NCBI GenBank assembly: GCA_964022095.1
Contig: CAXHZO010000019.1
Span: 1-46,429 of the forward strand
Direction: 5' to 3'
Length of the DNA stretch: 46,429 nucleotides
Source: an uncultured Arcobacteraceae bacterium
Lineage (GTDB): Bacteria > Campylobacterota > Campylobacteria > Campylobacterales > Arcobacteraceae
A program made the position numbers and the translations under genes. Below the pieces are notes generated by a model. The model searched no databases, was not told where the DNA came from, and saw nothing but the letters and a program-made list of their open reading frames with translations. Positions 1-46,429 of the stretch are shown here, in pieces (position 1 is the stretch's first letter; the number at the start of each line of letters is the position of its first letter).

Positions 1-91
1 CTGAACCACCTGAACCAGTATCGCCACCATCTGAACCACCTGAACCAGTATCGCCACCATCTGAACCACCTGAACCAGTATCACCACCATC
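1..91. repeat. 30-bp tandem repeat, at least 3 copies, encoding DGGDTGSGGS on the minus strand
   Basis: ctgaaccacctgaaccagtatc(g/a)ccaccat starting at 1, 31 and 61. Confidence 0.97.
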
Positions 92-694
92 AGGATTATC
101 TAATTTTTCACAACCTCCACCAATAGACATAAAATAACCATCATTACAAGTGCCGTCAGGATTAGTTGAAGGGTCATTAGTACATGAACCATCTATCAAT
201 TGAAAACCAGTTGAACAATCGGGAGTACCATCTTCGTTGAAGCCATCAGAATTTTCAGGTGTAACATCACAAGTACCATTATTATTAGAGTAACCATCAT
301 TACAAGCGATTGAACCATCTTCGTTAAAAAAACCATTATCGGGATTAGGATAATAAACGTCATAAGTACCATCACTTAAACATGTAAATTTACCAATATC
401 AGATACCAAATCAGCAGTACAAGAAGGAGTATTAGTATCGTAATAACCTAATTGAATAGTAAATAATATACCACCAACGCGATATTTCCAAGTAGCAGAA
501 GATTCAACATAACCTTCATATTTTATATGTCCGTGGGCAGAACCCCAAGGAGTAGTAGAAATCTTATTTTTAGGATTGATAAGCCTAACATAAAATGTAA
601 CAAAATCTTGGTCACTCATTTGCTCAAAGCTAGACCAACCACCCGAAAAAGAAAAAGTATAAAATGTAATTAGTATTAATAATATTTTTTTCAT
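1..694 (-). CDS. pIII-like adsorption/minor coat protein, 3'-truncated by window edge (not in ORF track)
   Basis: Manual translation from ATG 694: MKKILLILITFYTFSFS signal peptide, Cys-paired modules (CNDGYSNNNGTC, CSTGFQLIDGSC, CNDGYFMSIGGGC), then (DGGDTGSGGS)n linker; open to base 1. Confidence 0.85.
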   Translation of the reverse strand, partial: MKKILLILITFYTFSFSGGWSSFEQMSDQDFVTFYVRLINPKNKISTTPWGSAHGHIKYEGYVESSATWKYRVGGILFTIQLGYYDTNTPSCTADLVSDIGKFTCLSDGTYDVYYPNPDNGFFNEDGSIACNDGYSNNNGTCDVTPENSDGFNEDGTPDCSTGFQLIDGSCTNDPSTNPDGTCNDGYFMSIGGGCEKLDNPDGGDTGSGGSDGGDTGSGGSDGGDTGSGGS

Positions 695-697
695 AAT

Positions 698-820
698 CTA
701 ACTTTTGATTAAGGCCATAGAACCAAATAAAGGAACTAAGATAAGTGCCATATTGAAAAATATTGAAAAGAAATAATCAAAAACTATATCGTTAGTTAAT
801 TCTATGATAATTAAAGACAT
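698..820 (-). CDS. 40-aa single-TM phage protein (pVII/pIX-like minor coat candidate)
   Basis: MSLIIIELTNDIVFDYFFSIFFNMALILVPLFGSMALIKS*; TAATG overlap with the upstream gene, ends 3 nt before the pIII-like ATG. Confidence 0.75.
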   Translation of the reverse strand: MSLIIIELTNDIVFDYFFSIFFNMALILVPLFGSMALIKS

Positions 821-966
821 TATTTAGAACCTATATTAATTGCAATATAACAAGAAAAGAAAAGGAATGTAAAACCTACAAAAGAACCAGTTAAAGCCAT
901 TAAAAAATTATAATGCTCTAATGATAAACCTAAATAACTACTAATATCAGTAGATGAATATTGCAT
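820..966 (-). CDS. 48-aa single-TM phage protein (minor coat candidate)
   Basis: MQYSSTDISSYLGLSLEHYNFLMALTGSFVGFTFLFFSCYIAINIGSK*; TAATG overlaps at both ends. Confidence 0.75.
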   Translation of the reverse strand: MQYSSTDISSYLGLSLEHYNFLMALTGSFVGFTFLFFSCYIAINIGSK

Positions 967-1091
967 TAATTACCCCTTGCTATATCAATAGCTGATTTAA
1001 TACCAACTAAAACAAAATAAAAAGCAGTTAAAGAACCACATATAGTAAATATATTTTGCGATGAAATATAAAAAGTTTCTAATATTTCCAC
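966..1091 (-). CDS. 41-aa single-TM phage protein with coat-like C-terminus
   Basis: GTG start after AAAAGG; MEILETFYISSQNIFTICGSLTAFYFVLVGIKSAIDIARGN*. Confidence 0.72.
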   Translation of the reverse strand: MEILETFYISSQNIFTICGSLTAFYFVLVGIKSAIDIARGN

Positions 1092-1122
1092 TTTTAAACC
1101 TTTTTGAAAAAAACTTAAAAAT

Positions 1123-1156
1123 AAAAAAAGCCTAGAAGATTTAAACCCTCTAGACT
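1123..1156 (-). terminator. Intrinsic terminator after the major coat gene
   Basis: Minus strand AGTCTAGAGGG-TTTAAA-TCTTCTAGGCT followed by a T-run; the G-U pairs form only on this strand. Confidence 0.8.
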
Positions 1157-1183
1157 TAAAATTAAAAAAGCAAAGAAAAGCTA

Positions 1184-1300
1184 TTATCTAGCCATTCCAA
1201 TAGCTCTTTTAACACCCCATAAAACACCAGTACCAGTAAGTACAAGTACACCAACTGCAACTGCATCAGCAGTATTAAAAACTAAGTTAGTTAAGTCCAT
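1184..1300 (-). CDS. 38-aa major coat protein candidate (pVIII-like, no signal peptide)
   Basis: Strong RBS AAAGGAG; MDLTNLVFNTADAVAVGVLVLTGTGVLWGVKRAIGMAR* has acidic N-terminus, Gly/Ala/Val TM segment and basic C-terminus; double stop then terminator. Confidence 0.85.
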   Translation of the reverse strand: MDLTNLVFNTADAVAVGVLVLTGTGVLWGVKRAIGMAR

Positions 1301-1328
1301 TCCGTCTCCTTTCAAAAGATATAGGTAT

Positions 1329-1554
1329 TAGGCTATAAACCTAAAAAGCTTATATATAAGCTAAGTAGAATAATCAAAGAGGATTACTCTATAAAACTTA
1401 TTACTCAGTTAGAGTTGAGTCAAATTTTCATTAATAGGAAACAAAACTATCAACTCTAGACCTATTTTTACAGTTAGAAGAATCATAAAAAAAGACTCAC
1501 ATTCTGTAAAAATAGGTTAAAGTGGGGACTTACTGAAGTACGGAACATGCCCCA
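1329..1554 (-). other. Non-coding array of stem-loops (candidate origin, packaging signal or structured RNA)
   Basis: 16-bp palindrome 1347-1362; stem 1366-1391; 9-bp IR 1410-1418/1450-1458; 14-bp perfect IR 1460-1473/1504-1517; TGGGG/CCCCA 1523-1554. Confidence 0.6.
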
Positions 1555-1558
1555 AAAA

Positions 1559-1930
1559 TTACTTTATTGATAAAATTTCGTTTTCATCTTGAACTGTTAC
1601 AGATTGACCATCAGTTAGGTTATATTTAATTAATAAATCTTGTGAAATCATTTCATTATATTTTTTAACTAATGCAGGTAATTTATCATCTTCTGTAGGT
1701 ATTCTAATAATCACAGAATTAGCTTTTATAGTAGGTAATTGCATACCGTTTACTTCTTTATAGAAAGTATCTTTAATAATAAATTTTAATTTAATTGAAG
1801 CACCATAATTTGATTTTGCTTGAGTTTGTCTATCTACCATTACACCACTAGCGACAAAGTCTACACCGTCTAAGTGTGCAAAGATATAATTTCCATGTTG
1901 AGTAAGTTCAGTTTTTTTAATGTTAGACAT
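1559..1930 (-). CDS. Probable phage ssDNA-binding protein (pV-like)
   Basis: 123 aa, soluble, beta-rich pattern, RBS AAGGA, directly upstream of the coat gene; function inferred from position only. Confidence 0.55.
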   Translation of the reverse strand: MSNIKKTELTQHGNYIFAHLDGVDFVASGVMVDRQTQAKSNYGASIKLKFIIKDTFYKEVNGMQLPTIKANSVIIRIPTEDDKLPALVKKYNEMISQDLLIKYNLTDGQSVTVQDENEILSIK

Positions 1931-2096
1931 TGATTTTTCCTTTTTTGTAATCTTTTTTAAGCCCTTTAGAGCCGACTATATATTTATAACCTCATTTAAC
2001 ATTTGTATACTTATAGAGATAAAATAAGTATATGTATCAAAAATGATATTTTATTGATACGATTTTTTGATAAAATATAAGTTTGAACATATTGTA

Positions 2097-2174
2097 TAAA
2101 CCAATTTGTTAATTATCAAGTGAATTATATACAAATATGTTTAGTTTGTCAATAAAAATAAACAAATATGTTAA
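2097..2174. promoter_or_regulatory. Three 16-bp quasi-palindromic operator candidates at 31-bp period
   Basis: taaaccaatttgttaa (2097), tatacaaatatgttta (2128), taaacaaatatgttaa (2159). Confidence 0.75.
2124..2152 (-). promoter_or_regulatory. Consensus sigma70 promoter for the phage operon
   Basis: Minus strand TTGACA (2152-2147), 17-bp spacer, TATAAT (2129-2124). Confidence 0.85.
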
Positions 2175-2182
2175 GGAAATTT

Positions 2183-2515
2183 ATGAATTTTGGAAATAGA
2201 CTAATAGAAGTTCGAGAAATACTAGGTTTTAATCAAAACGAATTTGCAGAAAAGTTAAATTTAGCACCACAATCATTAGTTAGATATGAAAAAAACAAAG
2301 TAAAACCTAATATTGAGTTCATCGAAAAATTAACAAATATGTTTAGTGTTAATTCAAATTGGTTATTAACGGGAAAAGGTAAATTAATTATAAAAAATGA
2401 AGAAGAAACAGATTTTAAATCAGAAATTTTAGAAATTTTAGAAAATTTTTCAAAAAAAGAATTAGAATACTTTTATTACCTAATGAAAGCAGAAAATACA
2501 AAAATAAATAAATAA
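2183..2515 (+). CDS. XRE/Cro-CI HTH phage repressor
   Basis: GNRLIEVR..NQNEFAEKL..SLVRYEKNK.KP..NWLLTGKG; RBS AAGGA favours ATG 2183 over 2168. Confidence 0.9.
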   Translation: MNFGNRLIEVREILGFNQNEFAEKLNLAPQSLVRYEKNKVKPNIEFIEKLTNMFSVNSNWLLTGKGKLIIKNEEETDFKSEILEILENFSKKELEYFYYLMKAENTKINK

Positions 2516-2611
2516 GAATGTATATAATACAAATAAAAAAATCACAGTAAAAAAATTTTAATTATTAATTTATAAAAATAAGAATACAATCCCCTAAAAA
2601 AAGGGGGAAAT

Positions 2612-2935
2612 ATGAAAAAATTATTATTATTAAGTTTAATTGGAAGTGGATTACTATTTGGAGATTATAATTCTACAACTTTTAAAAGAGCAAAAGAAAA
2701 CAATCAAAATAATTATAATAAATCTAACTCAATACGTATAAATGGATATATATACAATGTAAGAGAATATAGAGACTATAATGAAATAAGTATAGAAACA
2801 AAAGAACACGGAAGAATAAGATTCAAATCTAAAAGACGATACAAAGAAGGACATAAAGTAAGTGGTTCTTGTTTTAACGAAGAGTATGGATATTATAAAA
2901 GTTGCTATTTAACTCAAGGTAAAAAAATAAGATAA
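2612..2935 (+). CDS. Small secreted hypothetical protein (probable phage accessory gene)
   Basis: 107 aa, signal peptide MKKLLLLSLIGSGLLFG, basic, two C-terminal Cys; RBS and TACAAT -10 upstream. Confidence 0.65.
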   Translation: MKKLLLLSLIGSGLLFGDYNSTTFKRAKENNQNNYNKSNSIRINGYIYNVREYRDYNEISIETKEHGRIRFKSKRRYKEGHKVSGSCFNEEYGYYKSCYLTQGKKIR

Positions 2936-3110
2936 GAATGTTACAAAAAATGAGACAAAAATACTAAATAATACAAGATAATATTAATCAAAGTGATAAA
3001 ACTATTAACATTCTTTAGTATTTAGTAATATACATTTATATTTATGTATTTTATAGCTTATTTTAGATAAAATGTGACCTTAAAATTAATGACAATCATA
3101 GGATAATTTG

Positions 3111-4349
3111 ATGAGTAAAAAAGATATTAACAAAGTAGTATTAGCTTATAGTGGTGGGCTTGATACTTCAATTATATTAAAATGGCTTCAAGACGAATAC
3201 AATGCAGAAGTAATTACATTTACTGCTGACTTAGGTCAAGGTGAAGAAGTTGAACCAGCAAGACAAAAAGCATTAGACTGTGGAATTAAACCAGAAAATA
3301 TTTTTATTTTAGATATTAAAGAAGAGTTCGTAAAAGATTATGTTTTCCCAATGTTTAGAGCAAATGCAATTTATGAAGGTGAGTATTTATTAGGTACTTC
3401 AATTGCAAGACCATTAATCGCTAAAAAATTAGTTGAAATTGCAAATGAAAAAGGTGCAGAGGCTGTATCTCATGGTGCAACTGGAAAAGGTAATGACCAA
3501 GTAAGATTTGAGATTGGTGCATTAGCATTAAAACCAGATGTAAAAGTTATCGCACCTTGGAGAGAATGGGACTTAAACTCAAGAGAAAAACTATTAGGAT
3601 ACGCAAAAGAGCATGGAATTGAAATTGCACAAAAGCACGTTGATGCAGATGGTAATCCAGCAGTAAGTCCATACTCAATGGATGCAAACTTATTACATAT
3701 TTCTTATGAAGGTTTACATTTAGAAAACCCAAATAATGAAGCTGAAGATTCAATGTGGTTATGGACAAACTCTCCTGAAGAGGCTCCTGATGAAGCTGAA
3801 TATATCACTATTGGATATAAAAATGGAGATCCTATTTCTATAAATGGCGTTGAAATGTCACCAGCTACACTATTGGAGTCATTAAACAAACTAGGTAATA
3901 AACATGGTATTGGAAGAATTGATATAGTTGAAAACAGATATGTTGGTATGAAAGCTCGTGGTTGTTATGAAACTCCAGGTGGAACTATCATGTTAAAAGC
4001 TCACAGAGCGATTGAATCAATCTGTTTAGATAGAGAAGAAGCTCACTTAAAAGATGAGTTAATGCCTAAATATGCTAAATTAATTTATCAAGGATATTGG
4101 TTCTCACCAGAAAGAGAAATGCTTCAAGTAGCAATTGATAAAACTCAAGAAAATGTAGAAGGTACAGTTAGATTAAAACTATACAAAGGTAATGTAATGG
4201 TTGCAGGTAGAGAATCTGTTAATTCATTATATTCAGAAGAACACTCTACTTTTGAAGAAGATGAAGTATATAACCAAAAAGATGCAGAAGGATTTATTAG
4301 ACTTAATGCATTAAGATTTATCATCGCAGGTAAAAAGAAAAACAAATAA
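3111..4349 (+). CDS. argG: Argininosuccinate synthase
   Basis: [32 protein letters not shown]. Confidence 0.98.
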
Positions 4350-4358
4350 AACTTCTAT

Positions 4359-4386
4359 AAAGGGTGAAATTTATTTCACCCTTTTA
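4359..4386 (+). terminator. Intrinsic terminator after argG
   Basis: aaagggtgaaat-tt-atttcacccttt. Confidence 0.85.
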
Positions 4387-4452
4387 TTATTTTGTTGCTA
4401 AATTGTAATCTTTAAGTATTATTATTATTTCACTTTAACTGTGGAATTAATA

Positions 4453-5565
4453 ATGCAATATCTAAAACATTTAGAACAAATTATAAATATAAACTCATAT
4501 ACTAAGAATAAACAAGGTGTAGATAAAGTTGGAAAGCTCATGTCTACATGGCTTGAACAATTAGATTTTATTACTACTGTTTATAAAAGAAAAGATATCG
4601 GTAATCATATTTTATATAAATCCCAAAAAACTATAGGTACAAAAATACTACTTTTAGGACACAACGACACAGTATTTCCACCTAACTCTTTTGAAGGTTT
4701 TTCTAAAGATGCTAGATGGGTTTATGGACCTGGAGTTTGTGATATGAAAGGTGGTAATATTGTTGCACTTCAATCTCTCAGAAATATTTTTGAGCAAAAT
4801 GGGAAAATCGAAAATATAGACTTTTTGCTTGTTAGTGATGAAGAAACAGGTAGTGATGATTCGAAATTTCTTACCAAAGAGTTAGCAAAAAATTATGATA
4901 TATGTTTTGTTTTTGAAGCTGCTGGTGCAAACTTAGAAATTGTAACTGCAAGAAAAGGCGTTGGAACATTTAAAATTAATATATCAGGAGTTGCAGCTCA
5001 TGCAGGAAATAATTATGACAAAGGTAGTGATGCAAACTTAGAAGCTAGCTATAAAATACAAGAGCTTGTAAAGCTTACAAACTTAAAACTAGGAACCACT
5101 ATTAATGTAGGAAAAATCAATGGTGGAGTTGGAGCTAATACTATCTCTCCAAATTGTGAACTTCTATTAGAAGTTAGATATACAACAATAGATGAGAAAC
5201 GAAGAGTTTTAAAATCAATAGAAAAAATAACAAATACATCATATGTAAAAAATACTACTTCTAAATTAACTGGTGATATTCAAAGAGATGTAATGGAAGA
5301 GAGTTACAAACAACTACAATTAATTAAACAAATTGAAAAAATCAGTCAAACAAAAATATTTGCAGAAAAAAGAGGTGGAGTTAGTGATGCAAATATTGTA
5401 TCAAATTGTGAAGTTACTACCTTAGATGGATTTGGCCCTTTTGGTGATGGTGATCACACACTAAAAGAAAGAGCTTTAATTACAAGTTTTGAACAAAGAA
5501 TACAACTCATGACAAAAATTTTAAATCATTATCAAATATCAACTCAACAAAAGGAATATAATTAA
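4453..5565 (+). CDS. M20 metallopeptidase, glutamate carboxypeptidase (CPG2)-like
   Basis: GHNDTVF, GVCDMKGG, DEETGS, GGVSDAN, GDHT; no signal peptide; start could be GTG 4441. Confidence 0.9.
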   Translation: MQYLKHLEQIININSYTKNKQGVDKVGKLMSTWLEQLDFITTVYKRKDIGNHILYKSQKTIGTKILLLGHNDTVFPPNSFEGFSKDARWVYGPGVCDMKGGNIVALQSLRNIFEQNGKIENIDFLLVSDEETGSDDSKFLTKELAKNYDICFVFEAAGANLEIVTARKGVGTFKINISGVAAHAGNNYDKGSDANLEASYKIQELVKLTNLKLGTTINVGKINGGVGANTISPNCELLLEVRYTTIDEKRRVLKSIEKITNTSYVKNTTSKLTGDIQRDVMEESYKQLQLIKQIEKISQTKIFAEKRGGVSDANIVSNCEVTTLDGFGPFGDGDHTLKERALITSFEQRIQLMTKILNHYQISTQQKEYN

Positions 5566-6494
5566 TGGCAAAAAGAAAAATTGGTATGTGGCTGTATCAA
5601 AATGGTGGTGGAGAAAGAATTCAAAATAAAATGATAAAGCAACTTAAAGAAAGAGATATAGAAATAATTCCCAATCTCAATCTAAGAGATGCCATAGCAA
5701 AAAATGATCACATAATTTATGACATTGATAATGCAAATATAAAACTGGATAAACTTGATTTATTTTTTTCTTATAATGCAGGGGAACAAACACCTTATCA
5801 AACTTTTTTATACAAAGCTTTAAATAGAATCGTGCCAATGATAAACTCATATAATGCATTTGAACTAACAGAAGATAAATTTCAAACTTCATTTTTTTTA
5901 AGACAACATGGTATTAAAACAGCTGACTATAAATTATGTCATAGAGATGATGTACATAGACTTAGCGATGTTATGAAAAAATGGAAGAAAATGGTTTATA
6001 AACCAACAGATGGTTGGGGAGGTATTGGTCTTACCAAAATTGAAAGTGAAGAGTCACTTGATATGTTAATTCCTTTTTTAAATCAAGTAAATCTTAAATA
6101 TTTTTATGTGGAAAAATTTATTGATTATGATAATACAGATTATAGAGTAGAAATAGTAGATGGTAAGTTTGTAGGTTGTTATGGAAGAAAAGCTGCAAAA
6201 GGTCATTGGAAAACAAATATAACAAGTGGTGGGAGTGTATTTTTAAGAGAACCTAATGATGAGATCATAGAACTTGCAAAAAAAGTCACTAAATTAACTG
6301 GCTTAGATATTGCGGGCGTTGATATTATCTATGATAGAAAAAAAGAAGAATACGTAGTATTAGAAATCAATGGTATTCCTGCTTTTGCAACTCCTGAGCA
6401 AGAAAAGATGGGTTTAGATTTCAATAGTAAAAAGATTGAACTAATTGTTGATTTAATTGATAAAAAAACTAAAAATAAAGGACTATACAAATGA
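5565..6494 (+). CDS. RimK/LysX-like ATP-grasp ligase
   Basis: EDKF, YKPTDGWGG, DYRV, WKTNITSGG, AGVDII..LEINGIP. Confidence 0.9.
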   Translation: MAKRKIGMWLYQNGGGERIQNKMIKQLKERDIEIIPNLNLRDAIAKNDHIIYDIDNANIKLDKLDLFFSYNAGEQTPYQTFLYKALNRIVPMINSYNAFELTEDKFQTSFFLRQHGIKTADYKLCHRDDVHRLSDVMKKWKKMVYKPTDGWGGIGLTKIESEESLDMLIPFLNQVNLKYFYVEKFIDYDNTDYRVEIVDGKFVGCYGRKAAKGHWKTNITSGGSVFLREPNDEIIELAKKVTKLTGLDIAGVDIIYDRKKEEYVVLEINGIPAFATPEQEKMGLDFNSKKIELIVDLIDKKTKNKGLYK

Positions 6495-7984
6495 AAAAAC
6501 TCCCAAAAATTGGATTACTATATTTAGATTATGTATTAAGATTTTTTGATAAATCTAACTTCAAAGGTTGGCCAGATAAGATTGAAACTGTTACTTACCA
6601 CTGGAAAAATGATAAAAAAAGATTTATAAAAGAAATTAAGAGAAAAAAAATAGATGTTTTAGTTGGTAATATCCCTGCAACTGCATATGAAACTTTTGTT
6701 GAAATTTCTAAAGAATTACCAAATGTAAGATTTGTACCTTCACTTCAATCACAATTTTCAAATAAATCAAAAGAAAATGTAACTTTATTTTGTGAAAAAT
6801 ATAATTTATCAATTCCAAAAACAAAAATCTATTATGATAAAGAAAAAGGAATGAAATATTTAAAAAACAGAGCTTCTTACCCACAGATTATAAAAAGAAG
6901 TTATGGGCCATCTAATTATGGAGGATATTATGTACACAAAGTTGATAATTTCAAAGAAGCTAAAAATCTGCTAGAAAAGAAAAAATATACTCCAATTTAT
7001 ACTCAAAATGCAATTGATCTTAAAGACTCTGGTGATATTAGAGTTATGTTAATTGGACATAAGCCAGTATGTGCATTCTGGAGATATTCAGGTAAAGATC
7101 AATGGATTACAAATACTAGCCAAGGTGGTAGTATGAGTTATAAAAATATTCCAATGAATGCATTAGAACTTGCAGTAAAAGCAAGTAAAGCAGCAAAAGC
7201 TGAATACTTTGCTTGTGATATTGCTATTGATGCAAAAACTTCTAAAGCATATATTTTAGAGTGTGCAACTGCATTTGCAGCATTTCCTTATATTAGAGAT
7301 TGGATTTGTCAATATATTATGTGGGATTTATCAAATGGAAAATTTAAAAAACCTCACGTGCCATTATTTTCGTGGGAAGAATTAGGAAATGTAGATTCTT
7401 CATTACTTAGAACATTAAGACATATAGGATTTAGTAAATATAAACCTAGCTATGATGGAGAATATTACTTAAATGATGCAAAAAAAACATTTGATATGGA
7501 ATTAACGCAAGAGAGTTTATTAAGTGATATCCCAAAAAGTATTGCTTCAGAAATTTCAGCATCTAATAAACAAAATGAATCTAAAAAACTTGAATTAAAA
7601 AAAATAAATTTAAATAATGCAAACCTTACAGACTTAATGACTCTGCAAGGAATGGAAGATGAGTTAGCAATAGAAATGGAAATATATTTAAAAGATAATG
7701 TTATTACAGATACATCTGATCTTTTAGAGCTAGAATCTATAGATGAGCAAATGATTAAAGCTTGGGACCAAAATATTGAAGATATGAGAGTTGATATAAA
7801 TAATACAAATATAAAAACACTAAAAAAGATAAATGGTATTGGTACAAAACTGGCTACTATAATTATTGATTATAAAAAAGGTGTAAAAACTATTAAATCA
7901 ATTAATGAGTTAAAAAAACTTGAGGGAATTGGGAAAAATAAATTTGCACAATTAAAATCAAGATTAAAAGTTTTAGGAGAATAG
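6491..7984 (+). CDS. ATP-grasp ligase-like domain fused to C-terminal ComEA-type helix-hairpin-helix repeats
   Basis: GDIRV, WITNTSQGG, ACDIAI..ILEC; C-terminal INLNNA..LMTLQGM, DINNT..LKKINGIGTKLA, LKKLEGIGKNKF. Confidence 0.85.
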   Translation: MKKLPKIGLLYLDYVLRFFDKSNFKGWPDKIETVTYHWKNDKKRFIKEIKRKKIDVLVGNIPATAYETFVEISKELPNVRFVPSLQSQFSNKSKENVTLFCEKYNLSIPKTKIYYDKEKGMKYLKNRASYPQIIKRSYGPSNYGGYYVHKVDNFKEAKNLLEKKKYTPIYTQNAIDLKDSGDIRVMLIGHKPVCAFWRYSGKDQWITNTSQGGSMSYKNIPMNALELAVKASKAAKAEYFACDIAIDAKTSKAYILECATAFAAFPYIRDWICQYIMWDLSNGKFKKPHVPLFSWEELGNVDSSLLRTLRHIGFSKYKPSYDGEYYLNDAKKTFDMELTQESLLSDIPKSIASEISASNKQNESKKLELKKINLNNANLTDLMTLQGMEDELAIEMEIYLKDNVITDTSDLLELESIDEQMIKAWDQNIEDMRVDINNTNIKTLKKINGIGTKLATIIIDYKKGVKTIKSINELKKLEGIGKNKFAQLKSRLKVLGE

Positions 7985-7988
7985 TCTT

Positions 7989-10568
7989 TTGAAACATTTA
8001 TACAGATCATATACTGATTCGACAAATATTTTTAAGGATTTAGAAAAAAAATTTCCAAACAATTTTAAACTAGAATCAATTGGTCAAACTTGGGAAAAAA
8101 GAGAAATAAACTTAATCACAATATCTAGTGATATAAATATAGCCAATAAAAGACCTGCCCTATTCTTTACAGGTACTATACATGCTAGAGAGTGGATAGG
8201 TCATGAGTTAGCAACTGATTTTGCTTCATATGTATTAGAAAATTATGATATAGATCCAACTATTCAATCATATCTATCAAAGGCTACAATTTACATGGTG
8301 CCATGTGCAAATCCTGATGGATTTGAGTATTCAAGAACACATTTTGGTTTTTGGAGAAAGAATAGAAGACAAAATGCAGATGGAACATATGGCGTTGATT
8401 TAAATAGAAATTTCCCTATTGGCTTTATTAAATCATCTAGTACTACATCTAATGTCTATGGAGGTCCAGAGCCCTTTAGTGAGCCAGAAACGCAAGCACT
8501 TAGGGATTTTGTTGAAACACACCCAAATATAACAATAGCACTAGATTATCATTCACAAGGGAATGTATTTTTCCCTGCCCATGATTTTAGACATGAAGAT
8601 ATGCTAGATACAACTGATATGAATACTCTATGTGCAAATATGGCTGAAGAGATTAGAAAAATATCGAGTAGAGAGTATGGTATACATCAAGGGAAACCTC
8701 CAGCAAAACTTATATCAGGTAGCGGAAGAGAGTTTTATTATTCAAAAGGTATTATTTCAACTGTTGTAGAAGTAGGAACAAGAAATATTAGTGATTACAT
8801 GGATGATATGTTAGAGAATATAAGAGAACATACACCAGCACTTTTACATGCACTTAAAGAGGTTCCTAATTATTCTAAAGAAAGTTTAAAAAGAGTAAAT
8901 TCATTTGAGGTAATATCTGTTGGTTCAAACCATGTTAAATTAGTATGGAATTATGACTTAAATGATGATATATATTTTGAAATATATAGAAGTCTAAAAG
9001 ACAAAACATTTTGTAATAAATCTAATTTAATTACAAAGACTCACTCTTTAGATTTTAATGATATTAATCTAAATTCAAATACAAACTATTACTACAATAT
9101 AAGAGTAGTAAATAAAAAAACTAAGATTAAGTCACCTTTTTATCCACAAATAAAAGTAAGAACAATTACAGAATATGATGAGTTTAGTAGAACTTATTAT
9201 GGAACATCTAAAGGCACAGGTTATGTGTGTGAAAATATACATGATAATGAAAAGCACTTTGGTGTTAATTCTTTATTTGTAGGGGTGGATGATAGAAAAG
9301 GTATTTCTTACGCAATTGTAACAATAAATGTAAAAACACTTCCTCTTAATGCTTTAATAAAATCTGCTTCATTTAACTTATATCCAATAAATAGAGTTTC
9401 AACAACAATTGAAAAATATGGAGAATGGAATGTTGGCATTGTCAATCAGTTTAATATGGGTGACATAACAAATTTTGATGATGTAGAAAATATGGATGTA
9501 AAGTATATTGGAGTACCTACCAAATCTCATCAATTAACACAAGGTATTTGGAGAACATGGAATTTATCAGGTATTGAATGTGAATACTTAAAAGATGCTA
9601 TAAAAGACAATAAAATAGTATTAAGAATTGAAGGTCCAAAAGAGTTAAAAATTGCTAGAAATAGGCAAATGATGCAATGGGATATAGGTTATGGTAGATT
9701 TGGCTTTGGACTACCCTATAGACCAAGAGTTGAATTAACATATACAATAGAACCAACTATTACAACTTTATATCCTAAAGAAATTTTAACAGTAAAAAAA
9801 TATGAAGTATATGAAAATGAAGTAACAGCAGGATTTGACGAAGATGGTAGCAAAATATATTCAACATTTAAATTTGATTTATCAGCCCTACCTTTATACA
9901 ATGATACAATGATAACTAAAGCGTATTTTGAGCTTAACTCTACAAACATCTATATAAAAGATGATATTAGATTTCATCTTGAGTTTGTAGATGAAGATAT
10001 TAGAAATAACTATAGAAGTATTGAAAGAAGAGAAATTATTCAAAATATAGGATATGATGTAAGTGCAACCGAACTTAAAAACAATCAAACTCAATACTTT
10101 GTATTTGATGCTTATTCAGAGATTACTTTAAATGATAAATTAAAACAAAAAGCTACTATTGGTTTTGTGCTAAATCCTACAAGTTCTTTAAAAACTACAA
10201 AAGATAAAAAAGTATCTTGGGAAGTTAATAGTGAAGAATTATCTCCTCGATTGATTATTGAGTATATTAAAAAAAGAAGATTTCCAATTGAAACTGTGAC
10301 AAATGCAAAATTATCTTTAGAAAATGGAAAAATAAAAATTACATGGACAAATCCTAAAAATTCATCATTAAAAGGTGTTAAAGTTATAAAAAACCCTTTT
10401 AGAGCTCCTTTATCCAATCAAGATGGACAAAAGATATACGCAGGAAAAGATGAATATACATTCGATGATTTTGGTGCAAATGATATAGATAAATTCTATG
10501 CAATATTTACATATGATGATGTTCCAAATTATTCTATGCCAATTATTTTAGAATATAAAGCAAAATAA
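7989..10568 (+). CDS. M14 zinc carboxypeptidase with FN3-like and further beta-rich C-terminal domains
   Basis: TIHAREW, NPDG, WRKNRR, DLNRNF, DYHSQG, VEVG; FN3-like VKLVW..YYYNIRV; TTG start, no signal peptide. Confidence 0.9.
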   Translation: MKHLYRSYTDSTNIFKDLEKKFPNNFKLESIGQTWEKREINLITISSDINIANKRPALFFTGTIHAREWIGHELATDFASYVLENYDIDPTIQSYLSKATIYMVPCANPDGFEYSRTHFGFWRKNRRQNADGTYGVDLNRNFPIGFIKSSSTTSNVYGGPEPFSEPETQALRDFVETHPNITIALDYHSQGNVFFPAHDFRHEDMLDTTDMNTLCANMAEEIRKISSREYGIHQGKPPAKLISGSGREFYYSKGIISTVVEVGTRNISDYMDDMLENIREHTPALLHALKEVPNYSKESLKRVNSFEVISVGSNHVKLVWNYDLNDDIYFEIYRSLKDKTFCNKSNLITKTHSLDFNDINLNSNTNYYYNIRVVNKKTKIKSPFYPQIKVRTITEYDEFSRTYYGTSKGTGYVCENIHDNEKHFGVNSLFVGVDDRKGISYAIVTINVKTLPLNALIKSASFNLYPINRVSTTIEKYGEWNVGIVNQFNMGDITNFDDVENMDVKYIGVPTKSHQLTQGIWRTWNLSGIECEYLKDAIKDNKIVLRIEGPKELKIARNRQMMQWDIGYGRFGFGLPYRPRVELTYTIEPTITTLYPKEILTVKKYEVYENEVTAGFDEDGSKIYSTFKFDLSALPLYNDTMITKAYFELNSTNIYIKDDIRFHLEFVDEDIRNNYRSIERREIIQNIGYDVSATELKNNQTQYFVFDAYSEITLNDKLKQKATIGFVLNPTSSLKTTKDKKVSWEVNSEELSPRLIIEYIKKRRFPIETVTNAKLSLENGKIKITWTNPKNSSLKGVKVIKNPFRAPLSNQDGQKIYAGKDEYTFDDFGANDIDKFYAIFTYDDVPNYSMPIILEYKAK

Positions 10569-10613
10569 GAGTTGCTTTGTTATAATTATTTAAAATCAAA
10601 CTAAGGAAAGATA

Positions 10614-11114
10614 ATGATTTTAAAATTTAAAGAATTTTACCCACAAATTCACTCTACTGCTTGGATTGCACCAAGTGCAGATGTTGTGGGAAATGTTACT
10701 ATTGGAGAAGACTCTTCAGTTTGGTACGGTTGTGTTATTAGAAGTGATGTTAATAAAGTAATTATTGGTAAAAATACAAATGTTCAAGATTTATCATGTA
10801 TTCATACAGATGTTGATTCTCAAACTATTTTAGGTGATAACGTAACAATTGGTCATAAAGTTATGCTTCATGGTTGTATCGTTGAAGACAATTGTCTAAT
10901 AGGTATGAGTGCAACTGTACTAGATAATGCTGTAATTGGAGAAGGAAGTATCGTTGGAGCAAATTCTTTAGTAACTGCTGGGAAAAAGTTTCCACCAAAA
11001 AGTTTAATTATGGGAAGTCCAGCTAAAGTAGTAAAAGAGTTAACAGATGAAGATAGAGATAATCTAATCAAACATGCAGGTCACTATGTAGATTATAAAA
11101 ACGAATATAGCTAA
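10614..11114 (+). CDS. Gamma carbonic anhydrase family hexapeptide-repeat protein
   Basis: IRSDVN, NVQD..IH, VTIGHKVMLHGC. Confidence 0.93.
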   Translation: MILKFKEFYPQIHSTAWIAPSADVVGNVTIGEDSSVWYGCVIRSDVNKVIIGKNTNVQDLSCIHTDVDSQTILGDNVTIGHKVMLHGCIVEDNCLIGMSATVLDNAVIGEGSIVGANSLVTAGKKFPPKSLIMGSPAKVVKELTDEDRDNLIKHAGHYVDYKNEYS

Positions 11115-11143
11115 TAAATAATAGGTTTAAAACCTATTATTTA
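11115..11143. terminator. Probable bidirectional terminator
   Basis: taaataataggtt..aacctattattta between convergent genes. Confidence 0.7.
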
Positions 11144-12060
11144 CACTTGTCATATGCAACTTGCAATTTAGAGTATAAATCATCAAAACTTACATCATCC
11201 ATTTTTTCTAGAATATCAACCATAACTACGTTATCTTCATCTCCATTCCAAACTTTAATATAAGTTCCTTCTTTATAGCCATTATCTTGTCTAAATTGAT
11301 TTAAACAGTTTTTACCAATATATAGTTTTTGTAACCACATAAAAGATAATCCAGAGATTTTACAACATCTAAAGAATTGATCAATAAATCTCTCAACTCC
11401 ACTAAATGATGGCATATTTCCTGTATCAATAGCTAAAGCTATATAAGATAATTTTTCAGACTCAGTTACCATTAATTTTACATCTACTTCAGAAGATGCT
11501 TCATAAATACAATGTGTATTTACTAAAGATACTGCTTTTGGTACATTTGTTTCTTGTAAAATATAAGACATTAGGAAATGCCAAATATCAACTAGTTCTA
11601 CATGTATATTATTCATATCAGGATCTGAGTTAATATTTTTCCAGTGTTTCCAAGGAGTTGATTCAATTAACTCTGCTACTTCCATATGTATACATCTAAG
11701 CCAGTTTATCTCTTTTCCAAACTTATTAACACCTAATTCCCAGTTCTTACCATTTGTAGAATCATTTAATTTCTTTTGTAATAAAAACATCTCTTCAAGT
11801 TTATGTGGAAAAGATGAAGCTTCATCTAAAAGTGTTGCTAAAGGTAAGCACTCTTCAATAACATTATCTAAAGTTGTACTGCTTGGTAATTCTTTTTCAC
11901 CTTTTAATAAGTGCAAAACTAAAGATACAATATATGGAACTTGATTTTTATCTTCCCAATTTAAAACTTCGTCAGATGTAACTCCACTGTATTGCATAAA
12001 ATCTTCAATTGTATTAAACCCTAATGATTTTATACTATCTTTAAACTCTTTGTATAACAA
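11137..12060 (-). CDS. dut: Dimeric all-alpha dUTPase with N-terminal HTH-like extension
   Basis: LQKKLND, MEVAELIES.PWKHWK, ELVDIWHFLMS, KNCLNQFRQDNGYKEGTY.KVWNGDEDN. Confidence 0.88.
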   Translation of the reverse strand: MLYKEFKDSIKSLGFNTIEDFMQYSGVTSDEVLNWEDKNQVPYIVSLVLHLLKGEKELPSSTTLDNVIEECLPLATLLDEASSFPHKLEEMFLLQKKLNDSTNGKNWELGVNKFGKEINWLRCIHMEVAELIESTPWKHWKNINSDPDMNNIHVELVDIWHFLMSYILQETNVPKAVSLVNTHCIYEASSEVDVKLMVTESEKLSYIALAIDTGNMPSFSGVERFIDQFFRCCKISGLSFMWLQKLYIGKNCLNQFRQDNGYKEGTYIKVWNGDEDNVVMVDILEKMDDVSFDDLYSKLQVAYDKCK

Positions 12061-12069
12061 ATTTAACTC

Positions 12070-13557
12070 CTAATTTAATGGTAATTTAACGGTAAATTTA
12101 GAACCCAGTTCAGTATTTTCAACAAATATATCCCCATTTGAATGCTTTTGGATAATTTGTTTACTCATATATAAACCTAAACCTGTTCCATTTTTATTGT
12201 GTTTAGTTGAAAAGTATGGCTCAAAAATTTTATTTAAAATTTCATCATCAATACCACCAGCATTGTCTTCTAATTGGATAACTAAATTATCATCTTGCTC
12301 AAAAGTACTAATATTAATAAATCTTTCTTTTATGTTTTTTTCAATCATTGCATCAATTGAATTTTTTGAAAGATTTATTAAAACTTGTACTATTTCATTT
12401 AAATAAATATTTAAAAATGATTCTGAACTATTTTTATATGATACTTTTACGGCATTTACTTTAAATAAATAATCTAAGAAGTCTAAAGATTTTGTAATTA
12501 TATCTTTTATATAAACGCTCTCTTTTTTCTTATTAGGTTTAAAATAATCCCTAAAATCATCAATAGTTTTTGACATGTAATCTAATTGTCCAACTACTTG
12601 CTCAACAACTTCTTCTAAAAGTTCATCTGATATTTCACCATCAATCTCTTTTAATAGTGAAAGCTTCTGAACTAAAATAGAAACTGCTTGAAGTGGTTGT
12701 CTCCATTGGTGAGCAATCATGGAAATCATTTCACCCATAGCTGCAGACTTAGATTGTTCAATTAAAATAGTTTGCTGTTTTTCAAACTCAATTTGCGCTG
12801 TAATATCTTCATAAACAGCATCAAAACCAATAATCTCTCCAATATTATCAAAATTTGGATGAATAGTTGTTTTTACCCAGTAGTAATTACCATCTTTTTT
12901 TCTATTTTTTAATTTTCCCTGCCAAACTTTATTAGTTTTGATTGTAAAAAAGATATCTTCTAAAGTTTTTATATCTTCATCAGTATGTAAAATACTTAAA
13001 TAACTTTTTCCTATTAATTCATGGGCATTATATTCAGAAATATTACAAAAAGCAGAAGATACAGAAGTAATAAACCCATCTTTATCACATCTATTCATTA
13101 AAACATGATTATCAACTATATCAACAGACTTATTTAAAGCTTTCTCTATATCTTTTATTGATTTTGAATATACATCTAAAATATTTGAGAAAATATCTTC
13201 AAAGTAATCATTTATATCTTTAATTATTTCTAATGAATGAAACTGTTTTTCATAACAATATTCAACAATTGAGTTTTTAAAAGCAGAATATACTATAAAT
13301 AGTTCATAAGATTTTAGTTTGTGTTTTTTTAAGTATTTTATAAAGTCAACAACTATAGAAGATACCCCTGCTTGATTTTGATTAGTAACACTATTTAAGT
13401 AATAATCCCATACAGCTATTGCATATCTTTTTTTTATTATCTCTTCATTTAATTCATGTTTTGATATTAATTTTTTAAAATTTTCATTACTTAACCAAAT
13501 ATTGATTATTTTTATTTTTTCTTTATCAATTTTAAAAATTATATCAACTAGGTTCAT
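12070..13557 (-). CDS. Cytoplasmic PAS sensor histidine kinase
   Basis: PAS/PAC (NRKKDGNYYWV), IAHQWRQPL, DNAGGI, GTGLGLY; no clear TM segment. Confidence 0.92.
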   Translation of the reverse strand: MNLVDIIFKIDKEKIKIINIWLSNENFKKLISKHELNEEIIKKRYAIAVWDYYLNSVTNQNQAGVSSIVVDFIKYLKKHKLKSYELFIVYSAFKNSIVEYCYEKQFHSLEIIKDINDYFEDIFSNILDVYSKSIKDIEKALNKSVDIVDNHVLMNRCDKDGFITSVSSAFCNISEYNAHELIGKSYLSILHTDEDIKTLEDIFFTIKTNKVWQGKLKNRKKDGNYYWVKTTIHPNFDNIGEIIGFDAVYEDITAQIEFEKQQTILIEQSKSAAMGEMISMIAHQWRQPLQAVSILVQKLSLLKEIDGEISDELLEEVVEQVVGQLDYMSKTIDDFRDYFKPNKKKESVYIKDIITKSLDFLDYLFKVNAVKVSYKNSSESFLNIYLNEIVQVLINLSKNSIDAMIEKNIKERFINISTFEQDDNLVIQLEDNAGGIDDEILNKIFEPYFSTKHNKNGTGLGLYMSKQIIQKHSNGDIFVENTELGSKFTVKLPLN

Positions 13558-13737
13558 TTATTGAGACTTTTGGTTTTTTATTGTGTAAAAGCTACATGGA
13601 TTTCCACTGCTATTTTTTACTACCATCGATGGTATAAGCTTTGATTTAAATCCATAAGCTTTACAACCGTGGGGTTTATTAGGTTGCCATGTAACAAAAT
13701 AATATTGGCATTTTTGGCATACAATTCGATTATTCAT
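13558..13737 (-). CDS. 59-aa four-Cys small protein (not in ORF track)
   Basis: MNNRIVCQKCQYYFVTWQPNKPHGCKAYGFKSKLIPSMVVKNSSGNPCSFYTIKNQKSQ*; fills the gap between recR and the kinase. Confidence 0.85.
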   Translation of the reverse strand: MNNRIVCQKCQYYFVTWQPNKPHGCKAYGFKSKLIPSMVVKNSSGNPCSFYTIKNQKSQ

Positions 13738-13759
13738 ATATTATTTTATCTAAGAAAAT

Positions 13760-14332
13760 TTAAATATTTACTTTACTTTGAATAGCTTTTGATAAAGATA
13801 AAATATCAACATTTTCTAAGCTAACACCAGTTGGTACACCTTGGGCAATTTTTGCAAATGTTATATTGAAATCTTTTAACTTATCTTCTATAAAAAGTAT
13901 GAATGCATCATTTGCAATTGAAGGAGTTATTGCAAATAAAACACTAGAAACATCATTGTCTTTAACAAACTTTATTAACATATTTAAACTATTTTCATCT
14001 AACTCTTCAATTACAAAGTATTTACCGTCAAACTGTTTAGAATCTTCGATTATAAAGATATCTTTTGCACTTTGTACAATACACAATGTAGTTTCATCCC
14101 TAGAGTCATCTAAACAATAATCACATATTTCATGCTCACTCATAGAGCCACATTTTATACATTTTGTTATATTTTTTAAAGCACTTTCAATGCTATGGGC
14201 TATTTTTATACCACAATAGTTATCGTTCATTACAATATGATAAGCAAGTCTTAATGCAGACTTTTTACCAATAGTTGGTAACGATTCAAAAGCTTCTACA
14301 AGTTCATAAAATTTTTCAAGTCCTTTATTCAT
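13760..14332 (-). CDS. recR: Recombination mediator RecR
   Basis: LPTIGKKSALRLA HhH, CxxC..CxxC finger, Toprim-like domain, IAQGVPTG. Confidence 0.95.
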   Translation of the reverse strand: MNKGLEKFYELVEAFESLPTIGKKSALRLAYHIVMNDNYCGIKIAHSIESALKNITKCIKCGSMSEHEICDYCLDDSRDETTLCIVQSAKDIFIIEDSKQFDGKYFVIEELDENSLNMLIKFVKDNDVSSVLFAITPSIANDAFILFIEDKLKDFNITFAKIAQGVPTGVSLENVDILSLSKAIQSKVNI

Positions 14333-14415
14333 GTCGGGATTATAGCAAACCTTTATAAACTTTTAGATAAAATCGCGAATTAAAAATACAAACATTTTTT
14401 AAAGGGAGTTCTAAA

Positions 14416-15537
14416 TTGACTGAAATAGACTATTATGAATTATTAGAAATCAGCAAAGAAGCTGATAAAAGCACTATAAAGAAAGCCTATCGAAAAATGG
14501 CTATGAAATATCATCCAGATAAAAATCCAGATGATCATGAAGCAGAAGAGAAGTTTAAAGCTGTAAATGAAGCTTATCAAGTTTTAAGTGATGAAGAAAA
14601 AAAATCTATCTATGATAGATATGGAAAAGCAGGACTTGAAGGACATGGACAAGGTGGAGGATTCTCTGGAGGATTTGATGATTTAAGTTCAGTATTTGAA
14701 GAGATGTTTGGAGGTGCCTTTGGTGGAGGTGGTTCTAGAAGAAGACAAAGAAAATCATATAACTATAACTTAGACACAGCGGTTGATGTTGTACTAGAGT
14801 TTAATGAAGCAATCTTTGGATGTAAAAAAGATATCGAATATACATATAAAACTGCATGTAAACCTTGTAAAGGTACTGGAGCTAAAGATGGTAAAATGGG
14901 TACTTGTAGAACTTGTCAAGGTCAAGGGCAAGTACACTCAAGACAAGGATTTATGACATTTGCTCAAACTTGTCCAACTTGTCAAGGTTCAGGTCAAGCA
15001 CCAAGTGCCTCATGTGATTCATGTGGTGGAACTGGTTATGATGACGTAGAAGATACATTTAAAGTTGATATTCCAGAAGGTGTAAATGATGGAATGAGAA
15101 TCAGAGTTTCTGGGAAAGGAAATATTTCACCTGAAGGTTCTAGAGGTGATTTATACTTACAAATTAGAGTTAGAGAAGATTCACAGTTTGTAAGACATGA
15201 TGATGATATTTATGTAGAAGCACCAATATTCTTCACACAAGTTGCCTTAGGTGCTACTATAAAAATTCCAGGACTTAGAGGTGAATTAGAATTAGAAATT
15301 CCTAAAAACTCAAAAGATAAACAACAATTTACTTTTAAAGGTGAAGGTGTTAAATCTGTTCAAGGTTATGGAAAAGGTGATTTTGTTGTTCAAATCAAAA
15401 TTGAGTATCCAAAATCATTAAACGAAGAACAAAAAGAGTTATTAGAAAAACTTCAAGAAAGTTTTGGTGTTGAAAGTAAACAACATGAAACAAACTTTGA
15501 ATCAATGTTTGATAAAGTTAAAAACTGGTTTTCTTAA
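14416..15537 (+). CDS. dnaJ: Chaperone DnaJ
   Basis: HPD motif, G/F region, four CxxCxGxG repeats. Confidence 0.98.
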
Positions 15538-15544
15538 ACCGTTT

Positions 15545-16363
15545 TTAACTACAATCACTTTTTTTAGATAAAAACTTTAACTCATCACAAGAAAAACCTG
15601 CTTTTTTTCTACCCTCAAAATTTAAATCCATTTTTCGTTTTGTTGAACCTGGAAAAACATCTTCAATGATATCTATGTATGTAGATTCATAAGGTACATT
15701 TTCTAAATCACAAGCATATTTAAACCAGACATCACCTTTTAATACATGATCAACCTCTTCTTCTAATATAATATTTAAAACATCTAATATTTTATCGTTA
15801 AATTCATCTTTATTAGAGTTTAGTTTTTCCATTATTTTAGGATTTTGATCTAAACCATTAGCTTCTAGATATCTTGGAACTGCAGCCATTCTTCTTAAAA
15901 ACTCTGGAGTTTTTTCCATCGCTTCAAAAAGATTTTTATGTACATCAAAATCTCCATATTTTCCACCAATTTCACTTAAAAGATTTTCTAACATTAAAAA
16001 ATGTCTAATTTCATCAGCAGCAACTTCTAACCAATCTTTATAATAATTCATCGGTAGGTCTTTAAATCTTAATGCCGCATCTAAAGCTAGATCAATAGCT
16101 GAGTACTCTATATGTATAATTGTATGTAAAAGATATTTCTTACCCTCAATAGAATTGAAATTCTTTATTTTAGGTAAAGTTGTAGGTTTTACAATATTTA
16201 AAAAAGTTTCATAAGAAGGATTTTCCATTTTGTATGGGATATAATTATCATTGAAGTAAAAATTATTTTCTTTAAATTCTTTATAAAAAACTTTAAATTT
16301 ATCTATTTTTTCTTTTGGTTCGTTTGTTAATATAATATTTTCTAGCGTTGTGAAATAATCCAT
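15545..16363 (-). CDS. Ferritin-like DUF455 family protein
   Basis: HIEYSAIDLALD, DEIRHF, EANGLD, EEVDHV. Confidence 0.88.
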   Translation of the reverse strand: MDYFTTLENIILTNEPKEKIDKFKVFYKEFKENNFYFNDNYIPYKMENPSYETFLNIVKPTTLPKIKNFNSIEGKKYLLHTIIHIEYSAIDLALDAALRFKDLPMNYYKDWLEVAADEIRHFLMLENLLSEIGGKYGDFDVHKNLFEAMEKTPEFLRRMAAVPRYLEANGLDQNPKIMEKLNSNKDEFNDKILDVLNIILEEEVDHVLKGDVWFKYACDLENVPYESTYIDIIEDVFPGSTKRKMDLNFEGRKKAGFSCDELKFLSKKSDCS

Positions 16364-16418
16364 TCATAACCTTATTCTTGATATAATGAACACTATTTTA
16401 GCAAAATTAAGGTTTAAT

Positions 16419-17018
16419 ATGGATATAAAAGTACAACCAATGGGTGACTATCAGACAAATTGTTATATTTTTACAAAAAATGGAAAAGATATTATAATTG
16501 ATCCAGGAGTTGATGCTCTAAGATGGATTCAAAACAATGTAAAAAATCCTATTGCTGTTTTAAACACACATGGGCATTTCGATCATGTATGGTCAAATCA
16601 AATTGTAAAAGAGACTTACAATATAAAATTATATACTCCAGTTGATGATGAATTCATGCTAGAAAAAGATCCTTATGGAATGGGAATGCCTCCTTCAAGT
16701 GCTGATTTTTTAATACAACCAGATGAGCAAATAGAAATCGAAGGAATAAAGATAAAATTCCATCATTTTCCAGGACATACACCAGGTTGTTCAGCAATAC
16801 AAATAGATGAACATTTATTTACTGGAGACTTTATTTTTAAAGGAACAATTGGTAGATTTGATTTTCCAAACTCTAATGCTACGTTAATGAAACGAAGTTT
16901 AGCTAAAGTCTTACAATGGACTGAAGATTTCCACATCTACCCAGGACACGGTGATAAGACCACTTTAAAAAGTGAATTAGACACACTAAAACAGTGGCAT
17001 TTACATATACAAGGATAA
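16419..17018 (+). CDS. MBL-fold metallohydrolase (YcbL/glyoxalase II-like)
   Basis: THGHFDH, PGHTPG, FTGD, YPGHG; RBS favours ATG 16419. Confidence 0.92.
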   Translation: MDIKVQPMGDYQTNCYIFTKNGKDIIIDPGVDALRWIQNNVKNPIAVLNTHGHFDHVWSNQIVKETYNIKLYTPVDDEFMLEKDPYGMGMPPSSADFLIQPDEQIEIEGIKIKFHHFPGHTPGCSAIQIDEHLFTGDFIFKGTIGRFDFPNSNATLMKRSLAKVLQWTEDFHIYPGHGDKTTLKSELDTLKQWHLHIQG

Positions 17019-17020
17019 AA

Positions 17021-17923
17021 ATGACTCTTAATTGTGAAAAAATTATTAATGAAAATGAAAAATTAAAATTATCAGATTTAGAAAAATCTTGTATTAACAC
17101 TTTTGAATATTTAAATTTACATCATGATGTTAACTTTATAATAATAAAAGCTGTATGGGAAGAAAATACAAAAATTTTCTTTGATAATAAACCTAGCGAA
17201 GATTTAGAATTAATTAATAGCTTAATTTTCAAACAAAATTGTGATACGGATATTATATTTGAGTTTTATGCAAAAAATAAAGATAACTATCAAGATGTAA
17301 AAGAACATCTTGATAGTATAAAGTTTTCTTTACAAGTATTTTCACAGTCAATATTTAATAAATATATGGAAAGAACTATTGATGAATTATCATTAGTTGA
17401 TCATGTTACAGGTGCATATAATAGATGCTATTTAAACAACTATTCAAAAACATTTTTTAGTTTAGCAAATAGAGAACAAAAAAAGATAGCCTTTGTAAAA
17501 GTTGCAATTGATCAATTTAAAGCTGTTATTGATGAGTTTGATTACTCTACGGGGGATAAAGTTTTAAAAACTCTTGCTAGCTCATTAAAATACTCTATTA
17601 GAGAATCAGATATCGTTATTAAAATTTCAAATGATGAATTCTTAGTAATATTAATGAACATAATTAATAAAGAAAATGCTATAATTGCAGCAGAGAAACT
17701 AATAAATAATTTTAGTATGGAAGAAGTTATTATTAATGAAGCGAGCAATCAAGTTTTAATGAAAACAATTTGTGCAGGTATATCTCTATATCCAGATGAT
17801 GCTACAACACTTGATGAGATACTCAAGAAATCGGATATTGCTTTATATGAAGCACAAAATAGAGGTAGAGGAAAAGTATTTGAATTTTCAGAGGAAGAGA
17901 CTCATACTATAGATTTTTTTTAA
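17021..17923 (+). CDS. Degenerate GGDEF protein (SNDEF) with intact RxxD I-site
   Basis: DHVTGAYNR, RESD-x5-SNDEF, DIALYEAQNRGR. Confidence 0.88.
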   Translation: MTLNCEKIINENEKLKLSDLEKSCINTFEYLNLHHDVNFIIIKAVWEENTKIFFDNKPSEDLELINSLIFKQNCDTDIIFEFYAKNKDNYQDVKEHLDSIKFSLQVFSQSIFNKYMERTIDELSLVDHVTGAYNRCYLNNYSKTFFSLANREQKKIAFVKVAIDQFKAVIDEFDYSTGDKVLKTLASSLKYSIRESDIVIKISNDEFLVILMNIINKENAIIAAEKLINNFSMEEVIINEASNQVLMKTICAGISLYPDDATTLDEILKKSDIALYEAQNRGRGKVFEFSEEETHTIDFF

Positions 17924-17933
17924 AGGCGATACA

Positions 17934-18908
17934 ATGAAAAATAATATTTTAGAGTTAATTGAATCATCAGGTTCTACTGGTGTAGAATTTGAAAGTATTT
18001 CAAAGATCTTCAGATTATATGAACAATTAAAATTTGCAACTAATTTAAAACAAATTGCTCAAGATATTTATTTTTGGTTACATCACGAATTTAAAATTGA
18101 TAATATTAACTTCACTATTTTCGATGTAAATAAAAATGAAAAAGAGGATATTTTAATTGAGGGTGATTCTTTTTACTTAGATGATGAACATACAAATTTT
18201 TTTATTGTAAATACACATACTAGTTTAAATGCTACTATTTCATTTAAAGCTATCTCAAAAGTACACCATAGAATATTGCAAGACCAGTATCATATAATTG
18301 ATGCAGCATTTAATTTGATATCACCAATTGTTCAAAATGGTATTTTAAAAAAGAATTATGTTGAGTCTTCATCAATTGATTCAGTAACAAATGTCTATAA
18401 TAGAAGTTATTTAGTTGATAATTTAACTAGACATTTGATTTTATCTAAAAATAAACAAGCTCATATATATTTTTTAATGATTGGCATTGATCATTTTAAA
18501 GCTGTTATTGATGAGTTTGACCATAATATTGGAGATAAAGTATTAATTGAACTTGCTAAAACAATACACTCAAATATAAGTGAATTTGATATGGTAGGTA
18601 GGTTAACTGGAGATGAATTCTTAGTTACACTATTAAGTACAGAATATGAACACGAAGTTACTTCATTAGCACATAAAATAATTTCAGATTTTGCACAAAC
18701 AGAAATTCTTGTAAATGAGAAAACCAATCAACTACTTAAAAAGACAATCTGTATAGGTATGGATAAACATATAGTATCAGATAAAGAAAGTATTAATGAA
18801 ACAATAAAAAATGCTGATATTGCACTATATGAAGCAAAAAATAAAGGAAGAAGTACTTTCTTTAATTATGAAGATTTAAGAGTTGAAGATACAATAGATT
18901 TATTTTAA
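17934..18908 (+). CDS. GGDEF-domain protein with TGDEF motif
   Basis: DSVTNVYNR, GIDHFK, GRLTGDEF, ADIALYEAKNKGR. Confidence 0.88.
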   Translation: MKNNILELIESSGSTGVEFESISKIFRLYEQLKFATNLKQIAQDIYFWLHHEFKIDNINFTIFDVNKNEKEDILIEGDSFYLDDEHTNFFIVNTHTSLNATISFKAISKVHHRILQDQYHIIDAAFNLISPIVQNGILKKNYVESSSIDSVTNVYNRSYLVDNLTRHLILSKNKQAHIYFLMIGIDHFKAVIDEFDHNIGDKVLIELAKTIHSNISEFDMVGRLTGDEFLVTLLSTEYEHEVTSLAHKIISDFAQTEILVNEKTNQLLKKTICIGMDKHIVSDKESINETIKNADIALYEAKNKGRSTFFNYEDLRVEDTIDLF

Positions 18909-18909
18909 T

Positions 18910-19824
18910 CTATTGTATCTTTCTAGCTTTAATATAAACTCTTTTAGGTGCAGGATAACCTTCAACTGTTTTTGTTGGGTCATTTTCATCTAAAAAGTCT
19001 TCTAAACTCTGATCAAAAGACCATTTTGTTTTTCTTTGTTCTTCACTTGTAGTTGTAGTTGTAGCAATTACTTCAATATTTTCAAAGCCTGCACGACTAA
19101 GCCAGTTTTTTAAAGCTGGGATTGTTGGAATAAAATAGATATTTGGAATTTTTGAATATCTTTTATTAGGTGTTAAACATATTTCATCATCACCCTCAAT
19201 CATAAAAGTATCAATTAAAATCTCACCTTTACTATTTAATCCCCTTGCTAAAGACTTTAAAGTACCAACAGGATCTGGTCTATGGTATAAAACACCCAAC
19301 ATAAAAATAAAATCAAAAGAATGATTATAATACTCCAAATGCTCTACTCCAAGCATTTCATAAACTATATCAGACTTTACAAAATGATTAATAAACTCAA
19401 ACTGATGTAGTGTAAGTGCAGAAGGATCAAAACCAACTAATCTTTTTGGATTATCTTCAAGCATTCTAAACATATAATAGCCATTATTACATCCGATATC
19501 AGCAACAACTTTATCTTTTAAATTAAAGTGTGGTCTTATCAAATTATACTTTATGTTACTTTGCCATTCACTATCAATTTCTAAACCAAAAATATTAAAT
19601 GGACCCTTTCTCCATGGAATTAATTTTTTTGCAGCATTTTCAATAATGTCATACTCTTCTTGAGTTAGATCTTCTCTTTTACCAATGGTAAACCAATCTC
19701 CATAATCAACTGAAAGTTCACCTTTTTTGATATTACTGATTTTTAATATTTCATCATACCAAGGTTTTACATTTTTCCAGTTTCTACAATCGCTTTTCTT
19801 TTTTTGTAAATCTTCTAAATTCAT
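18910..19824 (-). CDS. cmoB: tRNA U34 carboxymethyltransferase CmoB
   Basis: PWRKGPF, IDSEWQS, DIGCNNGY, GVLYHR, TVEGYPAPKR. Confidence 0.95.
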   Translation of the reverse strand: MNLEDLQKKKSDCRNWKNVKPWYDEILKISNIKKGELSVDYGDWFTIGKREDLTQEEYDIIENAAKKLIPWRKGPFNIFGLEIDSEWQSNIKYNLIRPHFNLKDKVVADIGCNNGYYMFRMLEDNPKRLVGFDPSALTLHQFEFINHFVKSDIVYEMLGVEHLEYYNHSFDFIFMLGVLYHRPDPVGTLKSLARGLNSKGEILIDTFMIEGDDEICLTPNKRYSKIPNIYFIPTIPALKNWLSRAGFENIEVIATTTTTSEEQRKTKWSFDQSLEDFLDENDPTKTVEGYPAPKRVYIKARKIQ

Positions 19825-19990
19825 AGTACAATTATATGTACATATACTAAAAAAGTATCTTAAATCAAAGTAATAATAAGCTCTTTTAGATATACTTCAA
19901 CAATTTGAATATGAAAAAAAATTCATTATTCATTAACCATAGATTAACTTCTGATTAATATAATCATTAAAATTTAAAAAAGGACAATTT

Positions 19991-22741
19991 TTGAAATTAA
20001 TAAACACGTTTTTTTCTTTTAAAGTAACACTAATATTAATTGCCCTACTTGCAGCTGGTGCGGGATATGCAACATTTATCGAAAACGATTTTGGTACATC
20101 TTCAGCTAGAGTATTGGTTTACAATAATATTTGGTATGAAACTGTATTGGTTTTAACTACTTTAAACTTAATTGGTATAATTTACAAATTCAAGATGTGG
20201 AAGAGTAAAGGAAAATTTTTATTCCACTCTTCATTTGTAATTATTTTAATTGGTGCTGGAATAACTAGATATGCTGGTTATGAAGGTATAATGCAAATCA
20301 AAGAAGGTGAAACTTCTAATACTATGATTTCTTTAGAACCTTATTTGCAGGTTACTATTTTAGATGGTGATAAATCTTATTATCAAGAGTATCAAAAAGA
20401 GTTTACAGCACTACTTCCATCGTTAAACAATTTTTCTCATACAATTAACTTTGGTGATAATAAATCAGTTGAAATACACTATTTAGATTATCTTTATGCA
20501 AAAAAAGACAAAAATGCAAAAATGGGTCTTACAACTGTTGAAATAGTTCATAATGGACAAAAGAAGCAAATTAAGCTTCCAGGTCTTAGAGGGCAGCAAG
20601 GTATGCCAAGAGAGTTAGATTTTGGAGATGTTAAAGTAATGTTAGCTTATGGCTCTAAACTTTTAGAATTACCATTTTCAATTAAATTAAATGACTTCCA
20701 ATTAGATAGATATCCAGGAAGTATGTCTCCATCATCATATGCATCAGAAGTAACAGTGATTGAAGAAGATGGAAAAACATATGATTATAGAATTTTCATG
20801 AATAGAACACTTTTTGAAGGAAACTTTTTATTCTTCCAAAGTTCTTATTTCCCTGATGAGTCAGGTACTGTATTGTCAGTTAATAATGATCCAGGAAAAT
20901 GGCCTACATATTTAGGATACTTTATTTTAACACTTGGATTTATAATGAACTTTTTTGATAAAAAATCTAGATTTTGGAAACTTACAAAATATGTTAGTAG
21001 TAAAAACTTAGCTTCACTTTTAGTTGCATTAACAATTGGTTTTGGTGGAACACAATTAAAAGCTGAAACAACTACAGATAATACACATAAACAAAAAACA
21101 GAAACTATAAAAGATTATCTAGAAACATTTAAAAATGGATCTGCTCCTACAGCTGAAAAGTTTTCAAAATTAGTTACTCAAAGTTTTGGCGGAAGAATGA
21201 AACCTGTATCAACTTTAAATAAAGAGATAATTAAAAAAGTAAGTGGAAAAGATAGTTGGTTTGGTTTAAATTCTGATCAGATTATATTAGGAATGTTAAC
21301 AAGACCTGATATTTGGGGTGATTTAAAGCTTATTAGAGTTAAAACTCCAAAACTAAAAAAGTTTTTAGGATTAAATACAGATCAAAAATACATCGCTTTT
21401 TCTCAAGTATTCAAAGATGGTAAATATGCATTAGCAAAAGAAGCTGAAAAAGCTTTACAAACTAAGCCTATGGAAAGAGGTACTTATGAAAAAGATATTA
21501 TTAAAGTAGATGAAAGATTAAATATCATGTACTCTACATTTAATGCAGGACTATTTAATATCTATCCAAAAGTAAGTAAAACAGATGATGAAAACAATAA
21601 ATGGTATGCTCCTTTAGATGCAATTTCAGGATTTGAAGGTAAAAATCAACAAGCTGTTGATGCAATGACTAGAGGTTTTATTAACTCAATTATTGATTAC
21701 AGATGGGATGAAGCAAATAACTTTATAGATATGATTAAAACATATCAAGTAAAAGTTGGAAGTGAAATTAATTTATCAGAGTCTTACATTGATAATGAAA
21801 TTTTGTTTAATAAATTAGATATTTTCTTTAAATTAACACTTGCATATGTTTTACTTGGATTAGTTATGCTAATCTTCTCATTTATTACAGTATTTAAACC
21901 AAGTTTTAAATCAAGAAAATTAACATTTGTATTCTTTAGTATATTAGCTATTTTATTCGCAATACAAACATTTGGTATGGGATTTAGATGGATGTTATCA
22001 GGACATGCACCTTGGTCTGATCTTTATGAATCATTGCTATATATTTCTTGGTCTGCAATATTTGCAGGAGTTATATTCTTTAGAAGATCACTATTAGCAC
22101 TAAGTGCAGCTGTTATTGTTGCTGGTATATTTATGTTTACTGCACACTTAACAGGAATTGATCCTCAAATTACAAACTTAGTACCTGTATTAAAATCTTA
22201 TTGGTTAACAATACATGTGTCAATTTTAACTGCATCTTATGGTTTCTTTGGACTTGGCGCAATATTAGGGTTTATGACTTTAATTATGTTTATCTTCAGA
22301 AAAAATAGACCTCATATAGATGAAAACATTAAAAATATTGCTGCTATTAATGAAATTGCATTAATAATAGGTTTAGTAATGCTTACTATTGGTAACTTCT
22401 TAGGTGGAGTTTGGGCAAATGAATCTTGGGGTAGATACTGGGGTTGGGATCCAAAAGAGACATGGGCTTATGTGTCAATTTGTGTTTATGCACTAGTTAT
22501 TCACTTAAGATTTGTTAAGGCACTTAATAATCCATTTGTCTTCTCAGCAGCTTCATTATTAGCATTTAGTTCTATATTAATGACTTACTTTGGTGTAAAC
22601 TTCTACTTATCTGGAATGCACTCTTATGCAACTGGTGATCCAGTTCCTGTTCCAACATGGGTATATGTTACGGCATCAATGGTTGTAGTAACAATTATCT
22701 TAGCTTTCAGAAATAGAAATCTAAAAGATGTTATTAAATAA
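19991..22741 (+). CDS. ccsBA: System II cytochrome c synthase, fused CcsB-CcsA
   Basis: WANESWGRYWGWDPKETW, conserved His in FLFHSS, WLTIHV, SGMHSY; multiple TM segments. Confidence 0.95.
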   Translation: MKLINTFFSFKVTLILIALLAAGAGYATFIENDFGTSSARVLVYNNIWYETVLVLTTLNLIGIIYKFKMWKSKGKFLFHSSFVIILIGAGITRYAGYEGIMQIKEGETSNTMISLEPYLQVTILDGDKSYYQEYQKEFTALLPSLNNFSHTINFGDNKSVEIHYLDYLYAKKDKNAKMGLTTVEIVHNGQKKQIKLPGLRGQQGMPRELDFGDVKVMLAYGSKLLELPFSIKLNDFQLDRYPGSMSPSSYASEVTVIEEDGKTYDYRIFMNRTLFEGNFLFFQSSYFPDESGTVLSVNNDPGKWPTYLGYFILTLGFIMNFFDKKSRFWKLTKYVSSKNLASLLVALTIGFGGTQLKAETTTDNTHKQKTETIKDYLETFKNGSAPTAEKFSKLVTQSFGGRMKPVSTLNKEIIKKVSGKDSWFGLNSDQIILGMLTRPDIWGDLKLIRVKTPKLKKFLGLNTDQKYIAFSQVFKDGKYALAKEAEKALQTKPMERGTYEKDIIKVDERLNIMYSTFNAGLFNIYPKVSKTDDENNKWYAPLDAISGFEGKNQQAVDAMTRGFINSIIDYRWDEANNFIDMIKTYQVKVGSEINLSESYIDNEILFNKLDIFFKLTLAYVLLGLVMLIFSFITVFKPSFKSRKLTFVFFSILAILFAIQTFGMGFRWMLSGHAPWSDLYESLLYISWSAIFAGVIFFRRSLLALSAAVIVAGIFMFTAHLTGIDPQITNLVPVLKSYWLTIHVSILTASYGFFGLGAILGFMTLIMFIFRKNRPHIDENIKNIAAINEIALIIGLVMLTIGNFLGGVWANESWGRYWGWDPKETWAYVSICVYALVIHLRFVKALNNPFVFSAASLLAFSSILMTYFGVNFYLSGMHSYATGDPVPVPTWVYVTASMVVVTIILAFRNRNLKDVIK

Positions 22742-22748
22742 ACAACTA

Positions 22749-22776
22749 TAAGAAGGGGATTTTAATTCCCTTCTTA
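22749..22776 (+). terminator. Intrinsic terminator after ccsBA
   Basis: taagaaggg..cccttctta. Confidence 0.8.
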
Positions 22777-22857
22777 CTTCTCTCTTCAAATATTATTTCT
22801 TAAAATTTTAACTTTGTTTCGATATAATTTACAATAAATTTCACTTATAGGTTTTTA

Positions 22858-23574
22858 ATGTTAGATGAAAAAATTGTAGGTATTTTAAAATATACAAAAA
22901 AATTCTCAGTTTTATATGTTGAAGATAATCTTGAAGTACAAGAACAAACATATAAAATGTTCAAATCTTTTTTTAATAGTATCACTACAGCAAATAATGG
23001 TAAAGAAGCAATCAACTTATTTGTAAATAAAAGTTATGATTTAATTATTACTGATTTAGTAATGCCTCAAATTGATGGCATATCTTTTATAGAGTTTGTT
23101 AGAAAATCAAATAGAACAATTCCTATTTTAGTACTTTCAGCACATGATAATAAAGAGTTTTTTTTAAAAACTATTAATAGCGGGATAGATGGTTACATAT
23201 TAAAACCTTATAATTTAGAACAAATAACTTCAATACTTACAAAAATTGTTGATAAATACTATACAAACAATGATGAAGAAAACCTAATATACTTAGAAAA
23301 TGATTTAATCTGGGACAAAATGAATAATAGATTAGTTAAAAATGACAAACCAATAAAACTTACAAAAAATGAAACAAAACTTCTTCAACTATTTATAAAT
23401 ACAAATAGTGAGACTAAAACATATGAAGAGATTGAAGATTATATTTTTGATGACTGTGATGATAATACAAAAAAAATAAGAAATCTTCTTTCAAGATTAA
23501 AAACAAAACTTGATTATGAATTATTTGAAACCTTATATTCATATGGATATAGTTTAAAATATAAAAAAGTTTAA
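22858..23574 (+). CDS. OmpR-family response regulator
   Basis: YVEDN, DLIITD, ILKP; winged helix LTKNE..SRLKTK..YGY. Confidence 0.92.
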   Translation: MLDEKIVGILKYTKKFSVLYVEDNLEVQEQTYKMFKSFFNSITTANNGKEAINLFVNKSYDLIITDLVMPQIDGISFIEFVRKSNRTIPILVLSAHDNKEFFLKTINSGIDGYILKPYNLEQITSILTKIVDKYYTNNDEENLIYLENDLIWDKMNNRLVKNDKPIKLTKNETKLLQLFINTNSETKTYEEIEDYIFDDCDDNTKKIRNLLSRLKTKLDYELFETLYSYGYSLKYKKV

Positions 23575-23576
23575 AT

Positions 23577-26393
23577 ATGAATTTATTTAAATTCTTAATA
23601 TTTTTCACTGCCCTATTCTCAGTCTTATTTGCAAAGGAAGTAGATCTTACAAAAGAAGAACTTCAGTACATAAAAGATAATCAGCCCATAAAACTTCACA
23701 ATGAAATGAACTGGCCACCTTATAACTTTAATGAAAAAGATCAACCAAAAGGTTTTAGTATTGATTATATGAATCTTTTAGCAAAAAAAGTAAATATGGA
23801 AATTGAGTACATTTCAGGCAAAACATGGGATGAGTTTATGGAGATGTTAAAAAACAATGAAATTGACTCAATAATAAATATTTCAAAGAATAAACAAAGA
23901 AGTGAATCTTTTAATTTCACAAATGTATTTCACACAGCAGCAAATGCAATTTATGTTCAAAATGGAAATGAACATTTAGATACATTGAAAAAACTAGAAG
24001 GTAAAACAATAGTTGTGCCAAAAGGTTTTTTTGCTCAACAATTATTAGAAAAATACTATCCTAAAATAAAACAAATTCATGTAAATGATTCTTTAGAAGC
24101 ACTAAGAGCTTTATCATTAGGTAAAGCAGAAGCAACAGTTGGTAAGAAAAATGTATTAGACTATATTATTTCAACTAGAAATATATCAGGTGTAGTTCCT
24201 ACTAATTATGTTGATGACAATCGTTTAGTTAGTCTTGTTAGAATGGCTACAAATAAAAATAATAAATATCTAAATAGTATTTTAGAAAAAGGTCAAAAAT
24301 CAATTACTGATGAAGAGATATTACAGTTAAAAAGAAAATGGTTTGGTGTAAGTAATTTCAATTTAAAAAAAAATATTTTAACAAAAGATGAAAGGTTTTA
24401 TTTAAACAATAAATCTGTAATTAAGATGTGTAATGTACCCCACTTAAGACCTATAGAGTTTGTTGAAGATGGTAAAGTAAAAGGTATAACAGTTGATACT
24501 CTAAAAATTATTGAAAAAAAAATTAATAAAAAATTTGAACCTGTAATTGTTAATGACTTTAAGCAAGCTATTACTTATTTAAAAAATGGTCTTTGTGATA
24601 TTATTCCAAGTGTTTCAAAATCAGATGAGTTAGTTGAGGCTTCTTATTTAACAAAACCAGTATTAAATTATAAACTTGCAATTATAACACAAAAAGGGAA
24701 ACCTGTTGTTCAAAGTATTGAAGATATTATTGATAAACCTATGGCAAAAAAATCTGGTTCAGAATTAATAAAACTATTTCAATCAAACTATCCAGATATA
24801 AAAATTTTAGAAACAAATAGTGATTATGAAACATTAGAAGCAGTAAATAGTAATAGAGTTTATTTTGCAATTGAACCCTTACCCATAGCTGCTTATTATA
24901 TGTCTAAATATACTTTAAACAATATATTTATCTCAAGATATACAAATATGCCATTAACAACAAGTATAGCTGTAAATAATCAAGATATGATGTTATTAAA
25001 TATTTTAAATAAAGCCTTAGAGACAATCACTGAAGATGAACAAACAAAAATTTTAAATAAATGGTCGAATATACCAATAAAAGAAGCCTTTGATTACTCT
25101 ATATTATGGAAAGTCATTTCTGTAATTGTCTTAATTTTACTTGTTATTGCCTATAGACAAAATATTTTAAATAAACATAATCAAAAACTTCAATTAGCTA
25201 ATAATGAAATTGAAAAAAAGACTGAAGAGTTAGCTAAACAAAAAGAGTTATTTGAGAAACTCTATAATAAATCAGCTGACGGGGTATTACTAATAAAAGA
25301 TGAAAGAATTATTGATTGTAATGAAGCAAGTTTAAAAATCCTTGATATTGATAAAGATAATTTATTAAATAAAAAACTTAGTGATATTTCTCCTATTATA
25401 CAGCCATGTGATGAGTACTCTGCTAAAATATCAAAAAATAAAATCCAAGAAAGCTTGCAAAAAGGTATATGTAGCTTTGAGTGGGTACACACAACTATAC
25501 AAAAAAATGAGTCTTGGATTGAAGTTGTATTAACTTCTATTGAGATTGATACTCAACCTGTTATTCATGCAGTAATTAGAGATATTAATAATAGAAAAAA
25601 AATGGAAAAAGAGTTAGAAATTCTAACTTCAAAACTTGAAGATAGAATAAAAGAAGAAGTAAAAAAGAATGAAGAGAAAACTACACAATTAATTCAACAG
25701 TCAAGACTTGCCCAAATGGGTGAAATGATTTCAATGATTGCACACCAATGGAGACAGCCACTAACTGCCATTTCAGCAACAAGTAATAATTTATTGTTAA
25801 AACTATTTTTAAATGAACAAATAAATAGAAATGAATTAAAAGTAGAATTAGAGTTAATTAATGATTATTCCCAACATTTATCATCAACAATTGATGATTT
25901 TAGAAATTTCTTTAAAAGAGACAAAGAAAAAGAGTCTACTACGTTAGAAGAGTTAATAAATAAATCTATTAATATAATTAAAACTTCTTTTGAGTCTAAA
26001 AATATCATTTTAAATACAAGATATAAATATAATAAAAAAATTGAACTTTTTGCCACTGAAGTACAACAAGTAATTCTAAATTTACTAAAAAATGCTGAAG
26101 ATATATTAATTGAAAAAAACATTAATACAAAAAGAATTGAAATATCAACATATAAAGAACAAGAGTACGCAATAATTGAAATTAGTGATAATGGAGGTGG
26201 AATTAAAACTGATATTATTGAAAAAATATTTGATCCCTACTTTACTACTAAAAAATCCAAAGAGGGTTCAGGACTTGGTTTATATATGAGTAAAACAATT
26301 ATTAATGAACACTGTAAAGGATTATTAGAAGTTGAAAATTCAAATGAAGGTGCAATTTTTAAAATCTATTTACCTATCAAAAAAGATGCATAA
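23577..26393 (+). CDS. Sensor histidine kinase with two periplasmic SBP (family 3) domains and PAS
   Basis: Signal peptide, NWPPYNF..GFSID repeated, TM, PAS, IAHQWRQPL, DNGGG, GSGLGLY. Confidence 0.92.
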   Translation: MNLFKFLIFFTALFSVLFAKEVDLTKEELQYIKDNQPIKLHNEMNWPPYNFNEKDQPKGFSIDYMNLLAKKVNMEIEYISGKTWDEFMEMLKNNEIDSIINISKNKQRSESFNFTNVFHTAANAIYVQNGNEHLDTLKKLEGKTIVVPKGFFAQQLLEKYYPKIKQIHVNDSLEALRALSLGKAEATVGKKNVLDYIISTRNISGVVPTNYVDDNRLVSLVRMATNKNNKYLNSILEKGQKSITDEEILQLKRKWFGVSNFNLKKNILTKDERFYLNNKSVIKMCNVPHLRPIEFVEDGKVKGITVDTLKIIEKKINKKFEPVIVNDFKQAITYLKNGLCDIIPSVSKSDELVEASYLTKPVLNYKLAIITQKGKPVVQSIEDIIDKPMAKKSGSELIKLFQSNYPDIKILETNSDYETLEAVNSNRVYFAIEPLPIAAYYMSKYTLNNIFISRYTNMPLTTSIAVNNQDMMLLNILNKALETITEDEQTKILNKWSNIPIKEAFDYSILWKVISVIVLILLVIAYRQNILNKHNQKLQLANNEIEKKTEELAKQKELFEKLYNKSADGVLLIKDERIIDCNEASLKILDIDKDNLLNKKLSDISPIIQPCDEYSAKISKNKIQESLQKGICSFEWVHTTIQKNESWIEVVLTSIEIDTQPVIHAVIRDINNRKKMEKELEILTSKLEDRIKEEVKKNEEKTTQLIQQSRLAQMGEMISMIAHQWRQPLTAISATSNNLLLKLFLNEQINRNELKVELELINDYSQHLSSTIDDFRNFFKRDKEKESTTLEELINKSINIIKTSFESKNIILNTRYKYNKKIELFATEVQQVILNLLKNAEDILIEKNINTKRIEISTYKEQEYAIIEISDNGGGIKTDIIEKIFDPYFTTKKSKEGSGLGLYMSKTIINEHCKGLLEVENSNEGAIFKIYLPIKKDA

Positions 26394-26836
26394 TGAATTA
26401 TGAAGAAATACAAGAAATAGTTAACTATGGTAAAACCCTAAATGTACTTTTTATAGAGGATAATGATGAAGTTAGAGAACAAATAACAAAACTTTTAACA
26501 AACTTCTTCCCTAATATTATTACTGCTTGTGATGGAGAGCAAGGTTTGACTTACTATGATCAGTTTTTTAAACAAAAGTGTAAATATTTTGATTTAGTTA
26601 TTACAGATATAAACTTACCTAAAAAAGATGGAATAGATTTAGCACAAGAGATTTTGTATAATAATCCAAATCAATTGATTTTGGTAATATCAGCATATAC
26701 AGAAGTTTCAAAACATCAAAAACTTGAAGATATCGGTATTTATAAATTTATTCAAAAACCAATAGATTATAACAATTTTTTATTTACAATAAGAGATACA
26801 ATAAATAAATTAAAAGTTTCTCAAGAAAAACTTTAG
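26393..26836 (+). CDS. Single-domain response regulator
   Basis: FIEDN, DLVITDINLP, ISA, QKP. Confidence 0.9.
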   Translation: MNYEEIQEIVNYGKTLNVLFIEDNDEVREQITKLLTNFFPNIITACDGEQGLTYYDQFFKQKCKYFDLVITDINLPKKDGIDLAQEILYNNPNQLILVISAYTEVSKHQKLEDIGIYKFIQKPIDYNNFLFTIRDTINKLKVSQEKL

Positions 26837-26867
26837 TTATAATCACAAAAAAACTAAGGTTATAAAT

Positions 26868-28160
26868 TTGAAAACAATTATTGATATATTTAAAGAAATT
26901 ACTTTAATACCTAGATGCTCTACACAACACAAACCTTTTATTTCATATATACAAAATATTGCTAAAGAGCTTGACTATTTATGTATAGTTGATAAATACA
27001 ATAATATATTATGTAAAAAAGAAAATTCTACTGCTAACTTATCTTTTCAATCACACTATGATATTGTTTGTTTAGATGATGGCTGTGTTCCAAGTATTAT
27101 CAAAGAAGATGATTTACTAAGAGCAGATAATACAACCCTTGGTGCTGATAATGGCATTGGATGTTCTTATATGATTAAACTCATGTATGAGCAATATGAT
27201 GGAGAGTTTTTATTTACAAGTGATGAAGAGATAGGTTTAATTGGTGCGAATAACTTAAAGCTTGAATTAAATGCAAAATATATGTTAAACCTTGATAGTG
27301 AAGAGGAAGGTGAAATTTGTATTGGTTGTGCAGGTGGAGTTGATATATTTGGAGAAAATTCAAATAAAAAAATTATTCTAAATGATGAGAATTTAGATTT
27401 ATATGAAATATCTATTTCTAAACTTCAAGGTGGACACAGTGGTGTTGATATAGATAAAAACATTCCAAATGGAATAAAACTAATTACTAAAACAATAAAA
27501 GAGTGTAAGGGGAAGCTTTTAGATATAAATGGAGGAGAGAGAATAAACTCAATTCCTGTTAATGTAAAAGCAATAATCGCAACAAATACACCCCCTACTT
27601 CATCACATGAAAATATGATTATAGAAAAAATTGATTCAAAATCACAACACTTAAATGTTTGGGATGATGGAATAATTAATTTTATGTATGAATTTGAAAA
27701 TGGTGTTTTATCTAACAATGAAGAACTAAATGTAGTTCAAGACTCAATTAATCTTGCTATTATAAAAACAAATCTAGATAATATTAGATTAGAAATAAGT
27801 GCTAGATCAATGGCAAATGAAAATCTAAATGCTTTAAAAGAAAAAACTGTAAAATACTTAGAAAAGCATAACTTTACAGTGACAACTGACGGTAAATATC
27901 CAGCTTGGAAACCAGATATTAATGAGTTTACAAACTCAGTATTAGAAATATACAAGGAGTTTAATAAAGATGCCTCATTAGAAGCAATTCATGCAGGATT
28001 AGAGTGTGCAATATTTAAAGACAAATATCCACATATAAAAATAGCTTCTATTGGACCAACTATTAAATTTCCTCATTCAAGAAAGGAACAAGTAAGTATT
28101 AGTTCAGTTGAAAATGTATATAAAATTGTAAGTAAAATTGCAAATGAATTTAGTAAATAG
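26868..28160 (+). CDS. pepD: M20C aminoacyl-histidine dipeptidase
   Basis: QSHYD, TTLGADNGIG, DEEIG, NLDSE, GGHSG, IHAGLEC, PHS. Confidence 0.88.
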   Translation: MKTIIDIFKEITLIPRCSTQHKPFISYIQNIAKELDYLCIVDKYNNILCKKENSTANLSFQSHYDIVCLDDGCVPSIIKEDDLLRADNTTLGADNGIGCSYMIKLMYEQYDGEFLFTSDEEIGLIGANNLKLELNAKYMLNLDSEEEGEICIGCAGGVDIFGENSNKKIILNDENLDLYEISISKLQGGHSGVDIDKNIPNGIKLITKTIKECKGKLLDINGGERINSIPVNVKAIIATNTPPTSSHENMIIEKIDSKSQHLNVWDDGIINFMYEFENGVLSNNEELNVVQDSINLAIIKTNLDNIRLEISARSMANENLNALKEKTVKYLEKHNFTVTTDGKYPAWKPDINEFTNSVLEIYKEFNKDASLEAIHAGLECAIFKDKYPHIKIASIGPTIKFPHSRKEQVSISSVENVYKIVSKIANEFSK

Positions 28161-28178
28161 ATAGAATAATTCTATTTA

Positions 28179-28526
28179 TTAACTAACCCTATTTTTAGCC
28201 TTGTTTATTTCATTTGTATATTTATATACCATGTAATCAAACATCTTAGCTTGCTGGTTTTTTTGAAAGAAAAAAAACATTTCAGCAAGTCTAAAACTCA
28301 TTCTAAAAAATGCTGTAAAGGGTACAAGATAACTTATTATTGTACTTTGTGTTCTATAAGGAGAGTATTTTTCAAGCTCTTCTTTTAGCTCTTTTAATAC
28401 TTCACTCTCTTCCATTAAGTTTTCTCTATCTGTTCTTGAAATAGATCTAATTGCAATAAAAAAATTTACTACAAACATTAATGCATTTAAATTCCAACCG
28501 ATAATACAAATATCTAAATAACTCAT
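28179..28526 (-). CDS. Hypothetical membrane protein
   Basis: 115 aa with two hydrophobic segments; fills the gap between pepD and ligA. Confidence 0.7.
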   Translation of the reverse strand: MSYLDICIIGWNLNALMFVVNFFIAIRSISRTDRENLMEESEVLKELKEELEKYSPYRTQSTIISYLVPFTAFFRMSFRLAEMFFFFQKNQQAKMFDYMVYKYTNEINKAKNRVS

Positions 28527-28581
28527 AAAAACTCTTTGTTGTAATATATCTTTAAAAATTATAACGTTTTTTTTATTTTAG

Positions 28582-30619
<2,038 letters not shown>

Positions 30620-30620
<1 letters not shown>

Positions 30621-32425
30621 TATTTAATAATTTTATCTATAAAGTGATTTTTATCAATAGGTTTAATAAATACCTCTTCTGCTAAGTTTTCTAATTTTTC
30701 ATCAACTTTTGTATCCTTGTTACTTATTAAGAAAAGCTTGTTAAATTCTACTCCTCTTAATGAATCATAAATTATAAATTGTGAAAAATTCTCAATATTT
30801 AATATTAATATATCAAACTTATTACTAAGTAATTGTTTTATAAATTGATCAATATCATCAACTTGAACTAAAGACTCAGCTTTTCTTTTTAACTCAACAG
30901 AATAAGGCATAAAACTAATCACATCATCATTTAATACTAAAATATTTTGTTTTTCATTCTCAATTTCATGAGTTTCTAAATGTAAAGATTCTATTTCATC
31001 ACCATTTTTATTAATATCTGTTTTTAAACTTTTATCAATATTTTTTTTGATTACAACAGTAAAGACACTTCCTTCTCCTAACTTACTATTAACTTCAATC
31101 TTACCATCTAATAATTTAACTAAATTATCACAAATTGCTAAACCTAGACCTGTTCCTCCATATTTTCTAGCTATCCCCTCATCAACTTGCTTAAATCTTT
31201 TGAATATTAATTTTTGTTTATCTTTTGGTATTCCAATACCTTCATCTTTTATGATTAATCTTATATTTTCACCTAAGTCAGTAATTTTTAATGAAACTTT
31301 TCCTTTACTTGTAAATTTCATAGCATTACCAATTAGGTTAATTAAAATCTGTTTTATCCTTACTTCATCGTTATTTACAATTTTTAATGATTCATCTTTT
31401 TCATAGATAAATTCAATATTTTTTTCTTTTGCTGAAACTTTAAACATATCAACTATTTCTTCATATAAATCATTAAAATTAAACTCTTTAGGATTAATAA
31501 TAATTTGACCATCTTCAATCTTTGAAATATCTAATATATCATTGATTAAAACCAAAAGATCTTTTCCACAATTATTTATAATTTTAATATTTTTCAACTC
31601 TTGTTCATTTAAATTTTTATTTTTATTTTTAAGCATTACTGTTGATATGATATTAATTGAGTTTAATGGTGTTTTTAATTCATGACTCATATTTGCAAAG
31701 AAATTATCTTTTTGCTTTTGCATTTTAAAGATGTTATTTCTTCTTTCATCTAAATGAATTTTCATTTTCTTCATAGAGTTAGCAAGAACACCAATTTCAT
31801 CTTTTTTATTAAGATATGGCATTTGGGGATCTTTACCTTCACCAATCTCTTTTGCTTTTATACTTAAAATTTCAAGCATTCTTGTTAATTTATTACCAGT
31901 ATAATATGAAACAAATAGTGAAATTAATATTTCAAATATAATTAAAACTAAAGTTTTATTTCTATTTTCAGTTATGAATTCATTACTAGATTTTAAATCA
32001 AATATAATAATAAATGAACCTAATTCATTGCCATTTTCTTTGACATGTATATGTTTCGTGTAAAATTCAGACTCTTGGTTAACCTTTAGTTGCTTTTCAT
32101 CAAAAAAATCTATGTCTTTAGAAAAAAAATCTTTTGAGACACTTTTACTTGATAAAATAATATCTTCATTATCATATACAATTATTGTATTTATTAAATT
32201 TCTATTGACTGTTTTATCAACAATATTATCTAATGTTGCAAAATCATATATACTTAAAGGAACTTTTATCAGCTCTTTAATTAGTGATATATTTGATTCA
32301 ATTCTTTGCTCAGTTAAGTGTTTTGAAGCTTGATTTAGTGCAGAAAAATTTACACTAACAATTAATGTAATAAAAAAAGCTTCAATAATTATATAAAACA
32401 GTATTAACCTATATTTAAATGACAT
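30620..32425 (-). CDS. Membrane HAMP hybrid histidine kinase with degenerate receiver domain
   Basis: Two TM, DEIGVLA, MSHELKTPLN, NLIGNAMKFT, GGTGLGL; C-terminal REC-like DILILNI..IKP. Confidence 0.9.
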
Positions 32426-32429
32426 CTTT

Positions 32430-33221
32430 CTACTTTACATTTAGATTTTTTATAACTTCGTACTCATTACTATCGATTTTTTTAAACTTTTTTATACTTA
32501 AAATCTTTTTTAATTCACTTGGCATATTAATAATTGCTTTTTCTATTTTTGCAATATCATCTTTAGACATTCTTGGATGATATGCAAAAGGATGAGAAGG
32601 ATATGCTTTAGTTTTGTACACAATATGTAAATTCTTTTTATCAATATCTTCTAAAAAATTATTATACGTTCTAATAATACCTCCACCTAAATACCCAAGA
32701 CCTCTTGAAATACCTTTGTATACAGAATCATGTGAATTTACATATAATGCTTTAGCATTTTTGTCTATATCAAAATTATAAATATTTTTGAACTCATATT
32801 TAGGTAATAATGTTGCTGCAAATGCATTTGGTGCTGGAAATAAAAACTTTTTATTTTTTAAGCTTTTAATATTTGTTAAATCTAATTTTTTATCTTTTGA
32901 CACAATAATTCCAACAATATCTTTTTGGGCTCGTACAAAAGCTTCATATTTTTGTCTTTTATTAGCAATAATAAAATGATAAGGATTCATATATGAAACA
33001 TCATACAATCCAATATATAAACTTTTTTCGAACTCAGGAATTGACTTTTCAGTACTAAAAATTATATTAAAGCCTGTTTCTTTTTCTAAATACTTTGTAA
33101 TCTTCAACCATTTATTTGCAAGCTTTAAAGGACTTTGTTGAGGAACTACCCCAAGTAATATATTTTTTGCAAATAATGAGATCGAAGAGACAAAGATTAA
33201 AAGCAAAATAATTTTTTTCAT
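32430..33221 (-). CDS. PhnD-like phosphate/phosphonate-type substrate-binding protein
   Basis: Signal peptide, LGVVPQQS, YMNPYH, FPAPNAFAA, SHDSVY, YPSHPF. Confidence 0.85.
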   Translation of the reverse strand: MKKIILLLIFVSSISLFAKNILLGVVPQQSPLKLANKWLKITKYLEKETGFNIIFSTEKSIPEFEKSLYIGLYDVSYMNPYHFIIANKRQKYEAFVRAQKDIVGIIVSKDKKLDLTNIKSLKNKKFLFPAPNAFAATLLPKYEFKNIYNFDIDKNAKALYVNSHDSVYKGISRGLGYLGGGIIRTYNNFLEDIDKKNLHIVYKTKAYPSHPFAYHPRMSKDDIAKIEKAIINMPSELKKILSIKKFKKIDSNEYEVIKNLNVK

Positions 33222-33257
33222 CCTTGAACCTTTTTAATAATATTGTTTTTTAAAGTA

Positions 33258-33295
33258 TAGCACAAATAATTTTTTTATCAAAATTATTTGTGCTA
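33258..33295. repeat. Perfect 16-bp inverted repeat in divergent promoter region
   Basis: tagcacaaataatttt-N6-aaaattatttgtgcta. Confidence 0.85.
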
Positions 33296-33605
33296 ACAGT
33301 AGCTTAAGAAAGACAATACAATAGTGTATTTTAATATTTTTAAAGTCTAGCTTGCAAAATAATAATTTTTAAAAAGATTAAAAAAATAAACTTTTTTCAA
33401 GTTTTAGTTTTTTTTACATTTGTTACTTTAGTACACAAGTAATAATTGTCAAAATTAAGTTTCATATAAAAAAACCCTCCTAAGTGTTACTTTTTTATAT
33501 ACTTTAAAAAACAATTTCAATTACAATACAAATTGCTATGCTTATACTACTATTTTATTTTATAATAAATGAAAATTTAAACATATACTAATAAGGTAAA
33601 TTATA

Positions 33606-34079
33606 ATGAGTGAAGAAGTAAAAAGAGAAAAATCATTAACGATGACAATGTTAATGACTCCTGATAAAGCAAACTTTTCAGGACAAAATGTACATGGTGG
33701 TGAGATTTTAAAAATGTTAGACCATGTAGCTTATGCTTGTGCCGCTAGATACACAGGCATGTATGCAGTAACATTATCTGTTGATATGGTTTTATTTAAG
33801 AATCCTATTAAAATAGGTTCTCTTGTTACTTTCCATGCATCAGTTAACTATACAGGTAGAACTTCTATGGAAATTGGTATTAAAGTAATTTCAGAAGATA
33901 TCAAAGATCATACAATTAAAAATACAAATGTATGTTACTTTACTATGATTTCAGTTGATGAAGAAGGTAAGCCAACACCTGTACCAAAATTAGAGTTATT
34001 AACTGAAGATGATAAAAGAAGATATAATGATGCGATTAAAAGAAGAGAGATAAGAATGAATTCAAGACATGGAAAATAG
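33606..34079 (+). CDS. Hotdog-fold acyl-CoA thioesterase (YciA-like)
   Basis: ANFSGQNVHGGEILKMLD, GRTSMEIG. Confidence 0.92.
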   Translation: MSEEVKREKSLTMTMLMTPDKANFSGQNVHGGEILKMLDHVAYACAARYTGMYAVTLSVDMVLFKNPIKIGSLVTFHASVNYTGRTSMEIGIKVISEDIKDHTIKNTNVCYFTMISVDEEGKPTPVPKLELLTEDDKRRYNDAIKRREIRMNSRHGK

Positions 34080-34102
34080 TTTCTAAACTATTTTTCTTTG
34101 AG

Positions 34103-34142
34103 ATAAAAAAGGGGAAGTGATTAATCACTTCCCCTTTTTTAT
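34103..34142. terminator. Bidirectional terminator (perfect 40-bp palindrome)
   Basis: ataaaaaaggggaagtgatt/aatcacttccccttttttat between convergent genes. Confidence 0.9.
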
Positions 34143-34146
34143 TAAT

Positions 34147-35736
34147 TTATTTTTTTGATTCTAAGTAATCTTCGTAAGACCCTTTAAAGTCTACAATTGA
34201 TCCATCTGCTTGAATTTCTATAATTCTATTTGCATAAGCATCTAATAATTCCCTATCATGAGATACACAAACAACAGAACCAGGATACTCAAGTAATCCT
34301 TCACCTAAAGCAATAATAGCTTCTAAGTCTAAGTGGTTAGTTGGCTCATCTAATACTAAGAAGTTACCTTGTTCTAACATTATTTTTGAAAGCATCATTC
34401 TGTGTTTTTCACCACCTGAACATTTTTCAACTTTCTTTTCTTGATCTTCGCCGTTAAATAGCATTCTACCTAAACAGTTTCTAATTTCAGAAATATCAGC
34501 ATCTCTATCAAAACTTCTTAACCAATCATATAAAGTCATATCCCCTTTAATCATATCAGTTGTATTTTGAGGGAAGTATGATTTTTCAATAGTCGCACCC
34601 CAGTGAACTTCACCTGAATCTGCTTTTAAGTTTTCAACTATAATTTCAGACAGAGTTGTTTTACCAATACCATTTGGACCAATAAGTGCAATTTTATCAC
34701 CTTTTTCAACTGTAAATGAAATATTATTTAAAACAGTTTCACCATCAAAAGATTTACAAATATCTTTAAGAGTTAATAACTCTTTACCAACTTCTCTTTT
34801 TTGTCTAAAGATAATTGATGGGTCTCTTCTACTAGATAATTGAATTGAACCAACATCTAATTTATCTAATTGTTTTTGTCTAGAAGTTGCTTGTTTTGCT
34901 TTTGAAGCATTAGCACTAAATCTAGCAATAAACTTTTCTAACTCTTCTTTTTCTTTTAATTTTTTATCTCTATCTGCATTTTGTTGTTTAGCAATTACAG
35001 TTGAAGCAATATACCAATCATCATAATTACCAGTAAACTCTCTAATTTGTTTATAATCAACATCTAAGATATGTGTACATACAGCATTTAAAAAGTGTCT
35101 ATCATGAGAGATAACTACCATAGTACCATCGTGGTGTTGTAATTGGTTTTCTAACCATCCAATAGTCTCGATATCAAGGTTATTTGTTGGCTCATCTAAG
35201 AATAAAACATCAGGTTTTGGGAAAAGAACTTGTGCTAATAAAACTTTAAATTTATCACCACCAGTAATTGTTGACATTAACTCTTGGTGCTCTTCTGCAG
35301 GGAAACCTAAATCTTCTAAGATTTTAGTAATCTTTACATCATATTCATAAGTTGGATCTTCTTCACAACAAATAATTTCTAATTCACCTAATCTATTATT
35401 GATTTCATCAGTAAACTCTTCACTCATATAAAGTTTTTCTTTTTCTTTAACAGCATCAAACAGTCTTCTATTTCCTGCTAATACTGCATCAAAAATTGTA
35501 TACTCTTCATATGCAAATTGGTTTTGTGATAAAGTACCTACTTTTTTTCCACTTTGTACTTGTACTTCACCCTCTGTAGCATCTTCTTCCCCAGAAAGGA
35601 TTTTTAAAAATGTTGTTTTACCAGCTCCATTTGCACCAATAAGACCATATCTTTTACCAGTATCAAGTTTTAGGTTGATATCTTGAAATAGTACTTTTGG
35701 ACCAAAAGCTTTTTTTAGATTTACAGTTTGAACCAT
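34147..35736 (-). CDS. ABC-F family ATPase (YbiT-like)
   Basis: Two NBDs (GANGAGKT, GPNGIGKT, LDEPTN twice), linker RFSANASKAKQATSR, no TM. Confidence 0.93.
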   Translation of the reverse strand: MVQTVNLKKAFGPKVLFQDINLKLDTGKRYGLIGANGAGKTTFLKILSGEEDATEGEVQVQSGKKVGTLSQNQFAYEEYTIFDAVLAGNRRLFDAVKEKEKLYMSEEFTDEINNRLGELEIICCEEDPTYEYDVKITKILEDLGFPAEEHQELMSTITGGDKFKVLLAQVLFPKPDVLFLDEPTNNLDIETIGWLENQLQHHDGTMVVISHDRHFLNAVCTHILDVDYKQIREFTGNYDDWYIASTVIAKQQNADRDKKLKEKEELEKFIARFSANASKAKQATSRQKQLDKLDVGSIQLSSRRDPSIIFRQKREVGKELLTLKDICKSFDGETVLNNISFTVEKGDKIALIGPNGIGKTTLSEIIVENLKADSGEVHWGATIEKSYFPQNTTDMIKGDMTLYDWLRSFDRDADISEIRNCLGRMLFNGEDQEKKVEKCSGGEKHRMMLSKIMLEQGNFLVLDEPTNHLDLEAIIALGEGLLEYPGSVVCVSHDRELLDAYANRIIEIQADGSIVDFKGSYEDYLESKK

Positions 35737-35820
35737 ATCTTATTCTTCTCCAATTATTTTAGTTTATTACGTATTTTTAGGGATTATATCGAAAAAAAAC
35801 TATGAGAGGCTTAATATCTT

Positions 35821-37317
35821 TTATAACTCTAAATCAAATATACTATCTTTGATTTGATCTTTTGATAAATGCCCTTCAATTTTATCACTTGGAGGGTATT
35901 TTATACTTAAAAGTCTCTCTCTTAATGAATCTAATCTATATTTTCTCAAATTATTAACAAGTGCATCAGTAATCTTCTCAGCTGTTAACTCTCCATTATT
36001 TAACATTTCAAGAACAACTTTTTCCATATTATCTCTTGTTTTTTCAAAAGCTTCTTCTTCATCAGTTAATGTTATATATTTTTTATCTAGATACTTCATA
36101 ACAAAATCACCTAGATATTTATATGTAGCAACACCTTTATACACATATTTCTGGTTTTTTACTTTGGGTAGATGTACACCTGTAAATACATGTCCTAAAA
36201 CAACATTAAGGCCATCAAGTTCTTTCAAGGGATTGTGAGAACAAATAAAATCTTCTTTTACAATTGAAGGAGAATACTTTAAAGTTGAAATATTATTTTG
36301 TAAAACAATAAAACTACCACCAACTTCTTTTGGAGCACCTTTTAAAGAAGATATCTCATTTTTAAAAGCTAAAAAACTACCTTCTACTTTTTTAGGACAC
36401 CCTTCAAATGATGTTAATTGGTTATCACTAATATCAAAATCACCTTCAACTTCATTAAACTTTAATGGAAGTTTCACAAGATTTACTAACTTATCATTTA
36501 ATCTTACATCTTCATGAACATTAACACTATTATCTTTTAAAATTGAGAAGTCTTTAATTTCATGTTTTCTAAGCCATCTGCTTATTTCATCAATATTAGT
36601 TAAAGCCACAATGGGTTTATAAATATGTGCTACTGCTTCAGCACCTTTATATTTAAATACTCCTGTATCTTCATTTTGTGAACCATCTACATGATTAAGT
36701 CTTACATCAGTAATTAAGTCCCACCCTATTTCATCTGCAACACCATCTAAATCAAATAAAGTGTTTCCATTACAAATATAATCTTTACCAACACTATGAG
36801 GTCCACCTGCAAGTTTATCAAGTAGATTAAAAGAACAATCAAAATATAAATCAATATATTTAGGTCCACTTTTTAAAGTAGTAATTTTATTATTTGAACA
36901 ATTAAAATATCCTCTAATAGTTCTTGGACTTCCCTTTAAACTTGTAATTTCATTATTTGCACAACTAAAGTAACCTTTAACATCTTTTGGTGCATATGAT
37001 AAATTTTTTAAGTTATTATGTGAACAATCAAAATCACCAACTTCTTTTGGTCCATCAAATAATGAATCTAATTTATTTTTTGAGCAATTAAAGTCCCTAG
37101 TAACAATTTCTGGACTTCCTTCTAATGAGATTAAAGTATTATCACTTATATCAAAATATCCGTCAACTAACTTAAATTTTATTGGAAGTTTTTTTTCATT
37201 TAATCTACCATTTAAATTTACGTTTCCATGTACTGTTACTTGTAATTTCTCATCTATAAGAAAATTATTAATTCCATATCTTTCAAGCCAGTCTTCTATA
37301 TCTTCAATATTTTGCAT
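35821..37317 (-). CDS. Internally duplicated protein with 22-aa LRR-like repeats
   Basis: Repeats like ITSLKGSPRTIRGYFNCSNNK in two arrays, each preceded by a similar W-L-containing cap. Confidence 0.8.
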   Translation of the reverse strand: MQNIEDIEDWLERYGINNFLIDEKLQVTVHGNVNLNGRLNEKKLPIKFKLVDGYFDISDNTLISLEGSPEIVTRDFNCSKNKLDSLFDGPKEVGDFDCSHNNLKNLSYAPKDVKGYFSCANNEITSLKGSPRTIRGYFNCSNNKITTLKSGPKYIDLYFDCSFNLLDKLAGGPHSVGKDYICNGNTLFDLDGVADEIGWDLITDVRLNHVDGSQNEDTGVFKYKGAEAVAHIYKPIVALTNIDEISRWLRKHEIKDFSILKDNSVNVHEDVRLNDKLVNLVKLPLKFNEVEGDFDISDNQLTSFEGCPKKVEGSFLAFKNEISSLKGAPKEVGGSFIVLQNNISTLKYSPSIVKEDFICSHNPLKELDGLNVVLGHVFTGVHLPKVKNQKYVYKGVATYKYLGDFVMKYLDKKYITLTDEEEAFEKTRDNMEKVVLEMLNNGELTAEKITDALVNNLRKYRLDSLRERLLSIKYPPSDKIEGHLSKDQIKDSIFDLEL

Positions 37318-37399
37318 AAAATGCCTTAAATTATTTTTATTTTTATTGACTTTATTCTAACATCTTATTATTATAATTGAAATAAAATTTGGAGAAAAA

Positions 37400-38158
37400 A
37401 TGAAATCTATATTAATAATAGCAGGGAGTGATAGTGGTGGAGGTGCTGGAATTCAAGCAGATATAAAAGCTAGTCAGTATCATAAAGTATTTGCAACAAC
37501 AGCAATTACAGCAATTACTGCACAAAATACCCAAGGTGTTCAAGGTGTTGTTGCACTTGATCCCTCTTTTGTACAACAACAAATAAAATCAGTTTTAGAT
37601 GACTTTGATATAAGTGTAATAAAAATTGGTATGCTAGGAAGTAGCCAATTGATTAAAGCAGTTAAACAAAGCTTAGAAAATGTAAATATTCCAATTGTTT
37701 TAGATCCTGTTGCTATTTCAAGAGCTGGATCAAAGTTACTTGAAGATGATGCAATTGAAACTTTAAAAGAACTATTTCCTCTAGCAAAAATCATAACACC
37801 TAATTCACATGAAGCAAAACTATTTTTTAATGTTCAAAATGAAGAAGATTTAAAATCAATAAATAATTATAATACAAATATACTATTTAAAAATCTAACT
37901 AAATATGATGATAAAACTGTTGATATATTAGTTCACAAAGATATGAAAATAGAAAAATTTACTTCTTTAAAAGCTAATATGGAAAATACTCATGGTACGG
38001 GATGTAGTTTTAGTTCTTCAGTTGCAGCGCTATTAGCAAGAGAGTTTACACTAGAAGATTCAATACATGTTGCTAAAAATTATATTTATAAAGCAATTAA
38101 GACTTCACCTAATTTAGGAAAAGGTAATGGACCTATAAATCATATATTAATTGATTAA
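37400..38158 (+). CDS. thiD: Hydroxymethylpyrimidine/phosphomethylpyrimidine kinase
   Basis: IAGSDSGGGAGIQAD, KIGML, LDPV, ITPN, THGTGC. Confidence 0.95.
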   Translation: MKSILIIAGSDSGGGAGIQADIKASQYHKVFATTAITAITAQNTQGVQGVVALDPSFVQQQIKSVLDDFDISVIKIGMLGSSQLIKAVKQSLENVNIPIVLDPVAISRAGSKLLEDDAIETLKELFPLAKIITPNSHEAKLFFNVQNEEDLKSINNYNTNILFKNLTKYDDKTVDILVHKDMKIEKFTSLKANMENTHGTGCSFSSSVAALLAREFTLEDSIHVAKNYIYKAIKTSPNLGKGNGPINHILID

Positions 38159-38251
38159 AACACAATATTAGCATACAAATAAACTTTAAAAATACATATA
38201 ATCTTTTTAAGTTAGTTAATACTAGCTTAGAAAAACCCAAGGTAGTTTATC

Positions 38252-39019
38252 ATGGAAAAAAATGTTTGGATTATAGGTTCAAGTAGTGGTATAGGTTTTG
38301 AACTAGTAAAGCTATGGCTAGATGATGGTTATAATGTTGTTGCTAGTTCAAGAAATTCTATATCATCTGAAAAACTAAATAAACTAAAAAACAAATATCC
38401 TCATAAATTACATTTAGCAAATATCGATGTAAGTGATGAAAAATCAGTCGTGAAATGTGTAAGTGAAGTATTCGGTATATTAAAAAATGTAGATATTTGT
38501 TTTTACAATGCAGGAGTCTATGAAGTTACAAACCTTGAGAACCTTGATCTTAAAGAGCATGAATCCATGATAAACATCAATTTTTTAGGTGCTATTAGAG
38601 TTTTAAAATATTTTTTAGATAAACGTCAAGAAGATTATCAATCTAAATTAGTTTTCAATGCGAGCTTATCAAGTTATTTTGGATTACCAAATGGTGGAGC
38701 ATATAGTTCTTCGAAATCAGCATTAGTTAATTATGCACAATCAATTCAGCCGGAGCTAAAACTGAAAAAAATAGATGTACAAATCATAAATCACGGTTTT
38801 GTGAAAACAAGACTTACAAATAAAAACGATTTTGATATGCCCCAACTATTAGATCCAGATGAAGCTGCAAAAAAAATACATGATAAATTGAAAAAACCTT
38901 ATCGATTTGAAATACATTTTCCTTTTATTTTATCAAACGTCTTAAGGTTGATTAGTCTTTTACCATATAGTTTAAGTCTTAATGTTACTAAAAAATTTTT
39001 AAAACCTAATAGTGAATAA
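38252..39019 (+). CDS. SDR oxidoreductase
   Basis: GSSSGIG, NAG, YSSSK. Confidence 0.92.
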   Translation: MEKNVWIIGSSSGIGFELVKLWLDDGYNVVASSRNSISSEKLNKLKNKYPHKLHLANIDVSDEKSVVKCVSEVFGILKNVDICFYNAGVYEVTNLENLDLKEHESMININFLGAIRVLKYFLDKRQEDYQSKLVFNASLSSYFGLPNGGAYSSSKSALVNYAQSIQPELKLKKIDVQIINHGFVKTRLTNKNDFDMPQLLDPDEAAKKIHDKLKKPYRFEIHFPFILSNVLRLISLLPYSLSLNVTKKFLKPNSE

Positions 39020-39033
39020 ACAAGATTTAGATA

Positions 39034-40284
39034 ATGAATAATAACGAAACTCTAAAAAGCAAGGATATATTCTATTACGGCATCCTTGGGATACCAATTG
39101 CTTTTTTAGGGTTTCCTTTATATATTTATCTTCCAAATTTTTATGTTGAATATGTAGGATTATCTTTAAGTATTGTTGGAATAATACTTTTTGTTTCAAG
39201 ACTTATAGATATGTTTTTAGATCCATTTATTGGAAAACTAAGTGACACATGCTGTCAGAGAAAAACATTAATAGCAATAGGATCGATTTTTCTTCTAATT
39301 GGAATATACTTTTTATCCAATCCTTATTATCATTCACCTCTTTGGTTGTTTATCTTTTCAATACTTACTTATATTTCGTATAGTTTAGTTTTAATTCCAT
39401 ATTTAACTTTAAATAGTGAAATTAGTACTAAAGAGAATAATACAAAACTATCATTTTCAAGAGAAATATTTACAATTATTGGAGTTGTTATAGCTTTAAT
39501 AATACCTTATGTAGCAAATGTTGCATCAAATAGCAAAGAAACATTACAATTACTAATAAATATTTTATTAATAACTGTTCCAATAATCGTAATTATATTT
39601 TATCTAAACATTAAAGTAGCAAAAAAACAGAAAATAGATAAAAAACCTTTTTTTAAATCTATTGTTTCATTTTTTAAAAACAATACTAACAATAAAAAAA
39701 TATTTTATGCTTTTTTATTAAACAATTTAGCAAACGCCCTACCCGCAACTTTGTTTTTATTTTATGTTAAATATGTTTTAAACTTAGAAGATAAAACAGG
39801 AGAATTTTTACTTATATATTTTGCAAGTTCTATTTTTACTTTTATTTTTTGGATAAAACTATCAAATAAAATAGGATTAGAGTATACTTGGATTAGCTCA
39901 ATTTTAATAAGTATCGTTGCATTTTGCTTTGTTCCATTTTTAGGACAAGCTGATTATTTTGGATTTTTACTTATTTGTATCTTTACCGGCATGTGCTTAG
40001 GTGCAGATATGGCAATACCAACATCTATACAATCACAAATTGCGCAAGAAAATAAAAACATGAGTGGAGTTTTATTTGGACTTTGGGCAATGATTACAAA
40101 ACTATCATTATCACTTGCAGTTCTAATTGCATTTGTTAGTTTAGATTATAATTTACAAAGTATAGATGTAAGTGATGTATCTAATGACAGATTAATCTTT
40201 TTATACTCTATTTTACCGATATTATTGAAACTAATTGCAATATTTTTCATTATCAAATATAAACTAACAAATAAAACCTACTAA
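39034..40284 (+). CDS. MFS (GPH/MelB-like) transporter
   Basis: About 12 TM, SRLIDMFLDPFIGKLSD. Confidence 0.9.
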   Translation: MNNNETLKSKDIFYYGILGIPIAFLGFPLYIYLPNFYVEYVGLSLSIVGIILFVSRLIDMFLDPFIGKLSDTCCQRKTLIAIGSIFLLIGIYFLSNPYYHSPLWLFIFSILTYISYSLVLIPYLTLNSEISTKENNTKLSFSREIFTIIGVVIALIIPYVANVASNSKETLQLLINILLITVPIIVIIFYLNIKVAKKQKIDKKPFFKSIVSFFKNNTNNKKIFYAFLLNNLANALPATLFLFYVKYVLNLEDKTGEFLLIYFASSIFTFIFWIKLSNKIGLEYTWISSILISIVAFCFVPFLGQADYFGFLLICIFTGMCLGADMAIPTSIQSQIAQENKNMSGVLFGLWAMITKLSLSLAVLIAFVSLDYNLQSIDVSDVSNDRLIFLYSILPILLKLIAIFFIIKYKLTNKTY

Positions 40285-40321
40285 AACTTTGTTATTTATT
40301 ATAAATTAACAATCAAAAGGG

Positions 40322-40813
40322 GTGTTTGTGAAATATATAATTATGACTATACTATCTTTATCTTTTTGTTTTGCCAACACTTCTATTGATATTAAAAAGT
40401 TTTCTGGACTTTGGTATGAAATAGCTAGACTTGATAATTCATATCAAACCAATTGTGTGGCTTCTAGTGTAGAATATATTTTAGAAGATAATAAATATGA
40501 TGTTTATAACAGATGTTTTGAATCTTCATTTGATGGAAAACTTATCCAATACAATGGAAGCGCCACTTTAAATGAAAATACTTTAAATATGACTTATTTT
40601 TATTTTTTTACAAGTAAATACAATATTGATTATATAAATGATTATAAAACTGTTGTAGTAGCAAATGATGACTACACAAATCTTTGGATTATGAGTAGAA
40701 CTCCAAATATAGATAAAAAAGAATTAAATAAAATATTAAAACAAATTGAAAACAAAATTGATAAATCGAAACTTATTTTTACTAAGTTACATCCAAAAGG
40801 AATATATAAATGA
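40322..40813 (+). CDS. Blc-like lipocalin
   Basis: FSGLWYEIAR, LWIMSRTP. Confidence 0.9.
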   Translation: MFVKYIIMTILSLSFCFANTSIDIKKFSGLWYEIARLDNSYQTNCVASSVEYILEDNKYDVYNRCFESSFDGKLIQYNGSATLNENTLNMTYFYFFTSKYNIDYINDYKTVVVANDDYTNLWIMSRTPNIDKKELNKILKQIENKIDKSKLIFTKLHPKGIYK

Positions 40814-42048
40814 AAATTGCAGTATTAGGTGCAGGAATTAGTGGACTTGGAAGTGCTTATATTCTAAGCCAAAAGCATCAAGTAGACGTATACGAAAAAG
40901 ACAATAGACTTGGTGGTCATGCTAGAACTACAATCTTAGAAGAAGATGGAAAAAGTTTTGGTGTTGATACTGGTTTTTTAGTATTTAACTATGCTACTTA
41001 TCCATTACTTACAAAACTTTTTGAGAAACTTGAAGTAAAAATAGAAAACTCTGATATGAGTTTTGGTTTTTGGGATAAAGATAAAAACGTTGCATATAAT
41101 GGCGACTCAATAGGTGGAATGTTTTTTCAAAAAAGAAACCTTTTTAATTTGGTTCACTATAAAATGATTAAAGATGTTTTATCTTTCAATGAAAAAGCCA
41201 ATAGTGACTTATATCATAATTCAAAAGATTTAGACCTATCACTTGGGGAATATATCAAAAATTTTGGAACAGCTTTTAAACAAAGATATATATTACCTAT
41301 GGGTGGAGCTATTTGGTCAACACCTACAGATGAAATGAATGCTTTTCCAGCTAGAACTTTTATAACTTTCTTTAAAAACCATGGTTTATTAGGTGTAAAT
41401 ACTCACCACCAATGGTTAACAGTAAGTAATGGAAGTATAAATTATGTAAATAAAATCAAAGAAAAAATAAATGGAAATATTTATTTAAATAGTGATGTAA
41501 TAAGTGTACAAAGAGTTGAAAATGGTGTAAACTTAGTACATGAAAATGGGAATAAAACTTTTTACGACAAGGTGGTATTTGCAATGCATGCTCCAGATGC
41601 ATTAAAACTAATAGAAAAACCAACACTTCAAGAAGTAGAAATATTAAGTGCATTTAAATATAAAGAAAATAAAGCAGTATTACATAATGATAATTCGATC
41701 TTATACCCAAATAAAAAGATTTATGCAGCGTGGAACTATACAACTTCAAAAGAGAATAAAAATGCTGTTTCATTAACATATTGGATAAACACATTACAAA
41801 ATCTAAAAACAAGAAAAGATTACTTTGTAACACTAAATGAACCAAACAACATAAATAAAAAAATTGAAGATATCACTTATGAACATCCTCAATTTACAAG
41901 TTTAGCAATAAAATCCCAAAAAAGAAAAGATGAGATTTGTGGACAAAACAATTGCTATTTTGCAGGGGCTTATTGGAGATATGGATTCCATGAAGATGGA
42001 CTTCATAGTGCAAATGAGTTAGCAAAAAAACTAGGATGTGAACTATGA
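40810..42048 (+). CDS. FAD-dependent amine-oxidase-family oxidoreductase (UfaD-like candidate)
   Basis: GAGISG, RLGGHA, VDTGFLVFN, YEHP, GAYWRYGFHEDG. Confidence 0.88.
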   Translation: MKIAVLGAGISGLGSAYILSQKHQVDVYEKDNRLGGHARTTILEEDGKSFGVDTGFLVFNYATYPLLTKLFEKLEVKIENSDMSFGFWDKDKNVAYNGDSIGGMFFQKRNLFNLVHYKMIKDVLSFNEKANSDLYHNSKDLDLSLGEYIKNFGTAFKQRYILPMGGAIWSTPTDEMNAFPARTFITFFKNHGLLGVNTHHQWLTVSNGSINYVNKIKEKINGNIYLNSDVISVQRVENGVNLVHENGNKTFYDKVVFAMHAPDALKLIEKPTLQEVEILSAFKYKENKAVLHNDNSILYPNKKIYAAWNYTTSKENKNAVSLTYWINTLQNLKTRKDYFVTLNEPNNINKKIEDITYEHPQFTSLAIKSQKRKDEICGQNNCYFAGAYWRYGFHEDGLHSANELAKKLGCEL

Positions 42049-42794
42049 GTAATATAAGTAATCACAAATTTTATGAAGGAACAATTTTTCATAAAAGATT
42101 TCATCCAAAAAAAAATAAGTTTAAATATGATTTTTATTTTTTAGATATTGATTTAGATGATTTTGGTAGTTTAAAAAATAGATATTTTTCACAAAATAGT
42201 TTTAATCTATTTTCATTTAAAACATCTGATCACTTTGGACAAAGTAGTGATTTTATAAAAAATTCTTACGAACTAATAGAAAAATTTGGACTACAAAAGC
42301 CTCAAAAACTTAGATTTGTAACCTTACCTAGAGTTTTAAATTTTGTTTTCAATCCAATATCTATTTTACTTTTAATAAATGATGGAAAAATCACAGATAT
42401 TTTAGCTGAAGTTCATAACTACAATGGAGGAAGAGTAATCTATCCAGTAAAACTAGAACAAACAAATGGGAAATACAAAGGTGTTGTAAAAAAAGACATG
42501 TATGTATCACCTTACTTTAAAGCTTTAGGAGTTTATGAGTTTGTGCTTAAATATGATGAAAATAATTTAGATGTAAAAATTGACTTATATGAAGATAATG
42601 TATATAAGTTAACTGCACTTATGCAATTACAAAGTGTGCCATTTACTCAAAGTAATAGTTTGAAAATATTTTTTAAGTACCTGTTTACTAATTTTTTAGT
42701 TGTTACGAGAACATATTTTCAAGCTATTAAGCTGTTTATAAAAGGGTTGAAAATATACACGCCAAGAGAAATTGATAAAGTTAGGAGGTATTAA
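42045..42794 (+). CDS. DUF1365 family protein (UfaO-like candidate)
   Basis: HKRFHP..FKY, PRVLNFVFNPIS, AEVHN, K.MYVSPY. Confidence 0.88.
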   Translation: MSNISNHKFYEGTIFHKRFHPKKNKFKYDFYFLDIDLDDFGSLKNRYFSQNSFNLFSFKTSDHFGQSSDFIKNSYELIEKFGLQKPQKLRFVTLPRVLNFVFNPISILLLINDGKITDILAEVHNYNGGRVIYPVKLEQTNGKYKGVVKKDMYVSPYFKALGVYEFVLKYDENNLDVKIDLYEDNVYKLTALMQLQSVPFTQSNSLKIFFKYLFTNFLVVTRTYFQAIKLFIKGLKIYTPREIDKVRRY

Positions 42795-42796
42795 AA

Positions 42797-44023
42797 ATGT
42801 TAAATATATGGAATAAATTTGGACATAAGTTTTTCTCAAAAATTAAAATAGGAAAACTACAAGTAGAATATAGTGATGGTAAAGTACAAACTTATGGTGA
42901 TGAAAATGCAAATGAAATTATAAAATTAAAGATAATTAATAGTAAGTTTTTTTACAGAGTTGCACTATACGGAGATATTGGTTTTGCAGAGAGTTATATA
43001 GATGAGGATTTTGAAACATCTAATCTTACAAAACTAATAGAACTAGCACTTTTAAACTCAGAAGAGTTAGGAACAACAAGTGAAAATGAAAAGAAAAAAT
43101 TAATAAATCTTTTTCCAATTTTCAATAAAATAAAACATACTATGAGAAAGAATTCTAAAACGAATTCTAGAAAAAATATTTCTGCTCATTATGATTTGTC
43201 AAATGATTTTTATAAATTAATGTTAGATGATACAATGATGTATTCAAGTGCAGTTTATAAACACAAAGACGAATCACTATATGATGCTCAAATAAACAAA
43301 ATAAATAGACTTGCTGATAAACTAAATGTGAAAGAAGGCAGCGAAGTACTTGAAATTGGTTCTGGATGGGGAGCTATGGCACTTCATTTAGCACAAGAAA
43401 AGAAGTGTAATGTTACAACTGTAACTTTAAGTGCTGAGCAAAAAAAGCTTTGTGAAGACAGATTTAAAAATCATAGTGTTGAAGATCAAATAGATATTAT
43501 GCTAAAAGATTATAGAGATTTAAATGGTAAATTCGATGCAATTATTGCAGTTGAGATGTTTGAAGCAGTTGGGAAAGAGTATTTTCATATCTTCTTTAAA
43601 AAGTGTCAAGAACTTCTAAAACCAAATGGTGTCTTAGTACTACAAGTAATTACTATGCCTGATCAAAGATATAGCTCTTATGCAAAAGGAACTGATTTTA
43701 TTCAAAAGTATATCTTCCCTGGTGGTCACTTACCATCAGTTGCAAAAGTACTTGAAATCACATCTAAACATACAAGATTTAACTTACATCATTTAGAAGA
43801 GTTCACAGAAGATTATGCAAAGACTTTAAATGTTTGGCATGAAAACTTCCAAGAAAAACTTGACCATGTAAAAAGCTTAGGATTTGATGACTATTTTGTA
43901 AGAATGTGGAAAATGTACTTAAACTATTGTGAAGCTGCATTTTTAACTAGAAATATTGGTCTTCATCAATTTGTATTTACAAGGGATCAAAATATTCATT
44001 TAAATAAAGGGTTAATTGCATGA
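42797..44023 (+). CDS. cfa: Cyclopropane-fatty-acyl-phospholipid synthase family SAM methyltransferase
   Basis: NISAHYDLSNDFY, MMYSSA, LEIGSGWG, FIQKYIFPGG, RMWKMYL.YCEA. Confidence 0.9.
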   Translation: MLNIWNKFGHKFFSKIKIGKLQVEYSDGKVQTYGDENANEIIKLKIINSKFFYRVALYGDIGFAESYIDEDFETSNLTKLIELALLNSEELGTTSENEKKKLINLFPIFNKIKHTMRKNSKTNSRKNISAHYDLSNDFYKLMLDDTMMYSSAVYKHKDESLYDAQINKINRLADKLNVKEGSEVLEIGSGWGAMALHLAQEKKCNVTTVTLSAEQKKLCEDRFKNHSVEDQIDIMLKDYRDLNGKFDAIIAVEMFEAVGKEYFHIFFKKCQELLKPNGVLVLQVITMPDQRYSSYAKGTDFIQKYIFPGGHLPSVAKVLEITSKHTRFNLHHLEEFTEDYAKTLNVWHENFQEKLDHVKSLGFDDYFVRMWKMYLNYCEAAFLTRNIGLHQFVFTRDQNIHLNKGLIA

Positions 44024-44547
44024 AAAACTTAATTCTAATATTTATAATAACAATACTATTTACAGGATGTACTAGCATGAAAATAGAAGATTTTAATAAC
44101 ACAACACCAGAGTTTATACCACAACAGTATTTTAATGGCGAATTAAGAGCTTATGGTTTAGTAAAAGATAGAAGTGGAAAAATCATAAGAACATTTAAAG
44201 GAACTATGACAGGTTCTTGGGATAAAAAGGGGATTGGAACACTTGATGAATATTTTGTATATGATGATGGTGAAGAGATGAAAAGAGTATGGACTTTAAA
44301 ACCAAATGGAGAGAAAAAATTCATAGCAACGGCTGATGATATAGTTGGTGAAAGTAAAATGATAGCAAATGGAAATACTGTAATGCTAGATTATGTTATG
44401 AGAACACCTTACAAAGATGGCACTATTGATTTGAGTGTAAGAGACTGGTTGCATTTACAAGATGATGGCGTGATAATAAATCACTCAAAAATGAAGAAGT
44501 TTGGATTTGTAGTTGGGGAGTTAGTTATTACAATAATTAAGGATTAA
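44020..44547 (+). CDS. DUF3833 family lipoprotein
   Basis: Lipobox LFTGC, YFNG, F.YDDGE..RVW, DWLHL, KKFG. Confidence 0.85.
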   Translation: MKNLILIFIITILFTGCTSMKIEDFNNTTPEFIPQQYFNGELRAYGLVKDRSGKIIRTFKGTMTGSWDKKGIGTLDEYFVYDDGEEMKRVWTLKPNGEKKFIATADDIVGESKMIANGNTVMLDYVMRTPYKDGTIDLSVRDWLHLQDDGVIINHSKMKKFGFVVGELVITIIKD

Positions 44548-44559
44548 ATAAAAAAGACG

Positions 44560-44588
44560 AAGATAAGAAGTTAATACTTCTTATCTTT
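44560..44588 (+). terminator. Intrinsic terminator
   Basis: aagataagaagt-taat-acttcttatctt. Confidence 0.8.
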
Positions 44589-44732
44589 GAATAGTTATAA
44601 AGTTAGTTGCAATAAAAAACTAATATATATCTCTAAGAAACAATAATTTATTTTATTCCTAAAAGTTAAATTACAAACGTAACACACAAAATCACCCTAC
44701 AAAATAATCTAAAAACTTCATAAACTAAAGGT

Positions 44733-46130
44733 ATGAAAACATTTATACTTTATCCAAATCAATTATTTAAAGACTTATCACACTTTAAAGATAAAAAAGT
44801 GATTCTTATAGAAGAACCGCTATTCTTTACTCAATATGAGTTTCATATCCAAAAGTTAGTTCTTCATAGAGCAAGTATGAAGTTTTATGAAGATTATCTA
44901 AAAGAAAATAATATAGATGTACAGTATTTTGAAGATGAGAGTTATTTGGATATTTATAAAAATAATGAAGTTTATATTTATGAACTGTTTGATAACTACT
45001 TAGAAAAAAAATTTTATGAAAACTTTTCAAATATCACAACACTAAAAAACCCAAACTTTATAAACCCAAATGATAAAAACAAGTTCATGCATAAGTTTTA
45101 TATAAACAGAAGAAACGAGCTAAATATTTTTATGCAAAATGGTAAACCACTGCATGGTAAATATAGTTTTGATAGTGAAAATAGAAAGAAGCTTCCAAAA
45201 GATATAAAAATCCCCCCTACTTTATGTTTTGACAACAAGTATGTATCTGAAGCAAAAGAGTACTGTAAAAAGTTTAAAACAGCAGGTCTTTTAAATGATG
45301 ACTTTTACTATCCTACAACTTTTGATGAAGCATCACTTCAGCTTGAGTGTTTTATCAAAGAAAAGTTTGAACTGTTTGGAGATTTCCAAGATGCTATAAC
45401 AAATAATAAATCCCATCATTTTTTATTTCATTCAAATATCTCTAGCAGTTTAAATATTGGATTAATTGATTTAAATGACTTAATAGAAAAAATAGAAAAA
45501 GCTGATGTTCCATACAATGCAAAAGAAGGTTTTATAAGACAGATTATTGGATGGAGAGAGTTTATGCTTCGTATTTATGAAGATAGTGGGACAAGTCTTA
45601 GAAATTCTAATTTCTTTGAGTTTAAAAATTCAATGCCAAAAGAGGTTATAAATGCAACTACGGGAATTGCTCCACTTGATGATTGTATAAAAAAACTAAA
45701 AAAAAGTGCCTATAATCACCACATAGAAAGGCTAATGATTCTTGGAAATATTTTTTTACTACTTGAAATAAAACCAAATGAAATTTATGAATTTTTTATG
45801 AGATATTATATCGATGCTTATGATTGGGTAATGGTTGGGAATGTTTATGGAATGAGTGGATTTAGTGATGGTGGAAGTATAACAACAAAGCCATATATAG
45901 CTAGTTCTAATTATATAGTAAAAATGAGTGATTATAAAAGAAGTGAAAGTTGGTGTGAAATTGTTGATGCACTTTATTGGAGATTTTTATTTATACATTC
46001 AAGTAAATTAGATAAAAATCCAAGAATGAAAATGCAAATAAGTCTACTAAATAAAATGAGTGAAGAAAAACTATCAAAACATCTTTTAATAGCTAATGAT
46101 TTTTTGAAAAAAATAAATCTTACAAAATGA
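44733..46130 (+). CDS. PhrB/CryB-class cryptochrome/(6-4) photolyase
   Basis: HIQKLVLHRASM, FDSENRK, FGDFQDA, EGFIRQIIGWREF, HHIERLM, YIDAYDWV, DGG..TKPY. Confidence 0.92.
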   Translation: MKTFILYPNQLFKDLSHFKDKKVILIEEPLFFTQYEFHIQKLVLHRASMKFYEDYLKENNIDVQYFEDESYLDIYKNNEVYIYELFDNYLEKKFYENFSNITTLKNPNFINPNDKNKFMHKFYINRRNELNIFMQNGKPLHGKYSFDSENRKKLPKDIKIPPTLCFDNKYVSEAKEYCKKFKTAGLLNDDFYYPTTFDEASLQLECFIKEKFELFGDFQDAITNNKSHHFLFHSNISSSLNIGLIDLNDLIEKIEKADVPYNAKEGFIRQIIGWREFMLRIYEDSGTSLRNSNFFEFKNSMPKEVINATTGIAPLDDCIKKLKKSAYNHHIERLMILGNIFLLLEIKPNEIYEFFMRYYIDAYDWVMVGNVYGMSGFSDGGSITTKPYIASSNYIVKMSDYKRSESWCEIVDALYWRFLFIHSSKLDKNPRMKMQISLLNKMSEEKLSKHLLIANDFLKKINLTK

Positions 46131-46173
46131 CATAAAACCAAAGATTTGGAAATTTTTTATATAAGATACTAAA

Positions 46174-46429
46174 ATGAGAAAAGATATATATGAAAAAATG
46201 GAAATCCTAAGTAATAGTGCTAAATATGATGTTTCATGTAGTTCAAGTGGAGTTGAAACAAACTACAAAAAAGGTGAACTAGGTGCAACACATACAAGTG
46301 GTATTTGTCATACATATACTGCTGATGGTAGATGTGTTTCACTACTAAAGGTATTACTTACAAATTTTTGTATATATGATTGTGCTTATTGTATAAATAG
46401 AGTTTCAAATGATATTCCAAGAGCTGCTT
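46174..46429 (+). CDS. Putative DNA modification/repair radical SAM protein, truncated by window edge (not in ORF track)
   Basis: MRKDIYEKMEILSNSAKYDVSCSSSG..GICHTYTADGRCVSLLKVLLTNFCIYDCAYCINR with CxxxCxxC. Confidence 0.9.
   Translation, partial: MRKDIYEKMEILSNSAKYDVSCSSSGVETNYKKGELGATHTSGICHTYTADGRCVSLLKVLLTNFCIYDCAYCINRVSNDIPRAA

Follow-up and report, generated by a model that had tools for sequence, protein, structure and literature searches.

Does the start of this stretch of DNA, a 46,429-nt window on contig C19 of an uncultured Arcobacteraceae genome, belong to an integrated filamentous phage, and if so, where does the rest of that phage lie? An original prediction, made from the letters alone, described at this end an inovirus-like prophage in an Arcobacter-like host, with five minus-strand genes, an upstream 123-aa gene and a divergent XRE repressor. 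All five genes are present in the window, and, being shorter than 60 aa or open-ended, would be omitted from a default ORF list; the signal-peptide ORF with its Gly/Ser/Asp linker, at 2..694 on the minus strand, runs off the window start. The 123-aa gene and the repressor were likewise found, at 1559..1930 (minus) and 2168..2515 (plus). The element was compared with prophages of the same bacterial family, L016 (genome G001), L017 (G003) and L018 (G023), with the related sequence L020 (IMG/VR UViG_3300001594_000466), and with prophage L019, which lies whole on one contig (CAXXLV010000002.1) of an 'uncultured Aliarcobacter sp.' MAG and, as the one named relative found, fits the proposed host. 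The features of this part of the window are as follows.

1..91, minus strand: tandem repeat of a 30-bp unit (3.0 copies, 98% matches) that encodes the pIII-like protein's linker, of GGDTGSGGSD type
2..694, minus strand: N-terminal 231 aa of a pIII-like adsorption/minor coat protein, with signal peptide, Cys-containing modules and Gly/Ser/Asp linker
698..820, minus strand: leaderless 40-aa single-TM protein D, candidate minor virion protein
820..966, minus strand: 48-aa single-TM protein C, candidate minor virion protein, 51-74% identity in three related prophages
966..1091, minus strand: 41-aa single-TM protein B, GTG start, paralogue of the 38-aa coat candidate
1128..1157, minus strand: terminator-like hairpin (13 pairs, then a T run) immediately downstream of the 38-aa gene
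1184..1300, minus strand: leaderless 38-aa protein A, 53-74% identity in three related prophages
1301..1558, minus strand: non-coding spacer of 258 nt, -29.6 kcal/mol as an ssDNA fold (z -4.76; 0 of 200 shuffles as good)
1559..1930, minus strand: 123-aa protein at the pV position, with an OB-fold model, conserved in L016, L017 and L019
2124..2152, minus strand: sigma-70 consensus promoter (TTGACA-17-TATAAT, 12/12) facing the structural genes
2131..2172, minus strand: exact AACATATTTGT copies at 2131-2141 and 2162-2172, one on either side of the -35 box
2168..2515, plus strand: 115-aa XRE/CI-type HTH protein (HTH_19 6.5e-12, HTH_3 9.7e-10), divergent from the structural operon
2333..2343, minus strand: third exact AACATATTTGT copy, within the repressor gene
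2612..2935, plus strand: signal-peptide protein of 107 aa, accessory cargo lying between the att sites
3051..3070, no strand: attR, TTATAGCTTATTTTAGATAA, identical to attL and 37 bp upstream of argG

The four small proteins bear out the single-TM description, each having one hydrophobic 19-residue stretch (mean Kyte-Doolittle 1.7-2.2), with an acidic N-terminal and a basic C-terminal side. The predicted translational coupling is also visible, since the 41- and 48-aa genes, like the 48- and 40-aa genes, overlap by 1 nt (TAATG), and 3 nt separate the 40-aa gene from the pIII-like gene. The original prediction had made conservation of these ORFs a test of the prophage reading; by tblastn, the four small genes and the 123-aa gene recur in the same order in 3 of 11 related loci (L016, L017 and L019), at identities of 41-78% and 29-50%, respectively, and the small ORFs are, on this comparison, more than chance ORFs. 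Four ORFs of 38-48 aa followed by a pIII-like gene also agree with the inovirus pattern of 30-90-aa single-TM coat proteins beside a large adsorption protein. For the pIII-like, pVI-like and four small proteins, as well as the 123-aa protein, searches of Pfam and PHROG gave no significant match, and their roles are hence assigned by position, size, topology and charge.

Within this block, the 38-aa frame starts at an internal ATG (position 1300) of a 43-aa TTG ORF (1184..1315), 5 nt after AAAGGAG, the strongest ribosome-binding site of the block, and encodes an acidic N-terminus, a hydrophobic core and a +3 C-terminal tail. Size, charge pattern, ribosome-binding site and position make this leaderless protein A the probable major coat protein. 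It matches no coat family in Pfam at E<=1 (its sole match is Gram_pos_anchor, at 0.073), and a profile search of the PDB yields only PscE, at 0.51. A profile-profile comparison (A5 vs A6) places the 41-aa protein B as its paralogue (95.2% probability, E 2.6e-8, 32 columns). Protein D varies among relatives: the L016 and L019 orthologues begin with a signal peptide, whereas none is seen in L017 or in this element. The hairpin following the 38-aa gene is one of 2 terminator-like sites in 3.2 kb, against a shuffle mean of 0.9. The 258-nt spacer, partly alignable with L019 and without an Rfam match, is a candidate packaging signal and/or origin.

The 123-aa protein matches no Pfam family at E<=0.1, its best PHROG match stands at 0.063, and a PDB sequence search returns E=1. 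Membership of the Ff gene V sequence family is not supported, the protein having no sequence match to a known phage ssDNA-binding family. Its AlphaFold2 model (pLDDT 76.7) has no PDB match at E<=0.001, and TM scores are mostly below 0.5; the Foldseek matches listed, at E 1.7e-3 to 1.7e-2 and TM 0.29-0.56, are all PriB, SSB or other OB-fold proteins, and matches in BFVD are mostly SSBs. The model, at these weak scores, points to a probable SSB/PriB-like, OB-fold ssDNA-binding protein, which by position and predicted fold would work like pV.

Upstream of these genes, the 115-aa HTH protein also matches phrog_8 (2.1e-17) and phrog_4, 'transcriptional repressor' (3.4e-13), and is probably the lysogeny repressor. 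The only 3 exact copies of AACATATTTGT in the 46-kb window all fall within 2131-2343, and the two bracketing the -35 box are candidate operators. The 107-aa protein finds no family in profile searches and no homologue in the related prophages; its Atlas model is poor (pLDDT 0.60) and gives only OB-like leads.

The right boundary of the element was originally placed at 2940 and should be moved to 3070, the end of attR. The left boundary lies on another contig of the same genome, C2, where attL (L005:10916-10935; G000:C2:370915-370934) matches attR at 20 of 20 positions, so that the element is bounded by an exact 20-bp direct repeat and sits between an S4-like gene and argG. The site is empty in G001, of the same genus: there, the two genes adjoin, separated by a 64-bp spacer that contains an attB-like core (17/20), and the flanks of the core align on the left with attL and on the right with attR. 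Of 24 argG loci from relatives, 13 have the S4-like gene no more than 1.5 kb upstream of argG, with trpD adjoining in 12 of these 13; here, trpD and the S4-like gene are on C2, on one side of the element, and argG is on C19, on the other. Beyond the pIII-like gene, C2 continues in the order pVI-like protein, Zot/pI ATPase, pIV secretin, HUH Rep, excisionase-like protein and tyrosine integrase.

C2, downstream of pIII: pVI-like membrane protein, 140 aa, assigned by position
L005:15513-16571, minus strand: Zot/pI ATPase, 352 aa (PF05707 47.1 bits, cut-off 20.3, profile positions 1-195/197; phrog_197 5.3e-15)
L005:14342-15574, minus strand: pIV secretin, 410 aa (PF00263 82 bits, cut-off 27.5)
C2: HUH Rep (Phage_GPA 69.2 bits, cut-off 31.4; REP_ORF2-G2P 42.1 bits, cut-off 27.8)
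C2, between Rep and integrase: excisionase-like HTH protein, 83 aa
C2: tyrosine integrase (PF00589 71.8 bits; phrog_1 2e-53)

The two contigs meet in the 30-bp tandem repeat of the pIII-like linker: C19 breaks off inside it, which accounts for the contig break, and the same repeat terminates C2 (3.0 copies at window 1-91 vs 5.5 at the C2 end). The last bases of C2 overlap the window from base 1 onward exactly by either 25 or 55 bp, and with either overlap pIII reads through the join as one frame of 485 or 495 aa without a stop, continuing on C2 (L005:17001-17819) to a C-terminal membrane anchor. The resulting protein has homologues at the pIII position in L019 and L017; no family in Pfam or PHROG matches it. 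A join that depends on a low-complexity repeat, in a genome apparently derived from seawater or marine metagenome runs, could be an assembly illusion uniting halves of different elements or strains. This is nevertheless highly improbable: the flanks restore the conserved trpD-S4/argG neighbourhood, identical 20-bp att cores stand at both outer ends, the gene order recurs on a single contig in L019, and contig depths are similar on both sides (79.7 vs 75.2 in run X1; 51.9 vs 56.3 in run X2). In run X1, furthermore, a 3905-nt contig covers window 61-3965, crossing attR, and a 7527-nt contig arrives at the pIII repeat from the C2 side; in run X4, from a different study, the phage part is present with at most one difference.

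With the join in place, the ATPase that the original prediction had required downstream of the pIII-like gene is found there, as is the pVI candidate sought on the left flank. The pI/Zot-family morphogenesis ATPase, the marker of Roux et al. 2019 for inoviruses as quoted in PMC11531552, shows a Walker A motif (GIPGAGKS) and a central hydrophobic segment. The secretin, a phage-encoded outer-membrane secretin of the Ff pIV type, matches phrog_1012, 'assembly (protein IV of M13)', at 1.6e-34 over residues 1-379, and Rep matches phrog_91, 'nicking at origin of replication', at 7.1e-23; ATPase, secretin, Rep and integrase all exceed their Pfam cut-offs, with PHROG support. Type II secretion and type IV pilus systems also possess secretins and P-loop ATPases, and the small proteins have no family assignment, so an integrative island with a secretion or pilus module might be envisaged. 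We consider such an island scarcely credible, since the ATPase matches the Zot/pI family and not GspE/PilB, the best PHROG of the secretin is 'protein IV of M13' across its full length, the HUH rolling-circle Rep, OB-fold protein and pIII-like protein with Gly-rich linker form a complete inovirus set within 9.9 kb, and no pilin, GspF/PilC or prepilin peptidase gene occurs within the att boundaries. The inovirus reading is thus supported: window 1-3070 and G000:C2:370915-377818 very probably constitute one integrated filamentous phage with all its gene content, of which window 1-3070 forms the right-hand third. At ~9.92-9.95 kb (9,919-9,949 bp between att cores) and with an HUH initiator, the element falls within the small-genome range of inoviruses (~5-15 kb), and its gene content, order, boundaries and conservation are established by sequence comparison.

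The best-known filamentous phages provide further comparison. The Ff phages of Escherichia coli (M13, fd, f1) encode an ssDNA-binding protein, small coats, a pIII with Gly-rich linkers, pVI, pI and their own pIV, with a terminator after the major coat gene. The element has the same block order, its own pIV secretin and a terminator-like hairpin after the coat gene, and its PHROG matches include families named 'protein IV of M13' and 'protein I of M13'. Ff phages, however, are episomal, with no known integrase or repressor, carry a leader-bearing major coat after pVII/pIX, and have Rep (pII) upstream of pV, whereas the element is integrated, its coat is leaderless and comes first, Rep follows pIV, and the structural proteins have no detectable sequence similarity to those of Ff. 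A leaderless coat of 44 aa is known from Pf3, and Pf4/Pf1 are integrative Pseudomonas prophages with repressor and excisionase; the element resembles the former in its short leaderless coat and Pf4 in its repressor, excisionase-like protein and integrase, but encodes its own secretin, which Pf phages are not known to do. CTXphi of Vibrio cholerae has a Zot-family pI and a repressor transcribed divergently beside its structural/replication operon, and likewise the element's pI matches PF05707 and its repressor diverges from the structural operon. CTXphi is not known to encode an integrase and relies on host XerCD at dif, in contrast to the element, which has its own tyrosine integrase, a 20-bp att in the S4-like/argG intergenic spacer and no toxin cargo. 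'Zot' in this element is only the family name of an assembly ATPase.

Closer relatives share more of this organization. L019, L016 and L017 follow the order OB-fold protein, 38-39-aa coat, three small TM proteins, pIII, pVI, pI, pIV and Rep, with an excisionase-like gene and integrase after Rep in L019 and L017, and are 50-55% identical to the element in pI and 31-72% in Rep. The related prophages differ in integration sites, repressors and cargo, and the G001 copy (L016) has a 454-aa plus-strand ORF between pIV and Rep. Searching deposited phages with pI gave no sequence match. Within the family, 29 of 183 other species genomes contain a relative of pI. The original statement that no well-characterised filamentous phage is known from this host group stands as regards isolates, none being described in the papers searched; it needs qualifying in that Campylobacterota inoviruses had been catalogued in silico without isolates (PMC6813254, PMC11531552), and in that an IMG/VR relative exists. 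The element is a new member of this in silico group. The Sulfurimonas inovirus-like prophages and the candidate family 'Amplinoviridae' described there have 13-18 genes, grouped into modules for structure, assembly, regulation, replication and integration, and att sites adjoining the integrase (PMC11531552, PMC6813254); compared by description only, they share the host phylum with our element but not the host family.

By analogy with Ff, Pf and CTX phages, a life cycle can be proposed. The tyrosine integrase would insert a circular double-stranded form through the 20-bp core between the S4-like gene and argG, and the divergent XRE repressor would keep the consensus promoter shut through the AACATATTTGT sites. 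After derepression, integrase and the 83-aa excisionase-like HTH protein would excise the element, the HUH Rep would initiate rolling-circle replication, and the 123-aa OB-fold protein would coat the single strand. The pI ATPase and the phage's own pIV secretin would then extrude the DNA at the membrane, where the 38-aa leaderless coat would displace the ssDNA-binding protein, with the 41-, 48- and 40-aa proteins, the pVI-like protein and the ~490-aa pIII-like protein making the filament ends.

The host genome's own CRISPR array contains a spacer that matches the essential pI gene of the prophage at 30 of 30 positions. The array, of 24 exact and 1 degenerate 36-nt repeats, lies beside cas9, cas1 and cas2 only (Cas9 TIGR01865 396 bits; Cas1 cas1_NMENI 292.5 bits; Cas2 TIGR01573 65.1 bits), the next gene past cas9 encoding a Rid-family hydrolase, and the genome thus apparently carries an intact type II-C locus. 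Since the spacer is perfect, both the integrated prophage and any double-stranded phage forms should be open to attack, unless the PAM or the system is defective. It is doubtful, though conceivable, that the small phage or the host encodes a novel inhibitor of type II-C Cas9, for which the unassigned prophage-encoded proteins, of 120, 107 and 100 aa (the last with a zinc ribbon), may be candidates; the mundane alternatives are that the protospacer may lack a working PAM or that the CRISPR locus may be silent. Searching the genome with two large-terminase families revealed no tailed prophage that could lend an anti-CRISPR.

The same spacer bears on whether the element, a filamentous prophage by descent, is now cryptic, forming neither excised DNA nor virions and perhaps kept for host benefit. 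With a perfect self-targeting spacer and an intact cas9-cas1-cas2 operon in the host, self-targeting would be more easily tolerated without a cleavable replicative form, though the integrated copy would still be cut. In run X1, moreover, the phage halves (75.2 and 79.7) and the host flank (78.2) have depths that give no sign of extra episomal copies, a weak measure. The prophage stretch appears in no RNA run, which counts neither way. On the other side, the hallmark genes are all uninterrupted frames of the same lengths as in relatives, the two att copies agree at all 20 positions, the promoter fits the consensus perfectly, and the G001 site is empty, which makes the insertion recent on the scale of species divergence. 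Inactivity is accordingly possible but unlikely, and the preferred reading is an integrated inovirus with complete gene content.

For this family, correct annotation of such elements matters to 'virulence gene' lists, given the pI relatives in 29 of its 183 other species genomes; the one Arcobacter paper found with such genes labels them simply 'ZOT toxin' genes (PMC5495459). For a marine Arcobacter relative, there is now a filamentous prophage that looks complete and has both boundaries defined, with annotation covering att sites, repressor, promoter, candidate operators, probable coat, secretin, Rep and integrase. Close relatives differ in whether protein D has a signal peptide, which, along with the leaderless coat, offers a natural comparison of membrane-insertion routes. 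Roux et al. sought an inovirus-borne anti-CRISPR in ten Pseudomonas candidates without success (PMC6813254), and a Cas9 inhibitor encoded by this phage, if real, would be an anti-CRISPR of the kind they sought. Together with its self-targeting spacer, the prophage locus provides a concrete test case for the survival of an integrated inovirus under CRISPR immunity.

The integrated inovirus of the original prediction is supported by hallmark genes on contig C2 (another contig of the source genome, G000, which carries the left part of the prophage), by 20-bp att repeats at the boundaries and by related prophages with the same gene order, and its genes predict an integrative inovirus that looks complete, in a marine bacterium of the Arcobacter family. 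An ORF scan of window 1-2000 recovered all of the minus-strand genes that had been proposed there. The features of the window part, with Ff-phage-style names assigned by position or family, are:

Window 2..694, minus strand: pIII-like ORF with a signal peptide, 231 aa, open-ended
Window 698..820, minus strand: 40-aa ORF (protein D)
Window 820..966, minus strand: 48-aa ORF
Window 966..1091, minus strand: 41-aa ORF
Window 1157..1128, minus strand: terminator-like hairpin of 13 pairs
Window 1184..1315, minus strand: 43-aa ORF from a TTG start; an internal ATG at 1300 gives 38 aa
Window 1559..1930, minus strand: 123-aa ORF
Window 2131-2141, 2162-2172 and 2333-2343: three exact copies of AACATATTTGT
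Window 2152..2124, minus strand: sigma-70 consensus promoter (12/12) in the intergenic region between the XRE and structural genes, facing the latter
Window 2168..2515, plus strand: XRE-type HTH protein (HTH_19, 6.5e-12; phrog_4 'transcriptional repressor', 3.4e-13)
Window 2612..2935: 107-aa signal-peptide ORF

The window starts at a contig end, within a 30-bp tandem repeat (3.0 copies) encoding units of the GGDTGSGGSD type, and contig C2 ends in the same 30-bp tandem repeat (5.5 copies), the two ends overlapping exactly over 25 and over 55 bp. On C2 the pIII frame extends for a further 272 aa to a hydrophobic C-terminal anchor, so that the joined pIII measures 485 or 495 aa, depending on the overlap, and contains no stop under either. 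The genes downstream of pIII on C2 lie on the same strand as pIII, and the prophage features of this contig are:

C2: multi-TM protein in the pVI position, 140 aa, no family match
C2: Zot/pI ATPase, 352 aa (PF05707, 47.1 bits against a cut-off of 20.3; phrog_197, 5.3e-15)
C2: secretin, 410 aa, with a signal peptide (PF00263, 82 bits; phrog_1012 'protein IV of M13', 1.6e-34)
L005:12936-14280 (L005 being C2:360000-377818): HUH Rep, 430 aa (Phage_GPA, 69.2 bits; REP_ORF2-G2P, 42.1 bits; phrog_91, 7.1e-23)
C2: 120-aa ORF, listed between Rep and the HTH gene
C2: 100-aa ORF with a CxxC...C zinc-ribbon-like motif
C2: HTH protein, 83 aa, with a weak excisionase match (phrog_66, 0.0076)
C2: tyrosine integrase (PF00589, 71.8 bits; phrog_1, 2e-53)

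The left flank, where the original prediction had proposed to look for pVI and a Zot/pI ATPase, thus holds a protein in the pVI position and, downstream of pIII, the ATPase, and because of the latter the inovirus reading stands.

An exact 20-bp direct repeat, TTATAGCTTATTTTAGATAA, has two copies and no others in G000: one (L005:10916-10935) lies past the integrase stop codon and before the start of an S4-like gene, and the other (window 3051-3070) precedes argG by 37 bp. The S4-like gene lies divergently and at most 1.5 kb upstream of argG in 13 of 24 argG loci of relatives, with trpD beside it in 12 of those 13. In G001, a relative of the same genus, the S4-like and argG start codons are 64 bp apart and their spacer contains a 17/20 version of the att core, the left flank aligning with attL and the right flank with attR. 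Taken as sequence evidence, the att repeats, the S4-like/argG neighbourhood and the G001 site prove C2 and C19, the contig of the window, to be neighbours, and the att boundaries place the XRE gene and the 107-aa ORF inside the element. The insert spans 9,919-9,949 bp and has 25% G+C, vs 27% elsewhere in the window. Near-copies of the att core with 2 mismatches at G000:C6:13-32 and G000:C9:24-43 were discarded, a reversed-pattern control having given 1+1 matches; the C6 and C9 ends carry an identical 20-mer, 2 positions off the att core, and overlap each other, and this 20-mer, AT-rich and at a contig junction, probably matches by chance.

The translational coupling first proposed for the small genes is borne out by a 1-base TAATG overlap at both the 41/48 and the 48/40 gene pairs and by the mere 3 nt that separate the end of the 40-aa gene from the pIII-like start. 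Conservation of these ORFs, another point on which the original prediction had turned, is evident in a tblastn search of 11 loci with 18 prophage proteins: the 123-aa protein (29-50% identity) and all four small proteins (41-78%) are present, with their gene order kept, in the related prophage loci L016 (in G001), L017 (in G003) and L019 (CAXXLV010000002.1). The other eight loci, which gave no match to these proteins, are short windows at more distant pI genes, except for L018 (in G023) and L020 (from IMG/VR), which end before the small-gene region. Every small protein has a single hydrophobic stretch, acidic on its N-terminal and basic on its C-terminal side, and none matches a Pfam or PHROG family. 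The 38-aa protein is the candidate major coat protein because its gene has the best ribosome-binding site of the small genes (an AAAGGAG box precedes the ATG at 1300) and the terminator-like hairpin behind it, and because the protein has a C-terminal tail of net charge +3 and no leader peptide. A leaderless coat protein is also a property of Pf3. The 41-aa protein is, as judged from profile alignment, a paralogue of the 38-aa protein (hhalign probability 95.2%, E 2.6e-8, 32 columns, a score inflated by the TM segments and by having only four sequences per profile). Protein D, which is leaderless in the window (698-820) and at L017:10779-10901, follows some 20 codons that encode a signal peptide at L016:10118-10303 and L019:5930-6121, a predicted natural indel of an export signal among close relatives. 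PDB sequence searches with the coat profile and with the 120-aa and 100-aa proteins yielded no meaningful match.

The 123-aa protein at the pV position has seven database homologues besides itself, all unnamed, with no Pfam match and no meaningful PDB sequence match. Its AlphaFold2 model (10-sequence alignment; pLDDT 76.7, pTM 0.61) is mostly beta. A Foldseek search of the PDB with this model returned nothing at E<=0.001, the listed matches being PriB, bacterial, organellar and trypanosomal SSB and other OB-fold proteins at E 1.7e-3 to 1.7e-2 (TM 0.29-0.56), and a BFVD search returned one match at E<=0.001, the named matches being mostly phage SSBs. On the basis of the model, the protein is read as a putative OB-fold ssDNA-binding protein serving in place of pV, without assignment to the Ff gene V family.

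The XRE gene is transcribed divergently from the structural genes, and its family matches fit the repressor proposed at this position. The AACATATTTGT copies at 2131-2141 and 2162-2172 flank the -35 box, with no exact copy beyond the three anywhere in the 46-kb window, and these copies are candidate operators. A plus-strand repeat search found two inverted repeats, both imperfect, and no family of direct repeats. Folded as ssDNA, the 258-nt spacer that separates the 123-aa gene from the coat gene gives a z of -4.76 (0/200 shuffles as good), and it has a GGGG...CCCC hairpin region in common with L019; it may represent a packaging signal or an origin. Window 1-3200 had no Rfam match at E<=0.1. 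The 107-aa protein has no tblastn homologue in the related prophages, and Atlas structure matches (scores <=0.85, with a poor model of pLDDT 0.60) offer leads to a possible small OB-like barrel.

Ten public run entries from six studies, labelled marine, seawater or salt-marsh metagenome, contain part of the stretch; three of them are possible source runs, and none of the ten is an RNA run. Contigs of four runs were placed on the stretch. In run X1, a 3905-nt contig crosses attR into argG; a 7527-nt contig reaches the pIII repeat from the C2 side, contig depths being alike, and a 60-nt cyclic repeat contig has ~4.4 times the flanking depth, which suggests, as a rough figure, some five to six perfect units of the 30-bp repeat. 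The phage part in X4, from another study, shows at most 1 difference. In both X1 and X2 the loose end that reads into the S4-side flank from window 3051 was considered as an attB (empty-site) contig and rejected, because the extra depth in bin 3001-3150 equals that of the attL contig placed by its 20-nt core alone: 10.6 over 150 nt in X1 corresponds to 20 nt x 79.7, and 8.6 in X2 to 20 nt x 51.9 plus 40 nt x 6.32. No attP loose end is present among the contig ends listed. Contigs of X4 and X6 (another study) track the phage and then diverge at window 1181, 2028-2494, 2581 and 2702, one variant having the promoter/repressor region (2028-2494) replaced, and these samples probably contain circulating related phages whose regulatory (immunity) module differs.

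A family-wide DNA search returned a 36-nt match to the prophage within G000 itself, on contig C11. The features involved, on stretches L050 and L055 of G000, are:

G000:C11:44712-46349 (L050:1213-2850): CRISPR array of 24 exact 36-nt repeats and one degenerate repeat
L055:79-4917: cas genes, comprising cas1 (cas1_NMENI, 292.5 bits), a 1168-aa cas9 (TIGR01865, 396 bits) and cas2

Because the array adjoins cas2, cas1 and cas9, the system is predicted by its genes to be type II-C. Counted from the cas-distal end, which bears the degenerate repeat, spacer three (L050:1380-1409) matches the pI gene at L005:15745-15774 in 30/30 positions, and the 3' flank of this protospacer is TTATTATTTT. None of the other spacers of the 24 matches elsewhere in G000 over more than 22 nt. 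Ten arrays with this repeat, from G000 and from 9 of the 19 other family genomes that have it, supplied 225 spacers, and G001 another 25; of all these, only the G000 spacer matched any of 13 inovirus targets, and G000 and G001 have no spacer in common. No tailed-phage terminase was found in G000 with two Pfam families (TerL_ATPase and Terminase_6N), and the only other Zot-family signal in this genome is borderline. Self-targeting of a resident inovirus was reported in only 45 of 1,429 genomes, with non-functional systems or anti-CRISPRs suspected behind it (Roux et al., PMC6813254), and the G000 case fits this rare class as described there. The coexistence may be explained, from the most ordinary reading onward, by a PAM-less protospacer, by a silent system or by an inhibitor.

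A pI-based search located related elements in 8 of 40 relatives' genomes. Among the related elements are L019, from a MAG named 'uncultured Aliarcobacter sp.' (55% identity), with the whole element on a single contig, and the IMG/VR contig L020 (52%). Across the family, counting G000, 30 of 184 species genomes and 12 of 22 genera have a pI relative at E<=1e-10; identity is 53-57% in six of these genomes and 36% or less in most others. By DNA search, the best-conserved part is the Rep gene, with 75-76% nucleotide identity in seven family genomes (G121, G062, G073, G072, G071, G116 and G004); because pI is only ~30-35% identical in six of these (G121, G062, G073, G072, G116 and G004), the comparison suggests that inovirus lineages have exchanged the replication module. 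Two relatives carry ORFs that are absent from the G000 prophage: one of 454 aa on the plus strand in L016 (4631-5995), which lies between pIV and Rep and may be an insertion sequence, and one of 396 aa in L017 (3052-4242; G003:C44), which separates Rep from the excisionase-like gene.

The original remark that no well-characterised filamentous phage was known from this host group holds for deposited phages, since pI had no tblastn match at 1e-5 among 50,697 records, and for the literature on Arcobacter or Arcobacteraceae combined with inovirus, filamentous phage or zonula occludens toxin prophage, whose listings describe no such phage, but inoviruses of the phylum have already been catalogued in silico. 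Published work reports 16 inovirus-like sequences from 15 Sulfurimonas strains and 5 UViGs, placing them in a candidate 'Amplinoviridae' with hosts that include Campylobacterota and with no isolates (PMC11531552), names Campylobacterota among inovirus hosts in a figure legend (PMC6813254), and presents 'ZOT', found in 2 of 8 genomes of A. thereius, as a toxin gene (PMC5495459). Prophages of the Arcobacter family may already be present in the supplementary tables of PMC11531552 or PMC6813254. The interest of the element lies in its clean annotation, in a leaderless candidate coat protein with a predicted paralogue and in the self-targeting spacer, rather than in the existence of such a phage.
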